From positions 263,933 to 327,932 of the forward strand of contig CAVXIM010000019.1 of the NCBI GenBank assembly GCA_963761945.1: a stretch of DNA of 64,000 bases, in the 5' to 3' direction. Shown one piece after another: positions 1 to 64,000 of the stretch. The number at the start of each line of letters is the position of its first letter. Position 1 is the first letter of the stretch. The translations under genes and the position numbers were made by a program. The notes below the pieces were generated by a model. That model did not search any database, was not told the DNA's origin, and saw only the letters and a program-made list of their open reading frames with translations. The DNA is from an uncultured Acidobacteriota bacterium (GTDB lineage Bacteria; Acidobacteriota; Terriglobia; Acidiferrales; UBA7541).

Positions 1-1639
1 GTTGATTGGTCTCACGGATTTGATCCCGAGGTGAGTTTGCTCGACTCGGCGATTGGTTTCCCCGATCTTGTTGCCTGGAGCCATGCGTTTTTGCCTGGGC
101 ACGCTGAGGATTTGGATATCGAGGGGAGCGCCGGTTTGGAGGCGGAGTTCGCGGGTTGGCCGCTACGCGTTGAGAATTTCAGCATCACTTCAGATGGCGC
201 TTCAGTCCGGAGCGATAGCGGCAAGCTGGTTCCGATTCGAGTCGGTCCGGTACAGGCATTCTGGAGCCGCTCCTCGTTGGTGCTTACGCCCGTTGCCGTG
301 CGTCTCTTCTCGCCGGTAGCAAGCCGATCGGGGCGGGGCCAGCGGTCGGAACCGGCTTCCGAGGGAGTCTTTCATATTGACGGCGCCCTGGGCCCGATTC
401 GGCCGGGAGAAGCGCTGCACGATTGGCCTTACAAGTTGACGATTGAGGGCCAAACGGGGCGTCTTGCAGGATTTGCGCGCTGCCGTCGCCGCAATTGGAT
501 GGCAATCCGAATCCAACTGGACGGTAGAAGGGCCCGCATCCCTGCAGCTTTTCTGTGCCGGGCTGCTGCGGCGTGGCGCCTCGTTTATTCATGGGCAGCT
601 CGACCTCCATGATTTGCGCCTCACGAATGGTGCCTTAAATGAGCCGATACTCGTCTCAGCGGCAAGCGTGAAGTTTGCGCCCGGCGAACGCAAGGTGGAG
701 CTCGGCGGCGCGCAGGCACTGGGAGCGCGATGGAAGGGCGGCCTGGAGAGAAAAGCGGCCAACGCGGATTGGATCTTCGATCTTTCTGCCGACCGATTGG
801 AACTGGAAAGCCTGGGCCGCGGCCTGGGGCAAGCCCAGCAGGGTTTGCTCTATCGCATATTGCCGTTTGCGGAGTCGCTAGGGCTGGCGCCGCAGGCCGA
901 AAGTGCAATCGCCGGAATCAATGCGCAGGGGCGCCTGCATATAGACGAACTCGCGCTGGGAGCCTTGCTACTGGAAGGCCTCGACGGAACGGCGGATTTG
1001 CACCGCGGCGCTCTGAATTTTCGCCGCGTTGAGGCGGGCCTCTACGGTGGGCGTCTGAGCGGCGAATTCCGCGCTCAATTGGTAAGTGAGCCGCGCTACA
1101 CCTTCCAGGGTCAGGTCGATCGAACGGACTTATCCGCGCTTGCCGCTCTCACCTCCATCAAGAATAGCTTCGGCGGAATCGGATCGGGCGAAGTGGAGCT
1201 GGCTGCGTATGGCGTCGGGCGGCAAGCCCTGCTTGCCTCTCTCAACGGCGAAGGTTTTCTCCACGTTCAAGATGCCGCCATCGATCTTCTGGATTTGACT
1301 GTAGACCCGCCGGACAGCAGCTTTCGGAATATTGCCGGCAACCGCTTTCGAAGCAGCACGGTCAGCTTTCGCGTGCAGGACGGGCAGATTCGCGTCGATC
1401 CCTGGTTGCTCTCGGGACGCCAGCGACAATTGGAGATCGTGGGAGATATCGATTTCAGCCGTCGCCTTGATCTGCAAGTCCGATCCATAGCTCAGCCGGA
1501 GCATCTGGACGCGGCTTCGGATTCCGCGGCCGGCGATGACGTCTGGGTGATCGGCGGCACCTTGGATGCGCCGCAGCTCATTCGCGAGGAGCGCGTTTCG
1601 GCCGGCAATCGGCCCATTACGCACACGGCCCCACGCTGA
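1..1639 (+). pseudogene. AsmA-family protein, C-terminal part (5' end upstream of window); frame breaks at G4 run 456-459
   Basis: Frame 1 is open from nt 1 and reads coding-like up to '...DWPYKLTIEGQTG', then turns Arg-rich. Frame 2 (ORF 443..1639) continues with 'VLQDLRAAVAAIGWQSESNWTVEGPASLQL'. The C-terminal half has an AsmA-like pattern ('GGRLSGEF', 'DGQIRVDPWLLSGRQRQLEIVGDIDFSRRLDLQV'). The family call is by eye. Confidence 0.5.
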
Positions 1640-1678
1640 ACGGGACGGCACCGGCTCGGCTCCGCGCATCGAACTCCC

Positions 1679-2786
1679 ATGCTCTCTCAAGATGTGCGTA
1701 TGCGTTCGACCTCCGTGCAGAGTGGTGGGCCGCGCCGCGCCGCATTCCTATGTTTGCTCCTGGCCATCTGGATGATGGGGCATTCCGCCGGCGCCGGCTC
1801 GCAGTCGCAATCTCGTTCCAAAACTTCGCCCTCGCCTCGCATTGACCTCCGGCCCAAGCTCGTACCCGGCGAAGTGCTCCGCTATCAAGTCCAGCTTCAG
1901 ACCATCACAGACACGAAACGCACCGGCGCCATTTCCGATCCGCAGGGACCTTCCCGGCTGACCGTCACCTGGGACGCCACGATCAAGCTGGAGGTGCTCG
2001 GCGAGCCCGCCCCTGCGGCCGCTCGGTTCGCCTGCTCCGAAATCGGCTGCCGCCAAAACATCCGTCGCGGAATCGAATGCCGCCGGGGCGGCTTTGCGCA
2101 TCCGCACCACTTACGAGCATTCCGCCGCCAGCGTCAAAAGCGATAGTCCCGACCCGGAGAGTGAAAATATCGAGGAAACGTATGGGCGGCTGGAAGGCCA
2201 GGTGATCGAATTCACGGTCGGCGCGGACGGCCACGTCTCCGATGTACGCGGACTCGACGGCGTCATCGACGATGACCGAGTTCGCCAAGCCGCCGAGCAG
2301 TGGATGGAGCAAGTTTCCGGGACGGCCGGCGCTCCGCAAGCTGTGGCGCTCGGCCAGACTTGGAATTCCGCGCAGCCCGCCACTTCCATGCCGCTTGCGG
2401 GCATGATCTGGCGCAGTATTTCCAGTTACTTGCGAAACGAGCCTTGCCGGCCTGCCGACCCCAATGCGCCGGCAATACCGGACGAACTTTGCGCGGTAAT
2501 CCTCACCCGCCAATCCGTTCTGCCTCAGAAACAATTGCACGACCCCACGCCCGAAGACTATCGGCGCAATGGATTGCACACTTCGGGCCGCTGGAGCGGT
2601 TCGGGGGAAAGCCTCAGCTACGTTTCCCTGCGAACCCGTTCGGCGGTAAGCGTCACCCAGGATAGCGCCCAGCAAATCGATTTCACCGTAACGAACGCCT
2701 CCGGGAACTCCATTCGTTACGCGGGCAGCATCGAAACGCATTCCCGGGTCGCACTCCTCCCGGCCGACGCGACCGATTCCCGCTAA
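1679..2786 (+). pseudogene. Secreted hypothetical protein (signal peptide) split over two frames
   Basis: ORF 1679..2146 starts with a signal-like 'AAFLCLLLAIWMMGHSAGAGS' and ends in Arg-rich text. ORF 2094..2786, whose frame is open further upstream ('KSAAAKTSVAESNAAGAALRIRTTYEH...'), is coding-like. The junction lies roughly at 2000-2095. Confidence 0.4.
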
Positions 2787-2910
2787 TTGGCATCTATTGG
2801 CCGACGGCCCACCCCATCGATTCGCCGGGCGCCGCCGCTCTTCATCGCGCTGCGCTATAATTGTCAGTTTGAGCGCCAGCGCGAATTCTCCGCGGTCCAT
2901 TCCGAGAACG

Positions 2911-5025
2911 ATGAACTCGCACAATTTTCGTCTCGCCAGCGACTACGAACCACAGGGCGACCAGCCCGAAGCCATTCGGGAACTCGTTCAGGGCGTAGAA
3001 GGCGGCGAAAAACATCAAGTTCTGCTCGGCGTGACCGGCTCCGGCAAAACCTTCACCATGGCCAAGATCATCGAGCAGGTGAGCCGGCCGGCACTGGTGC
3101 TCGCGCACAATAAGACGCTGGCCGCCCAGCTCTTCCATGAATTCCGCAATTTCTTCCCCAAGAACGCGGTCGAATATTTCGTCAGCTACTACGATTATTA
3201 CCAGCCGGAAGCCTACATACCGGCTTCCGACACCTATATCGAAAAAGAATCGACCATTAACGAAGAACTGGACAAGCTGCGCATGAGCGCCACGCGCTCT
3301 CTTTTCGAGCGCCGCGACGTCATCATCGTTGCCTCGGTTTCCTGCATCTACGGCTTGGGCTCGCCGGAAGCCTATTACGGCATGCTGGTGATGCTGGAAG
3401 CGGGCCAGAGAATTTCGCGCGAAGCGCTCCTGCGCCGCTTCGTGGAGATTCAGTATGAGCGCAGCGAAGACTTGCGCCGCGGCACGTTTCGGGTGCGCGG
3501 TGACATGATCGAGATTCGTCCCCCTTACGAAGACAATGCCTTTCGCATCGAGATGTGGGGAGAGCAGATCGATCGCCTGCGCGCCATCGATTCGCTGACC
3601 GGCGAAATCCGCGGCGAACCGCTGGCGCGTCTGCCCATATATCCAAAGTCTCACTATGTCTTGCCCGTGGAACAAAAAGAGCGCGCCATCCGCGGCATCC
3701 TCGAAGAACTGGCGTGGTGGAAGCCCGAACTCGAAAAGCAGGGCAAATATATCGAGGCGCAGCGCGTGTGGCAGCGGACCATGTTTGACGTGGAGATGAT
3801 GCGCACCATCGGATACTGCCACGGCATCGAGAACTATTCGCGCCACATGTCGGGCCGGCTTCCCGGCGAAGCGCCGCCCACCTTGCTCGATTACGTGCCG
3901 CAGGATTATCTGCTCTTCGTCGACGAATCGCACCAGACCATTCCGCAGGTGCGCGGGATGTATCATGGCGACCGCTCCCGGAAGCAGACTCTGGTCGACT
4001 TCGGTTTTCGCATGCCCTCGGCTTTGGATAATCGCCCGCTCAATTTCGAGGAGTTCGAGCATCGCACCAATCAAGTGATCTATGTCTCGGCAACTCCCGG
4101 TCCCTACGAACTGACGCGCTCGGCGGGAGTCGTCGTGGAACAGGTGATCCGTCCCACGGGCTTGATCGATCCGGAAGTCGAGGTGCGCCCGGTGAAGGGG
4201 CAAGTGGACGATCTGCTGGAGGAAATCCGCGCCCGCGCCGAGAAGGGCGAGCGCGTCCTGGTCACCACGCTTACTAAACGCATGTCCGAGGATCTCGCCG
4301 AGTATTTCGGCGAAGTCGGCGTGAAATGCCGTTACCTGCATTCCGAAATCGAGACGCTGGAACGCGTGCGCATTCTGCGCGATCTACGCCGCGGCGTATT
4401 CGACGTGCTGATCGGTATCAATCTATTGCGCGAAGGGCTGGACTTGCCGGAGGTCTCGCTGGTCGCCATTCTCGATGCGGATAAGGAAGGCTACCTGCGC
4501 AGCGCCACGGCATTGATTCAGACCATCGGCCGCTGCGCGCGCCACATCAGCGGCCGGGCCATTCTCTACGCCGATGTCATGACCGGGTCGATGCGGCAAG
4601 CCATCGACGAGACCAATCGGCGTCGCGCGAAACAACTGGCTTACAACGAAGCCCACCACATCACGCCGCAAAGCATCATCAAGAGCGTGGATATGAAGCT
4701 TGCCGCAATTGTGGAGGCCGATTACATCACCGTCCCGGCGGAAGACGTCGTGCCCGAAACGATTCACAGCGAAGACGAATTGCGCCAGGTGATCGCGCAA
4801 CTCGAGACGCAGATGCGAGAAGCTGCCAAGAAATTCGAGTTTGAACGCGCCGCCGGCCTGCGCGACAGGATTCGTGCCCTACAGCAGCGCGAACTGGGCG
4901 GCCTATTCGCCGCGGTGGTTGCCGCGGGCCAACCGGAGCCTGCGGCAACAGGCGCCACGCAGCCCCAGCCCGCTGCTGCACCCACAGCTTCAGAGCCAGC
5001 GCCTGCAAAATCAAAAACCGGCTAG
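2911..5025 (+). CDS. uvrB: Excinuclease ABC subunit B
   Basis: '[21 protein letters not shown]', Walker A '[12 protein letters not shown]', '[10 protein letters not shown]', helicase motifs and a C-terminal UVR motif '[14 protein letters not shown]'. The start is set at ATG 2911 (MNSHNF) rather than the ORF-track 2797. Confidence 0.95.
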
Positions 5026-5046
5026 CGATGCAAGAAGTTCTCATCC

Positions 5047-6015
5047 ATGCAATCGCATAGCAAACCGCGCCCAGCGCCGATCGTCGCGATTATCGGCGCC
5101 GGGCGGGTGGGATGCGCGTTGGGCAGGCGTTTGCATGAAAAAGGTTGGCGCATTGGATCGGTGGTCACGCGCTCGATGGGAACCGCGACCGCCGCGCGGC
5201 GGCGCATCGGCGGCGGCGTGCCGCAGGCGGGCTTGACCCAAGCCGTGCTCGGAGCCGATGTGATTCTGATCTCCACGCCCGATCGTGCCATCGCCGAAAC
5301 GGCGGAAGCTCTGGCCCGAATCGCTCCTGGGCCGCTTTCGCGCGGCCAGGGTGGTTATCGCTCTGGCCTCGCGCGGCAGACGCGCGGAGCAAAAATGACC
5401 GGCAGCAAGCTTTGGCGCGGCAAAATCGTCTTGCACACCAGCGGCGCGCTGGGTAGCGATGTTCTCAGGCCGCTGGCCCTTCGAGGAGCGTCCATCGGAT
5501 CGTTGCACCCGCTGCAGACGTTTAGCGGCCGAACTGTACCCTCGCTCGCAGGTGCGACCTTTGCCATCGAAGGAAGCGCCCCTGCGATGCGCGCGGCGCG
5601 ACGGATTTGCCGCGAACTGGGCGCTGTCCCCGTAGTGATTCCGCAGCGCCGCAAATCCGCGTATCATGCCGCCGCGGCTTTAGCGGCCGGGCACATTCTC
5701 GCTGTGGCTGAAGCGGCGGTGCGAATTCTTATGGCGTCTGGTTTCTCTCGTAAGCGCGCCGTGCTCGCCCTTTTGCCGCTGACGCGGCAAACGCTCGCCA
5801 ATTACGAGCGCGCGGGCGCGCGCCCCGCGTGGACGGGACCCTTGAACCGCGGCGATTTCGGAGTTATCGAGCGGCACCTTGAAGCTTTGCGGCGTTTTCC
5901 GCGAGAATATCGGGAAGCCTACGAAGCGCTGTCGAGGCTCGGCGTGAAGGTGCTGGCAAATGGCAGCAGCGCGAAAAAGCGGCAGCTCGAGCGAACGCTG
6001 GCGCGAATCAAATAG
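5047..6015 (+). CDS. Rossmann-like / DUF2520 domain protein (predicted NAD(P) oxidoreductase)
   Basis: N-terminal 'VAIIGAGRVGCALGRRL' (GxGxxG). The length and C-terminal half resemble DUF2520 proteins. The call is by eye. Confidence 0.55.
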   Translation: MQSHSKPRPAPIVAIIGAGRVGCALGRRLHEKGWRIGSVVTRSMGTATAARRRIGGGVPQAGLTQAVLGADVILISTPDRAIAETAEALARIAPGPLSRGQGGYRSGLARQTRGAKMTGSKLWRGKIVLHTSGALGSDVLRPLALRGASIGSLHPLQTFSGRTVPSLAGATFAIEGSAPAMRAARRICRELGAVPVVIPQRRKSAYHAAAALAAGHILAVAEAAVRILMASGFSRKRAVLALLPLTRQTLANYERAGARPAWTGPLNRGDFGVIERHLEALRRFPREYREAYEALSRLGVKVLANGSSAKKRQLERTLARIK

Positions 6016-6110
6016 CGCAGCCGCGGCAGGCAATCTCTTTCCGGCGCGAGGGCTGCGGTAAGGCAAAGAAGCGACGGCAGAAAAGGCCGGCACAAGATCA
6101 AGGAGCGACA

Positions 6111-7427
6111 TTGAACCAACTCCATATTCCCCTCGAAACTAGCAAGCTTGAAAACGGGCTGCGCGTGGTGATTTCCCCCGATCGCACGGCGCCGGTGGCG
6201 ACTCTGGGCGTCTACTACAACATCGGCTTTCGTCTGGAGCCGCGCGGGCGCAGCGGCTTCGCGCATCTTTTTGAACACATGATGTTCCAGGGCTCCGAGC
6301 ATGCCGGGAAAATGATGCACATCAAGCTGATCAATTCGTCCGGCGGCGTTCTGAATGGATCGACGCACTACGACGTGACCAACTATTACGAATCGATCCC
6401 GTCCAACGCTCTCGAGCGCGTGCTCTGGCTCGAAGCCGACCGCATGCGAGCGCTGAAAGTGGACGACGAAAATCTGCGAAATCAACGCGACGTCGTCAAA
6501 GAGGAAGTTCGGGTCAACGTCCTCAATCAGCCCTACGGCGGCTTTCCCTGGCTCGATTTGCCGCCGATTGCCTTTCGTAATTGGCCCAACGCGCACAATT
6601 TCTATGGCGATTTCGCCGATCTCGATGCCGCCACGCTGGACGACGTGCAGCAGTTCTTTCGCACCTATTATTCGCCCTCGAATGCGGTGCTGCTCATGAT
6701 TGGCGATGTCACGCCCGACGAAGGCTTCGCTCTCGCGCGGCGCTACTTCGGAAGTGTCCCTGCCGGTCCGCCGCAGCCAAAGGCGGACGTGAGCGAAGGT
6801 CCTTTCGAAGGCGTGCGTCGCGGCGAGGTGGAAGAGAAATTCGGTACACTGCCTGCTTTCGCCGTGGGCTACCGCGCGCCCGAACGCCGAACTCCCGACT
6901 GGTACGCCTTGGCCATGCTCGACCATGCGCTGCATGGCGGCCGCGCCGGCCGCGTCTATCGCCAACTCGTGCTGGAGCAGCAGATCGCCGTGGACACCGC
7001 CGGCGGAATCCATTATCCCGTGGGCGATTTGTTTGACTACAACGGCCCCACGCTGATCGTCTCGCGCGTGCTGCATAAACCCGAGTACAGTGCCGAGCAG
7101 GCGCTGGAGGCCTACGATGCGGTGATCGACGCGGTCTGCCAGCACGGCATCGAGCAGGACGAACTCGAACAGGTCAAGGTGAAGTTTCGGTCCGAATACG
7201 TATCTTCGCTCGAGGGCGGGCACGGAGCTTCTATTCCGCGCTATGGCTTGATGCATTATCTGGCCTGCTTCACGCTTTTCGATAACGATCCGTCGCTGGT
7301 GAATTCCATTCTCGACGGCTTCCTCCAGGTAACCCGCGAGCAGGTTCGCCAGGCGGCGCAGCGCTATCTCGACCCCAAGCGGCGCGCGATCGTCTTTCGC
7401 CAGCCGTCGAAGAAAGGAGCGGCGTGA
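6111..7427 (+). CDS. M16 (pitrilysin) family zinc peptidase, catalytic subunit
   Basis: Inverted zinc motif HxxEH in 'GFAHLFEHMMFQGSEH'. TTG start. The stop overlaps the next gene (ATGA at 7424-7427). Confidence 0.85.
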   Translation: MNQLHIPLETSKLENGLRVVISPDRTAPVATLGVYYNIGFRLEPRGRSGFAHLFEHMMFQGSEHAGKMMHIKLINSSGGVLNGSTHYDVTNYYESIPSNALERVLWLEADRMRALKVDDENLRNQRDVVKEEVRVNVLNQPYGGFPWLDLPPIAFRNWPNAHNFYGDFADLDAATLDDVQQFFRTYYSPSNAVLLMIGDVTPDEGFALARRYFGSVPAGPPQPKADVSEGPFEGVRRGEVEEKFGTLPAFAVGYRAPERRTPDWYALAMLDHALHGGRAGRVYRQLVLEQQIAVDTAGGIHYPVGDLFDYNGPTLIVSRVLHKPEYSAEQALEAYDAVIDAVCQHGIEQDELEQVKVKFRSEYVSSLEGGHGASIPRYGLMHYLACFTLFDNDPSLVNSILDGFLQVTREQVRQAAQRYLDPKRRAIVFRQPSKKGAA

Positions 7428-8794
7428 TGGCCACCGTTGCGGTGCCCGATCCCTTCGCGCAGGTGCCATCGCTCGGCCCGGAGCGGCCGGTAGTCTGGCC
7501 CGCGCGCACTTATCGCAAGCTCGCTAATGGACTCGAGGTCGTTCTTGTCGAATCTCATACCATTCCCAAATTCACCGGCGAACTCTACTTCCGCAGCGGC
7601 AATGCCGCGGCGGCCGCAAAAGCGCCGGGACTGGCGGAAATCACGGCTACGGTCGTTCGCACGGGCACCACGGCGCGATCCAGCCGGCAGATCGAAGAGG
7701 ATTTGCGGCGCATCGGCGCGGATATGGGCACGAGCGCCGGGGCGGATACCAGCGCCATCGGCTTCAACGGCCTGGTGGAGTTTTCCGCGGATTTGCTGAA
7801 GCTGGTCGCCGAACTCGCGCAGCAGGCTTCCTTTCCCGAGGATGAGTTCGAGCGGGAGCGCCGCCAGATGATCGAAGGGCTGCGCATTGCGCGCACCACG
7901 CCTTCGTTCCTGGCAAATGAGCGCATGCGCCGCGTCCTTTTCGGCGCGCATCCCTACGCCATCATCGCGCCGACGGAAACACAGGTGAAGGAGTACCGGC
8001 TGGCGCAACTGGCCGACTTCTATCGCACCTACTACCGTCCCGCAAACGCCCTGCTCATCGCCGTCGGCGATTTCGCTTCGCCGCAAATGATGGAGCAGAT
8101 CGAGCGCATTTTCGGTTCCTGGAAGCCGGCGGAGATCCCAGCGCTTTCGGCGGCTGCGCCGCCGGAACTGCACGGACGCCATGTGCATCTGGTGCACCTG
8201 CCCGAATCGGTGCAGACACAAGTACTGGTGGCCAATCACGCCATCACGCGCAAGCATCCGGATTGGCTGCGCCTGGCGCTCGCCAATTCCATCTATGGAG
8301 GCGCGTTCAATTCCCGGCTGATCATCAATATCCGCGAGCAGAAAGGCTACACATACAGCCCCCGCAGCGGCGTGCATGCTTTGCGCCAGCAGGGATATTT
8401 CTCCGTGAGCGCCGCGGTGCGCAATGACGTGGTGGCCGCCACGCTCACGGAAATTTTCTATGAGCTCGATCGCATGCGCTCTCTGCCCGTTGGCGAGGAC
8501 GAACTCTCCGACGCGCGCACATACATGAGTGGCGTCTTCTCGCTCGGACTGGCGACTCAGGAGGGCCTGGCCTCGCAACTATCGAACGTCTACCTTTACG
8601 AGCTTCCCGAGGACTACCTCGAGACGTATCGCCAGCGCGTGCGGGCCCTGACGGCGCCGGATGTGCTTGCCGCGGCGCGCGCCTATTTCGATTCGGCCAA
8701 CGCGCAGATCATTATTGTGGGAGACCGCGGTCAGATCGCCGATCAGGCCAGGCTCTTCGGGCAGGTCACCGAATACAATGCCGAGCCCAAATGA
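7424..8794 (+). CDS. M16 family peptidase, non-catalytic partner (no HxxEH)
   Basis: M16 fold-like sequence lacking HxxEH. It is translationally coupled to the upstream M16 gene. Confidence 0.8.
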   Translation: MMATVAVPDPFAQVPSLGPERPVVWPARTYRKLANGLEVVLVESHTIPKFTGELYFRSGNAAAAAKAPGLAEITATVVRTGTTARSSRQIEEDLRRIGADMGTSAGADTSAIGFNGLVEFSADLLKLVAELAQQASFPEDEFERERRQMIEGLRIARTTPSFLANERMRRVLFGAHPYAIIAPTETQVKEYRLAQLADFYRTYYRPANALLIAVGDFASPQMMEQIERIFGSWKPAEIPALSAAAPPELHGRHVHLVHLPESVQTQVLVANHAITRKHPDWLRLALANSIYGGAFNSRLIINIREQKGYTYSPRSGVHALRQQGYFSVSAAVRNDVVAATLTEIFYELDRMRSLPVGEDELSDARTYMSGVFSLGLATQEGLASQLSNVYLYELPEDYLETYRQRVRALTAPDVLAAARAYFDSANAQIIIVGDRGQIADQARLFGQVTEYNAEPK

Positions 8795-8859
8795 GCCGAG
8801 CGCCAGTGGAGAATCGCCGCGCTACGAGCGCACGCCGCGGGCAAAGGGCTGCACGATGA

Positions 8860-9198
8860 ATGCGTCGCCTGCGTGCATGGCCGCTTCTTTTGCTTTGCTG
8901 TGCTTTGCTTGCCGCTCGGCCAGCGGGCGGCAAAAAAACGCCTCCCGCCTCTCCGCTCGATCTGAATACCGCCGCGGCCACGCAGCTCGCGCAGGTTCCC
9001 GGTATCGGAGCCGCAACCGCCAAGGCCATCGTGCAGTTCCGCGAGAGAAGCGGTCCATTCCAGCGGTTGGAGGATCTTCTGGCAATTCGCGGCATCAGCG
9101 CGCGGAAGCTAGAGCAGATTCGTCCCTACGTCACGATCGCCAAGCCCGCACCCCGAAAACCCAGCAGTTCGCGCGGATCCCCAATCACCAGCGCGTAG
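8860..9198 (+). CDS. comEA: ComEA-family helix-hairpin-helix DNA-binding protein
   Basis: Signal or anchor 'WPLLLLCCALLAA', then 'LDLNTAAATQLAQVPGIGAATAKAIVQFRERSGPFQRLEDLLAIRGISARKLEQIRPYV'. Confidence 0.75.
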   Translation: MRRLRAWPLLLLCCALLAARPAGGKKTPPASPLDLNTAAATQLAQVPGIGAATAKAIVQFRERSGPFQRLEDLLAIRGISARKLEQIRPYVTIAKPAPRKPSSSRGSPITSA

Positions 9199-9216
9199 CC
9201 ATTCTGCGCGCCGATT

Positions 9217-10395
9217 TCACAATCGCTGGTGGGTGCTGCGGCCCGGCGCGATGGGCAGCGGCTGCTGATCGGCAATGGTGAGCCCGTAAGCTTCGAGCGC
9301 CACTACTTTGCGGGGATGATTGGTAAGCACGCGCAGGCTCTTGAGACCGAGATCGATCAGGATTTGCGCGCCGATGCCGCTTTCATGCTGCAGGAGCCGC
9401 TGCCGGGCGGCGTCCTGATCGAGCTGGCCGCGATTGTGGTAGAGCACGCGCGCCATTTCGCCCGATCCGGCCGGGGTCTGTTCCAGTCCGAAGCCTCTGC
9501 CGGTATGGTGCAGATAGACGAAGACGCCGCGATCTTCGCGCACGATGGCTTCGAGCGAGCGAGCGACGATCTCGTAACAGTCGCAGGAGATCGAACCGAA
9601 GACGTCTCCCGTCAGACAATGCGAATGCACGCGAACGAGCGGCGGAGGTCCGGACAAATCTCCGCGCACCAGCGCGATGTGTTGTTCGCGGTCTACCTCG
9701 CTCGAAAAAACGATCATGCGGAAATCGCCGTAACGCGTGGCGAGAACGGTTTCCGCCACGCGCCGGACGTAACGCTCGTGGCGCATGCGATAGCGGATCA
9801 ATTCCGCCACGGTGAGCAGCTTGAGATTGTGCGCGCGGCAGAATTCGGCCAACTGCGGCAGGCGGGCCATGCTGCCGTCGTCGTTCATGATTTCGCAAAT
9901 CACGCCGGCTGCATAAACGCCGGCGATGCGCGCGAGGTCCACTGAAGCTTCCGTCTGCCCGGCGCGAACCAGCACGCCGCCACGGCGCGCGCGCAGCGGG
10001 AAGACATGGCCGGGGCGAGCCAGATCGGCGGCCCGCGTGGCCGGATCGATGGCCGCAAGAATGGTGATCGCGCGATCGGCGGCGCTGATGCCGGTGGACG
10101 TTCCGCGCACCGCGTCGATGGATTCGGTAAACGCGGTGCCGAAGTTAGAGGTATTCACCGGCGACATCAGCGGCAGGTTCAGCTCGTCGCAGCGTTCCTC
10201 GGTGAGCGCCAGGCAGATCAGGCCGCGGCCATGCTTGGCCATGAAATTGACGGCTGCGGGAGTGATTTTCTCCGCGGCTATCGCTAGATCGCCCTCGTTC
10301 TCGCGGTCTTCATCATCCACCACGACGATCTGACGGCCCTGGCGAAATTCCTCGGCGGCTTCTTCCACAGTGGCGAATTCAATGGGCATAGACAT
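9217..10395 (-). CDS. ribBA: Bifunctional 3,4-dihydroxy-2-butanone-4-phosphate synthase / GTP cyclohydrolase II
   Basis: '[13 protein letters not shown]', '[12 protein letters not shown]' (DHBP synthase) and '[20 protein letters not shown]' (GTP cyclohydrolase II). The start is set at ATG 10395 (MSMPIEF), because the longer ORF would run through two hairpins. Confidence 0.9.
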
Positions 10396-10410
10396 TATCG
10401 TAGCAGATGA

Positions 10411-10460
10411 AAAAGCCTCAGGGTCTCCGGCAAAGAGCGCCGGGGACCCTGAGCTACAAA
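10411..10460 (-). repeat. GC-rich hairpin element, copy A (15-bp stem 10417-10431/10439-10453, T5 on minus strand)
   Basis: The minus strand reads 'TTGTAGCTCAGGGTCCCCGGCGCTCTTTGCCGGAGACCCTGAGGCTTTTT'. It shares flanks and stem ends with copy B at 12381-12432. Confidence 0.6.
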
Positions 10461-10475
10461 CGACTTTCTTATGCC

Positions 10476-10540
10476 GAAAAAACGGCGTGCCCTCAAGCTT
10501 AAATCGCGAAACTTCGTTTCGCGAAGGCACGCCTTTTTTC
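10476..10540 (-). terminator. Intrinsic (bidirectional-looking) terminator after the MBL gene
   Basis: Outer stem GGCGTGCC (10484-10491) / GGCACGCC (10526-10533) and inner stem TCGCGAAAC / GTTTCGCGA. It is flanked by an A6 run upstream and a T6 run downstream. Confidence 0.6.
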
Positions 10541-10544
10541 GGCT

Positions 10545-10584
10545 CGACTGCTCATCGCTCGGGATGACGATCCTGATCGGATGG
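10545..10584 (-). repeat. Post-stop-codon repeat element, copy C1
   Basis: The minus strand, immediately after the TGA stop of the MBL gene, reads 'CCATCCGATCAGGATCGTCATCCCGAGCGATGAGC'. The core is shared with 14279-14339 and 30337-30396. Confidence 0.7.
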
Positions 10585-12045
10585 TCACTTCTGCGACACC
10601 TCGGTCGTGGCGGCTTTTTGCAGTTCCGCGTACGGCGCGACAACGGCGTGCAGAGGCGCGATGGTGGCTACATCCAGCTTCATTTTCTGCAGATCCTCAT
10701 ATAACAGCACGGTTCCGGAATGGGATCGAGGCCCTGGCGACGGCGCGTTCGGGGGCGCCGGGGTGAAGTCATCCGCCTCTACCAGGATTTTTTCCTTCGG
10801 CATGTAGACCATGGACATGACCACATTGTGAGTGTCGCCGGGGATGCGATAAACATCGATCTCCCGTCCTCCATCAGTGAGGGCGTACTTGTCTTTGAAC
10901 GTAACGAAGCTGGCCTTCTTGGGACTCTGCGCGAGGTGATCCGGGTCCAGCGTGCGCGGGGCCTTCCAGGCTTGTTCGTAGAAGGACTTGTTCGCCTCCT
11001 GCGTGATGACCGTGGCGCCCTCGGCGACAAAGTAGCGGACGCCCCCCAAGTGGTCAAAGTGGGCGTGGGTATTGATCAGATACTTGATGGGCTTCTCCGG
11101 GACCAGCTTTTTGGCCTCGGCCATGATGCCCGCGGCACGCGCGTCGTTCAGCGGGCTCTCGATCATCACCGCGTAGTCCGGAAATTCAACCAGCACGCTG
11201 TTGTGCGTTCCGCCTGCCAGGAACCAAACTCCGTCCGCCAGTTTCTGATTGGTAACGTTGACCGGCGGGATTTTGGCCGCTTTCACATTATCGGGAACTG
11301 TGAGGGCGAGGTTGGAATTGGCGCGCACATCGCTAACGGTAAGATTGAGGACCGGCCAGCCGCCCTCTTTTTGCACGATCATGGTGGGGAACTTCACGCC
11401 ATTGAAATCTTTATAGCCGGAGTAATTGGTCTCCACCGGCATGTCGCCGAGGACGGGATTCGGCAGCCAGGTTTCCGTCCGGGTAACCATGCCCTGCTTA
11501 TCGATCGTGCCGTTTATTTTGAATTTGCCCTCGGTGAACGAGATCACCGTACCGCCATTGCCCTTCTTCGCCGTGGCGTTATTTTCCATGGCCGCTTTCA
11601 GGAAGCCATGCGGAGTAAGCCAGATTTGCAGTTGGCGCTCTTCGGCCGCGGCGATCGCGGGCTGTGCATTGTTGCCTGGCTGGTTCCAGGCATATTCGCC
11701 GCTGACGAGATTGACCTGCTTCTGCTCGCCTGCGAATGGCGCTCCGCCGCCATTGCGGATGGGGGTGGGCTCAACCTGGGTCATCTCTTCCTTCGCGGAC
11801 TTGGAGCCATAATCGATCGTGCGTGTATACGATTTGATGTCGTTTACGGGCCAGGCTCCGCCGGGCGTAAATTCCTGTCCCAGAATGCCGAATTGGCCGG
11901 TGCCCGAGTATTGGATCGATTTCACATCGCCCATGGCCTTAGTGGCCGATTGCAAAACGCTCTTGGCGTCCTGAGCGATTGCCGAAAGAGTCAGGCCCAA
12001 CAAAAGGCCGAAGAACATCGCAAAGCTCAAAGATTTTCTGCTCAT
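10585..12045 (-). CDS. MBL-fold metallo-hydrolase, secreted
   Basis: Signal peptide 'FAMFFGLLLGLTLSAIAQ' and metal motif 'INTHAHFDHLGG' (HxHxDH). Confidence 0.75.
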   Translation of the reverse strand: MSRKSLSFAMFFGLLLGLTLSAIAQDAKSVLQSATKAMGDVKSIQYSGTGQFGILGQEFTPGGAWPVNDIKSYTRTIDYGSKSAKEEMTQVEPTPIRNGGGAPFAGEQKQVNLVSGEYAWNQPGNNAQPAIAAAEERQLQIWLTPHGFLKAAMENNATAKKGNGGTVISFTEGKFKINGTIDKQGMVTRTETWLPNPVLGDMPVETNYSGYKDFNGVKFPTMIVQKEGGWPVLNLTVSDVRANSNLALTVPDNVKAAKIPPVNVTNQKLADGVWFLAGGTHNSVLVEFPDYAVMIESPLNDARAAGIMAEAKKLVPEKPIKYLINTHAHFDHLGGVRYFVAEGATVITQEANKSFYEQAWKAPRTLDPDHLAQSPKKASFVTFKDKYALTDGGREIDVYRIPGDTHNVVMSMVYMPKEKILVEADDFTPAPPNAPSPGPRSHSGTVLLYEDLQKMKLDVATIAPLHAVVAPYAELQKAATTEVSQK

Positions 12046-12380
12046 AGTTCACCTCCTGATTGGTGACGGCGCCGCCCTCAGGGGACGGGGCGCAGGAAAC
12101 AAGTCTTCCGCAGCTTGGCCGAGCATTATATAGCCGGAAGCAAAGGAGGAATAGGAAAAGTCGACCGCCGCTGCTGGCCGCGCGGCGCCGGAAGAAAGCG
12201 GAAAAGACCGCGCGAGATGTACACCCCCTCCCCCGAGTTCAGCGCAAGTGCAGATTCTGCGGGAGATAAAGTCATTGATTTCGTAAGTGCACATTCCAGA
12301 GGAGTTGCACAAAGAAGGCCTCTAAGCGGGCGTTCGAAAGAGCACAGCCAGGAGTGACTGTGCCAGTTGTAGATACTCGA

Positions 12381-12432
12381 AAAGCCTCAGGTCTACCCGA
12401 CGAAATACGTCGGGGACAACCTGAGCTACAAG
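12381..12432 (-). repeat. GC-rich hairpin element, copy B
   Basis: The minus strand reads 'TTGTAGCTCAGGTTGTCCCCGACGTATTTCGTCGGGTAGACCTGAGGCTTTT'. The outer 6 bp and inner 7 bp pair around an internal loop. It has the same flanks as copy A. Confidence 0.55.
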
Positions 12433-12436
12433 AATT

Positions 12437-12476
12437 ACAAAAAAAGAAAGGCGGCCCGGATGAAACCGGGCCGCCT
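12437..12476 (-). terminator. Rho-independent terminator of groEL
   Basis: 11-bp stem AGGCGGCCCGG (12449-12459) / CCGGGCCGCCT (12466-12476). On the minus strand it is followed by 'TTCTTTTTTT'. Confidence 0.8.
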
Positions 12477-12540
12477 CTGGTTGTCGCTAGTAGCTGCCGC
12501 CGCGCATACTTCGTGCGCCACGACACGCTGACACAGCGGT

Positions 12541-14187
<1,647 letters not shown>

Positions 14188-14278
14188 CTAAGAATTTTTA
14201 CTTTGAATCTACTGTCCTATTTCCGATCTCCTGTTTTCCGCCATGCGCGACTGTCTCGCACGTTGTTATTGGCGAAAG

Positions 14279-14339
14279 CTAAGAGAGTTCCCTCGCTCGC
14301 GATACTCGCTCGGGACGAGCATCCTGATCGGATGCTCGG
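14279..14339 (-). repeat. Post-stop-codon repeat element, copy C2 (in groES-groEL spacer)
   Basis: The minus strand, directly after the groES TAA stop, reads 'CCGAGCATCCGATCAGGATGCTCGTCCCGAGCGAGTATCGCGAGCGAGGGAACTCTCTTAG'. It has a perfect 8-bp hairpin GAGCATCC/GGATGCTC. Confidence 0.7.
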
Positions 14340-14660
14340 TTAACGCTTGGACGTGGCGACTTTGGCCGCCGCGCCGAGCTTGGCCAGAATCTCTTCCTCA
14401 CGCAAGATGAGGAACTCTTCGTTGTCGAGCTTGATTTCTGTACCGCTATATTTGCCAAATAGAATGCGGTCGCCGGGCTTCACGTCCATCGGAACACGTT
14501 CGCCCTTCTCGATTTTGCCTGCGCCCACAGCGATGACTTCGCCTTCCTGCGGCTTTTCTTTGGCGGTATCGGGAATGATGATGCCGCCCTTGACGGTCTC
14601 TTTCTCCTCGATGCGCTTGACCAGCACGCGGTCATGCAGGGGAGTCACGTTGACTGCCAT
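14340..14660 (-). CDS. groS: Co-chaperonin GroES (10 kDa)
   Basis: '[40 protein letters not shown]...[15 protein letters not shown]'. Confidence 0.95.
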
Positions 14661-14709
14661 CGTTAGTTATCCTCCGTGCGAATATTCGGGGTGACCTGCA
14701 AGGAGCCGT

Positions 14710-14736
14710 TTAGCACTCCTCTGAGGCGACTGCTAA
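14710..14736. promoter_or_regulatory. CIRCE operator (HrcA binding site)
   Basis: TTAGCACTC-N9-GACTGCTAA has one mismatch to the consensus TTAGCACTC-N9-GAGTGCTAA. It lies about 50 nt upstream of groES. Confidence 0.85.
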
Positions 14737-14763
14737 TATAGCCAGCCGCCAATCCCCTGTCAA
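14735..14763 (-). promoter_or_regulatory. Sigma70-type promoter of groES-groEL
   Basis: Minus strand: TTGACA (14763-14758), a 17-nt spacer, then TATATT (14740-14735). The -10 box overlaps the first CIRCE half-site. Confidence 0.7.
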
Positions 14764-14906
14764 GAGTCTAGGCGCAGACAGGAATATTTGAGGCTGTGGA
14801 TTTCGGAATTTCTCCCTGTAGGGGAATGCCCTTACTTGAACATTGTATCTTACTGTAAATACTATGCTTATTGTATATTTTTAGTGGGGCAAGCGAGGGA
14901 ATGGGT

Positions 14907-15050
14907 CCGCCTGAAAGCAGCTGCTACAGAAACCAAACCCGGGGCGGAATCGGACCGCCTAAAGGTCTGCCACTTCACAAAGCAAACCCTCACGAATCGG
15001 CGCGCCTGAGGACGGCCGCTACACAAATGAAACCTAGCTCTGACATTAGG
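14907..15050. repeat. Three degenerate tandem units of ~47-48 nt
   Basis: Units start at 14907, 14955 and 15002. They read 'CCGCCTGAAAGCAGCTGCTACAGAAACCAAACCC..GAATCGGA', 'CCGCCTAAAGGTCTGCCACTTCACAAAGCAAACCC..GAATCGGC' and 'GCGCCTGAGGACGGCCGCTACACAAATGAAACCT..'. Confidence 0.55.
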
Positions 15051-15074
15051 CCGTAAAATAAGTAGCCGCCGGTC

Positions 15075-15866
15075 ATGGATCAACATACAGATCAGTTGCA
15101 ACCTACCGATCACTACATCGAGTTCCGCGAGGTGAGCAAATCGTTTGACGATCACGTGGTGCTGGATCATGTGAGCTTCACAGTCGATCCCGGGGAGACG
15201 TGCGTCATCATGGGGCGCAGCGGCGTGGGGAAATCGGTCACGCTGAAGCACATTCTGGGTTTCCTGAAGCCGGATTCGGGGCGCGTGATCGTGGCCGGCC
15301 AGGACATCACGGACTGGAAAGAGCGGGAGTTAGTGCAGATTCGGCGACGGGTAACCATGGTCTTTCAGTCGGGGGCCCTCTTCGATTCGCTGACCGTCGG
15401 CGAGAACATTGCTTTTCCTCTGGCCGAGCGCCCTGACCTTTCGCCGGAAGCGGTCGACTCGCGTGTGGCCGAACTGGCCGAGATGCTGGAGATCAGCGAG
15501 TTCCTCGACAAGCTTCCCGACGAACTGAGCACGGGAATGAAACGCGCGGTGGCCATTGCCCGCGCCCTGGCGCAAGATCCGGAAGCCATTCTTTACGACG
15601 AGCCCACTACGATGGTTGATCCGTTGATGGCCACGCAGACGGGAAATCTGATCCTGAAGCTCAAGCAGGCCACACATAAGACCTCGGTCGTGGTGACGCA
15701 CGACACGCATCTGGGAAAGAAAATCGCCGACAAGCTCGTATTCTTGCAAGACGGCAAGGTGGGTTTTTTCGGCTCATGGAGTGATTTCGAGGCTTCCGAC
15801 GAGCCTTTCCTGCGTAATTTCCGGCTGCAGGACGAACTGATCCCCGAGATGGATGTGACGATGTAA
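15075..15866 (+). CDS. ABC transporter ATP-binding protein, MlaF/Mkl-like
   Basis: Walker A 'GRSGVGKSV', signature-like 'LSTGMKRAVAIARAL' and Walker B 'ILYDEPTTMVDP'. Confidence 0.8.
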   Translation: MDQHTDQLQPTDHYIEFREVSKSFDDHVVLDHVSFTVDPGETCVIMGRSGVGKSVTLKHILGFLKPDSGRVIVAGQDITDWKERELVQIRRRVTMVFQSGALFDSLTVGENIAFPLAERPDLSPEAVDSRVAELAEMLEISEFLDKLPDELSTGMKRAVAIARALAQDPEAILYDEPTTMVDPLMATQTGNLILKLKQATHKTSVVVTHDTHLGKKIADKLVFLQDGKVGFFGSWSDFEASDEPFLRNFRLQDELIPEMDVTM

Positions 15867-15973
15867 GCAGGTTTCACGATGTCGGTGCCGGCCTGCAAGC
15901 CGCCACAGAGACAAGGCCGACCGAAACGTCGCCGCTACAAACCTCCTCAAACTCTGCTATCGTTCCGGCGGCA

Positions 15974-17437
15974 ATGGCTGCTGCTTCCGAATCTGCGACG
16001 TCCCCCGCGCATCCGCAACTGCCCCGCGTAATGGGCTTTTGGGATGTGCTGCTTTTTAACATTGCCACAGTGCTGGGCCCGCGCTGGATTGCCGCGGCCG
16101 CGCACAATGGCACGTCTTCGATCAGCCTGTGGATCATCGCGGCCGTCTTTTTCTTTGTGCCCACGGCGCTGGTGATCGTGGAACTTTCCAGCCGCTTCCC
16201 GGAGGAAGGCGGTCTGTACGCATGGTCGCGCGACGCCTTTGGCGAATTCCACGGCTTCGTGGCCGGCTGGACGTATTGGGTGTACACGCTTTTCTATCTT
16301 CCGGGCCTGTGCTTTGCCAGCACGTCCATGAGCGCCTACGTTGGGGGGATCGGCGCGGCAAGCCTGGCGCAGAACCGCACATTTTTGCTGGTGGGTTCGT
16401 TTGTGCTGCTTTTCGTGGCCGTGTATCTCAACATCATCGGACTGCGCATCGGAAAATGGCTGCAGAACGCGGGCGGGCTGGGCACGTATTTGCCGCTACT
16501 GATCCTGGTGGCGGTGGCGTTTGCAATGTGGCGGACGCACGGCTCGGTGACGCACTACACCTGGGCGAACCTATGGCCGCGGTGGAATTGGGATACGGCG
16601 AACTTCTGGCCGCAGCTGGCATTTGCGTTCACGGGTTTGGAGCTGGTTTCCGCGATGAGCGACGAAGTGCGCGATCCGCGCAAGACCTTGCCGCGCGCGA
16701 TCTTCGGCTCCGGCGTGCTGATCGCGCTGATTTACATCGCCGGAACGATTGCGGTTCTGACGTTGCTGAACGATACGGCGGTGGATCCCAAGAGCGGAGT
16801 TTTCCAGGCCATCACCGCGGCGTCAGCGGTTTTGAAGATCGGCGCGATCGGCATTATCGCCGCGCTGCTGGTCACGGTGGGAAACGCGGGCGGCGTGGGC
16901 AGCACGGTGACGGGAATTGCGCGCGTGCCGTTTATGGTGGGCGTGGACCGATATTTGCCCGCGGCCTTTGGCAGAGTCCATCCGCGATGGAAGACGCCGC
17001 ACATTTCGATCCTGGTGCAGGCGATCATTTCCGGCGCCATCCTTCTGCTCAGCCAGATCAGCGAAACGACCGTCAGCGCGTATCAGATTCTCGTCGATGC
17101 GACGGTGATCCTCTACTTCATCCCGTTTCTCTATATGTATGCCGCCGTGGTCAAGCTGGCGTATCGTCCGGACAGAGAGAAGACGCCGGGCGCCGTCCTG
17201 ATTCCCGGCGGCAAGATCGGAGTTTGGATCGCCGGCGGACTCGGGTTTTTGGTTGTGCTGCTGGGAATCGTCCTGTCGTTCATTCCGCCCGGTGAGACCG
17301 AGAATAAGTTGCTCTTCGAGATGAAGCTCATCAGCGGGACGGCGTTCGCGGTGCTGTTTGGAATTGCGCTCTACGCTCGCGGCGCGCGCACGAGGTCGCG
17401 GGAGCGAGAGAGCGTGCCGAGCCGCACAGTGCGTTAG
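15974..17437 (+). CDS. APC-family amino acid permease
   Basis: About 12 hydrophobic segments and an N-terminal 'FWDVLLFNIATVLGPRWI'. Typical APC length. Confidence 0.8.
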   Translation: MAAASESATSPAHPQLPRVMGFWDVLLFNIATVLGPRWIAAAAHNGTSSISLWIIAAVFFFVPTALVIVELSSRFPEEGGLYAWSRDAFGEFHGFVAGWTYWVYTLFYLPGLCFASTSMSAYVGGIGAASLAQNRTFLLVGSFVLLFVAVYLNIIGLRIGKWLQNAGGLGTYLPLLILVAVAFAMWRTHGSVTHYTWANLWPRWNWDTANFWPQLAFAFTGLELVSAMSDEVRDPRKTLPRAIFGSGVLIALIYIAGTIAVLTLLNDTAVDPKSGVFQAITAASAVLKIGAIGIIAALLVTVGNAGGVGSTVTGIARVPFMVGVDRYLPAAFGRVHPRWKTPHISILVQAIISGAILLLSQISETTVSAYQILVDATVILYFIPFLYMYAAVVKLAYRPDREKTPGAVLIPGGKIGVWIAGGLGFLVVLLGIVLSFIPPGETENKLLFEMKLISGTAFAVLFGIALYARGARTRSRERESVPSRTVR

Positions 17438-17865
17438 GCCCTATCGCGGGCCTCGTGGTTGGCCCAGATGCCGGGCGTGGCAAGCTCCACCAGATGACCG
17501 TCGGGGTCGCGAAAGTAGAGGCTTTCGCCACCACGCGACCATTTCACGCGACTCTCGATTTGAATCCCGAGCTCACCAAGCCGTTGCTCCCAAGTACGAA
17601 GGTCCTCCGCCGGAATGGCCAAGGCGAAGTGCAGGTGGCCGCTGCCATCGTGCGGCGGAATCACGCCGCCGGGCAGCGTAACCGGCTCAAAAGTGCTGCC
17701 GCGGAGAAAAAGTATCAAGACGTCATCGTCGCCAACCGAAAAGGCACAGAGGCGTTCGTCGGATACGAGGCGGCGGAAGTGGAAGAGCTTTTCGTAAAAC
17801 TGAGCGGCGCGCTCCAGATCGTCGACGTAAAGGCAGGTTTCGAGCACACCGGTGACGCGTGGCAT
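17434..17865 (-). CDS. VOC (glyoxalase/bleomycin-resistance/dioxygenase) family protein
   Basis: 'VLETCLYVDDLERAAQFYEKLF...GHLHFALAI...YFRDPDGHLVEL'. Confidence 0.65.
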   Translation of the reverse strand: MPRVTGVLETCLYVDDLERAAQFYEKLFHFRRLVSDERLCAFSVGDDDVLILFLRGSTFEPVTLPGGVIPPHDGSGHLHFALAIPAEDLRTWEQRLGELGIQIESRVKWSRGGESLYFRDPDGHLVELATPGIWANHEARDRA

Positions 17866-17871
17866 GGAGAT

Positions 17872-18600
17872 TCAGAAGCCTTCCTGAATCAGGCGCTCGA
17901 GGGATAGCGAGGATGCCGCGGCGGGGCGGCGAGCTTCCAGGATTCGTTCTACGTACTTCGCCAAGATATCGGTTTCGATATTTACGGCGTTGCCCACACG
18001 AAGCGTTTGCAGATTCGTGTTTGCGTAGGTGAAGGGAATAATCGCGGCTTCGACGGTATCGCCGGCGAGATTGGCCACCGTGAGGCTGATGCCATCGATG
18101 GCGATGGATCCTTTCATGGCCGCGTAGCGCGCAAGTTCCGGCGGTAAACGCACGCCGAGCCACCAGGTAGCGCCGCCGGCTTCCCAGCGATCTTCCCATC
18201 GCACTACACGGGCGATTCCGTCCACGTGGCCTTGCACGAAGTGGCCGCCGAACTCCTTGCCCGCGGTCATGGGACGCTCGAGATTTACGGGCGTGCCGGG
18301 TATGATCTCGCCGAATGAGGTGCGGCGCAGTGTTTCGGAAGAAAGATCGGCGGCGAAGGTTTCGCCGGCAATCTCCACGACGGTGAGGCAGCAGCCGTTC
18401 ACGGCGATGCTGCCGGAGACGGCGAGGGAAGCCGCCAGCGGGCCGGCGTGCACGCGAAGGCGGCTTGACTGCGAGCCACCGTCACCCGTGGTTTCCACGG
18501 CAGCTTTTCCGAACGCGCTCTTGTCGAGCGCTTCTTTGTTTATCGCGTTCTTCTCGAACGCTTGAATGCGCCCGACGTGCTCAATGATTCCGGTAAACAT
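17872..18600 (-). CDS. ribE: Riboflavin synthase
   Basis: 'MFTGIIEHVGRI', 'GSIAVNGCCLTV' and a second-repeat 'GSIAIDGISLTV'. The start is set at the MFTGII ATG 18600. Confidence 0.85.
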   Translation of the reverse strand: MFTGIIEHVGRIQAFEKNAINKEALDKSAFGKAAVETTGDGGSQSSRLRVHAGPLAASLAVSGSIAVNGCCLTVVEIAGETFAADLSSETLRRTSFGEIIPGTPVNLERPMTAGKEFGGHFVQGHVDGIARVVRWEDRWEAGGATWWLGVRLPPELARYAAMKGSIAIDGISLTVANLAGDTVEAAIIPFTYANTNLQTLRVGNAVNIETDILAKYVERILEARRPAAASSLSLERLIQEGF

Positions 18601-19795
18601 CGCGGAGATATCCTTCGACGGCGAAATCAGGGCCAAAATTTTCGGTGCGTACGCTGGAAAGCTCGTGAACCCGGGGCATGCCCGCGTGCTTACGCGGACG
18701 GAGCCCCGGCAGGGAGCTGCCGAGGCCGACCAGCGTGGGCGCGTAGAATAGCCGCACTTTCTCAACGAGATCGGCTTCGAGCACCGCCCGATTCAGAAGC
18801 GGGCCAGCCTCGAGCATGACGCTCAGGATATCGCGCCGGCCCAGCTCCTCGAGGACGGCCTGGAGGTCGGGCCGCCCGCGGCGCGGGCGGACGCGGCAAA
18901 TTTCGACCCCGGAGCGCACGAGCGCCTTTGCGCGAGCGCTGGAGGCGCTCGCGCACGTAAACACCAGCACATCGTGTTGTGCGGAACGAACCACTTGAGA
19001 TTTCAGGCCAAGCCGCAGACGCGAATCGAGTATCACGCGCAGCAGCGGGCGGCGGCGCGGCAACCCGCTGCGATCGGTGAGCAGCGGATTATCGGCGAGA
19101 ATCGTGCCGATGCCGGTCATGATGGCGTCCGAGGCGTGCCGCATGCGATGGACTTCGGCGCGAGAAATTTCCGAGGTAATCCAGCGCGACTCGTTTCCGT
19201 TGCGAGAGCGGGGCAGCACGAGACTGCCATCGAGCGTCAACGCGGTCTTCAGCGTCAGCAGCGGGCGGCGCTTGCGAATCCACCAAGCGAAGGACTCGTT
19301 CAGGCGGCGCGCTTGCACGCACGCGCCCGACGTGCAACTGCAATCAACCTGAATTCCGGCAGCGCGCAGATCCTTCAATCCGCGGCCCGCGACAGCGGGA
19401 TTCGGGTCGACCATCGCGGCGACCACGCGCGCGACGCCCGCGGCGATCAGAGCGCGGGTGCAGGGGCCGGTGCGCCCGGTGTGGCAGCACGGTTCGAGAT
19501 TGACGTACAGGGTTGCGCCGCGGGCCTCCTCGCCGGCGGCTTCCAGCGCGATGATCTCGGCGTGGCGCATGCCGTCGTAGGTGTGGAACCCTTCGGCAAT
19601 CATCTTGCCATCGCGAACGAGTACCGCGCCGACCATGGGATTGGGGCTGGCCAGTCCGAGGCCTTTGGCCGCGAGCTCCAACGCTCGCGCCATGAATTCA
19701 TCATCGCTTTGGTCACGGAGGCGATCGCGCACCTGCGCGTCTGCACGCGCAGCGCGGCTCGCCGAAGGTTTCGTCTCGGGTGCTTCGCGCGGCAT
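18581..19795 (-). CDS. ribD: Bifunctional pyrimidine deaminase / 5-amino-6-(5-phosphoribosylamino)uracil reductase
   Basis: 'FMARALELAAKG', deaminase zinc motif 'HAEIIALE...LEPCCHTGRTGPC' and a reductase half 'LKTALTLDG'. The start is placed at ATG 19795, 7 nt after the ftsY stop. Confidence 0.85.
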   Translation of the reverse strand: MPREAPETKPSASRAARADAQVRDRLRDQSDDEFMARALELAAKGLGLASPNPMVGAVLVRDGKMIAEGFHTYDGMRHAEIIALEAAGEEARGATLYVNLEPCCHTGRTGPCTRALIAAGVARVVAAMVDPNPAVAGRGLKDLRAAGIQVDCSCTSGACVQARRLNESFAWWIRKRRPLLTLKTALTLDGSLVLPRSRNGNESRWITSEISRAEVHRMRHASDAIMTGIGTILADNPLLTDRSGLPRRRPLLRVILDSRLRLGLKSQVVRSAQHDVLVFTCASASSARAKALVRSGVEICRVRPRRGRPDLQAVLEELGRRDILSVMLEAGPLLNRAVLEADLVEKVRLFYAPTLVGLGSSLPGLRPRKHAGMPRVHELSSVRTENFGPDFAVEGYLRDVYRNH

Positions 19796-19802
19796 CGCGG
19801 AT

Positions 19803-20753
19803 TTAATCGAAGAGGGAATTGACAAACGTTTGGGCATCAAAGGGCACGAGGTCGTCAGCCGTTTCGCCGGTTCCGACGAAGCTCACCGGCAATCCCAATT
19901 CGCGCACGATGGGAATGACGATACCGCCGCGCGCGGTGCCGTCGAGTTTGGTGAGCACGATGGCCGTGACGCCGGCTGTAGCGGTGAACTCGCGCGCCTG
20001 TGAGAGGCCGTTTTGGCCGGTGGTGGCATCCAGAACCAGCAGCACGTCGTGAGGCGCGCCGGGAACGAGCTTGGCGGCGGTGCGCTTCATTTTTTCGAGC
20101 TCTTGCATCAGGTTGGATTTGGTGTGCAGCCGGCCGGCGGTGTCGACGATGACGACGTCCACGCCGCGCGCGCGAGCCGCGGTGAGTCCGTCGTAGACCA
20201 CGGCGGCGGGATCGGCTCCCGGCTTCTGCTTGATCAACTCGGAACCGGTGCGGCCGGCCCACACGGCGAGCTGCTCGATGGCGGCGGCGCGAAAGGTGTC
20301 TCCGGCGCAAAGCATGACCGTCAAGCCATCTTCATGAAGGCGATGGGCCAGCTTGCCGATGGTGGTGGTTTTGCCGGTGCCGTTCACGCCAACGACGAAG
20401 ATCACTCGCGGGCGCGCATCCGCAGGGGCGCCATTCGATTTCGCGGGAACCGCGCTCAGGATTCCGAGCAATTGCTTTTTCAACGCGGCGCGCAGTTGGC
20501 CGGCGTCGGCGATAGGTTCGCCGTCCGCGGCCTGGCGAACCGCGTCGAGCATCTCCTTGGTCGTGCGAACGCCGAGATCCGCGGCGAGCAAGGCGTTTTC
20601 GAGGCGGCGAAGCTGCTCCGGATCGAGCCGCCGGTCGCCCGCAAAGATTCCTTCCACGCGCGCGGCGATCTCCGAACGCGTTTTGCCCACGGATTTTTTG
20701 AGGCGCTCGAGGAGCGATGGCGGGGGGTCGTTATTGCCAAAAAGCGTAATCAT
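19803..20753 (-). CDS. ftsY: Signal recognition particle receptor FtsY (short form)
   Basis: 'VGVNGTGKTTTIGKLA', 'DTAGRLH', 'TKLDGTARGG'. Confidence 0.9.
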   Translation of the reverse strand: MITLFGNNDPPPSLLERLKKSVGKTRSEIAARVEGIFAGDRRLDPEQLRRLENALLAADLGVRTTKEMLDAVRQAADGEPIADAGQLRAALKKQLLGILSAVPAKSNGAPADARPRVIFVVGVNGTGKTTTIGKLAHRLHEDGLTVMLCAGDTFRAAAIEQLAVWAGRTGSELIKQKPGADPAAVVYDGLTAARARGVDVVIVDTAGRLHTKSNLMQELEKMKRTAAKLVPGAPHDVLLVLDATTGQNGLSQAREFTATAGVTAIVLTKLDGTARGGIVIPIVRELGLPVSFVGTGETADDLVPFDAQTFVNSLFD

Positions 20754-20858
20754 GGGCGTAGGGATCGGCTAAAAGCGATTCTAGCAGAAGCTCAAGAGGG
20801 GCGCTCAGATGCAGGCCGATTGGCCAGAACCATGCCATTGTGAGGGAGGTGTATGCCC

Positions 20859-20950
20859 GAAGAATCTCTCTTCACCCCATCGACGGAGAGATCCTTCAGC
20901 CAGTGGCCTCAGGATGACACAACTATCCCTGCGGCACGCCTCGGGACGAA
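20859..20950 (-). repeat. Divergent relative of the post-stop element (C4) with a 12-bp hairpin
   Basis: The minus strand contains 'CGTCCCGAGGCG', 'GTCATCCTGAGGCC' and 'GAAGGATCTCTC' (compare GTCATCCCGAGCGA...GAGGGACCTCTC). The hairpin pairs 20859-20870 with 20886-20897, with one mismatch. It lies downstream of the DUF4149 gene stop in the same orientation. Confidence 0.35.
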
Positions 20951-20987
20951 GCGACGCAGGTTGATGTGCGCCGCGTTACGGCGCGCG

Positions 20988-21476
20988 TTACGGCGTGGTC
21001 CTTGGAACGCGGCTGGTGAAGAAGAGCGCGAGCAGCCCGGCGGCGAGCACGGCCATTTCCAGATTCACGGAAATGCGATGCAGGCGGTCAAAGGAGATGC
21101 GCAGTTGGTTTGCGGCTGGCGTCGCGGCCACTGAACCCATTTGCCCGCGCACCGCGTCCATCGTGCCGCTCACCCAGTACTGCGAAATGAATGTCAGCAC
21201 CACCATGATGATCACCAGCAGAGACGCCGGACGCAGCAGCGCGGCCGCCGAGCGCGCCCAGATCGCCGTTACCAACAGATAAATTACGCCCGCCACGATG
21301 CCCATCAGGTGCAGACGGCCGAGCGTCAAGCCGACTAACGCCCCAGCCTGATCCGGCGTGAGCACGGAAAAGGCCGCTGGCGCCACGATCGCGCCAAAGT
21401 AAAGCACGGCGCCAATCCAGGTGCCCAGGGTGAAGAATTGCAGAAATCGCACTATCGTCGTCATGGCCGCCCCCAT
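20988..21476 (-). CDS. DUF4149-like integral membrane protein
   Basis: Four hydrophobic segments and 'FLQFFTLGTWIGAVLYFGAIVAPAAFSVL'. The start could be 21476 or 21464. Confidence 0.45.
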   Translation of the reverse strand: MGAAMTTIVRFLQFFTLGTWIGAVLYFGAIVAPAAFSVLTPDQAGALVGLTLGRLHLMGIVAGVIYLLVTAIWARSAAALLRPASLLVIIMVVLTFISQYWVSGTMDAVRGQMGSVAATPAANQLRISFDRLHRISVNLEMAVLAAGLLALFFTSRVPRTTP

Positions 21477-21669
21477 TTTCGATGCTGTGGAATATCAGGC
21501 AAGGCTTTTTGCGGACACGCGCGCCATTATATCCGGCAGGGCGGCGCTTGTATTCGGCGAGTTTCAACGCCAGACACGATTGGAATTGGGCACATCGAGG
21601 CGAGGAATGTTTTGGCGGGCGTGCAAACGATGGCACAATGAAGAATCCGGACGACGTGGGAAATCCGGA

Positions 21670-21745
21670 TGGTGGGCGATCAAGGACTTGAACCTTGGAC
21701 CTCTCCCGTGTGAGGGGAGCGCTCTAACCACTGAGCTAATCGCCC
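21670..21745 (-). tRNA. tRNA-Val (anticodon CAC), CCA encoded
   Basis: Minus strand: GGGCGAT TA GCTC AGTGGTTA GAGC G CTCCC CTCACAC GGGAG AGGTC CAAGG TTCAAGT CCTTG ATCGCCC A CCA. It folds by hand into a complete cloverleaf. Confidence 0.9.
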
Positions 21746-21764
21746 GCGTCCCTCGTTGTAGCAG

Positions 21765-22754
21765 ATGCTCCAGGCAGCGTCAATGAAGGCACCGAACACC
21801 ACAACGACCGCCACGGCCCCATCTTCGCTGATCGCGCCGTTGCAACGCGCCGTCGCGGGAGTCATTCGCGGCAAGGATGAAGCCATCGAGCTGGCGCTGG
21901 TGGCCTTGCTGGCGCGAGGCCATCTGCTGATCGAAGACGTGCCGGGCGTGGGCAAGACCACGCTGGCGCAGGCGCTGGCGCATTCTTTCCATTGTTCATT
22001 CCAGCGCATCCAGTTCACTTCGGACATGCTGCCCAGCGACGTGGTGGGCATCAGCGTCTTCAATCAGATCGAACAGCAATTCGAATTCAAGCCCGGCCCG
22101 ATTTTCGCCAATATCGTTCTCGCCGACGAGATCAACCGCACCACGCCGAAGACGCAATCGGCCCTGCTGGAAGCGATGAACGAAGCGCAGGTGACGGTGG
22201 ACACGCACACACACCCACTGCCGCAGCCCTTCATGGTGCTGGCCACCCAAAATCCCATCGAGCACCACGGCACTTACCCTTTGCCCGAATCGCAGATGGA
22301 CCGCTTCCTGATCCGCATTCAAATGGGCTATCCCTCGCGGGAAAACGAAAAGGAAATTCTGAAGAGCCACGCCAATGCGCATAGCGGCGCGAGCGTGCAG
22401 CCAGTGATGGAGGCGAGCGACATTCTAGCCATGCAGGAGGGCGTCGCAGCCATACGCGTGGACGACAGCCTGCTCGACTACGCCCTCGAGATCATCGAAA
22501 AGACGCGGCGGAACGAGCGGCTGATCCTGGGCGTGAGCCCTCGCGGCTCGCTGATGCTGCAACGCGCGGCGCAGGCCCGCGCGTTCATCGAAGGGCGCGA
22601 CTTCTGCCTTCCGGACGACTTCAAGCAAATGGTGCTGCCCGTCTTTGCGCACCGCGTGGTGGTGAACGCAAGGTACGCCACAACGCAAAAGAAAACAGCG
22701 CAGGCGGAAACCATTCTCGCGGAGATCATCGAATCCACCGCTGTTCCGCAGTAA
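21765..22754 (+). CDS. MoxR-family AAA+ ATPase
   Basis: 'GHLLIEDVPGVGKTTLAQALA', 'NIVLADEINRTTPKTQSALLEAM', 'FMVLATQNPIE'. The true start may be ATG 21783 (MKAPN). Confidence 0.85.
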   Translation: MLQAASMKAPNTTTTATAPSSLIAPLQRAVAGVIRGKDEAIELALVALLARGHLLIEDVPGVGKTTLAQALAHSFHCSFQRIQFTSDMLPSDVVGISVFNQIEQQFEFKPGPIFANIVLADEINRTTPKTQSALLEAMNEAQVTVDTHTHPLPQPFMVLATQNPIEHHGTYPLPESQMDRFLIRIQMGYPSRENEKEILKSHANAHSGASVQPVMEASDILAMQEGVAAIRVDDSLLDYALEIIEKTRRNERLILGVSPRGSLMLQRAAQARAFIEGRDFCLPDDFKQMVLPVFAHRVVVNARYATTQKKTAQAETILAEIIESTAVPQ

Positions 22755-22859
22755 ACGCGATGCGCTCGCCAAACCACGCCGGCATGGAGGCGCCGCTACG
22801 AACCCGTCCTGCGACGCTGTGCTCCTGCCTGGAAGTGCCTGCATCTGGATGGGCCGCCC

Positions 22860-24291
22860 ATGAATAGCCCCGCCATCGCCCGCGGGCTGCGTGCGTTTGT
22901 TAAACGCGCGCACCTCGAAGGCCGCCTCAATTCTGCATCTCGCAGAATCGACTGGGCGGGCTGGCGCTCCTTTGCCATTTCCGTGCTGGCCCTGGGTTGC
23001 GCGCTGCTCCTGGCGCTTTATTCCAGTGTGGCCGCGGAAGACGGCAGAACCTGGGTCGCAGCTCTTTCGGCGCTGAGCGCTTTGGCCGTTTCCGGCTGGG
23101 TGGCCTTTACGGTGGTTCCGGTGCTGGCCCGCCGCACGCCGCTGCGATGGCTCGCCTATCGCATGGATTACCGCGTGACGCGCGAGGGCGTGGTTTATCT
23201 GGCGGGAATTTTTGTAGTGGCGCTCGCGGCGCTCAATACCGGCAACAATTTGCTTTTCATGACGCTGGCCTGTTTGCTGGCGGGAATCCTGGTCTCCGGG
23301 ATCATTTCGCAGATGGTGCTGAGCGGCGTCGAATTGCGGCTCGATCTGCCCGAACATATTTTCGCCGGCCAGCCGGTGCTGGCGCTGGCCGAACTGGTGA
23401 ACCACAAACAGATGCTGCCCTCGTTTTCGCTGCGGCTCGTGGGCACTCCGCGGTCAGGATCCCGGCGAAACGCGCGGCCGGCTTCGCCTGATGCGTCCAC
23501 AGATGCGAAGATCTAACCGCGAAGCGCAGCGCGCCGGCGAGATTCTCACCACGCCGGTTTACTTTCCCTATTTGCCGGCGCAGCAGAAAATACGGCAGGC
23601 CGTGGAACTCGTTTTCCCCCACCGCGGCATTTATCGCCAGGATAGCATCGGACTGCAAACCAGATTTCCCTTTGGTTTCCTGGAGAAAACGCGCCAGGTC
23701 GAATCGCGGATGCAAGCGGTAGCCTACCCTTCGGTAGCTCCGAGCGAGGAGTTTTACGAAATTCTGCCACTGGTGACAGGCGAACTCGAGAGCTTCGTGC
23801 GCGGCCGGGGCCACGATCTCTACTCCATCCGCGAGTATCAGACTTCCGATAGCGCGCGGCACGTGGATTGGAAGGCTTCCGCGAGGACCGGCTCACTGCA
23901 AGTGCGCGAATTCGCCCGAGAAGACGAGCGGCGTGTTCTGCTGGTGCTCGATCCGGCGATTCCCGCCGAAGGCAAATCGCGCGAATCCCGGGAGGCCATT
24001 TTTGAGCGCGGCGTGGCACTCTGCGCCAGCTTGGCCTGGCATTTCTACGAGATCAATTCCGTGCTGGCTTTTCGCAGCGGCGCATTCGAGACGTCCATGG
24101 CGCCTGCCGGCGAGATCATCTATGAAATTCTGCGCCACCTGGCCTCGGCGGTGCCCGCCGATTCCGATCGCTCGGCAATCGGCGCGCTGGTGGACATGCC
24201 ACAGACCTTCAAAATTATCCTCACGGCCCAGCCGCGCGGCTCGATTCACACCAGCCTTTGGAGCACCTCGTACATCGCCTTCCTGGAGTAG
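22860..24291 (+). pseudogene. DUF58 domain protein (MoxR partner), frame break ~23440-23495
   Basis: ORF 22860..23516 gives the TM N-terminus ('LNTGNNLLFMTLACLLAGILVSG') and 'FAGQPVLALAELVNHKQMLPSFSLRLVG'. ORF 23491..24291 gives 'YSIREYQTSDSARHVDWKASARTGSLQVREFARE'. Together they make one typical DUF58 protein. Confidence 0.7.
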
Positions 24292-24327
24292 CGGCGCGAG
24301 GCTTGCGCCGCGTGCGACAATGACGCG

Positions 24328-25492
24328 ATGCCTGCTTCGGTAGAGACCGTGCGGCCCAACAATGAGATCATCGCCGCCGCGGACCTGCCGGCGTTCCAAA
24401 CGAAACTGCTTGGCTGGTTCGCGGAGGCCAAACGCGATCTCGACTGGCGCCGCACGCGCGACGCTTACCGCGTGTGGATCTCCGAAATCATGCTGCAGCA
24501 GACGCGCGTGGCCGCCGTGCTTCCCTATTACCGGCGATTCCTGGCGCGCTTTCCTACGATGGATGCGCTGGCCCGTGCGCGGCAGGACGCCGTGCTGCGC
24601 TCATGGGCCGGGCTCGGCTATTACAGCCGCGCGCGCAACCTGCATCGCGCCGCGAAACAGATCGTCGCGAAGCATGACGGCGAATTCCCCAGGCGCATCG
24701 AGGACGCGCTGGGGCTGCCCGGAATCGGGCCGTACACGGCCGCCGCAGTGCTGAGCATCGCTTACGGCGAGGCGCACGCGGTGGTCGACGGCAACGTCGC
24801 GCGCGTGCTGGCGCGGCTGGGCGCGATTCGCGGCGATTTGCGGAGGCCGAAAAGATGGCGCGAACTGGCCGCGGCCGCCAACGCGCTGCTTCCGGCGCAA
24901 GCTGCGCCGGCGGCAAGCGCGCCCACTACAGGAGCAGGAGACTGGAATCAGGCGATGATGGAGCTCGGCGCCACGCTCTGCACTCCGCGCGCGCCGCAGT
25001 GCGCGGCGTGCCCCGTGGCGCACTGGTGCCGGGCACATGCTCTGGGCATCGCGTTGCGCTTGCCCGCGCCGCGGCGCAAACCCAAAGCCGGTGCGCCTGA
25101 CGCTCTCGGCGGCCGTTTTGCTCGACCCGCACGGCCGCACAATGCTCGTGCGGCAAAAAAGCCAACACAGCGGCTTGTTTTCGAACCTGTGGCAATTCCC
25201 TGCGATCGAATCCGCAAGACCGCGACCCGAAAAGCTGGCGCGTTATCTGCAATCGGCCTTTGGCATTACGGCGGCGCTCGAGCCTTTGCGGCCGGCGCGA
25301 CACACCGTCACCTTCCGCAGAATCCTGCTGGCGCCGTTTCTGGCGCGCGTCGCCAAATTGCCGCGAATTGGCCTTTCAACGAAAGGGACAGTGCGCACAC
25401 CGCGCCTGGCCGAGATCGAGCGCCTGCCCATCTCCAGCGCCACAAAAAAGATCGCCGCAGCCGCCCGGCGCGGGCTCGGGATGACAACGTGA
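24328..25492 (+). pseudogene. mutY: A/G-specific adenine glycosylase MutY, frame break at 25078-25086
   Basis: Frame 1 carries the HhH-GPD/FeS part ('WISEIMLQQTRV', 'GLGYYSRARNL', 'LPGIGPYTAAAV', 'CTPRAPQCAACPVAHWC'). Frame 2 (ORF 25037..25492) carries the NUDIX-like C-terminus ('VRLTLSAAVLLDPHGRTMLVRQ...GLFSNLWQFP'). Confidence 0.85.
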
Positions 25493-25576
25493 TGTTGAAG
25501 CACCCGCGGGGTTGCGCGGATTACTGATTGGCGAGGGGCGCGACGGGCATCGAAGCCGCAATGCTAAACTGGATGC

Positions 25577-27872
25577 ATGTCCGCGCCCGCGACCATCGAG
25601 CGGCCATCCGTCCCCGCAGGGGCCGACTCCGCACCGCCATCCTCCGCGCTAGGCCGCTATTTCGAAATATCGCTATTCCTGATGCTTCTGGTGAGCGTGC
25701 TGGCGCTGGTCTCTACCGGCAAGATGGACCTGGCCACGATCCTGCTCGCGCCGGCGGCGTTGCTGGCCAAAGGCTACCGCTGGTGGCGGGGCCGCGGCCC
25801 GGAACTGAGTCACGGCACGGCCACTTTCCTGGTGGTTCTCTACATTCTCTATTTCCCGGTGGATTTGTGGTGGGTTTCGCGGGGGCTCTCGTCAGACGCG
25901 CAAAATCCGGCGCTCTTCGCGGCCTTATTGGCGGCGGTTCATTTACTGCTCTTCGCCATGATCGTGCGGCTCTTGAGCGCCACCACGACGCGAGACTACC
26001 TCTTCCTTGCCTTGCTTTCGTTCAGCGCGCTACTGGCCTCCGCCATTCTCACGGTGGACACGACTTTTCTTTTCTTTTTCCTGGTCTTCCTGGCGCTGGC
26101 GGTCTCGACGTTCATCGGACTGGAAATGCGCCGCAGCGCCGAAGGCGCAGCGCATCCGCACATCGCGCCGGGGTCGAGGCCGGCGCGCAGACTGCATACG
26201 GCGCTGGGCATAACTTCGGCCGTCATCGCGGTGGCGTCGCTGGTGGCCGGCACGGTGATTTTTTTCGTGATTCCACGGTTCAACGCCGGCTATCTCTCCG
26301 GTTTCAACCTGCAGCCTTCGCTGATCTCCGGCTTTACCGACGACGTCGAGCTCGGCCAGATCGGCGAGATCAAGAAGAGCAGCGCCGTGGTAATGCGCAT
26401 CAAGGTGCAGGGCAACCCGCTGCTCGCCAGAAACATGCATTGGCGCGGCATCGCGCTCACCACATTCGACGGGCGGCGCTGGTACACCGAAGGACACGAG
26501 CCGGTACCCCTCACCGAGGGCTTTGACGGCTGGATTACCGTGCCTGCTACGGCGACTTCCGATCGTCACCGTTCGCTGCCATTCGAGTATACGGTGATGC
26601 TCGAGCCGCTGGCCTCGGACGCGATTTTCGTGGCCCCGGAACCGGCCCGCATTCGCGGCCAATTCTTCGGGGCGGGGTTTGGCGGCGTGCGCGCCTCTTC
26701 GCCGCGCCTATCTCACGCTGGACAAGACCGGCTCGCTGTCCAACCCGTTTCACAATTTCGCCGATCTGCGTTACGACGCCGTCTCGGAACTGCCGGAGAT
26801 TCCGCCCGAGACTCTGCGCAGCGCCTCACAGGCCTATCCGGAGGCGATTCGATCGCTGTACCTGCAATTACCCAAGCTCGATCCGCGCATCAGCGCGACG
26901 GCAAAAACGGTGACCGCCCGCGCCGGCAATCCCTACGACAAAGCGCGCGCGATCGAGAGCTACCTTCGCAATAACTACGGATATACGCTGGACCTTTCCG
27001 GCACGCCTCCAGCCGATCCTTTGGCCTACTTCCTCTTCGAGAAACACGCCGGACATTGCGAGTACTTCGCCGCGGCCATGACCGTGATGATGCGCGCCGT
27101 GGGCGTTCCGGCGCGCTACGTGAACGGCTTTTTGCCTGGCGAATACAACGACGTCGGGGAGGACTACATCATTCGCGCGAGCGATGCGCATAGCTGGGTG
27201 GAAGTTTTTTTTCCTGGCAACGGCTGGATGACCTTCGACCCAACGCCTCCGAGCGACGACCATCCGAGCGGCTTATTCGCGCAACTCGGGCTCTACTGGG
27301 ACTGGTTCCAATTGCAGTGGAACGACTGGGTGGTGAACTACGACTTCATCCACCAATTCACGCTGGCTCAGGGCGTCCAGCGCGTTTCGCGGCGATGGAC
27401 GACGAACCTCCGCGACACGTTTGAGCGTTCGCGCTCGGCAGGCGCAAAGCGCCTGCGCGCCTGGGCAGACCGCGCCGGCGCAACACCTCCGTGGATGCCC
27501 ATCGTGCTGGTGCCGCTCTCCATCGTCCTGCTGCTGGCCTGTAACGCCGGCGTGCGCGAGCGCCTGGTGTTCGCCTGCCGGCTTAAATTGGGGGTCGATC
27601 CGCCGCCCGCGCAATCCGCTTCATTCTTTTATCAGCGAATGCTGCGCCTGCTCGAGAAAGCAGGATGGCGCAAGTTGCCTTCGCAAACGCCGGTGGAGTT
27701 TGCCGCGTCGCTGCCCGCCGGCGCAATCGCCGCGCCGGTTCATCGGCTCACCGACCTTTGCATGGCGGTAAGGTTTGGCGGCCATAAAGTCGAGACTTCG
27801 CGCTTCACACAACTGCTCGGAGAGGTGAAGTTTTGTCTTCAGACGCACAGCCGGCGCGACCCGCGCGTGTAG
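25577..27872 (+). pseudogene. TgpA-like membrane transglutaminase (DUF3488 + transglutaminase core), frame break ~26640-26700
   Basis: ORF 25577..26974 gives the multi-TM N-terminus and then degenerates. ORF 26679..27872 carries the Cys-His-Asp core 'KHAGHCEYFAAAM', 'SDAHSWVEVFF', 'WMTFDPTP'. Confidence 0.75.
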
Positions 27873-27994
27873 TTAAAGCCCAAGCCATCGTATCCAAACG
27901 AAGGTAAGGGCGAAGACGTCCGCCTAGCGCCAGCCTATCCTCAGGTTGCCGAATCGCGTGTGTTAGAATTGGTTCCTTGTCTCAAGAGAAAACC

Positions 27995-29424
27995 ATGCCG
28001 AAGGTCGGTTTCATCAGCCTGGGCTGCCCGAAAAACCTCGTGGATAGCGAGGTGATGATGGGCATTGTCGCGCGCAGCGGTTATGAGCTTACGGCGCGCG
28101 CCGAGGATGCCGACGTGCTCGTGGTGAATACGTGCAGCTTCATCGAGGCGGCGCAGCAGGAGTCGGTCGATACCATTCTGGAGATGGCCGAACATAAGAA
28201 ATTCGGCCGGGCCCAGAAACTCATCGTCGCCGGATGCCTGGTGGAGCGTTACCGCGATCAGCTGCAGCGGCAAATTCCCGAGGTGGATGCGGTGATCGGC
28301 ACCGGCGAGGTGGAACAGATCCTCACGGCGATCGAAGGCGAGCTTCGCCCAAATCCGCCGGGCCCGCCCGCGTTTCTTTACCACGACGCGTCGCCGCGCG
28401 TGCTTTCCACGCCGCGCCACGCCGCGTACATCAAGATTGCCGAAGGCTGCGATCATCCCTGCTCGTTTTGCATCATTCCACAGCTTCGCGGAAACTTCCG
28501 CAGCCGCAGATTTGAATCCGTGGTGCGCGAAGCGGAGAACCTTGCCGCCGCGGGGGTGCGCGAAATTACTCTCATCGGGCAGGACACCACTTCGTATGGC
28601 GCAGATCTGGGCCTGCGCGACGGCCTTGCCGAATTGCTCTCGCGCCTCGCTCAAGTCGAAGGCATCTCGTGGGTGCGGTTCCTGTATGCTTATCCCAATC
28701 GCGTTACCCAGCGCCTGCTCGATACCCTGGCCGAGCACTCGCGCCTGGTGAAATATATGGACATGCCTCTGCAGCACGGCTCTCGGGGCGTGCTGGCGCA
28801 AATGAAGCGCGGCTCGAGTGGCGCGGCATTTCTGCGGCTTTTGGAACGCATCGCCGGACGATTCCCGATGTCATGTTGCGCACCTCCTTTATCGTGGGCT
28901 TTCCGGGCGAAACGGAAGCGGATTTCCGCGAACTCTGCGGGTTTGTGCGCGCGGCGGAGTTTGACTGGATGGGCGTGTTTGGCTATTCGGACGTAGACAA
29001 CGCGGCGAGCCATGCCCTGGCCGGAAAAGTAGATGCCGAAACGATTGCGGACCGCCGCGACCGGTTAATGAAATTGCAGCGCAAAATTTCCGCGCGGCGA
29101 CTGCGCCGCTTTGTCGGCCAGAGCTTGCCAGCCTTGATCGAGGGAGCTTCGCGCGATCAAGAATTCCTATGGGAAGCGCGTCTCCAGGGCATGGCGCCTG
29201 AGATCGACGGCAAGCTCTACCTGACCGATATCCAGCCGCAGCCCGATGGCGCTGCCGCACGTCCCGGAGACATGGCCACGGTCGAAATTACAAGATCGCT
29301 CGATTACGATCTGGTCGGCCGGGTCTTGGCAATAGAAGAGAAACTGCCTTGCTCAACCGTGCCGCTGCCGTTGCATGCAGCGCGGCAAATCTCCACCGCC
29401 ACGCCGTTGCGCATCCTGGCTTAA
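27995..29424 (+). pseudogene. rimO: Ribosomal protein uS12 methylthiotransferase RimO, frame break ~28850
   Basis: 'MPKVGFISLGCPKNLVDSE' and radical-SAM 'IAEGCDHPCSFCIIP' in the first frame. 'TIPDVMLRTSFIVGFPGETEADF' plus the TRAM end in the second frame (ORF 28669..29424). Confidence 0.85.
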
Positions 29425-29482
29425 CGATCCACTTTCGGCCTAAGATCAAACGAAGACGAATCCAATTGGAAGCGATTCTTCG

Positions 29483-29683
29483 ATGAAGCATAACTGCCCC
29501 ATTTGCCGAAAACCGGTGGATTCCGCTACCGATCCCGACTTTCCGTTTTGCAGCGAGCGCTGCCGTCTGCTGGACCTGGGGAATTGGGCCGCGGAAAAAT
29601 ACGTCGTCTCCGAACCGCTCTTCAACGAGGAAGGAGAAGAGGCGCCTGAACCCGACAAGCGAAAAAAAGACGACGAAGCCTGA
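29483..29683 (+). CDS. yacG: DNA gyrase inhibitor YacG (zinc finger)
   Basis: 'CPICRKPV....FPFCSERCRLLDLGNWAAEKY' followed by an acidic tail. Confidence 0.8.
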   Translation: MKHNCPICRKPVDSATDPDFPFCSERCRLLDLGNWAAEKYVVSEPLFNEEGEEAPEPDKRKKDDEA

Positions 29684-29690
29684 GGCCGCG

Positions 29691-30264
29691 CGTCCGTCGT
29701 TTGCGCTTGCAATTGCGACGGCGTTCGGGCTGGGCTACCTGCCGAAAGCACCGGGGACGTTCGGCTCGCTTGCGGGCGTTCTACTCGGTTGGATTCTCCT
29801 GAAGCTCTGGCCGCACACTTCACTGTGGGAAGCAGGGCCCCGCCTCGCTAACGTAACGATCCCTTACATTGTTCCGGCGCTTGTTGTAACCGTCTCGATT
29901 GGACTCGTAGGTTTGTGGGCCGCCAGTCGCGCCTCGGATCACCTGGATACCAAAGACCCGACAGGTTGTGGTGGTGGACGAAGTTTCGGGGCAGTTGCTG
30001 GCGATCCTATTCACTTTCGGCTCGACTGAGCGGTACCTTCAAGGTATGACGAATTTTCGCAACGGTTTTTGGTGGCGCGGAGACGTGAACTGGAAATATT
30101 TGCTTGCGGGATTTATACTTTTTCGCGTTTTCGATATTTGGAAGCCGTTTCCGGCGCGCCGCGCGGAGTCTCTGCCCGGCGGGCTGGGCATCATGGCCGA
30201 TGACTGGGTGGCAGGCGTTTATGCCGCACTCGGGCTATGGCTCCTCCGAGCTTTGAGATTGTAA
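29691..30264 (+). pseudogene. pgpA: Phosphatidylglycerophosphatase A; no canonical start codon and a frame break at CCC 29957-29959
   Basis: Frame 0 reads 'AIATAFGLGYLPKAPGTFGSLAG...ASDHLDTKD'. Frame 1 reads 'RQVVVVDEVSGQLLAI...FRVFDIWKPFPARRAESLPGGLGIMADDWVAGVYA'. Confidence 0.75.
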
Positions 30265-30311
30265 CCCGCTGGCATATCCTAGAAATTGCAGTGGTCGCAC
30301 CGAATTGACAA

Positions 30312-31448
30312 TTGATTCCACACCCCGCGTCGAAAGTGATCATCCGATCAGGATGGTCATCCCGAGCGAACAACGAGAGCGAGGGACCTCTCTTAGTGCC
30401 GGACGTCCAAAGAGCAACCAAATTGGTGAGTGATTCCACACCCCGCGTCGAAAGCATTACACCCTCCGCCGCCATTCCCGGCGGCGAAATCGCCATCCAG
30501 GGGAAGGGTTTTGCCGTGAACAATAATGCGCGCCCACGGGTGATGTTTGGCGATACGGAGGCGAGCGTGGTCGTCGCCGCGGAAAGCTATCTCGTCGCCC
30601 GTGTTCCCGAAGGTGCGGGCGGAGCCAGCGTGCGCGTGGCCACTTCGCATGGCACCAGTCCGCCAGTGGAGATGCAGCTGGGCGTGCAGATTGCAGAAAA
30701 CCTGCATCCCGTGGCGAACCCGGCGGTGGACGGCGAGGGAAATATTTATGTCACTTACAGCGGGCAGCGCGGCCAGAAGGTTCCGGTTTCGCTCTATAAG
30801 ATTACGGCCAATTACCAGGTGAAGCCGTACGCCACCGAACTGCTGAATCCCACGGGTCTGGCTCTGGACCAGGACAACATACTTTATGTCTCCTGCCGCA
30901 ACGACGGCACGATTCACCGCGTCACGCCGGACGGCCGTTCGCAACTCTGGGTGGAAGGCATGGGCATCGCCACAGGAATCGCCTTCGATGCCGACAAAAA
31001 TCTCTTCGTAGGCGATCGCAGCGGAACGATTTTCAAGATCAGCCCGGACCGGCAGATCTTCGTTTTTGCCACGCTCGAACCATCCATCGCGGCTTATCAT
31101 CTGGCTTTCAGCACCTCAGGAGAGCTCTACGTGGCCGGACCGACGACTTCGAGCTACGACCGCATCGTGCGCATCAATCGGCAAGGCGAGGTGAGCCTTT
31201 TCTATCGCGGCTTGGGCAGACCGCAGGGGCTGGCGTTTGACCGCGAAGGAAACCTGTACGTCGCCGCGTCACTCAATGGACGTCGCGGAATCATCCGGAT
31301 CACGCCGGACGGGCGTGCGGAACTCGTGCTCAGCGGGATGGGTTTGGTTGGAGTCGCGCTGCTGCCCACCAAGCGCGCCGTGCTGGCGACAACCAGCGCG
31401 CTTTTCAGCGTGGACTGGAATATTGAGGGCCTGGCTCTCCCGGTGTAA
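30312..31448 (+). CDS. IPT/TIG domain + NHL/SMP-30-like beta-propeller protein (start uncertain)
   Basis: 'ITPSAAIPGGEIAIQGKGF...ARVPEGAGG' (IPT-like), then repeated blades 'NPTGLALDQDNILYVS', 'GIAFDADKNLFVGD', 'PQGLAFDREGNLYVA'. The first ~37 codons translate the repeat element, so TTG 30423 or GTG 30426 are plausible real starts. Confidence 0.6.
   Translation: MIPHPASKVIIRSGWSSRANNESEGPLLVPDVQRATKLVSDSTPRVESITPSAAIPGGEIAIQGKGFAVNNNARPRVMFGDTEASVVVAAESYLVARVPEGAGGASVRVATSHGTSPPVEMQLGVQIAENLHPVANPAVDGEGNIYVTYSGQRGQKVPVSLYKITANYQVKPYATELLNPTGLALDQDNILYVSCRNDGTIHRVTPDGRSQLWVEGMGIATGIAFDADKNLFVGDRSGTIFKISPDRQIFVFATLEPSIAAYHLAFSTSGELYVAGPTTSSYDRIVRINRQGEVSLFYRGLGRPQGLAFDREGNLYVAASLNGRRGIIRITPDGRAELVLSGMGLVGVALLPTKRAVLATTSALFSVDWNIEGLALPV
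30313..30454 (+). repeat. Perfect 24-nt direct repeat pair (30313-30336 and 30431-30454) bracketing element C3
   Basis: 'TGATTCCACACCCCGCGTCGAAAG' occurs twice, 118 nt apart. Confidence 0.9.
30337..30396 (+). repeat. Post-stop-codon repeat element, copy C3
   Basis: 'TGATCATCCGATCAGGATGGTCATCCCGAGCGAACAACGAGAGCGAGGGACCTCTCTTAG'. It lies 72 nt downstream of the pgpA stop, in the same orientation as transcription. Confidence 0.7.
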
Positions 31449-31467
31449 TCCACTATGACTCCCGAAT

Positions 31468-32745
31468 ATGCAAGCTGAGATCATTGCCGTCGGTTCGGAG
31501 CTGCTGACGCCAGACCGCATCGACACCAATTCACTTTTTCTCACCCAGCGGCTCAATCACCTGGGTATCGCTGTGGCTCGCAAGACCGTCGTCGGCGACC
31601 AGCACGATCATGTTCGCGATGCCTTTCGTTGCGCCCTCGATCGCTGCGATCTGGTGGTTTCCTCCGGCGGCCTGGGGCCTACGCTCGACGATCTGACGCG
31701 GGAGGCGGTCGCGGACTTACTAGGCCGCAAGCTCGTGCTGAATAGTCCCGTGCTGCAAAATATCGAGGCCCGTTTCCGGCGACTGGGGCGGACCATGCCC
31801 GAAGTAAACAAACGCCAAGCGATGGTGCCGGAAGGCGCCGATCTTCTGGAAAATCCACGCGGCACGGCCCCGGGGCTTTGGCTGGAATCCGCGGGACGCA
31901 TCGTCGTGCTTTTGCCCGGGCCGCCGCACGAATTGAAGGCCATGTTCACGGAAAAAGTCGAGCCGCGCCTCGAGCGGCTGGCCGGCGCCACCCGCCTTTT
32001 TTATCGTGAAATGCGCACGGCCGGACTCACCGAATCGGAGGTCGAGCAGCGCACGGCTCCGATCTATACGCAGTATCCTGAGGTGCAAACCACGATTCTC
32101 ACCGCTCCGGGCGAAATCCAGCTCCATTTGCGCGTATGGTCTTCCGATTACGCCGCCGCTGAACGGATGCTCGACGATTTGATCGAGCGCATCAACCTTG
32201 CGCTTGGAGAAAATGTCTTCACCTCCAATGGCCAAACGCTCGAAGAGATCGTGGCGCACGAAATGGCCCTCAATCAGGCCACTGTAGCCACCGCCGAAAG
32301 CTGCACCGGAGGTTTGCTTGCGGAAAGACTGACGCGCATTCCCGGAAGCTCCGCTTATTTTCTGGGTGGCGTCGTCTGCTATAGCAATGATCTCAAGACT
32401 GCCTGGGCGGATGTGCCCATGGAGCTAATTGAGTCGAAGGGCGCCGTCAGTCCCGAAGTTGCCCAGGCCCTCGCGCAAGGAATCCGCCGCCGCATCGGAG
32501 CGACGCTTGGCATCGGCATCACAGGAATTGCCGGGCCTTCCGGCGGGTCGCCGGAGAAGCCCGTCGGTTTGGTTTACATCGCCCTTGCGGACGCTAACGG
32601 CAGCCGCGATCGCACGCTGCGTTTTCCCGGCGATCGCGAACGCATCCGCTGGCATGCGTCTCAGGCAGCACTGGATATGCTGCGCCGCTATTTCATCTAT
32701 GCGCGACACGGAAAGCCATCCTGGCCCAGCGTGGTGCAGAGCTAA
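31468..32745 (+). CDS. cinA: CinA-family competence/damage-inducible protein (nicotinamide-nucleotide amidase)
   Basis: 'MQAEIIAVGSELLTPDRIDTNS', 'SGGLGPTLDDLT' and a C-terminal 'TAESCTGGLLA...GITGIAGP'. Confidence 0.85.
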   Translation: MQAEIIAVGSELLTPDRIDTNSLFLTQRLNHLGIAVARKTVVGDQHDHVRDAFRCALDRCDLVVSSGGLGPTLDDLTREAVADLLGRKLVLNSPVLQNIEARFRRLGRTMPEVNKRQAMVPEGADLLENPRGTAPGLWLESAGRIVVLLPGPPHELKAMFTEKVEPRLERLAGATRLFYREMRTAGLTESEVEQRTAPIYTQYPEVQTTILTAPGEIQLHLRVWSSDYAAAERMLDDLIERINLALGENVFTSNGQTLEEIVAHEMALNQATVATAESCTGGLLAERLTRIPGSSAYFLGGVVCYSNDLKTAWADVPMELIESKGAVSPEVAQALAQGIRRRIGATLGIGITGIAGPSGGSPEKPVGLVYIALADANGSRDRTLRFPGDRERIRWHASQAALDMLRRYFIYARHGKPSWPSVVQS

Positions 32746-32774
32746 GGTGCCCAGAGCTGAGGTACAAGGATAGC

Positions 32775-33341
32775 GTGCGCCTCTTCGTGGCTCTGGACGT
32801 GCCCGAGGCCGTGCGCGCCGCGCTTGCCGAACTGAGCGCCCGGCTGCGGAAAATTTGCCCCGGCGCGCGCTGGGTGCGTCTGGAAGGCGTGCACATCACG
32901 CTAAAATTTATCGGTGAGGTTCCGCCTGAACAGGTCGAGAACATACGCCAGGCGCTCGGCAATCTTCCCAGCTTTGCCGCGATCGAATCGCGTTTCGCCG
33001 GCTTGGGTTTTTTCCCCAGCGCGCGCCGCCCTCGCGTCTTGTGGGCCGGCGTCGAAGCCGGCCCGCAGCTCGCCGCACTCGTCGCCGCCATCGAAATGAA
33101 GCTCGAATCGCTCGGCGTTCCGCCCGAAAGACGCCCCTTCCAGCCGCACCTCACGCTGGCACGCTTTGAAACTCCGCAGCGCACGCAGGCTCTGAGCGCC
33201 GCGGTGGAAGCTCTCGGAACGCCCGAATTCGGAAGCGAGACTTTCCGGGAATTCCACCTGTATCAAAGCGTGCTGAAACGTTCCGGGGCCGAGTACACTC
33301 GGCTGGTTACTTACCCGTTCCATCGAGAGCCGGCGCCTTGA
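32775..33341 (+). CDS. thpR: RNA 2',3'-cyclic phosphodiesterase (2H family)
   Basis: Two HxT/S motifs: 'VHITLKFIG' and 'PHLTLARF'. GTG start. Confidence 0.8.
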   Translation: MRLFVALDVPEAVRAALAELSARLRKICPGARWVRLEGVHITLKFIGEVPPEQVENIRQALGNLPSFAAIESRFAGLGFFPSARRPRVLWAGVEAGPQLAALVAAIEMKLESLGVPPERRPFQPHLTLARFETPQRTQALSAAVEALGTPEFGSETFREFHLYQSVLKRSGAEYTRLVTYPFHREPAP

Positions 33342-34042
33342 GTCCATCCTTTACGTTACTCGCAAACGCGCTCGGAGTTTTGGCCGCGCAGATCGATCTC
33401 CGCCAGGGCGCCGCCGGCCTCTGGTGGCTTGCTCCTGCAGCCTATCTGCTGGGGTCTATCCCTTTCGGATTTCTGATCGTCAAGCTCGTCGGAGGAGGCG
33501 ACATTCGCTTCCGCGGCAGCGGCAATATCGGGGCAACCAATGTGGCACGCGAAGCGGGCGCGCTCCCCGGCGTGGCCACGCTGCTGCTGGACGGCGCCAA
33601 GGGCTACTTCGCAGTGTGGCTGGCCGGTCGAGTAACCAATGGCAACCCTCGATGGATGATCCTGGCAGCGGTGCTGACGATCGTGGGGCATACGTTTCCG
33701 GTTTGGCTACGATTTCAGGGTGGACGCGGCGTGGCGACAGGCGCAGGAGTTTTCTTGCCCATCTGCTGGCAAGCCGTCTTGGGCGCGCTGATCGTGTGGT
33801 TGGTGGTCCTGGCGTTCTGGAGGTACGTTTCACTGGCCTCCATCTCGGCCGCGGCTTCGCTTCCCCTGCTGGTTTATCTGCTCTATGCTCCAGGCCACGC
33901 ACCGCCCGAATCTATTTCCGCCGGCGCATCCTTTGCCATGCTATTGATCATCGCCCGCCACCGTTCCAATATCATCCGGCTGCTTCGGGGTACCGAGCCG
34001 CAATTTAGCTTCAAAGGCGGCCCGCGCTCACCCAAACTGTGA
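33338..34042 (+). CDS. plsY: Glycerol-3-phosphate acyltransferase PlsY
   Basis: 'LLGSIPFGFLIVKL..GGDIRFRGSGNIGATNVAR', 'GHTFPVWLRFQGGRGVATG'. Confidence 0.85.
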   Translation: MSPSFTLLANALGVLAAQIDLRQGAAGLWWLAPAAYLLGSIPFGFLIVKLVGGGDIRFRGSGNIGATNVAREAGALPGVATLLLDGAKGYFAVWLAGRVTNGNPRWMILAAVLTIVGHTFPVWLRFQGGRGVATGAGVFLPICWQAVLGALIVWLVVLAFWRYVSLASISAAASLPLLVYLLYAPGHAPPESISAGASFAMLLIIARHRSNIIRLLRGTEPQFSFKGGPRSPKL

Positions 34043-35055
34043 AAAAAATCGCCATTATCGGGGCGGGGAGTTGCGGCACCGCGCTGGCCATCGCTCTGGC
34101 GCGCAGTCGCGAACCCCACCGCCTCTCGCTGTGGGTACACGGCGCCGATGTGCTTGCCGGAGTGCGCAAGCGCCGCGAGAATTCCATTTACCTGCCCGGC
34201 ATCCGCATTCCGGAAGAAATCGAAGTTACCGGGAATCTCGGTGAGGCACTCGCGGAGGCGGAAATTGTGCTTGGCGTGATGCCCTCGGCCCATGCCCGGA
34301 CAATCTATACCGCCATGTTGCCGCATCTCAATGCGACGGCCGCGGCCGATGCCATCTTCGTCAGCGCAACCAAGGGTCTGGAGCAAGATTCTCTCGCCCG
34401 GATGAGTGTGATGATCACCGAAATCATCGGGCAAAAGTTCGCCCCTCGCGTGGCGGCACTCTCGGGGCCGAGCTTTGCTCTGGAGGTAGCTCGCGGCGAT
34501 CCCACGGCCGTCGTGATCGCCTCCGGCGATTTGCAAGCCGCCGCGGAAATCCAGCGCGAATTCTCGAGTTCCACACTGCGTCTCTACACCAACGACGATA
34601 TTGTTGGCGTGGAACTGGGGGGCGCGGTCAAGAATGTTGTCGCACTTGCCGCCGGTGTTTGCGCGGGCCTCGGGTTGGGCGCGAATACGATCGCAGCGCT
34701 GATCACGCGCGGCCTTTCCGAAATGACCCGTCTGGCCGTGGCGCTTGGCGGCAGGCGCGATACACTCGCAGGCCTCGCCGGGCTGGGCGATCTTGTGCTC
34801 ACAGCGACCGGAGCTCTAAGCCGGAATCGCTCGGTGGGGGTGGAACTGGGCAAAGGGCGCAAGCTCCCGGAAATTCTGTCGCAGATGCGCATGGTGGCGG
34901 AGGGAGTGGGGACGGCCTCCGCGACCATGGCGCTGGCCCGTAAACATAAAGTGGACATGCCCATCACCGAGCAGATGTACGCCATCCTGCATGAGGGCCG
35001 TGCGCCGAGCGCCGCCATTCGCGAACTGATGGAGCGCCGGCTTACGAGAGAATAG
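34039..35055 (+). CDS. gpsA: NAD(P)H-dependent glycerol-3-phosphate dehydrogenase
   Basis: 'KIAIIGAGSCGTALA', 'GPSFALEVA', 'GAVKNVVALAAG', 'GDLVLTATGALSRNR'. There is a 4-nt overlap with plsY. Confidence 0.9.
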   Translation: MKKIAIIGAGSCGTALAIALARSREPHRLSLWVHGADVLAGVRKRRENSIYLPGIRIPEEIEVTGNLGEALAEAEIVLGVMPSAHARTIYTAMLPHLNATAAADAIFVSATKGLEQDSLARMSVMITEIIGQKFAPRVAALSGPSFALEVARGDPTAVVIASGDLQAAAEIQREFSSSTLRLYTNDDIVGVELGGAVKNVVALAAGVCAGLGLGANTIAALITRGLSEMTRLAVALGGRRDTLAGLAGLGDLVLTATGALSRNRSVGVELGKGRKLPEILSQMRMVAEGVGTASATMALARKHKVDMPITEQMYAILHEGRAPSAAIRELMERRLTRE

Positions 35056-35188
35056 GTTGGGCTGCTTACTTTGCGTATACAGGCCCATGATGCTTAGCCA
35101 ACGCCCGGAGCAAAACGCGTGTCATGCTTCCTTCGTTGGAGTCGGACATTTGCCCTCACATAAGAAGCCTTCGCAAGGAGAATAAATC

Positions 35189-35707
35189 GTGGAACCGCAG
35201 GAACTAGCTGAAAATACCGAAAAAGCCAAAGAATCCGGCCAGCGCGCCATCGGGCTAACCATGGCGATTCTCGCCGTGCTGCTGGCTGTCTCTACTTTGC
35301 TGAGCCATCGCGCCCATACCGAGGAAGTGCTGCTCGAGACGCGCGCCACCGACCAGTGGAATTATTATCAGGCCAAAAACATTCGCTCACATGTTTACGA
35401 CGCCGACGCCGAAATCGCCGGCCTTTTTGCCGAAAAAGGAGCCCAAGCGGCCGCGGACTTCCGCGTCAAATCGGAACAGCAGAAAAAGGATTCGGAGCAA
35501 ATTCAGGCGGAGGCTGAGAAGCTCGGCAGAGAGGTGGACGGGGCGAGCCGTAAAGCCGGTTTTTACGATGGCAGCGAACTATTCCTGGAAGTGGCTATCG
35601 TTCTTAGCTCCATCTCACTGCTGGCCCAGAGCCGGCTTTATTGGCGGGCATCGTTTCTTTTCAGCCTCGTCGGAGTGGGAGTAGGGTTGTGGGGTCTTCT
35701 CCGCTGA
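35189..35707 (+). CDS. DUF4337-like membrane protein
   Basis: 'AIGLTMAILAVLLAVSTLLSHRAHTEEVLLETRATDQWNYYQAKNIR' and a C-terminal TM pair. The call is by eye. Confidence 0.5.
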   Translation: MEPQELAENTEKAKESGQRAIGLTMAILAVLLAVSTLLSHRAHTEEVLLETRATDQWNYYQAKNIRSHVYDADAEIAGLFAEKGAQAAADFRVKSEQQKKDSEQIQAEAEKLGREVDGASRKAGFYDGSELFLEVAIVLSSISLLAQSRLYWRASFLFSLVGVGVGLWGLLR

Positions 35708-35833
35708 TTTGAGGGCGTCTTGAGAACTAGCCTCACGAACGAGGCGAGCGATTCACCTATTTTCTACCGGGTCCATCAAATATAACAAGCACCAGTTGGC
35801 GGCCTCCCAAACTCAAGTGACAGGAGCCCTACG

Positions 35834-36235
35834 ATGAAGGGATTCAAACAGTTCTTGCTCCGGGGCAACGTGGTTGATCTGGCGGTCGGCGTGGTGATCG
35901 GCGCCGCCTTCGGCACCGTCGTGAATGCAATGGTGAAGGGCCTGCTCACGCCGCTCATTGCCGCTGTGGTCAAGCAACCCGACTTCTCGGCTATCAGTTT
36001 CACGATCCGTGGCAGCAAGTTTCTTGTCGGCGATTTCGTCAATTCAGTGGTCTCCTTCGTGATCATCGCCGCCGCAGTGTACTTTGCCGTCGTGCTGCCT
36101 ATGAATGCCCTGATGGCCCGCGTGCACCGCGAAGACAAGCCGGTACAGCCCAGCACGAAGAAATGCCCCGAATGCCTGAGCGAAATTCCCATCGAGGCCC
36201 GCCGCTGCGCCCACTGCACGCAGCCAGTACCATAA
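35834..36235 (+). CDS. mscL: Large-conductance mechanosensitive channel MscL with C-terminal CxxC...CxxC tail
   Basis: 'MKGFKQFLLRGNVVDLAVGVVIGAAFGTVVNAMV' and the tail 'KKCPECLSEIPIEARRCAHCTQPV'. Confidence 0.9.
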   Translation: MKGFKQFLLRGNVVDLAVGVVIGAAFGTVVNAMVKGLLTPLIAAVVKQPDFSAISFTIRGSKFLVGDFVNSVVSFVIIAAAVYFAVVLPMNALMARVHREDKPVQPSTKKCPECLSEIPIEARRCAHCTQPVP

Positions 36236-36354
36236 TTGCACAACTGCTTAGCCTAACGTTTTCCGCAATTTACGGGTCTTGGCGAATCGGCAACCGCGGC
36301 TCGGTCTTTTCTCCCGCGCCTCAAGGCACAAAGTAAAATAGAGATTGCCTGGCC

Positions 36355-38136
36355 ATGCCGCTTCCGCAGCGCAAACCGGCTCGCACGTTCCGTCCCCGGC
36401 TGTTGTTTCTGGTTCTGGGTGCGATGCTGCTCGTCAGCGCGTTGCCCCTGGGACTCTATCACTTTCAGGTTCTACAGCTCAGCCAAGAGAAGCTCACCGA
36501 TACCGAGAGCGTGCAGCAGACCGAGCTGACGCGCTCGGTGGGCGAAGAGATCCAGCTTTTCGACGCCAATCTTTATCAACAGCTCATCAGCGAGCGCCAA
36601 ATCCTGGCCCTGACGGGCCTCCTCGACCATGTAAATGACCCGGTGCGAGGTCCGCAGGTGACGCGCCTGCTCGAGAACTTCGTTGCCAGCAACCCTAATA
36701 TCCTGTATCTGACGGCGGTTGGAACGGATGCCAAGGGCGCGGGAGCGGGGAACTTCCGCGCGGACCAGGACCCTTTTGTCAGCAAGGCGCTCCAGCGTGC
36801 GTTTGCCGCTTGCCTCCAGTCGGTGGTATTCCGCAGCGAACCGCTGGCACTGGGACCGGAAAACAGGCCCGCATTTGTGATGGCCATCCCATTGGAAGTC
36901 AGCGATCAGTTCAGCGGCATGCTAGCGATGGTGGTGTCGCTGGATAGCGTGCTGCGGCGCCTGGAAGAGACCAGCGTGCGCGGCCGAACCGTCTTTGTGG
37001 TGGACCACGGCGGGCGTGTAATCGCTCATCCCGATGCCCGGCGATTCGTCCCCGGCACGGACCTGCGCAGCTCTTATATCGTGGCACAGGCGTCCGGGCT
37101 ACCGAAGGATTTGCGCACCACGGCCACCGTGCAGCGGTTCAGTGATATCGAGCAGGGGCGTAAGTCGGAGCTGATCGGCACCTACAGCACCATTCCCGAT
37201 TTGGCTTGGACAGTAATTGCTCAGCGCAGCATCGAAGAAGCGCGCGACGATGCCGGCGTAAGGGAACTGAACGCTCAGGCGCTCACCTTCGTGCTCGTGG
37301 TGACGGCCGCCGCAGTCATCCTGGGGTACCTGTTTGCCGTCGGCATCAGCACGCCCATCCGGGCCCTGGCCGCCTCCACGCGCGCCATCAGCCGCGGAGA
37401 ATTCCACGAACGCGCTCCGGTACGCGGCGCCGCGGAAATCAGCGAGCTGGCGCAAACCTTCAACAACATGGCCGGCGATATCGAAAGCTATATCGCGCGT
37501 CTGAAGCAGGCCGCCGAGGAAAACCGCGAGCTCTTCTTGGGCTCCATTCGTATGCTCGCCGCGGCCATCGACGAAAAAGATCCCTACACTCGCGGCCATT
37601 CCGATCGCGTCGCTAAATACTCAGTCATGATCGGCCAGCAACTCGAACTTCCGGCCAAGGAATTGGACCGACTACGAATCTCGGCCTTACTTCACGACGT
37701 CGGAAAAATCGGGGTGGATGATCGCGTGCTCAAGAAACCCGGCGCATTGACCGCCGAGGAATTCCAAATCATGAAGCAGCATCCCAGTAAGGGCGCGAAC
37801 ATCATGCGTCCGGTTGCTCAGCTGAAAGACGTTCTGCCGGGAATCGAACTACATCACGAGCACGTCGACGGCAAGGGCTATCCCTATGGTTTGAAGGGCG
37901 AAGATATACCCATGATGGCGCGCATTATCGCAGTCTCCGACACGCTCGACGCTATAACCACCAATCGCCCTTATCAATCAGCCATGGAAATCGATGAGGC
38001 TCTCAGGATTATCCGCAAAGTCGCGGGAAGCAAGTTTGACCTCACGGTGGTTGAAGCTCTCGAAGCTGTAGTCCAATCCGGAAAACTGCGCCTCGCCCCT
38101 TCCGTGGTGGAAGTCAACGCGCCAGTCAATGCCTAG
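36355..38136 (+). CDS. Membrane sensor (Cache-like + HAMP) HD-GYP phosphodiesterase
   Basis: An N-terminal TM, a periplasmic domain, a second TM, a HAMP-like segment ('PIRALAASTRAISRGEF'), then 'HSDRVAKY', 'LLHDVGKIGV' and 'HHEHVDGKGYPYGL'. Confidence 0.8.
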   Translation: MPLPQRKPARTFRPRLLFLVLGAMLLVSALPLGLYHFQVLQLSQEKLTDTESVQQTELTRSVGEEIQLFDANLYQQLISERQILALTGLLDHVNDPVRGPQVTRLLENFVASNPNILYLTAVGTDAKGAGAGNFRADQDPFVSKALQRAFAACLQSVVFRSEPLALGPENRPAFVMAIPLEVSDQFSGMLAMVVSLDSVLRRLEETSVRGRTVFVVDHGGRVIAHPDARRFVPGTDLRSSYIVAQASGLPKDLRTTATVQRFSDIEQGRKSELIGTYSTIPDLAWTVIAQRSIEEARDDAGVRELNAQALTFVLVVTAAAVILGYLFAVGISTPIRALAASTRAISRGEFHERAPVRGAAEISELAQTFNNMAGDIESYIARLKQAAEENRELFLGSIRMLAAAIDEKDPYTRGHSDRVAKYSVMIGQQLELPAKELDRLRISALLHDVGKIGVDDRVLKKPGALTAEEFQIMKQHPSKGANIMRPVAQLKDVLPGIELHHEHVDGKGYPYGLKGEDIPMMARIIAVSDTLDAITTNRPYQSAMEIDEALRIIRKVAGSKFDLTVVEALEAVVQSGKLRLAPSVVEVNAPVNA

Positions 38137-38225
38137 GGAAATTCGCGCCTGAAGAAACCCGAGCGGCAGCAAGTACCAGCAGCAATCTCCAAACACAAAG
38201 GATGTATTGGGGAACTGGTCGGAGA

Positions 38226-38819
38226 CTAGCCCGGCGGAGCACCGACGCGCAAATTGGAGAGGTCGCGCAGCATCTGGCGCTCATTGGGAGCCAGCCCGTT
38301 CATGAAGGACTCATCGTTGAGCCTGGAGTCGCGTTCGGACTCGCTCAAGGCGTGCAAATCACGAAGCTTCCCTAGCACCACCTGGCGCCGCGCGGGGGGC
38401 AGACTTTGCCATTCGGGCATCAGGGTCTGGCGAACGTAGCGGCGCTGCTCCGGCGTCATTTGCTCGAGAACGCGCTCCCGCTGCAAAAGGGTTTGCCGCT
38501 GCTCGGGCGGCAGATTATTCCACGTCTGCAGCCGCTGTCGTATCTGTGCCTGCTGTTGCGGGGGCAAACTGCGGAAGCGCGCGTTATTGCCGAGGAACTT
38601 TTCCTGTTCCGCGGGCGTCATTTCTTGCAGGCGCTCGACCCAACGCGGCGGCAGATTTTCTTTGGGTTGGGCGTTAGGCTGGGCGTTGGGCCGCTCGACG
38701 GGAGGCCGCTCTGCGGGCCGTTCCGTCCGCGGCCGGTTTTTTTGAGCAAAGAGAGTCGCGCCCGGCGCGCAAAGCGTCGATGCCAGCACCGCTATACCGA
38801 ATTGTCCGAGTCTGCGCAC
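38226..38819 (-). CDS. DUF3106-like periplasmic repeat protein
   Basis: A signal peptide, then repeated 'LPP.QRQ' / 'MTPEQRRY' / 'LPPARRQ' helix motifs. It lies downstream of the ECF sigma/anti-sigma pair. Confidence 0.5.
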   Translation of the reverse strand: MRRLGQFGIAVLASTLCAPGATLFAQKNRPRTERPAERPPVERPNAQPNAQPKENLPPRWVERLQEMTPAEQEKFLGNNARFRSLPPQQQAQIRQRLQTWNNLPPEQRQTLLQRERVLEQMTPEQRRYVRQTLMPEWQSLPPARRQVVLGKLRDLHALSESERDSRLNDESFMNGLAPNERQMLRDLSNLRVGAPPG

Positions 38820-38850
38820 GAGCCGGGTTTCTTCTCTTTTCTTTGTCCGT

Positions 38851-39369
38851 CTACATTTGATTCAAGGGCTTTGGCTGCGCGGCCTGTTGCACCGGCAACT
38901 CCGACAGCGCGTCAAAGCTCGTCAGCACATCATAATCTTCCAGCACAGGCAGATCTTTAATCATTCCGAAGTCGTTCTCGGCATTCTGAGTTGCGACTCC
39001 AGCCGAAGGACGCGCCGCAGGGATACGTCCGGGCTGGAACGACGACAGCCAGATCGACGCGATCAGGAGCGCGGTGGCTGCGAAAGCCATGCGCGGCGAA
39101 GGCACGATCCAGCTCCAAAAGCCTGCACGACGCGGCTCTTGTTCCACGCGCGCCCTCAGGCTCGCATCGAATGCAGGCGATGGCGCAAGAACCGGCAGTT
39201 CATCGAGTACGCTCCATACCGATCGGAATCCATCGGCGCGTTCGCGGCATGCCGCGCAAGCAGCCAGATGCGCGTCAAATTGGCGTCGCTCAGAGGCCTG
39301 GAGTTTGCCATCCAGGTACGCGACCAAATTCTTTTCCATATGTCCGCAGTTCATATTCGACAACCTCAT
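38851..39369 (-). CDS. Anti-sigma factor (zf-HC2 type)
   Basis: 'HLAACAACRERADGF' zinc motif and a central TM ('MAFAATALLIASIWL'). The ATGA overlaps the sigma gene stop. Confidence 0.7.
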   Translation of the reverse strand: MRLSNMNCGHMEKNLVAYLDGKLQASERRQFDAHLAACAACRERADGFRSVWSVLDELPVLAPSPAFDASLRARVEQEPRRAGFWSWIVPSPRMAFAATALLIASIWLSSFQPGRIPAARPSAGVATQNAENDFGMIKDLPVLEDYDVLTSFDALSELPVQQAAQPKPLNQM

Positions 39370-40004
39370 TTCCCAGGCCGGCCGGCCTGAGCTTGCACCT
39401 GCGCCGCCTCAACCAGCGGCGCCAATTCCACCCGCAACGTTTCGTAAGCGCGGAAGAGCAGCGATTTCAGAGCGCTTTCAGAACAGCCCAGGACCCCGGC
39501 GATCTCATCGTAATCCATCTCTTGATACTTGTGCAGCAGAACCGCCGCCCGCTGCTTCTCCGGCAGGGCCTCGACCGCGCGGCGGATCTGCTCGGCGCGG
39601 TCCCGCCGGATCAGTTCGAGTTCTATGCTGGGCTGCCGGTCGGGAATTTCCAGCGCCGGCGGCTCGCTTTCTCTATCGATCGAATGATCGAAAGCCGCAC
39701 GATCGATGGAAACTTCCTGCTGGCGATAACGGCCGTCGCGCAAGGCGTTCAACGCCAGGTTTGTGGCGATTCGAAACATCCACGTGGTGAATTTAGCCGT
39801 GGGCAGATACTGCCCGCGCGCGCGATACACCCGTAGAAAAACCTCCTGCGCCAGATCCTCGGCCGCCGCGGTATCCCGCACCATGCGGTAGAGGAAATTG
39901 ACGACAGGGGTCCGGTATTTGCGCAGCAGAAGTTCGAAAGACGAAACGTCTCCCGACTTCACGTCCAGCATGAGTTGGACGTCGGACCTGGCCATGGCCT
40001 CCAC
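39366..40004 (-). CDS. ECF (sigma-70 group 4) RNA polymerase sigma factor
   Basis: Region 2 'AEDLAQEVFLRVYRA...FTTWMFRIATNLALNALR' and region 4 'LPEKQRAAVLLHKYQEMDYDEIAGVLGCSESALKSLLFRA'. The start is either GTG 40004 or ATG 39995. Confidence 0.85.
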   Translation of the reverse strand: MEAMARSDVQLMLDVKSGDVSSFELLLRKYRTPVVNFLYRMVRDTAAAEDLAQEVFLRVYRARGQYLPTAKFTTWMFRIATNLALNALRDGRYRQQEVSIDRAAFDHSIDRESEPPALEIPDRQPSIELELIRRDRAEQIRRAVEALPEKQRAAVLLHKYQEMDYDEIAGVLGCSESALKSLLFRAYETLRVELAPLVEAAQVQAQAGRPGK

Positions 40005-40247
40005 ATTGTATCGAACCCTTTAGCCATCAAAAAGTTGCGGGTTAAGGCATGGGTTCCAGACGTGCCAACGGCCGCTCGAGGTATCCGTATCCTCTTGAAT
40101 TTATTGGCCCAAGAGGGGCTCGGCTGGGCGGCGAAGTTAAGCGTCGAACCGGCAGCCGCCACCGCCGGCAGGACACGTCAACTCGGAGGGCGGACCGAAC
40201 CAGGACACGGTCGAGCCTTCGTCTTGTAGTAGACTTTTAGTCTCGCC

Positions 40248-40942
40248 ATGTACTGTCCGCTTTGCGGTGCAGAATATCGACCGGGCTTTACAGTTTGCTC
40301 GGACTGCCAGGTCAGCCTCGTGCCCGATCCGCCAAGTGAATCGCCCAGTGAATCGGCCGACTCTGCGGCTACGGGAGGCACGTCGTTTGCGCCGGTTTGG
40401 TCGGGGAGCGATACGCGCAAACTCGCCGAAATTTGCGAGGAATTGGACCGTCAAAAGATTCCCACGCGTACGCTGCGCCGCGAAGACCGCCTCTTTAATC
40501 CGACGGCGCATGCACCCTTTGAGGTGTATGTACCCATCGACCGCATGACCGCGGCGCGGAAAGCCATCAACGAAGCAGACCCCGCCGAAGATGACTCGGA
40601 ACCGATCTCAGAGTCTGATTCTCTCGAAATTCCCGCCGAAGAGGGCTCGCCCGATGACGATGGAGATGACGGTTACGAGGACGAGCGCGGGGAGCTTCGA
40701 AACCTCGATCCAGAAGACGCAACGGCCGAAATTTGGTCTGGCGACGACGTTGATCTGGCCGCCATGATCACATCATCGCTGCGAGAGAACCACATTCCAT
40801 ACCGTTCGGACTCCGATACTCCCGAGCCACAAAGCGACTTCGGAGGAAATGTCTTCTACCAGGCTTTTCGTGCTTTCCGGGGGATGAGAAGCGGGCGAAA
40901 GAGATCGTTCGCGAGATCGTCGACGCCGCACCGCCTGACTGA
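40248..40942 (+). pseudogene. Zinc-ribbon + tandem DUF2007-like domain protein; frame break at G5 run 40879-40883
   Basis: 'MYCPLCGAEYRPGFTVCSDCQ', then two similar modules ('VWSGSD...IPTRT...VYVPIDRMTAARKAINEA' and 'IWSGDD...IPYRS...'). With one extra G the frame continues 'FRGDEKRAKEIVREIVDAAPPD*' and ends at 40942. Confidence 0.45.
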
Positions 40943-41043
40943 GAGCGGCTTCGCGCTCAATTCGGAATCGGGATCGAGCTCACCTTCCCGCGGCACGGCC
41001 AGGACAATGTGTCTGGCTATGGCTTAATTAATTCCAGCAGGCA

Positions 41044-42027
41044 CTAACAAAGGCGCGCGTTGGCGACGCGTTCGAGAATCCGGTAGGGCGCCGACTCCGG
41101 CGCCACCAGGGCTTCCGGTGGAATCAGCAGCGTCTGCTCCATCGCGTATTGTCCGGACATCGCGGCGTGGGCCACCCCATCGGTAAACACTATCCAAGTA
41201 GCGAGTGGAGGAAATTCCAGCAGCACCTTGGGAGAATTGCGCTGAAAGTCGTCATTCTCTTTCAGGTAATCATGGAACCGGAGCATAAAACGGTCATACG
41301 GCGTACGGCTCAGGCGCTTCAACCCCAGCGTCGCGGCCCACCGCGACACGTTGCGCCGCAGCGCGCCATTTTTCGCGGCGAATCGCCGCACACCTGCGCT
41401 GCCCGCGTAGTTTTCCGCGAGCCAGCCGAAATCGCCGATCGCGTACCACACGCGCGGCTTCGTCGCGTGCAGATTGGTAAAGACGCGCAGTATGCGCCCG
41501 CCGCGCGTCGGCCGCAGCCGGAACGCGTCCACGTGCAGCAGGTCGTTACGTTTGTGCAGGGAGAGGTCGCGGCCCTCTTCCTCGAAGGGGCGAAAGCTGG
41601 CGAAATCCAGCTTCCATTTCCCGGCATAAGGGCGCAGAAAATCGCGCAGAAACTCGATCACGTGCGCGCTGTAGTTTCGCAGGATGTGGTGCAGCTGCGT
41701 CTGGGTGCCATGATCGCCGGAAAATCCGCGCATCACGTCGTCCGCCGGCCGGTAGGAAACGTTTTTGTGCAGCCGCAGTTCGTTCCATTCGCGCGAGAGG
41801 AGAAATTCGCGTTCGTCCGAAGGAAATTCGTAAGGCAGCCTGGGGAAAAAGAGAATCCTGCCGGCTTCGAGTTCGCGGCAAAGCGCCTGCGCGCGGGCAT
41901 CCTTATCGGCGGAATTTCCGGAGCCCGTTCCGCCAGCCGTCCAGCCGCCCGGAAACTTGTAATCTTCCACCGCGATGCAGTTTGCGTTCTGCATTCCTGC
42001 CGTCATTCCAGTGTAGGGCTTGGTCAT
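41044..42027 (-). CDS. kdoO: Kdo 3-hydroxylase-like Fe(II)/2-oxoglutarate dioxygenase
   Basis: 'LEAGRILFFPRLPYEF', 'KNVSYRP', 'ASFRPFEEEGRDLSLHKRNDLLHVDAFRLRPTRGGRILRVFTNL..PRVW', 'WIVFTDGVAHAAMSGQYAMEQT'. The HxD...H iron ligands are present. The match to the family is from memory. Confidence 0.75.
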   Translation of the reverse strand: MTKPYTGMTAGMQNANCIAVEDYKFPGGWTAGGTGSGNSADKDARAQALCRELEAGRILFFPRLPYEFPSDEREFLLSREWNELRLHKNVSYRPADDVMRGFSGDHGTQTQLHHILRNYSAHVIEFLRDFLRPYAGKWKLDFASFRPFEEEGRDLSLHKRNDLLHVDAFRLRPTRGGRILRVFTNLHATKPRVWYAIGDFGWLAENYAGSAGVRRFAAKNGALRRNVSRWAATLGLKRLSRTPYDRFMLRFHDYLKENDDFQRNSPKVLLEFPPLATWIVFTDGVAHAAMSGQYAMEQTLLIPPEALVAPESAPYRILERVANARLC

Positions 42028-42384
42028 TTATGCATAGGGCGCGGGCAGGCCCATTTCTTTGCGGTGCGCGCGCATTTCCGTCTGCGCGTGCGTGCGGATG
42101 CGCAAATTCGAGCGCGCTTTTGCAGTGCACAGCAAAATGTATCCTGCCGCGCGGTCCTGAGGATAGTAGCTAACCGCATCGCTGGGATCAAATTCACCGG
42201 GCTCGGCGAGTTTGCCGGCGCAGGTCAAGCATCGTCCCTGATGGCAAATCGCCGGCAGGTTGATGCCGGCGGCCTTGGCTTCGTCCCAGATGTGTTCGCT
42301 TGCCCGTGCGCGGATCCTGCGCGGGCCATATGGCGTCACCAGAGTTACGTCGAAAGATTGATCCTGCAACGCGCCGTCCTTCAT
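42028..42384 (-). CDS. Plant-type [2Fe-2S] ferredoxin with C-terminal extension
   Basis: 'CHQGRCLTCAG' (Cx4Cx2C) with a fourth Cys in 'ILLCTA'. The start is set at MKDGAL (42384). The TAA stop abuts the kdoO ATG (TAAATG). Confidence 0.7.
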   Translation of the reverse strand: MKDGALQDQSFDVTLVTPYGPRRIRARASEHIWDEAKAAGINLPAICHQGRCLTCAGKLAEPGEFDPSDAVSYYPQDRAAGYILLCTAKARSNLRIRTHAQTEMRAHRKEMGLPAPYA

Positions 42385-42623
42385 TTCGCCTTGGCGTGCG
42401 GCCTGTGCGCCGTTCCTTCTCCGGGCATGTGAGAAACGATGATGACGGCAGCGCGGCAAACAAGCAAGGGTGGCGGGGAACTGGCGTTGCGCACCAGCAA
42501 GCCCATCGAGAGAACAAGCGGATTTAGCCGGCATCCACAGACTCCTTCGTCTGTGGATGCCGGCAGAGAAGTTGGCGTACTCAGGCCAAGGTCCCCGGTA
42601 AGGGGATTGGCCGTTAAAGAAGC

Positions 42624-43238
42624 TCAGGGATTGTAGAAGTGCGCATTCTTGCTGTACGGCGCTTCGCCCGGCGTGCCGCGGCGGAAGTGACCCGAGGGGA
42701 TCGACTTGCCGTCACGTTCGTGCGCCAGCAATTCGATAAACCAGGCCTCGTGCTCGATCTCCTCATTCAGAATTCGCGAAGCCATATCGTAGGTGCGCGG
42801 ATCCTTGCCGAAGGTCAAGTCGCAGATTTCGATCCAGCTGCGAATGGCGCAGCGCTCGGATTCGAGCAGCAGCGTCAGGATATTGACCGCCGTAGGGGGA
42901 TCGGGCAGCTTGGCCGCCACGCAGCCGGCCTGGTCATGGAATGCTTTCAGGTCATTGGGCAGCTCGCCGCCGAGTTCGTAAATGCGCGGAACGATGAGCT
43001 CCCAGTGGGCGCGATCTTCCAGGCGCGCATCCTCGCAGATCTCTTTGTAATCTTCGTGGCCCGCGAGGTGCATGCGCAGGATCGTATAGTAATAATAGGT
43101 GCTGGCAAACTCCGCCGCCGCGTTGGCGATCAGCATTTTGATCAGCTTCGGGACGTCCACGCCGCGCGCGCTAATCACTTCCACGCCGACGCGTTGCGAA
43201 ACGTCGCCATATTTCACAACTTGCTTTTTATCGGCCAT
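42624..43238 (-). CDS. Ferritin-like (Dps-like/DPSL-type) di-iron protein
   Basis: Four-helix ExxH-type patterns '[10 protein letters not shown]' and '[11 protein letters not shown]'. It is divergent from oxyR. The start is set at MADKKQ. Confidence 0.55.
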
Positions 43239-43293
43239 CGTTCTAGCCCTCCAAAGCACCGAGGGTAGAGTTTCTCAATGCCAAGGTCTAATA

Positions 43294-43315
43294 TATGAAT
43301 TCTATGGAATTCATA
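43294..43315. promoter_or_regulatory. 9-bp inverted repeat, candidate OxyR/LysR operator
   Basis: TATGAATTC-TATG-GAATTCATA contains CTAT/ATAG half-sites. It lies in the 140-nt gap between the ferritin-like start (43238) and oxyR (43379). Confidence 0.45.
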
Positions 43316-43378
43316 GGTGAAACACATCGCAGCGCGCGCGGGACTTTCTAACCCTTCGCCGAAGCTCAGGTAAACGGA

Positions 43379-44275
43379 ATGGAATTGCATCAATTGCGAT
43401 ATTTCTGCGCCGTCGCTCGCGCCGGAAACTTCACACGCGCGGCCGAAGAACAGCACGTCGCGCAGCCATCGCTCTCCCAGCAGATTCGCAAACTCGAGGA
43501 CGAACTCGGCGCCAAGCTTTTCGATCGCTTCCCGCGCTTCGCGCGTCTCACCGATTTCGGCAAAGCCTTTCTGCCCAAAGCGGGCGAGATTCTGCGCCAG
43601 GTGGGCCAGGCCCGCACCGAGATTCAGGAGATGTCGCAAACCGCAGTTGGCACAGTCATCGTGGGCGCGATTCCCACCATCGCACCTTATTTTCTCGGCC
43701 CCGCGCTGGCCCGCTTTGCCAGCCTCTATCCCGCCGTGTCCATCAGTGTGGTCGAAGAGATCACCCCGATTCTGCTTGACCGGCTGCACAACGGCCACGT
43801 AGATGTGGTGGTCCTGGCGCTGCCGGTTCGCGGCGAGGAACTCCTGTCTGAGGAACTCTTTCGCGAACCTCTTTTCGCCGCCCTCCCGAATGGACACCGC
43901 CTTGCAGCCCGGCGGTCGCTGGCGCTCAGCGAGATCCGCGAAGATCCGTTTCTTCTGCTCAAGGAAGGCCATTGCTTCCGGGAAAATGCGCTTTCGGCGT
44001 GCCGCAGATCTCGGGTGAGCCCCAATGTGGTCTTCGAAAGCGGCCAATTCTCGACCATTGTTTCCATGGTGGCGACCGGTATGGGGGTCTCCGTCGTCCC
44101 TGCGATGGCCGTGGAGCGGCATCCCGGATGCAAATTCGTACGCATCAGCGATGAACGCGCGGTCCGTATAGTCGGCCACGCACAATTGAAGCACCGCTTC
44201 AAGACGCGCGCGCAATGCGCCTTGACCGACGAGTTGCGGCGCTATGCTCATACGCACCAGCCGGGAGTCGAGTGA
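43379..44275 (+). CDS. oxyR: LysR-family peroxide sensor OxyR
   Basis: wHTH 'LHQLRYFCAVARAGNFTRAAEEQHVAQPSLSQQIRKLE'. The redox pair sits in 'GHCFRENALSAC', with two Cys 9 residues apart as in E. coli C199/C208. Confidence 0.75.
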   Translation: MELHQLRYFCAVARAGNFTRAAEEQHVAQPSLSQQIRKLEDELGAKLFDRFPRFARLTDFGKAFLPKAGEILRQVGQARTEIQEMSQTAVGTVIVGAIPTIAPYFLGPALARFASLYPAVSISVVEEITPILLDRLHNGHVDVVVLALPVRGEELLSEELFREPLFAALPNGHRLAARRSLALSEIREDPFLLLKEGHCFRENALSACRRSRVSPNVVFESGQFSTIVSMVATGMGVSVVPAMAVERHPGCKFVRISDERAVRIVGHAQLKHRFKTRAQCALTDELRRYAHTHQPGVE

Positions 44276-44432
44276 TTCTGCCCGGCGCGGTAGAGCGATT
44301 CCGGATTATTGCATCGGAGGCGCATCAGAGGAGCGTCGAGCCTTGCGGCTCTTGCCGAAAAAAGGTAAGTTATTGGCGTTTTCCTTCGTACGTACACAGG
44401 CGCGCAGTCTCGTCTCTGGGCGGGAATAAATC

Positions 44433-46832
44433 TTGCGCATAGCCGATTCCCAAAATGGTCAACCCTTGCCTTCAATCGTAACCAGATCAGGCGAACCAAT
44501 GGGTGTGCCGCTGACCAATGGTCAGGGCCCGCGAGAGAGGCCCGTCTTCTGGCGCGTAGAGGGCAGCCTCGCGTATTTGACGGCTGTGCGCCCAGTCGCC
44601 TACTTCACCTGGAATGCGCATACCTTTGCCGAGCGATGGGCGCGGCGCGGAGGTCTTTTCCTGGAGGCCTTGGCTCGCCCAGCCTTGTACGCAACCCACA
44701 GGGTAATGGCGACTAGAATCCTGCACGCCCTCTTGCGGGGCGTGACTCGCGACCGCCTGGATCTGCTTGGCGAAGAGTATTTTCAGTATGTACTCAAGGG
44801 CCAGCTCCGGCCCGAAGGCGTGGCCAAGCTGGGCGAGTGGCTGGCCCAGCATGGGCAAGTCGTCCTGGTGAGCCAGGGCTTGGATCACGTCATGCGGCCG
44901 CTGGCGCTGCACCTGGGAATCGAGAGGCTGGTCGCCAACCGGTTGGAGTTTCGCGATGGAATTGCCACGGGCCGCTTGCTTAATCCTGTGATTCGACCAA
45001 GAGGCCCATTGGCGGCCCTCACGGGCGGGCAAGCTGATGGGCGCGTTAGCGTCGAGCAATTGCTTCGCGACCTGGGCCTAAAGCAGCATCCAGATCAACT
45101 CGCCGAAGCAATTTTTTCGGCGGAAAGATCGTCTCCTCAAAACCATAATCCTCTGGTCGTTTTTGAAAGGCATGCGGGAAGACCTCTGTCGGTGCGCCAG
45201 GCCCTCAAAGGTAAGCAGGTTTTGCTTGTGGGCGTCACCGGCTTTATCGGCAAGGTTTGGCTCGAGCATGTTCTGTCCGAAATTCCTGAAATCGGCAAGC
45301 TCTATTTGCTGGTCCGGCGGCAGCGGAACACCACGTCGCGTCGCAGATTTGAAAAGATCGTGGAAGCCTCTCCGGTCTTCGACCGGCTCGAAAAGCGCTA
45401 TGGAACTAACCTGAACGCGTTTTTAGCCGAAAAAATCGAAGTCGTGGAAGGCGATGTGAGCCTGCCCGGACTTGGCCTGGACGACAAAACGCGGGCCCGC
45501 CTGGCTCGCGCGATCGATCTGGTGGTGAATAGCTCGGGCCTGACGGACTTCAATCCCGATCTGCGCGACGCCTTGGCCAGCAACGTCGAGCCCGCCGCGC
45601 ATCTGATCGAGTTCCTTCGTGCATCCGATCATGCCGCGCTTCTGCACCTTTCCACGTGTTACGTCGTAGGCGCCCGCGACGGCCGCGTCTCCGAAGATCT
45701 GAAACCGAATTACACGCCGGCAAATGACAAGGATTTCAATATCGAGCGTGAATGGAATTCCCTGCAGGAATTGGTGCGCAAAGTCGAAGAGCGCGCTAAC
45801 AGCCCGGAAGTGGAAGCCGCACTTCGGCGCCAGGCGCTCGGCCGTCTGCATGAGAACCAGCGGCCGCCCGGACGCGAAGTGGACACTCTGATCCGCAAAA
45901 ACCGTTTGCGCTGGATACGAAACCGGCTCACGCGCGCAGCAACACGACGCGCACGAAGACTCGGCTGGCCCAACACTTACACGTTCAGCAAGAGTCTCGC
46001 GGAATCCCTCCTGGCAACGCGAGGCGCGGGTCTGCCCATCGCGGTGGTGCGCCCCTCCATCGTGGAGACCTCCATCGATCAGCCCTTTCGAGGATGGAAT
46101 GAGGGAATCAATACTTCCGCGCCTCTCTCCTACCTGCTGGGGACGTATTTCCGCCAGCTGCCCTCCAATGAGCGCAAACGCCTGGACGTGATTCCGGTGG
46201 ATATGGCCTGCCGAGGCATGACGCTGATCGCCGCGGCCCTGGTCGAGCGGCGTCACAAGCGGCTCTATCAATTGGCTACATCGGCGAACAATCCCTGCGA
46301 CATGGGGCGCTCCATCGAACTGACCGCGCTTGCCCATCGCAAGCACTACCGCGCACAGCAGGGCCTGGAGCACTGGGTACGCATGCGGTTTGACTCCATC
46401 CCTGTATCCAAACAGCGCTATCGGAAATTATCGGTGCCGGCGCAAAAGGTGGTCGTGCAAGGCATCAACCGGGCGGCATCGGCTCTCCAATTCAAGCGGC
46501 CCCCACTGGCCAAAGCAGAGCGAGAGCTGGAGCGCGTCGAGAAACTCATCGAGCTCTACGAGCCTTTCATTCTGCACAATGAGCAGGTTTTCGAATGCGA
46601 CAACGTGCAATTGCTCTCCGCTCTCCTGCCGCCGGAAGAGCGCGAGCAATTCGGCTATGAGCCGGGAATCATCGATTGGTGGGACTATTGGATCAATATC
46701 CATATTCCGGCGCTCCGCAAATGGTGTTATCCGCTGATCGAAGGCCATGCCGTGGAAAACGTCCCACGCCGCGAGTTCCACCTGCCGGACGCGGGGGATG
46801 GGCCGTCGCAAATTGACGCCAGCGGCAGCTGA
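44433..46832 (+). CDS. Degenerate HAD-IB-like domain fused to a fatty acyl-CoA/ACP reductase (NAD_binding_4 + FAR C-terminal domain)
   Basis: Reductase part: '[19 protein letters not shown]', 'HLSTCYVVG', '[11 protein letters not shown]' (YxxxK). In the N-terminal ~230 aa, 'VFWRVEGSL' stands where HAD proteins carry DxDGT. The start is uncertain (44433 TTG or 44499 ATG). Confidence 0.65.
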
Positions 46833-46837
46833 TCTAC

Positions 46838-48016
46838 ATGGCTATCTTTCTTACCGGCGCAACCGGATACATCGGATCGTACCTGGCAGCGGGACTCCTC
46901 GAACAACACGGCGAAACCTTGAATCTTCTGGTTCGGGCAGAAGATACGGAGGAAGCACAACACAGGCTGTGGCACTCCATGCAGCTGCACTTCGATTTTC
47001 CGGCCTTCCGCGAGCACCTCTCTGCGCGCATGCGCATTTTCTGCGGCGATCTGACTTCGCCGCGCTTTGGCCTGAATGACGAGCAATACGATTTGCTGGC
47101 CGCGACCACCGATTCGGTGTTGCATTGCGCGGCCTCGCTCAACCGCAAATCGGAAAAAAGCTGCTTGAATGTAAATTTGCGCGGCACGCTCGAGGTGGTT
47201 CAACTTGCGCGCCGCGCTCATGACGCGCATGGGTTGCGGCGGTTCAGCGAAGTAAGCACCGTGGCGGTCGCCGGCAGGCGCAGCAACGAACTTGTCACAG
47301 AAGACGGCGCCATCGATTGGGAGCGTTCCGATTACGATCCCTACGCGCGCACCAAGAAATTCGGCGAGCACATGGTTCGGGAACTGCTTCCGGACGTTCC
47401 GCGCACGATTTTTCGGCCGAGTATCGTGCTGGGAGACAGCCGCCGCGCGGAAACCACGCAATTTGACATGGTGAAGGCTTTCGTCTTCTTAGGCAGGCTG
47501 CCAGTGCTGCCGTTTCGCGCCAACGATTGCGTGGATATTGTGCCCGTTGACTACGTGGCAGACGCAATTGTGACCTTGCACCAGCATCCTCATCCGAAAC
47601 ATGAGATCTATCACCTATCTTCGGGGGTGAATTCTGAAAGCTTTCGAGAATTGACCGCGGCACTGGCGGCGGCTCGCGGAAAAATGAAGCCGTTATTTTG
47701 GCCTGAGTTGGAGGCGCCTTTCCGCGGAATTGTGGAGCGGCTCGCCCGCCGCCGCGACAATCTGGGTTACGCTGCTTCCCTGCTAAAGGTATTCTTGCCG
47801 TATCTCGTGTGGAACACGGTTTTCGATAATACGCGCGTGGTGGCTGAGTTGGGGCGCGCTCCCGCGCCCTTCTCCTCCTACTGTTTTCCACTATTTCGCT
47901 TTGCCAAAGAGAACCGATTCCGTTATCCCTATCGCGACTGGCCGAAGGGATCGGAGACAATGACCGCCGCTAATACACGTGCCGAACATTCCGTCGCCGG
48001 AGGATCCCAGCGATGA
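46838..48016 (+). CDS. Thioester-reductase-type SDR (stand-alone R domain)
   Basis: '[21 protein letters not shown]', 'VLHCAASLN', '[12 protein letters not shown]', '[10 protein letters not shown]'. Confidence 0.6.
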
Positions 48017-49449
48017 TGGATTTCGTGCTGGAGGCGTGGGTCAGCCTGTTGATCGAACGAGCCAAACTCGAGTGGATTCTCGGCTTCGGCCGCGCACGGC
48101 GCCCCGGAGAGCGCCTGAAACTGCTGCTGGCCTGCTATGCCGGCGCGCGCAACACCGGTTCCGATCTTCGGGTAGAAGAAATGATCCGGCAAATTCGGCA
48201 TGTCCTGGGTGCGGAACGGGTGGAGCTGAGCGTCACAACGCAGAATTTTGATTTGACGCGAGGTTATTTTCAAGGCGCCACGCAGGTAAAGCTGCCAGAC
48301 GTCTTCCCCGGTTTTCTTTATCGTCAGGTGCGCAAGAACGACGGCGCCATCGCGTGCGAGGGCTCCATGTTCAAAAGCACGTGGGCGGATGCGTTGACGA
48401 CCATGATGGTGGGGAGTCTAGGGCTCGCGGTGGCGCAGAACAAGCTTTCGGTGGGTTACGGCGGAGATGCGGATCGCATGAACCCGATGCTGGCATGGAT
48501 GTGCCGGCGGTATTGCCGGCAGTCGTTCGTGATCGCGCGAAGTTCGGGATCACAGGCGGTGCTTCGCGATCAAGGCATTCCTGCGGAACTGGGCACGGAT
48601 ACAGCCTGGACGTTTGAGTCAAATCAGCCTGAGTTCGGGCGCCAAGCGCTTCACCAGGCCGGATGGGATGGAGTCACACCGGTGCTCATCGTGTGCGCCA
48701 GCGATCCTTTCTGCTGGCCGGTGAAGCCTTCGCTGGTGAAATATCTGGCGCGTGTGCTTACGGGCGCCTACAAGAAGAGTCAATATCGCACGATCTATTT
48801 TCACAAGGCCGGTCCGGAGGTCGACGCTGCATTGAACCGCATGCTCACGGGAATGAGCAAAGCGGTGAACGCCTTCCGGCAAAGGCACAAAGTGTTCCCC
48901 GTCGTGGTGGGCACCGAACAGATCGACAAGAATGCCTGTCTGGAAGTTGCCAGGCAGCTCGGAGGCGTGCCCGTATTCACGTCGGATATGTATGACATGC
49001 ACCAATTGGTGAGCATTCTGCGCGCAGGCCACATGATGGTCTCTTCGCGTTATCACGCCATCGTCACCACGATGCCAAGTTTGGTGCCGTCAGCCGGTAT
49101 AGCCATGGACGAACGCATTCGCAACCTGATGGAGGAGCGCGGCCATGTTGACCTTATGGTTGGCGTTAACGATCCCGAACTCGAGACCAAGCTGATCGCC
49201 GCGATGGAGAGGCTGCGCACCGATGCGGACTCTATTCGCGAGGCCATGGGACGGACGGTAGTACAGAATCTCAAACGGATGGCGCGCATGGGCGTATACC
49301 TGGAACGCGTCGTGCACGAACGCTATCCTGAATTTCCCATCCAGGGCGGCATAAGAAGCTGGGAGGATTATCTTCCTCCGTTGAATCCTGCGCTGAGGCA
49401 ATTAGTGGAGCTATACGACAGCCGGACGCAGGCAATGGCGGCGAACTAA
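48013..49449 (+). CDS. Polysaccharide pyruvyl transferase-fold protein
   Basis: '[27 protein letters not shown]' and '[32 protein letters not shown]' resemble the CsaB/WcaK family. The call is by eye. Confidence 0.5.
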
Positions 49450-49467
49450 AGAGTAGCGAGAATTCGA

Positions 49468-51111
49468 GTGAATTTTCTGGAAAGTATTTTTGAACGCCTC
49501 GCGGGGGCGCCCGGACGCCTGGTGCTCGAGGAGATGCGGCCCGGAGGCCGTGTCTCTGTGAACGGAGGCGAACTGCTCGAACGCGTCGCGGCAGCTCGCG
49601 CATTTCTCGGCGCAGCCGGGCTCCGTAAGGGCGACCGCTGCGCGCTGCTCGCGCCGAACAGCATCCATTGGGTTGCGCTGGATTTGGCGGCGATGGCCGA
49701 TGGAATCATGGTCGTGCCGCTCTATGCGCGGCAAGCGCCCGCCGAACTCGCGGCCATGATTAACGATGCTCAGCCGGCGATCATCTGTTGTGGCGACTCT
49801 ACGTTACAGCGAGATTTGCTTGCGGCCATGCCCCGCGCGGCACCGCGCACGATGCTTCTCGAGGAGATTTTCGCCGCGCGGCCCCAAGCCGCGGTTCCCG
49901 CGAAGCCTATTACTCTGGCCGATGCTGATCCGGTCGCGATCACTTACACCTCCGGCAGTTCCGGCGAGCCGAAGGGCGTTGTACTCAATGTTGGCAACGT
50001 GACGTATATGCTCTCCTGCACGAACGCACGGCTCGGGCAGCTCATGGACGGGCGCGGGGAGCCAGACCGCGTGTTTCACTATTTGCCATTCTGTTTTGCC
50101 GGCTCCTGGATTCTGCTGCTCTCCTGCCTTTTGCGGCTGAGTGAATTGCGGCTCGCGACCGACTTAACGCGTTTGGCCGACGACCTGCGCGAAGCGGCCC
50201 CGGACTATTGCTTGAATGTGCCGCAATTGCTCGAACGAATGCGCTCCGCGGTGGAGACACAACTCGCCAAGCGAGGCGGATTCGCCAACAAAATATTCGC
50301 CAATGCAAAAGCGGCAGCGCTCGAAGGCAAAAACGGGGCAAGGCGCGGCATTTCTCTGCTGGTCGCGGAGAGACTGCTCTTCCCCGCGATCCGCAAAAAA
50401 TTGGGTCCCAATCTCAAGGCCTTGATTTGCGGTTCGGCGCCGCTGGCGCCGGAAACTCAACTCTTTTTCCAAATGCTCGGCATCCCCGTGCTGCAGGTCT
50501 ACGGGCTCACCGAGACCACCGCGATTTGCACCATGGACGATCCCCGGCGCGTAGAACCAGGAGCCGTCGGTCCGGCGATTCCCGGAATCGAGATGAAGCT
50601 TGGCGACCATGACGAAATTCTCGTACGCGGGCCGAATGTTTTCGCCGGTTATTGGAACCGGCCGGACGAGACACTCAAGGCAATGGCCAACGGCTGGTTC
50701 CACACAGGCGATCAGGGCGAGCGAACCGCCGGCGGCAACTGGCGCATCGTGGGACGGCTAAAGAATTTGCTGATCCTCAGCTCCGGCCATAATATTGCGC
50801 CGGAGCCGCTGGAGGAAACATTGGTGCGCGCCATCCCCGCCGCGCAGCAGGTGATGCTTTTCGGGCATGGGCGCAGCTTCTTATCGGCTCTCGTGACCGG
50901 AGAAGTAAAGCGCGATGCCGTGGAGACAGCTATTGCCAAGTTGAATTCGGCTCTGCCCCACTATCGGCAAATCCGGGCGTTTTACATCGAACCCCGGCCG
51001 CTAACGGTGGAGAGCGGTTTGCTCACGACGATGGGCAAGCTGCGCCGCGACGCCATCGCCGCGCAATTCCGGGACGCGATTGAATCGATGTACCTAAGAA
51101 ATCCAACGTGA
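49468..51111 (+). CDS. Acyl-AMP/CoA ligase (AMP-binding family) I
   Basis: 'AITYTSGSSGEPKGVVL', 'YGLTETT', 'GWFHTGDQG', 'GKLRR'. GTG start. Confidence 0.8.
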   Translation: MNFLESIFERLAGAPGRLVLEEMRPGGRVSVNGGELLERVAAARAFLGAAGLRKGDRCALLAPNSIHWVALDLAAMADGIMVVPLYARQAPAELAAMINDAQPAIICCGDSTLQRDLLAAMPRAAPRTMLLEEIFAARPQAAVPAKPITLADADPVAITYTSGSSGEPKGVVLNVGNVTYMLSCTNARLGQLMDGRGEPDRVFHYLPFCFAGSWILLLSCLLRLSELRLATDLTRLADDLREAAPDYCLNVPQLLERMRSAVETQLAKRGGFANKIFANAKAAALEGKNGARRGISLLVAERLLFPAIRKKLGPNLKALICGSAPLAPETQLFFQMLGIPVLQVYGLTETTAICTMDDPRRVEPGAVGPAIPGIEMKLGDHDEILVRGPNVFAGYWNRPDETLKAMANGWFHTGDQGERTAGGNWRIVGRLKNLLILSSGHNIAPEPLEETLVRAIPAAQQVMLFGHGRSFLSALVTGEVKRDAVETAIAKLNSALPHYRQIRAFYIEPRPLTVESGLLTTMGKLRRDAIAAQFRDAIESMYLRNPT

Positions 51112-51930
51112 GCGCCTCTAAAATTCATCTTTCCGAAAAGACCAAGACGCTTTCCTGGGAGCTGAAGGACGGCACGATCGAACTCGCGCTCGATCACGCT
51201 CCTTGCAACGAGATCGGCACCGCGATGCTGGAGGACCTGGAACAATTTGTCGAGGCGCTCGAGCGGGCAGAAGGGAAAGCCTCGGCTTTGATCATATACA
51301 GCCGGCGGGAAGCGGGATTTTCGGCAGGCGCCGATTTGCGGGAACTTTACGCGGCGAGCGCGGGGCTTGCGGCAGCCGAGCGCGTTTCGGGCGCGCGGTC
51401 ATTTCTGGAACGCATCCATCGGGTTTTAAACGCGATCGACGCTTCCCCGCTGACTACCATCGCGGCGGTGCACGGTGTTACCTTCGGCGGCGGCTTCGAG
51501 CTGGCCCTGGCTTGCGATTTGATCATTGCGGACAAGATGGCGCGCTTCTGTTTCCCGGAATTGCGTCTGGGACTCATTCCGGGCTTTGGCGGGATTCCGC
51601 GATTGCGCCGGGATCTTGGCAACGCCGTCGTTCGCGATCTCCTGCTCACCGGCCGCAGCATCAATGCCGCCAAAGCGCTGGCGGTGGGGCTGGTGAGCCA
51701 GATGGCCGGCGAAGGCGAAGCTTTGAGAGTGGCGCGCGCGACGGCTGCAGCAGGCGGGCAAATTCGACCGCACGACGAGTGCGGCGGCCAAGCGCTTCCT
51801 CAAACCCATTCCGCACGAGGAATTGCGGCGCGAGATCGACCTCTTTTGCGAACTCTTCGAGCGGCCCACGGTTATGGAGGCGCTTCGCAAATTTGTCGAG
51901 AACGCGGGCGCGCATCCTTATTTGCCGTAG
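51108..51930 (+). pseudogene. Enoyl-CoA hydratase/isomerase (crotonase) family, frame break ~51741-51755
   Basis: 'FSAGADLRE', 'AAVHGVTFGGGFELALACDLIIA' in frame 0. A third frame continues 'QAGKFDRTTSAAAKRFLKPIPHEELRREIDLFCELFERPTVMEALRKFVENAGAHPYLP*' and ends at 51930. Confidence 0.75.
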
Positions 51931-51967
51931 TCGCGCGCGCAAACTTTGGAATGTAAAATAGGCTTCC

Positions 51968-52210
51968 GTGAAGACGCTCGAACAGACCACAGACGAAATT
52001 CTGGGATTGGCCGCGCATCATTTCAAGATTCCGCGCGAGGAACTTGCGCCAAGTGACGATTTCTACAAAAAGCTCAAGATCGATAGCTTGCGCGCGCTCG
52101 AATTGATCACGCGGCTGGAACATCATTTTGGCATCGAACTTCCCGACTACGAAGTGCAGGGCGTGACGGATTTTCACACGCTGGCGAGCCGCATCCAGGC
52201 ACGTTTATGA
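51968..52210 (+). CDS. Acyl carrier protein
   Basis: 80 aa with the phosphopantetheine site 'LKIDSLRALELITRLEHHFGIEL'. GTG start. Confidence 0.8.
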   Translation: MKTLEQTTDEILGLAAHHFKIPREELAPSDDFYKKLKIDSLRALELITRLEHHFGIELPDYEVQGVTDFHTLASRIQARL

Positions 52211-52216
52211 CTACCC

Positions 52217-53950
52217 TTGTACCCACCCGCGCTTGTAATTCGCATGCTTGATTTGAGCCAATACGATTCGCTCGGTGCCGCATTGAGCGGAGCGATTCAG
52301 CGCTGGCCGGACGAACTCTGCCTCATCGAGGCAGATCGCGAGCATGAGCGCTGCCGCTTGACCTATCGCGAGTTTAGCCTCGCAGCGCTTCAACTGGCCG
52401 CCGGCCTCCAACAAAACGGGTTTGCTCCCGGTGATCGGGCGGCGATCTTGATGAGCAATCAATCTAAATGGTTGATTTCAGCCTACGCCGTTTTCTTTTG
52501 CGGTGGCGTGCTGGTGCCGCTCGATTACAAGCTGACGCCCGCAGAACATCGGGCACTCATAGCACACTCGAAATCGCGTGTGCTGATCGTGGAATATCCC
52601 ATCTGGCGCGCGCTGAGCCAGAGCGATTTTTCGGCCACGCAAGTGGTGACCATCCTGGTGACGGAAGCGCCCGCAGGCGCCGACCTTGCCGGCGCGAAAA
52701 GATGGGAAGAATGTCATGGCGAAAAGGCGCCTGAAGTTCAGCCGCGAAAACGGGAAGACGCCGCCTGCATCGTCTATTCCTCGGGAACAGGCGGGCGCCC
52801 TAAAGGCTGCGTGCTGACGAATGAAAATTATCTCGAGCAATGCGCCGCGGTTGCTCCCTTGTGGCCGTTTTGGCCAGGCGCACGCTACCTGAGTATCATT
52901 CCGACAAATCATGCCATCGATTTCATGGGTGGCTTCATCATGCCCTTTACCGGCGGCGGCACTGTCGTGCATCTGCGCACTTTGCGGCCGGAGTATATCC
53001 GCGAAGCCTTCACGCGTTACAAGATCACCTATATGGCGGTTGTGCCGCTGATTCTGAAAAATCTGGAACGCGGGCTGCGGGAGCGGTTTGCGGCGCTGCC
53101 GCCTATGAAGCGGCGCGTGCTAGACGCAATGGTGCGCGTGAATCGCATTGCCACTCACCGCCGTCCGAAGCTGTGGCTCAGCCGCTTGCTCCTGAAGGAT
53201 GTTCATCGGGGTTTTGGGGGCGAACTGCGAGCGCTGCTGGTTGGGGGCGCCTTTACCGAGCCGAAGACGCTCGAGTTTTTCCACGATTTGGGAATCCAAA
53301 TCGCGAACGGTTATGGGTGCACGGAAGCATGCACGGCGATCACGGTCAACGACATGAAGCCGTTCCGTCCTGATACCTTGGGCAGGCCCGTGGCGGGGAT
53401 GCAAGTACGCATCGTCAATGCAGGCGCCGATGGGGTGGGCGAAGTGGCAGTTCGCAGCAAAACGGTTATGTCCCATTATCTTGACGATCCGGAACTGACG
53501 GCGGAGACGATCGTGGACGGCTGGTTACTGACTGGGGATCTTGGAAAAATCGACACCAGCGGGCATCTGCAGCTTCTCGGCCGAAAGAAGAACATGATCG
53601 TTACCGCCGAAGGCAAAAACATCTATCCTGAAGATATCGAGAACGTATTCGAGAGCCTGCCGGTGAAAGAGTTTTGCGTGTTTGCGGCGAACTATTTATG
53701 GCCGCAGCGCACCATGACCGGCGAAAAACTGGTGCTCGTCGTGCGTCCGGATCCGACCCAAAACGCAAACGGCTCTATGCGCAGGGAGCTGGAGCTTCGC
53801 AACCAGCGCCTGGCGCCCTACAAGCGCATCAGCGGCTACGTGCTCTGGCCTGAAGATTTCCCGCGCACGGCATCTCTAAAAATCAAACGAAACATCCTGG
53901 CCGAACAGATCGGCGGCCAGTTGGATCGCAGTGCTGTGCAGCCCTTGTGA
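52217..53950 (+). CDS. Acyl-AMP/CoA ligase (AMP-binding family) II
   Basis: '[18 protein letters not shown]', 'NGYGCTEA', 'GWLLTGDLG', 'SLKIKR'. Confidence 0.8.
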
Positions 53951-54849
53951 GCGACGCGTTTCTTGCCATCGTGAATCCAGCCGCGGGAGGCGGACGCTGC
54001 GGCAAATTGGCAAAAGCGGCGCTGGAAAAGCTGCGCGCAGCCGGAATTGAATTGCAGGTGGCGGAAACCTCCAGGGCCGGAGAGGCAACATGCTTGGCTC
54101 GGCAGGCTTATGCAAGGGGCCAGCGACAATTTATCGCGGTCGGGGGAGACGGGACCGCATACGAAATAGTAAATGGACTTTTCCCGAGAGCTGAGGGTGC
54201 GGACAAACCGGTTTTGGGTTTTCTGCCGCTCGGCACGGGCAACTCCTTTCTTCGCGATTTCACCAGCAATGGCGCGGAACACGCCAGAGAAGCCATCCTC
54301 GCCGGCAAACGGAGATCGAGTGACGTCCTTTGCCTGCAGCATTCCGGCGGCAAGCTTTACTTCATCAACCTGCTGAGCGTGGGATTCACGGCCGACGTAA
54401 CGGCGGCGGCTAATCGCAGCTTCAAGAGCTTAGGCGAGCTTGGATATTTGGTTGGCGTGGTGTTATGCCTCGCACGCCTGCGGCGCCGGGCCTTTCCTGT
54501 GCGTGCGGATGACGACATGGAGTTCGACGGCCGGCGCTGTCTCTTTCTCAGCTTCAACAACAGCCGATACACCGGGGGCAATATGAGGATCGCGCCACAA
54601 GCCTCTACCTGCGACGGCCTGATCGAATATGTCCGCTGGGGGCCGATCGGGAGAATCGGCCTGCTGCGGAACTTGCGCACGCTTTTCGATGGAACGCACA
54701 TTCATCACCCGCTGGCTTCGCGCCGCGCCGTGCGGCGGATTGAATTCGCACTCGACGAGCGCGTGGACGTGATGATCGACGGAGAAGTGCTCACATTAAA
54801 ATTGGAAAGCGTGGAGGTACTTCCTGGAGGTCTGGACGTCCTGGTATGA
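53947..54849 (+). CDS. Diacylglycerol-kinase-fold lipid kinase (YegS/DAGK catalytic domain)
   Basis: '[14 protein letters not shown]', '[16 protein letters not shown]', '[16 protein letters not shown]'. Confidence 0.75.
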
Positions 54850-55679
54850 CCGTTCCGCCTGAAAATCCCTGCGCGACGCAAAATTCCGCCGTGGCTGAAG
54901 GCCAGCCCTCGATTTACGAAATACTGCGCAGCGCTTTCCGGTGGTTTCTGGCCGGAGCCTTCTTCTTCTCCGTTTGTCCCGCGCTTATTCTGCTCGGGAT
55001 TTTTGTCGATCCGCGGCGGTGGAATGATGGGCCGCAACGCTGGTTATCCCGGACCTCGGTACGGCTTGCGGGTGCGCGCGTGGAGGTTCGGCGCTCACCG
55101 GGATTCAATCCAAACCGCGTTTGTTTTTTAGTTTCCAATCACGTCAATCTTTTTGACCCCTTCGTGCTATACAGCATCGTGCCCCAATTTATGCGCGGGC
55201 TGGAACTGGAGTCGCATTTCCGCATTCCGGTATACGGCTGGCTGATGAAACGCTTCGGCAACGTGCCGGTTCCCGAGGCTAATCGGCCGTCCGATCTGAA
55301 ACGTATGTGGCGCTTGACTCGCGCGGCGCTGGATGGAGGCGTGAGTCTGGCCGTCTTTCCCGAAGGCGGCCGGACAATCACAGGCCGCGTGGGTCCTTTC
55401 CACGACGGGGTCTTTCGTATGGCGCGCGATTTCGGCACACCGATCGCGCCGGTGAGCATCGTCGGCGCGTTTGCATTCAATCGCAAGACCAGTTGGATAC
55501 TACGGCGTTCGACCATCGTGGTGTGGCTGCACGATACGATCGAAACAGAGGGCTACGGTAAGGGAGAGGTGGCCGAGTTGCGCGACCGCGTATGGAGGGC
55601 CGTCGCAGGGCCCGTTCATGCTTCCATGGGCGAAACAGCCGTCACCGAGCCCGAAGCACAGGCGGGAGCAAACGTCTAG
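54846..55679 (+). CDS. Lysophospholipid (PlsC/AGPAT-type) acyltransferase
   Basis: An N-terminal TM, 'VSNHVNLFDPFVLY' (HxxxxD) and 'FPEGGRT'. Confidence 0.8.
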   Translation: MTVPPENPCATQNSAVAEGQPSIYEILRSAFRWFLAGAFFFSVCPALILLGIFVDPRRWNDGPQRWLSRTSVRLAGARVEVRRSPGFNPNRVCFLVSNHVNLFDPFVLYSIVPQFMRGLELESHFRIPVYGWLMKRFGNVPVPEANRPSDLKRMWRLTRAALDGGVSLAVFPEGGRTITGRVGPFHDGVFRMARDFGTPIAPVSIVGAFAFNRKTSWILRRSTIVVWLHDTIETEGYGKGEVAELRDRVWRAVAGPVHASMGETAVTEPEAQAGANV

Positions 55680-56287
55680 GCAACCAAGTGTATGCCTGGG
55701 AGCGTGCGGCCCGCTTTCGTTTCCTGCCAGGTATACACGATGCGGTGAATCACCGTGATTGTCGAAACCACGGCGATCACCCACAGCGCAGGCGCCATGC
55801 GGTCAAAGGTGCCGCCCAATATGAGCAGCACCAGCCGCTCAGGCCGTTCCATGAAACCGACTTTGCACGTGGGAATTAAGGACTCTGCGCGGGCGCGCGA
55901 GTAACTCACCATAACCGATCCAGCCGTGGCCACCGCGGCCAAAATTACGTAAGAAGCTCTGCCGTTAACTGCATAGTAAACGAGCAGTCCCATGTACAGA
56001 GCCATATCGGAATAGCGATCGAGCGTGGAATCGAAAAAAGCTCCGAATGCGGTGACGCGTTGCTCGCGGCGCGCGACCTGGCCATCGAGAATATCCAGAA
56101 ATCCAGCGAGGAAGATCACCGCCGCGCCCGATCTGAACATGCCTTCAGCAAACAGCAGCGCAGCCCAAAAGTTCACGACCAAGCCAAAGGCCGTCAGGAC
56201 ATTGGGATTGATGCCGGTGGCGGCGATGGCTACGACAATCTTGTCCAGTAGCCATCGACTGCCGTCTCCGATAGAACGAGTAATCAT
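55676..56287 (-). CDS. CDP-alcohol phosphatidyltransferase family protein
   Basis: The full motif DG-x2-AR-x8-G-x3-D-x3-D is present in 'DILDGQVARREQRVTAFGAFFDSTLDRYSD'. The 3' end overlaps the acyltransferase by 4 nt (convergent). Confidence 0.8.
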   Translation of the reverse strand: MITRSIGDGSRWLLDKIVVAIAATGINPNVLTAFGLVVNFWAALLFAEGMFRSGAAVIFLAGFLDILDGQVARREQRVTAFGAFFDSTLDRYSDMALYMGLLVYYAVNGRASYVILAAVATAGSVMVSYSRARAESLIPTCKVGFMERPERLVLLILGGTFDRMAPALWVIAVVSTITVIHRIVYTWQETKAGRTLPGIHLVA

Positions 56288-56442
56288 ACAAAGGGGACGT
56301 CCCTCTCAGGAGGGGATGATATGTCATGCGGCTCGTACTCTCAAGCGGCGAGGTCAGGTGAGGCATCTGTTTGCAGCTCAAGGCAAGTTCGCCAAATCCG
56401 GGGAGTTTCCTTTCTGGTTTCGTGCCAACATAAGCCGCCGGT

Positions 56443-58320
56443 TTGGGGGATGAGGCGACGATGTCCATGATCGATTTTCTATTCGGCCGGGCACTGCGCT
56501 CTTCCGAAGAAGGATCGGAGCGACTGGGAGCGGCAGCCGGAATACCGGTTTTTGGTCTGGATGCGCTCAGTTCGGCGGCTTACGGCCCTGAGGCGGCGCT
56601 AGCTCTGTTGATTCCGCTTGGCGCCGCGGGCATTGCATACATTGTTCCGATTACGATCAGCATCATTATCCTGCTGTTCATCGTTTACCTCTCCTATCGG
56701 CAAACGATCGAGGCCTATCCGCAAGGCGGCGGGTCGTACACCGTCGCTGGGCAGAATCTGGGAGCTTTCGCCGGATTGCTGGCAGCGACGGCATTAATGA
56801 TCGACTACGTCCTGACTGCCGCGGTGGGTATCTCCGCCGGCGTGGGCGCACTGGTCTCAGCGGTACCCAAGCTCCAGCCCCATACGCTGACGCTGTGCCT
56901 GGCAATTTTATTGCTGATTACGCTTGTGAATCTGCGCGGCTCGCGTGAAACGGGCATCGTCTTTATGCTGCCCACCTATCTTTTTCTCGGCACTCTGGGA
57001 ACAACCATCGTCGTGGGAATTGCCAAGGCGATTCTGTCAGGAGGCCACCCCCAACCGATAGAAGCCCCTCTGACACTGCCTGCGGCCACCGCCGCGGTGA
57101 GCCTATGGATTTTGCTGAAGGCGTTCTCCAGTGGATGCACAGCCATGACCGGCGTGGAGGCTGTGAGCAATGGGGTAACGGCGTTTCGTGAGCCGGTAGT
57201 AAATACGGCACGGCGGACGCTGACAACGGTTATCGCGTTATTGGCGATGATGTTGCTAGGCATCGCGTATCTCTGCCGAGCCTATCAGATCGGCGCGGCG
57301 GAGCCGGGCCTTGGATATCAGAGCGTGCTTTCGCAACTCACCGCAGCCGTGGCAGGACGCAACGTCTTCTACTTCATCACGATTGGTTCGGTGCTGCTGG
57401 TCCTCTCGTTTTCGGCTAATACCGCGTTTGCGGACTTTCCGCGCTTGTGCCGCCTGATTGCGCAGGATGGCTACCTCCCCGTTCCGCTGGCTGAGCGCGG
57501 GCGCAGGCTCGTCTACACCTGGGGCATCACCACGCTGGCTGTGCTGTGCGGTGCTTTGCTGATTTTCTTTGGCGGCGTTACAGATCGCTTGATCCCGCTT
57601 TACGCGGTGGGCGCCTTTCTCGCGTTCACGCTGTCGCAGGCGGGGATGGTATCGCACTGGAAACGCAAAGGTGGCTCTCGGCTGGCCATCTTTCTGAATG
57701 GGTTGGGCGCGATCGCGACTGCGGCGACTGTGATTATCGTGACCATCACGAAGTTTTTGGCGGGAGCCTGGATCACCACTCTGCTGATCCCGCTCATTAT
57801 GATCATGATGTACTCGATTCGGCGCCACTATAAGCGCTTGCAAGCGCAAATATCGCAGGCGGCCCCGCTCGACGCGAGTGAACGGACAACGCCGATCGTG
57901 GTGATGCCGATGATGGCTTGGACCAGAGTGTCACGCTCCGGATTGCAGTTTGCGCTCCAAATTTGTACGGAGATTTACGTCGTGCATGTCAGCACAGGAG
58001 ATAGGGATAAAGAATTCCTCGATAACTGGCGCAAAGTGGTCGAGGAACCGGTCCGGCAAGCCGGCCTGCGCATGCCTCACATGAAAGTTCTTAAGTCACC
58101 CTACCGGTTTGTGATCGCGCCGATTGTGGATTACGTGCTGGAGTTAGAAGCGCAAAATCCTGGACGGTGCATCGCAGTCATCATTCCGGAATTGGTGGAA
58201 AAGCACTGGTATCACAATTTTCTTCATAACCAGAGAGCCACATGGCTCAAGGCGTCCCTCTTGCTGAAGGGAAACCGGCGGATCGTCATCATCAACGTGC
58301 CCTGGTATCTCGATGAGTGA
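56443..58320 (+). CDS. APC-superfamily transporter with a ~180-aa cytoplasmic C-terminal domain (KimA-like K+ transporter?)
   Basis: 'VFGLDALSSAAYGPEAAL', 12 TM segments and a soluble tail. The start may be ATG 56461. The KimA assignment is tentative. Confidence 0.6.
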   Translation: MGDEATMSMIDFLFGRALRSSEEGSERLGAAAGIPVFGLDALSSAAYGPEAALALLIPLGAAGIAYIVPITISIIILLFIVYLSYRQTIEAYPQGGGSYTVAGQNLGAFAGLLAATALMIDYVLTAAVGISAGVGALVSAVPKLQPHTLTLCLAILLLITLVNLRGSRETGIVFMLPTYLFLGTLGTTIVVGIAKAILSGGHPQPIEAPLTLPAATAAVSLWILLKAFSSGCTAMTGVEAVSNGVTAFREPVVNTARRTLTTVIALLAMMLLGIAYLCRAYQIGAAEPGLGYQSVLSQLTAAVAGRNVFYFITIGSVLLVLSFSANTAFADFPRLCRLIAQDGYLPVPLAERGRRLVYTWGITTLAVLCGALLIFFGGVTDRLIPLYAVGAFLAFTLSQAGMVSHWKRKGGSRLAIFLNGLGAIATAATVIIVTITKFLAGAWITTLLIPLIMIMMYSIRRHYKRLQAQISQAAPLDASERTTPIVVMPMMAWTRVSRSGLQFALQICTEIYVVHVSTGDRDKEFLDNWRKVVEEPVRQAGLRMPHMKVLKSPYRFVIAPIVDYVLELEAQNPGRCIAVIIPELVEKHWYHNFLHNQRATWLKASLLLKGNRRIVIINVPWYLDE

Positions 58321-58431
58321 TGTCGATCAGTGATCGCCGGAAACCGCATTTAGGCGCACAAATCCCTTCTCTGGCCCCGTTTGGCCCATGCAGATCGCGA
58401 GATCGTGAACGCGGATTTTGTTACGCGCTCA

Positions 58432-59469
58432 CTACTTGGCAAAAATCAACAGCGTGAATGTGTTAGGTATTATCGCCGGCCGTGGCCGCGGATTTTCGGG
58501 TGAGGCCGCGGGGGCCGGACCGAAATCCGCCGTAACGGTGTAAATATTATGATTACCGGTATCGAGCGCCATGGTGCGCGCGCCGGTTTGCGTCTTGATG
58601 GTATCGACCACGGTATATTTGTCAGGAGAATCCTCATGCGCCGCGGTAATCGTGCCCTCGCCGCAAGAGGAGAACGCCAACTGAGTGCCCGGATCGAACC
58701 AGGTGGCGTCTATACCATTGCCAATCGGTATCTTGGCTACGGATTTTCCGGTGGTGTAATCGACCACGACCATTTGCTGATTGTGGCAGCCGACGAAGAC
58801 CCGCTTGTGCTTCGTATCGATGGCCAAACCGCTGGGCGATTCGCAACCATCGATGGGCCGATTGTTCAGCACCTTGAGGGCCTTGGAATCGAACTCAACG
58901 AGTAGAGTCTTGTCTTCATTGTTGACGAAGATGTGCCCCTCACCATCGGCTACCGCAGCTTCGGGTTTTCCGCCCAGTGGGACCATACCCGCGACTTCGC
59001 CGGTTTTGGCGTCGATACCGGTGGCGTCCTGGCTGCGCGCATTAAAAACGAAAACGCGCTTGGACGCCGGATCATACAGATAGCCGTCCGGGCCCTGAGC
59101 CTGCGGCAGCGGAACTTCTTTGATCACTTCGAGGGTCTTCAGATCGAAGATGGTTACGGAATTCGACTGGCCGTTACTGCTGAAGCCGCGGTTGAGTTCC
59201 GGCACCAGCGCCGCTCCGTGCGTGCCCTTCAAACTCGGGATGTCCCCGACGACTTTTCCGTCAGGATCGACAACCATGATATGCGTGCCGCGAGAGATAA
59301 AGACGCGATGGGAGGTCGGATCAGCATTGACGTAATCCCAGCCGCCTTCCCCTCCGAGCACAACCTTCTTAACCAGGTGATAACCCGAAGCCTGTGGCGC
59401 GGCCGCCGCATACACAACGAATGCAGCGCTGCCCAGGATCAACAGAAGAGCCCAAAAAGTTCTGCGCAT
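58432..59469 (-). CDS. Secreted YncE/YVTN-like beta-propeller protein
   Basis: Signal peptide 'FWALLLILGSAAFVVYAAAA' and repeated blade motifs (..G..P.G.A.D......VFV.N). Confidence 0.5.
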   Translation of the reverse strand: MRRTFWALLLILGSAAFVVYAAAAPQASGYHLVKKVVLGGEGGWDYVNADPTSHRVFISRGTHIMVVDPDGKVVGDIPSLKGTHGAALVPELNRGFSSNGQSNSVTIFDLKTLEVIKEVPLPQAQGPDGYLYDPASKRVFVFNARSQDATGIDAKTGEVAGMVPLGGKPEAAVADGEGHIFVNNEDKTLLVEFDSKALKVLNNRPIDGCESPSGLAIDTKHKRVFVGCHNQQMVVVDYTTGKSVAKIPIGNGIDATWFDPGTQLAFSSCGEGTITAAHEDSPDKYTVVDTIKTQTGARTMALDTGNHNIYTVTADFGPAPAASPENPRPRPAIIPNTFTLLIFAK

Positions 59470-59597
59470 GACACACCCTCCCTATTGAGTTACGAAATCT
59501 CCGACCTTGGCCGCCTGCCCTGGAGCTATAGACGCGCGCCAAAGCACGGCAGTTCCTTTATTTTCCGCTCAGAGCGTTCCCGGCGCGCGGTCTTAAA

Positions 59598-60812
59598 TCA
59601 GCCGCGGTAGAGCCATCGCGCCAGATCCAGATTATGCTCGAAGTAATCGCTCGACGGCGCGTTTTTCGCGTGATAGATGAGCAAAGGGATGTTCCGTTCA
59701 TGTTCGGATCCGTGTGAGCGAAGCCCACTCGAGAAGTTCTCTTGTTCCGCATCCATCTCTCCGAAGAGCGTGTCCTTGTCGCCCCATACGACCAGATCTC
59801 CGATGCGCGATGCCATCAGTTTGTACTCGTGGGCCGTCTCATCGCGCCCGAGAATCCGCTCGCAGCCCTTTAGATCGGCCAGAATTCCCCGCACTCTGTC
59901 CCTATCCTGAGGGCTCTTGAGGTAGACGTACGCCGCTCCCGAACAGCCGCGGTTGTGTTTCACGTAGCGGTCGCGACCCGCGGAAAAGGCCTTGCGCAGC
60001 GGCACGCCGCGCCGGGCACAAACCTTCTCGAGATCGTAGCAGCGCGTCTTAGCGTTCATGCCATGGTCGGCGGTGACCAGGAACGCCGCATCCGGAGCCG
60101 CATTCATCGCTTGCCCGAAAAGTTCGTCAAGGCGCGCGAGGTGCTCTCTCGACTCGGGCGCCTCCGGAGGCCACATATGCATGGGGTAATCAGTTGTGTG
60201 GATGTAAAGACAACCGATGTCCGGGCGGCTTCGCAGAATATAGATGGCGGCGCGCAGCAGCCAATGGTTGATTTCGCTGCTGTAGATTGGCGGCGCGGGA
60301 CCAAGCCGTTTCACCCATTCCGGAGTCGGCTCCTCGGCTGTCAGCACAATTTCCGCCCCGCGCAGGAGAAAAGTGACCGTCTTCGCCTTACTCGAAAGGA
60401 GCGCCGACTTTACACCTTGCCTGGCAGCCCGTTCAAAGAGCGTGGGAGCAAGCAAGAGATCGGCCGATTCCATGTAGTCTTCGACCCCGCGCTTTTCGTC
60501 GAAGTAGGAATTTCCGGTGATGCCGTGCACTTCGGGCCAAACCCCGCAGCAGATTGAGGCGTTATTGACGTTGGTAACCGAAGGCATCAAACCGGTTACA
60601 GATTTGTATAGCCCGTCGCGTTTCCATTGGCTGAGAACGGGCATCCTGCTTTCGGCGAGGTAGTCGAGCCCAAACCCGTCGAACATAATGACGACGGTCC
60701 TTTGTAGTGAGCTTCGCCGGCCTTGCGCGCCCGCGAAGGGCGCTAAAACCGCGGATGCACCAGCAGCCGCCCCGTATTTGAGGAAAGTTCGCCGGCTGGG
60801 GAGATGAATCAT
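59598..60812 (-). CDS. Alkaline-phosphatase-superfamily phosphodiesterase/pyrophosphatase with Tat signal
   Basis: 'SRRTFLKYGAAAGASAVLAPFAGA' (twin-Arg), 'VVIMFDGFGLDY', 'MPSVTNVNNASICCG', 'VTADHGM'. Confidence 0.6.
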   Translation of the reverse strand: MIHLPSRRTFLKYGAAAGASAVLAPFAGAQGRRSSLQRTVVIMFDGFGLDYLAESRMPVLSQWKRDGLYKSVTGLMPSVTNVNNASICCGVWPEVHGITGNSYFDEKRGVEDYMESADLLLAPTLFERAARQGVKSALLSSKAKTVTFLLRGAEIVLTAEEPTPEWVKRLGPAPPIYSSEINHWLLRAAIYILRSRPDIGCLYIHTTDYPMHMWPPEAPESREHLARLDELFGQAMNAAPDAAFLVTADHGMNAKTRCYDLEKVCARRGVPLRKAFSAGRDRYVKHNRGCSGAAYVYLKSPQDRDRVRGILADLKGCERILGRDETAHEYKLMASRIGDLVVWGDKDTLFGEMDAEQENFSSGLRSHGSEHERNIPLLIYHAKNAPSSDYFEHNLDLARWLYRG

Positions 60813-60954
60813 CGATTCGTCCGGCCAAAACCAGTCTTGAGGATCGACCTAAAAGCTCCGCTCAGTTCAAAACGCAGCTGACTAGCTCGCGCGAACTGGC
60901 TGGCGTTACCGGCTCATCGTGCGCGGCAAGCTGAGATGCCCAGCGCTCGATGAG

Positions 60955-61368
60955 CTATTCGGGTTTGTCGTACTTCTGATCTCCCAGAGCGCTATCTTTC
61001 AAAGATGAGCCATCGGGCAGCACCATCTTATTCAGGCGTCCGACCGAATTGCCGGTCTTCGATTGAAAGATATAAGCGGTAATTACGTCTCCTGGTTTGA
61101 CGGAATTTTTCGTCCAGCCAATCAGCGTCAGAGCCGAAGGACTGCCCGCTTCCGCAGCCCAATGTGCAACGTTGCCTTTGTCATCCTTCGCGTCGAACAT
61201 AACAATGGAGTGGGGATTCGCCCAGATGAACTTGGTCACGGTTGCGTCCTTCAAGACAACCACTTTGGTCGTCTCATAGACCGCGCTGCCGTGGTGAGCA
61301 AACGTTGGCCCGCAAACCGCTAAAAGACCAGCAAGCAAACCAGCAAAAACGATCGGCTTATTCTTCAT
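60955..61368 (-). CDS. DUF6152-like small secreted protein, paralog 1
   Basis: Signal peptide ending 'GPTFA|HHGSA'. Conserved His residues also occur in 'NPHS' and 'AHW'. It is highly similar to 63368..63838. The DUF6152 family name is recalled from memory. Confidence 0.6.
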   Translation of the reverse strand: MKNKPIVFAGLLAGLLAVCGPTFAHHGSAVYETTKVVVLKDATVTKFIWANPHSIVMFDAKDDKGNVAHWAAEAGSPSALTLIGWTKNSVKPGDVITAYIFQSKTGNSVGRLNKMVLPDGSSLKDSALGDQKYDKPE

Positions 61369-61479
61369 CTAGTGCCTCCCCGGAGGGTACGGTATGAGAC
61401 CGGAGCGTACGCCAGGCGGAGTGACGTGTCAATCACGCCAGACATGGCGTCTCGTCCAAGTCTGGAGAAAGATGTCAGC

Positions 61480-62712
61480 CTACTTCTTGCCTTTCGGCCA
61501 TAACACGCCTTGGTCATCTTTTGTAACTGGACCGAGACCCTTGTAAACGAATTTCTGCACGCGCTGCCCGTGGTAGGTCTCCGTGGTGAAGATATTGCCT
61601 TTCGAATCCGTGGCGATGCTGTGCACGCCATAAAATTCGCCGGGCTGGCGTCCGCCCTCGCCGAAGGTCGTCAACACCTCGAGCGTATCGCGCAAGATGA
61701 TGTGCACCCTGTCGTTCTCGCCATCGGCAAGATAGATGTACTTTTGCTCTGGATCTTTCGAGAAGGCAATGTCCCAAGCCGATCCGGAACCCAGCGTCCT
61801 CTTCGCCACAAACGCTTCCTTCACGAACGTGCCATCGGGCTTGAACACCTGAAGACGGTCGTTGGCACGGTCGCAGACATACAACAAGCGATCGTTCGAG
61901 AGATCCGCGCAGTGCACCGGATTGCGGAACTGTTGGGCCGGCGGCGCGTCCGGATTGTAAGCGCCGAGGTCGGTGTCTTCGGGCTTGTGGCCGTAGGCGC
62001 CCCAATGGCGCTTGTACTTGCCGGTCTCCGCGTCGTAGACGATCACGCGATGATTGCCGTAGCCGTCGGCGACAAACACTTCATTGGTTTCCTTATCTAT
62101 GAATGTCTTGGCGGGCAGCCGAAGGTTCTCCACGTCGTTGCTGCCTTTGCTTTGGTTGGGATGACCGATTTGCATCAGGAATTTGCCGTCCTGCGTGAAC
62201 TTCAGGACCATATTGTCGTTGAAGCTGGCGCCGCCGCTCACCTGTGTCTCGTCGCCGCCGCCTTGCGCACCCCGGCCATTGCCGCCAATCCACACGTTGC
62301 CCTTGTAGTCGACGGTGATCCCGTGGTTTGAGGACGGCCAATCATAGCCTTTGCCAGGACCGCCCCAGTGGGCGATCAGGTTTCCTGCTTCATCGAAGGC
62401 CAGAACCGGCGGGGCCGCAGCGCAGCACTGGGCGATCGGCGGATTCGTCGTCGCGTGCAGTTCGCCTCGTTCGAGCGAGCCTTGCCGATGGATGATCCAG
62501 ATATGGTCCTGGCCGTCGACCGAGACTCCGATGGTCATGCCCAGGAGCCAGTGATCCGGCAAAGGCTTAGGCCAGAGCGGGTCGACTTCAAAGATGGGCG
62601 CCTGAACTCCGGCGGCCTCAACCGCGGCTTTCTTCTGTAGCACCGAGGACCCGATCCCGAGCAGGCCGATGATCACGAGAAAAGTTGCGCCCTTGTAGAG
62701 ATCGCGTCTCAT
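61480..62712 (-). CDS. NHL-repeat six-bladed propeller, peptidyl-alpha-hydroxyglycine alpha-amidating lyase (PAL)-like
   Basis: An N-terminal anchor, then 'VADGYGNHRVIVYDAETGKYKRHWGAYG', 'YVCDRANDRLQVFKPDGTF', 'IYLADGENDRVHIILRDT', 'HSIATDSKGNIFTTE'. The DGYxNxR pattern recalls the PAL 'DGYCNSR'. Confidence 0.6.
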   Translation of the reverse strand: MRRDLYKGATFLVIIGLLGIGSSVLQKKAAVEAAGVQAPIFEVDPLWPKPLPDHWLLGMTIGVSVDGQDHIWIIHRQGSLERGELHATTNPPIAQCCAAAPPVLAFDEAGNLIAHWGGPGKGYDWPSSNHGITVDYKGNVWIGGNGRGAQGGGDETQVSGGASFNDNMVLKFTQDGKFLMQIGHPNQSKGSNDVENLRLPAKTFIDKETNEVFVADGYGNHRVIVYDAETGKYKRHWGAYGHKPEDTDLGAYNPDAPPAQQFRNPVHCADLSNDRLLYVCDRANDRLQVFKPDGTFVKEAFVAKRTLGSGSAWDIAFSKDPEQKYIYLADGENDRVHIILRDTLEVLTTFGEGGRQPGEFYGVHSIATDSKGNIFTTETYHGQRVQKFVYKGLGPVTKDDQGVLWPKGKK

Positions 62713-62966
62713 AATCTTTCCTCCTTCGTCTCTGTGTCCTTGGCTCTTCAGGCGCCAAGCTCAGTGGTTCGAAAATAATGCAGGCAATCTTGCGGACCCG
62801 ACGGGCGCCACTATACACGATTGGACTTAGCCGCGATGCGTTATTTTCGATTCCCGATTCGCAGCCGCTCGGAGGCAGATTTGAAGTCCATGCGGCCGCC
62901 AGGGGAGTCACCACGATTAGAGGTTCGGCTGCGAATTTCAAATGGGGAAACCACAGAAAAGAATGA

Positions 62967-63007
62967 TGGCCTGGACTGACTTGAACAGTCGACCTCACCC
63001 TTATCAG
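62967..63007 (-). pseudogene. tRNA-Ile(GAT) 3' half remnant (anticodon loop to acceptor end)
   Basis: The minus strand reads 'CTGATAA GGGTG AGGTC GACTG TTCAAGT CAGTC CAGGCCA'. The T-arm is perfect. No D-arm or 5' acceptor strand lies upstream ('GCAAA' cannot pair with GGGTG). Confidence 0.7.
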
Positions 63008-63367
63008 TTTGCTCGGCGGTCTGGGAATAGATGAGATCAAATGAGTACAAGTTGCATCACCGCAATGGTTTAGGTGAGATTTGCCCGGATGGCTCTTGCA
63101 AGCAGTTGCACCGCGTTTGTGCCACTTAGATGGGCTAGCATGGCAGGGTTATGTCACAAAGCACGGCACAAATTACTGTTAAGGATTGCCCAAACTGCCG
63201 GAGTGCCCGCGAGCAAACTGTGTCGAGCGCGCGCCGGAGTCTTTCCAGCTTTGCGGAACAAGGGGATGAGTATATGATCATGCCGTTTTGGAAGTGAAAA
63301 ATTCATTCCAGCATATATCCCTCGCTGGTTTGGGTCGGACCGGGAACGTTCTTTTACGAGGTGCCGA

Positions 63368-63838
63368 ATGAAAAGCAAGTTGCTCATGCAGTTCGTCTTG
63401 GCCGTTGGTCTTCTAGCCGTTTGCGGCTCTGCGCTGGCGCATCATGGGGGCGCGGCTTACAGTGACAAGCTCGTTGAGTTGAAGCAAGCAACGGTGACGA
63501 AGTTCCTGTGGTCTAGTCCTCATAGCTTGGTCAATTTTGATGTGAAGGACGACAAAGGGAACGTCGTGCATTGGGTTGTTGAAACGGGCCCGCCCTCGGC
63601 GCTTCAGCTCATCGGTTGGAGCAAGACTTCCTTCGGGCCTGGGGACGTAGTTACCGTCTACTTGTACCCCACCAAAGCGGGTAACCCGGTCGGCCGCCTC
63701 CAAAAAATCGTGCTGTCCGATGGGACCCAGTTACATGATACTCAGCTTGGCGGGGACGGGCAAAAGGGCCGGTACGTCAGTCCTGACGAGTATGAGAAGG
63801 GAAGCAACGATGCCAAGGGAAGTAACGACGCCAAGTAG
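63368..63838 (+). CDS. DUF6152-like small secreted protein, paralog 2 (C-terminal KGSNDA x2)
   Basis: Signal peptide ending 'GSALA|HHGGAA', with 'SPHS' and 'VHW'. The tail is 'EKGSNDAKGSNDAK'. Confidence 0.6.
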   Translation: MKSKLLMQFVLAVGLLAVCGSALAHHGGAAYSDKLVELKQATVTKFLWSSPHSLVNFDVKDDKGNVVHWVVETGPPSALQLIGWSKTSFGPGDVVTVYLYPTKAGNPVGRLQKIVLSDGTQLHDTQLGGDGQKGRYVSPDEYEKGSNDAKGSNDAK

Positions 63839-64000
63839 CCAAAGGGTCGCTGTAGCCCGATAGCCGAACTGTAGAGAATGAAGGCGAGCCGAGCACTGGG
63901 CTCACGTGCTTTTCGCTTATGCGTCTGTGCAAATATAGGATTTCACGTGCGCCATGATTAAAACGAAGGAGAGAACGGGGATGCGGAATCGGGTCGCCGA

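What the first reader, a model, noticed from the sequence alone, without database searches (positions are those of the whole stretch)
44433..56287. Ten-gene accessory lipid operon (2 acyl-AMP ligases, ACP, 2 reductive SDRs, crotonase, pyruvyl-transferase fold, lipid kinase, AGPAT) plus a convergent CDP-alcohol transferase
The genes are packed like an operon. There are 4-nt overlaps at 48013, 51108, 53947 and 54846, and gaps of 5-37 nt elsewhere. The canonical phospholipid genes plsY, gpsA and pgpA sit elsewhere in the window, so this looks like an additional pathway. The domain set supports a sequence of steps: fatty acid activation (TSGSSGEPKG / [10 protein letters not shown]), loading on a dedicated ACP (DSL), reductive release by an R-domain SDR and a FAR-type reductase (to aldehyde and alcohol), then acylation (HxxxxD), phosphorylation (GGDGT kinase) and head-group transfer (complete CDP-alcohol motif). 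From memory, the myxobacterial ether-lipid enzyme ElbD combines CoA-ligase, ACP, reductase and AGPAT domains in one polypeptide. Here a similar toolkit is split into separate genes and extended. If the host is an acidobacterium, this is a candidate locus for alkyl-glycerol or other fatty-alcohol-derived membrane lipids, whose genetics are incompletely known. I cannot name a characterised pathway with exactly this gene set.
Basis: partly seen in the sequence, partly recalled or inferred. Interest (0 to 1): 0.8.

Follow-up and report, generated by a model that had tools for sequence, protein, structure and literature searches.

The report
Uncharacterised conserved ether-lipid-type operon
Ten tightly packed lipid genes, conserved in hundreds of uncultured soil Acidobacteria and in some Myxococcota, probably make an unusual fatty-alcohol-based membrane phospholipid by an uncharacterised route, which bears on the unsolved origin of bacterial ether lipids used as climate proxies.

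Summary
Nine co-directional genes (44433-55679) and one convergent gene (55676-56287) have the stated domains, 4-nt overlaps and small gaps.

Genes 1-8 are all present in 55 of 80 related species genomes from three acidobacterial lineages, and colinear in 52. An orthologous cluster occurs in a Myxococcales MAG and a minimal one in Pseudobacteriovorax. All ten genes are under purifying selection (dN/dS 0.03-0.14).

It is not an ElbD system, because no multidomain protein is present. It also carries two enzymes absent from every characterised lipid pathway I could find: a pyruvyl-transferase-like GT-B enzyme and a hydratase-type crotonase. The transferase is fused elsewhere to the fatty-alcohol reductase and to an acyl ligase.

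My best, unproven, reading has five steps:
- Fatty acid is reduced to fatty alcohol.
- PEP-dependent enolpyruvyl transfer makes the ether.
- The product is activated as a thioester, then hydrated and reduced to an O-alkylglycerol.
- That product is phosphorylated and acylated.
- An inositol-phosphate head group is added.

In uncultured Terriglobales the cluster sits next to a tetraether-synthase (Tes) homologue.

The parts
43379..44275 (+). LysR-family regulator directly upstream. It is a possible regulator of the operon; membership is uncertain.
   Evidence: Pfam HTH_1 plus LysR_substrate. It is 92% identical and in the same position in L010. A LysR gene recurs upstream in 16 related loci.
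44433..46832 (+). g1: degenerate HAD-like domain fused to an alcohol-forming fatty acyl reductase (FAR: NAD_binding_4 plus Sterile). The likely true start is ATG 44500.
   Evidence: Pfam. PDB 7EOZ fatty acyl-CoA reductase 1.1e-41. Relatives are 781 aa. The HAD motif I DxDxT is absent in 0/71 orthologues and is replaced by WRVEGS in 69/71. HAD is a separate gene in the Myxococcales and P0124 clusters.
46838..48016 (+). g2: stand-alone thioester reductase (R-domain type SDR).
   Evidence: Pfam and TIGR01746. The closest structure is the MxaA reductase domain 4U7W, 1e-24. It is 54% identical to the Myxococcales orthologue.
48013..49449 (+). g3: pyruvyl-transferase-like GT-B enzyme. I propose it is the ether/backbone-forming step (PEP plus fatty alcohol).
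   Evidence: CsaB model 1.3e-12. AF2 pLDDT 85, pTM 0.87. GT-B fold matches. SSRYH and DERxRN are invariant in 81/81 orthologues. It is fused to FAR in P0274 and to a g4-type ligase in P0160.
49468..51111 (+). g4: acyl-CoA-synthetase-type ligase (AMP-binding plus AMP-binding_C_3, FadD11-like). It is absent from the Myxococcales and Pseudobacteriovorax clusters.
51108..51930 (+). g5: hydratase-type crotonase. It is interrupted by a 1-nt insertion near 51749/51750. The uncorrected ORF runs 51108-51956.
   Evidence: ECH_1 7e-35. Both catalytic Glu motifs (GGGxE, PE) are present in 70/70 orthologues. For the frameshift, the frame +1 C-terminus matches relatives, and L005 and L010 are intact. Deleting one base restores ARATAAQAGKFDR and gives 273 aa.
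51968..52210 (+). g6: dedicated acyl carrier protein (DSL).
   Evidence: PP-binding 4e-11. It is always next to the crotonase and the g7 ligase in every cluster type.
52217..53950 (+). g7: acyl-AMP/ACP ligase. This is the universal ligase of the cluster.
   Evidence: AMP-binding 4e-71. It is 50% identical to the only ligase of the Myxococcales cluster and 35% to that of Pseudobacteriovorax.
53947..54849 (+). g8: YegS/BmrU-family lipid kinase (GGDGT).
   Evidence: DAGK_cat plus YegS_C. TIGR00147 scores 127 bits, above the 118.65 cut-off. It is conserved in 55 loci and in Myxococcales at 49% identity.
54846..55679 (+). g9: membrane AGPAT-family acyltransferase (NHxxxxD).
   Evidence: Acyltransferase 6.5e-20. 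HX4D is present in 40/40 orthologues. It is present in 38 of 55 complete loci and in Myxococcales.
55676..56287 (-). g10: convergent CDP-alcohol phosphatidyltransferase of the phosphatidylinositol-phosphate synthase type, with its own promoter-like site at 56344-56316.
   Evidence: NF040950 163.5 bits (cut-off 180) and NF045883 132 bits (cut-off 170). PDB 6H53 6.5e-24. The full CDP-alcohol motif is present in 34/34 orthologues. It is present in 33 of 55 complete loci at 70-94% identity. Promoter-like site, 10/12 match.

Best explanation
This is a dedicated, vertically conserved operon that makes a fatty-alcohol-derived, ether-type phospholipid. The C3 backbone is proposed to come from phosphoenolpyruvate rather than from glycerol-3-phosphate.

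Proposed steps (all inferred; none shown biochemically):
1. A fatty acid is activated. In Acidobacteria this is probably by g4. In the g4-less clusters cellular acyl-CoA or acyl-ACP would serve.
2. The FAR domain of g1 reduces it to a fatty alcohol.
3. g3 is a pyruvyl-transferase-like GT-B enzyme that keeps the PEP-binding Arg / Arg-x-His / basic signature. It transfers the enolpyruvyl group of PEP to the alcohol and releases phosphate. The product is an O-alkyl enolpyruvate (2-alkoxyacrylate). This is MurA-like ether formation.
4. That new carboxylate is adenylated and loaded as a thioester (g7 plus ACP g6, or g4 to CoA).
5. The crotonase g5 hydrates the 2-alkoxyacryloyl thioester to a 2-O-alkylglyceroyl thioester.
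6. The thioester reductase g2 releases it reductively as O-alkylglyceraldehyde or O-alkylglycerol.
7. The lipid kinase g8 phosphorylates it.
8. In this lineage g9 acylates the remaining hydroxyl. After CDP activation by the housekeeping CdsA, g10 adds inositol phosphate.

My confidence in the general claim (a dedicated fatty-alcohol-based phospholipid pathway, Elb-like in logic but a different system) is about 0.75. My confidence in the specific PEP/enolpyruvyl-ether mechanism is about 0.3.
For: - Domains and catalytic motifs are all present and conserved.
- dN/dS is 0.03-0.14 for all ten genes.
- At least 595 species genomes hold a g3 relative. Among the best 80, 55 have all of g1-g8 and 52 are colinear. 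These span gp2/Acidiferrales, gp1/Terriglobales and Blastocatellia.
- A Myxococcales MAG carries the orthologous cluster HAD-FAR-TER-PSPT-ECH-ACP-ligase-DAGK-AGPAT at 34-54% identity.
- Pseudobacteriovorax keeps only a FAR-PSPT fusion, ECH, ACP and a ligase. So the transferase and crotonase are core, not accessory.
- There are two independent fusions: FAR-PSPT (P0274) and PSPT-ligase (P0160). They place g3 between fatty-alcohol formation and a carboxylate activation. A pyruvyl or enolpyruvyl transfer is a reaction that turns an alcohol into a new carboxylic acid. It also creates the enoyl group a crotonase needs.
- In the single-ligase Myxococcales cluster, each enzyme other than the unexplained HAD protein is used exactly once under this scheme.
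- g3 has a GT-B fold and matches the CsaB model at 1.3e-12.
- Invariant R176, R346-x-H348 and R368 fit the spacing of the experimentally defined PEP binders R148, R306, H308 and K328 of CsaB (PMC10435577; conservation). The mapping is by motif and spacing, not by alignment.
- g1 is most similar to an alcohol-forming FAR, and g2 to the MxaA reductase domain. From my own knowledge, MxaA releases its substrate as an alcohol.
- g5 has both hydratase glutamates.
- g10 is closest to PIP synthases.
- In about 10 Terriglobales-type loci a homologue of the tetraether synthase lies directly upstream (PDB 7TOL, 4.6e-60). This ties the cluster to membrane-core lipid biosynthesis.
Against: - There are no biochemical or lipidomic data. 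The hosts are uncultured.
- In this window's clade, g3 scores below Pfam's threshold for PS_pyruv_trans. No sequence match to a solved pyruvyl transferase was obtained.
- The scheme predicts a 2-O-alkyl ether. Acidobacterial and myxobacterial monoethers are reported as 1-O-alkyl (PMC10087280, PMC9131029).
- It cannot be decided which ligase serves which acid. The g3-g4 fusion and adjacency point to g4. The g4-less clusters point to g7/ACP.
- The Pseudobacteriovorax cluster lacks the thioester reductase, and L087 lacks the crotonase.
- The HAD-like domain has no role in the scheme.
- g9 and g10 are missing from Terriglobales and Blastocatellia loci.
- The crotonase is frameshifted in this very window. 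If that is real, this copy is defective at the hydration step.
Confidence: 0.4

Rival explanations
1. Elb-like reductive route. The ligase and ACP load a fatty acid. The reductases make fatty aldehyde and alcohol. These are joined to a glycerol-phosphate-derived acceptor by an unidentified step, then acylated, phosphorylated and given a head group. The pyruvyl-transferase-like enzyme and crotonase only decorate or trim the product, for example a pyruvate ketal on the free diol of a monoalkylglycerol or on the inositol head group.
For: The Pfam-level toolkit is shared with elbA-E: HAD, FAR, ACS, ACP, AGPAT and NAD-epimerase-type reductases (PMC9131029). Elb-like clusters with DAG kinase, acyltransferase and CDP-alcohol transferase neighbours have been noted in sponge Acidobacteriota and Poribacteria (bioRxiv 10.64898/2026.06.23.733905). 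This route would give the 1-O-alkyl regiochemistry actually reported.
Against: No ether-forming enzyme is identified. No AGPS or Ger/PlsA was seen in the locus. The transferase and crotonase are retained in the most reduced cluster, while the kinase, AGPAT and head-group enzyme are lost. That is the opposite of what is expected for decorating enzymes. The FAR-PSPT and PSPT-ligase fusions are unexplained. The word 'pyruvyl' occurs nowhere in the preprint that describes the elb-like clusters.
Confidence: 0.2
2. Non-glycerol anionic lipid. The g7/ACP pair carries a fatty acyl chain and the crotonase makes 3-hydroxyacyl-ACP. FAR reduces it to an alkane-1,3-diol. g3 then closes a six-membered pyruvate ketal on the 1,3-diol, the same geometry as 4,6-O-pyruvyl hexoses. 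g4 and g2 reduce the pyruvyl carboxylate, and g8 phosphorylates the new alcohol.
For: Characterised family members are ketal-forming and act on 1,3-related diols (PMC10435577). The contiguous ECH-ACP-g7 order in all cluster types suggests the crotonase works on the g7/ACP-bound substrate. This scheme uses g1-g8 linearly in Acidobacteria.
Against: No dehydrogenase is present to create the 2-enoyl substrate. In the Myxococcales cluster there is no second ligase, so the thioester reductase has no substrate. The product has no free hydroxyl for the AGPAT. I know of no such lipid in nature.
Confidence: 0.15
3. The product is not a bulk membrane lipid. It could be a specialised metabolite, signal or storage compound (fatty alcohol, wax or alkoxy acid), or a lipid anchor for a pyruvylated glycan. 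The kinase, AGPAT and PIP-synthase genes would be ordinary phospholipid genes that happen to sit nearby.
For: g9 and g10 are lineage-specific. g10 is convergent with its own promoter-like site. A TetR or LysR regulator is often adjacent. Distant g3 paralogues sit in PKS/FAS-like contexts (L089).
Against: The kinase g8 is conserved with the core in 55 loci and in Myxococcales, and it overlaps its neighbours by 4 nt. The operon is present in at least hundreds of species as a single chromosomal copy, with host-like GC and strong purifying selection. That pattern fits a housekeeping-type trait. A tetraether-synthase homologue is adjacent in some loci.
Confidence: 0.1

Closest known systems
Myxococcus xanthus elbA-E ether-lipid operon (ElbD multifunctional enzyme; Lorenzen et al. 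2014, as summarised in PMC9131029)
   Same: The Pfam-level parts list is the same: a HAD-like protein (ElbB), FAR-type reductase, acyl ligase, ACP, AGPAT, and NAD-epimerase-type reductases (ElbA/E). It starts from fatty acids and is thought to end in alkyl ether phospholipids. Its ether-forming step is likewise unknown.
   Different: Here all the ElbD domains are separate genes, and HAD is fused to FAR instead. The cluster also has a pyruvyl-transferase-like enzyme, a crotonase, a lipid kinase, a second ligase and a PIP-synthase-type gene. According to the sources read, these are not part of elb. Sequence-level orthology to Elb proteins could not be tested, because no Elb sequence was obtainable with these tools.
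elb-like gene cluster families of sponge-associated Acidobacteriota and Poribacteria (bioRxiv 10.64898/2026.06.23.733905; PMC9426513)
   Same: These are acidobacterial clusters. They combine fatty-acid activation and reduction with glycerol-phosphate acyltransferase, DAG kinase and CDP-alcohol phosphatidyltransferase genes.
   Different: Those families are defined by a multidomain or two-piece ElbD homologue. No pyruvyl-transferase-like gene is mentioned (0 occurrences of 'pyruvyl'). The present cluster is from soil gp2/gp1/Blastocatellia lineages and has a different core.
MurA/MurB chemistry (UDP-GlcNAc enolpyruvyl transfer then reduction to the lactyl ether of MurNAc)
   Same: This is the only well-established biological route (from textbook knowledge) in which an alcohol is converted to an O-alkyl ether by attack on C2 of PEP. 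It is the chemical precedent for the proposed g3 step.
   Different: MurA has a different fold and acts on a sugar nucleotide. Here the enol ether would be hydrated by a crotonase on a thioester rather than reduced by a flavoenzyme.
Ketal pyruvyl transferases CsaB / Pvg1p / WcaK (PF04230)
   Same: The fold is GT-B. g3 matches the CsaB model at 1.3e-12. It has a conserved Arg, Arg-x-His and basic residue with spacing like the PEP binders of CsaB.
   Different: g3 is about 100 residues longer, with long C-terminal helices. It scores below family thresholds in this clade. It is embedded in and fused to fatty-acyl enzymes rather than glycan genes. Its acceptor is probably a lipid alcohol.
Eukaryotic / MXAN_1676 peroxisomal-type route (FAR1, GNPAT, AGPS)
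   Same: It uses an alcohol-forming FAR with a Sterile domain to supply the alkyl chain.
   Different: No AGPS (flavoenzyme) or DHAP acyltransferase is present in the locus.
Tetraether synthase Tes / GDGT-MAS (PDB 7TOL)
   Same: A homologue (4.6e-60) lies immediately upstream of the cluster in about 10 uncultured Terriglobales loci.
   Different: It is not present in this window. The function of bacterial Tes homologues is unconfirmed (PMC11868695).

Membership tests
ElbD-type ether lipid system | A single multifunctional protein carrying FAR, acyl ligase, ACP and AGPAT domains (or a two-piece split of it) | tested here: not met
   The four domains are on four separate genes (g1, g7/g4, g6, g9). 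The same holds in all related loci.
ElbD-type ether lipid system | Sequence orthology to M. xanthus ElbB/ElbD/ElbE | not testable with these tools
   No Elb sequence could be retrieved.
ElbD-type ether lipid system | Accessory HAD-like (ElbB) and NAD-epimerase-type (ElbE) proteins in the cluster | tested here: met
   g1 has an N-terminal PF12710 domain. It is a separate HAD gene in L092 and in the P0124 locus. g2 hits NAD_binding_4/Epimerase. This holds at Pfam level only.
Polysaccharide pyruvyl transferase (PF04230 / CsaB) | Profile match above the curated threshold | tested here: inconclusive
   Window protein: PF04230 scores 20 bits against a 25.3 cut-off, and TIGR03609 scores 47.6 against 213. 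Relatives at 65% identity or less and the fused homologues pass PF04230.
Polysaccharide pyruvyl transferase (PF04230 / CsaB) | GT-B fold | tested here: met
   AF2 model pLDDT 85, pTM 0.87. The top Foldseek hits are GT-B enzymes at E about 1e-7.
Polysaccharide pyruvyl transferase (PF04230 / CsaB) | PEP-binding residues (CsaB R148, R306, H308, K328) | tested here: inconclusive
   R176, R346, H348 and R368 are invariant across the family and have compatible spacing. The correspondence rests on motif and spacing only, because no alignment to CsaB or Pvg1p was obtainable.
Polysaccharide pyruvyl transferase (PF04230 / CsaB) | PEP-dependent pyruvylation of a saccharide acceptor | not testable with these tools
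   This needs an enzyme assay. The genomic context and fusions argue for a lipid acceptor.
Alcohol-forming fatty acyl reductase (FAR) | NAD_binding_4 Rossmann domain with GxTGFxG and YxxxK, plus a C-terminal Sterile domain | tested here: met
   Pfam 1.5e-52 and 1e-9. Motifs seen. PDB 7EOZ 1.1e-41.
HAD phosphatase | Motif I DxDxT/V nucleophile and motif IV acidic residues | tested here: not met
   0/71 orthologues have DxDxT and 69/71 have WRVEGS. The stand-alone Myxococcales HAD has FFRVEGTL. Only the motif II/cap region aligns to SerB.
Enoyl-CoA hydratase (crotonase) with hydratase chemistry | Both catalytic glutamates (GGGxE and xPE) | tested here: met
   70/70 orthologues have both, including the window copy. 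The window copy carries a frameshift downstream of both.
Phosphatidylinositol-phosphate synthase (CDP-alcohol transferase) | Complete D(x)2DG(x)2AR(x)8G(x)3D(x)3D motif and a best match to PIP/AIP synthase models | tested here: met
   The motif is present in the window copy and in 34/34 orthologues. NF040950 scores 163.5 and NF045883 scores 132, both just below their equivalog cut-offs. PDB 6H53 6.5e-24. Use of inositol phosphate was not tested.
YegS/BmrU lipid kinase | DAGK_cat plus YegS_C, GGDGT, score above the TIGR00147 cut-off | tested here: met
   127 bits against 118.65. GGDGT is present in 56/57 orthologues. The substrate is unknown.

The most novel reading that the evidence does not exclude
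The ether bond and the C3 backbone of an alkyl glycerophospholipid are made de novo from phosphoenolpyruvate. A pyruvyl-transferase-like enzyme enolpyruvylates a fatty alcohol. The resulting alkoxyacrylate is thioesterified, hydrated by a crotonase and reduced to an O-alkylglycerol, which is then phosphorylated. This would be a third route to bacterial ether lipids, neither radical nor flavin-dependent and with no evident oxygen requirement. In uncultured Terriglobales it sits next to a Tes homologue, so it is a candidate for the missing ether-forming half of brGDGT biosynthesis in Acidobacteria.
Probability: 0.27. Interest if true: 0.92.

Novelty: new variant of a known kind. Interest (0 to 1): 0.77.

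Why it matters
How aerobic Acidobacteria make ether-bound and membrane-spanning lipids is an open question. That includes the brGDGTs used worldwide as palaeotemperature and pH proxies. Recent papers state the following (PMC13159169, PMC11868695, PMC13274423):
- Ger and Mss are absent from most acidobacterial genomes.
- Tes homologues are rare.
- The elb cluster is confined to some subdivision 4 genomes, and its role is unproven.

This locus is a concrete, cloneable candidate:
- It has a compact eight-gene core.
- It is conserved in several hundred species of the dominant uncultured soil and peat lineages (gp1, gp2, Blastocatellia).
- It is shared with Myxococcota.
- In some genomes it is adjacent to a Tes homologue.

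It also contains an enzyme pairing seen in no characterised lipid pathway I could find: a pyruvyl-transferase-like enzyme with a crotonase. Even if the product is not a glycerol ether, its chemistry is likely to be new. The Myxococcales orthologue and the five-domain Pseudobacteriovorax version offer simple systems for reconstitution.

Tried and rejected
1. Direct comparison with ElbD, ElbB or ElbC was not possible. 
2. I looked for cultured hosts to correlate with known lipid phenotypes. The best 120 homologues of the window's g3 and of a Terriglobales g3 are all from MAGs or metagenomes, as are the 80 genome loci. Two cluster look-ups yielded one organism name, Pseudobacteriovorax. No phenotype link was obtained.
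3. The Caulobacter ceramide-phosphoglycerate pathway (lipid kinase CpgB plus unknown CpgA/C) was considered as an analogue and dropped. No serine palmitoyltransferase is present here, and that literature mentions no pyruvyl transferase.
4. Sequence and profile searches of g3 against the PDB found nothing. The PEP-site mapping therefore rests on motifs.
5. Recurrent neighbours other than Tes look unrelated to the pathway. These are homocitrate-synthase-like plus Iso_dh genes, GMC oxidoreductase, MFS, VKOR and Zn-ADH.
6. Distant g3 homologues (31-37% identity) are either alone or in a different ACP/KS context, so they add nothing on function.
7. Promoter and terminator scans were not above shuffled expectation. 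There were no Rfam hits. No inositol-phosphate synthase was found among the window ORFs checked.
8. A wax-ester or lipid A modification pathway was considered. No wax synthase or lipid A enzymes are in the operon. The upstream Kdo hydroxylase is conserved only in the closest clade and sits on the opposite strand.

Full report
**What is there**

The region 44433-56287 holds nine co-directional ORFs and one convergent ORF.
- g1: FAR-type reductase (NAD_binding_4 1.5e-52 plus Sterile 1e-9).
- g2: stand-alone thioester reductase.
- g3: 478-aa protein with a weak pyruvyl-transferase signature (PF04230 7e-4; CsaB model 1.3e-12).
- g4: acyl-CoA-synthetase-type ligase (with AMP-binding_C_3).
- g5: crotonase.
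- g6: ACP.
- g7: second ligase.
- g8: YegS/BmrU lipid kinase, above its NCBIfam cut-off.
- g9: AGPAT-family acyltransferase.
- g10: convergent CDP-alcohol transferase. Its best models are archaetidylinositol-phosphate and phosphatidylinositol-phosphate synthase (163.5 and 132 bits, just under the equivalog cut-offs). Its best structure is the mycobacterial PIP synthase 6H53 (6.5e-24).

The quoted motifs are all in the translations. The junctions are as described: -4, -4, -4 and -4 nt overlaps, and gaps of 5, 18, 37 and 6 nt. GC content is the same as the flanks. The rest of the window is ordinary chromosome (UvrB, GroEL, RibBA, plsY, gpsA).

**Corrections to the observation**

- The operon has nine genes plus one convergent gene, not ten plus one.
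- The crotonase is frameshifted. Frame 0 runs into an Arg-rich nonsense tail, while frame +1 encodes a C-terminus matching relatives.
- A DNA alignment shows one extra base in GCAGCAG near 51749/51750. The closest relatives L005 and L010 are intact. Deleting one base restores ARATAAQAGKFDR and a 273-aa protein ending at 51930.
- This may be an assembly error or a recent lesion.
- Relatives of g1 are 781 aa, so ATG 44500 is a likelier start than TTG 44433.

**Host and conservation**

The closest g3 homologues (84-95% identity) are from metagenomes and from gp2 / Candidatus Acidiferrales MAGs.

In the best 80 loci:
- 55 contain all of g1-g8, and 52 of these are colinear.
- 3 have the g5-g8 block inverted.
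- Almost all the others are cut by contig ends.

The loci come from gp2/Acidiferrales, gp1/Terriglobales (including Candidatus Sulfotelmatobacter and peat MAGs) and Blastocatellia. g9 and g10 are found in 38 and 33 of the 55 complete loci. They are essentially the Acidiferrales-type loci, and g10 is the most conserved protein of all (70-94% identity). dN/dS against L005 is 0.03-0.14 for all ten genes. Catalytic motifs are retained across orthologues.

**Beyond the phylum**

- A Myxococcales MAG (GCA_009992505.1, L092) has HAD, FAR, thioester reductase, PSPT-like, crotonase, ACP, ligase, lipid kinase, AGPAT and TetR in one string. Identity to the window proteins is 34-54%. Its single ligase is the g7 type (50%), not g4 (26%).
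- A Pseudobacteriovorax MAG has only a FAR-PSPT fusion protein, crotonase, ACP and a g7-type ligase.
- Another metagenomic contig has a PSPT-g4-type-ligase fusion followed by a g2-type reductase, a membrane protein, an SDR and an A-(T)-R carboxylic-acid-reductase-like protein.
- A contig whose g3 is 45% identical shows HAD as a separate gene, followed by FAR, TER, PSPT, g4, ECH, ACP and g7.

The evolutionary core is therefore FAR, the PSPT-like enzyme, crotonase, ACP and the g7 ligase. The reductase g2, HAD and the kinase usually accompany it. g4, g9 and g10 are lineage add-ons.

**What g3 is**

- An AlphaFold model built on 28 homologues is confident (pLDDT 85, pTM 0.87). It matches GT-B enzymes, the fold of ketal pyruvyl transferases.
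- Across the family, down to 23% identity, a few residues are invariant. They include R176, R346, H348, D366 and R368. SSRYH and DERxRN occur in 81/81 orthologues.
- In CsaB, mutagenesis identified R148, H308 and K328, and docking added R306, as PEP binders (PMC10435577). The Arg ... Arg-x-His ... (+20) basic pattern is the same in g3.
- This mapping is an inference from motif and spacing. No sequence alignment to a solved pyruvyl transferase could be obtained.

**Mechanistic reasoning (inference throughout)**

The cluster has two reductases and one or two carboxylate-activating enzymes around a PEP-type transferase, plus a hydratase-type crotonase (both catalytic Glu present).

Transfer of the enolpyruvyl group of PEP to a fatty alcohol would do two things at once. 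It would form an ether bond and regenerate a carboxylate, which explains a ligase downstream of, and elsewhere fused to, g3. It would also produce an alpha,beta-unsaturated acyl group, which explains the crotonase. This is the first half-reaction proposed for ketal pyruvyl transferases and is the chemistry of MurA.

Hydration of the 2-alkoxyacryloyl thioester gives a 2-O-alkylglyceroyl thioester. The nearest structural relative of g2 is the MxaA reductase domain, which from my own knowledge releases its substrate as an alcohol. g2 would release an O-alkylglycerol. The kinase, AGPAT and PIP-synthase-type enzyme then complete an ether phospholipid.

In the Myxococcales cluster every enzyme except the HAD protein is used exactly once under this scheme.

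Weak points:
- The ligase assignment is ambiguous.
- The Pseudobacteriovorax cluster lacks the thioester reductase, and L087 lacks a crotonase.
- The HAD-like domain lacks the DxDxT nucleophile (0/71; WRVEGS in 69/71; FFRVEGTL in the stand-alone Myxococcales protein). It has no assigned role.
- The predicted ether is at C2. Reported acidobacterial and myxobacterial monoethers are 1-O-alkyl.

**Link to membrane-spanning lipids**

In about 10 Terriglobales-type loci a 706-aa radical SAM gene lies directly upstream of g1 on the same strand. These are L014, L021, L032, L027, L073, L022 and L077, plus partial copies in L015, L020 and L012. The gene carries the HMPTM zinc-ribbon domain and matches the tetraether synthase GDGT-MAS (7TOL) at 4.6e-60. 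It is not in this window. In a Blastocatellia locus a FabH gene is inserted between the crotonase and the ACP.

**Comparison with what is known**

The M. xanthus elb operon encodes the following (PMC9131029):
- ElbA and ElbE: NAD-epimerase type.
- ElbB: HAD-like.
- ElbC: unknown function.
- ElbD: a FAR-ACS-ACP-AGPAT multidomain protein.

Its ether-forming step is unknown. The present cluster shares that parts list at Pfam level. It fails the defining feature, the multidomain ElbD, and it adds PSPT, crotonase and kinase.

Elb-like clusters with kinase, acyltransferase and CDP-alcohol transferase neighbours were noted in sponge symbionts in a 2026 preprint. They are ElbD-centred, and the word 'pyruvyl' does not occur in the text. 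Searches found no paper linking a pyruvyl transferase to ether lipids or describing this gene set.

Recent papers state that the acidobacterial route to ether and brGDGT lipids remains unresolved (PMC13159169; PMC11868695; PMC13274423).

**Verdict**

- The locus is a real, ancient and widely conserved lipid operon of unknown product. It is Elb-like in logic but is a different system.
- The PEP/enolpyruvyl-ether model is my best mechanistic hypothesis, at about 0.3. The general assignment stands at about 0.75.
- Interest is high. The locus makes a long-standing question experimentally approachable, and its core enzyme combination is new.

Noticed in passing
window 51745-51755 (g5 crotonase): A single-base insertion in GCAGCAG frameshifts the crotonase. 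The closest relatives L005 and L010 are intact. It is either an assembly error or a recent pseudogenisation of one step of the pathway.
   Followed up: yes
L014:3844-5964; also L021, L032, L027, L073, L022, L077, L015, L020, L012: A radical SAM gene homologous to the archaeal tetraether synthase GDGT-MAS (7TOL, 4.6e-60) lies directly upstream of the cluster in uncultured Terriglobales. It is absent from this window.
   Followed up: partly
L010:10001-11434 versus window 48013-49449: L010 is the closest relative by flanking genes (LysR 92%, g1 87%, g7 86%), but its g3 is only 63% identical. dN is 0.28 against about 0.08 for the neighbours, with similar dS. This suggests either accelerated evolution or allelic replacement of the transferase within one clade. 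In the window's clade g3 has also dropped below the Pfam threshold.
   Followed up: partly
window 44500-45150 (g1 N-terminus); L092:7578-8237: The HAD-like domain has RVEG(S/T) in place of the DxDxT nucleophile motif in all orthologues. This includes the stand-alone Myxococcales protein. It is probably a non-catalytic HAD fold of unknown role.
   Followed up: partly
L031:16703-17704: In a Blastocatellia MAG a FabH (KAS III) gene is inserted between the crotonase and the ACP. ABC-transporter fragments lie between g3 and g4.
   Followed up: no
L001:3874-6220 and 17-18 other loci: Homocitrate-synthase-like (HMGL plus HCS_D2) and Iso_dh genes sit directly upstream of g1 on the same strand in many gp2-type loci. 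This is probably unrelated amino-acid biosynthesis. I did not examine it.
   Followed up: no
L001:14293-14556, L002:7563-7826: A small PDDEXK_3 gene is inserted between the ACP and the g7 ligase in one lineage.
   Followed up: no
window 41044-43259 (minus strand): Kdo hydroxylase, a 2Fe-2S ferredoxin-domain protein and a ferritin-like protein lie upstream of the LysR gene. The Kdo hydroxylase is conserved there only in the closest clade (L003, L005, L010).
   Followed up: no
L089:4032-11419: A distant g3 paralogue (31% identity) closes a different ACP-dependent cluster with ACP, two ketosynthases, a MaoC dehydratase, a TPP enzyme, a metallophosphatase and a PPTase. The family may act on carrier-protein-derived lipids more widely.
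   Followed up: no
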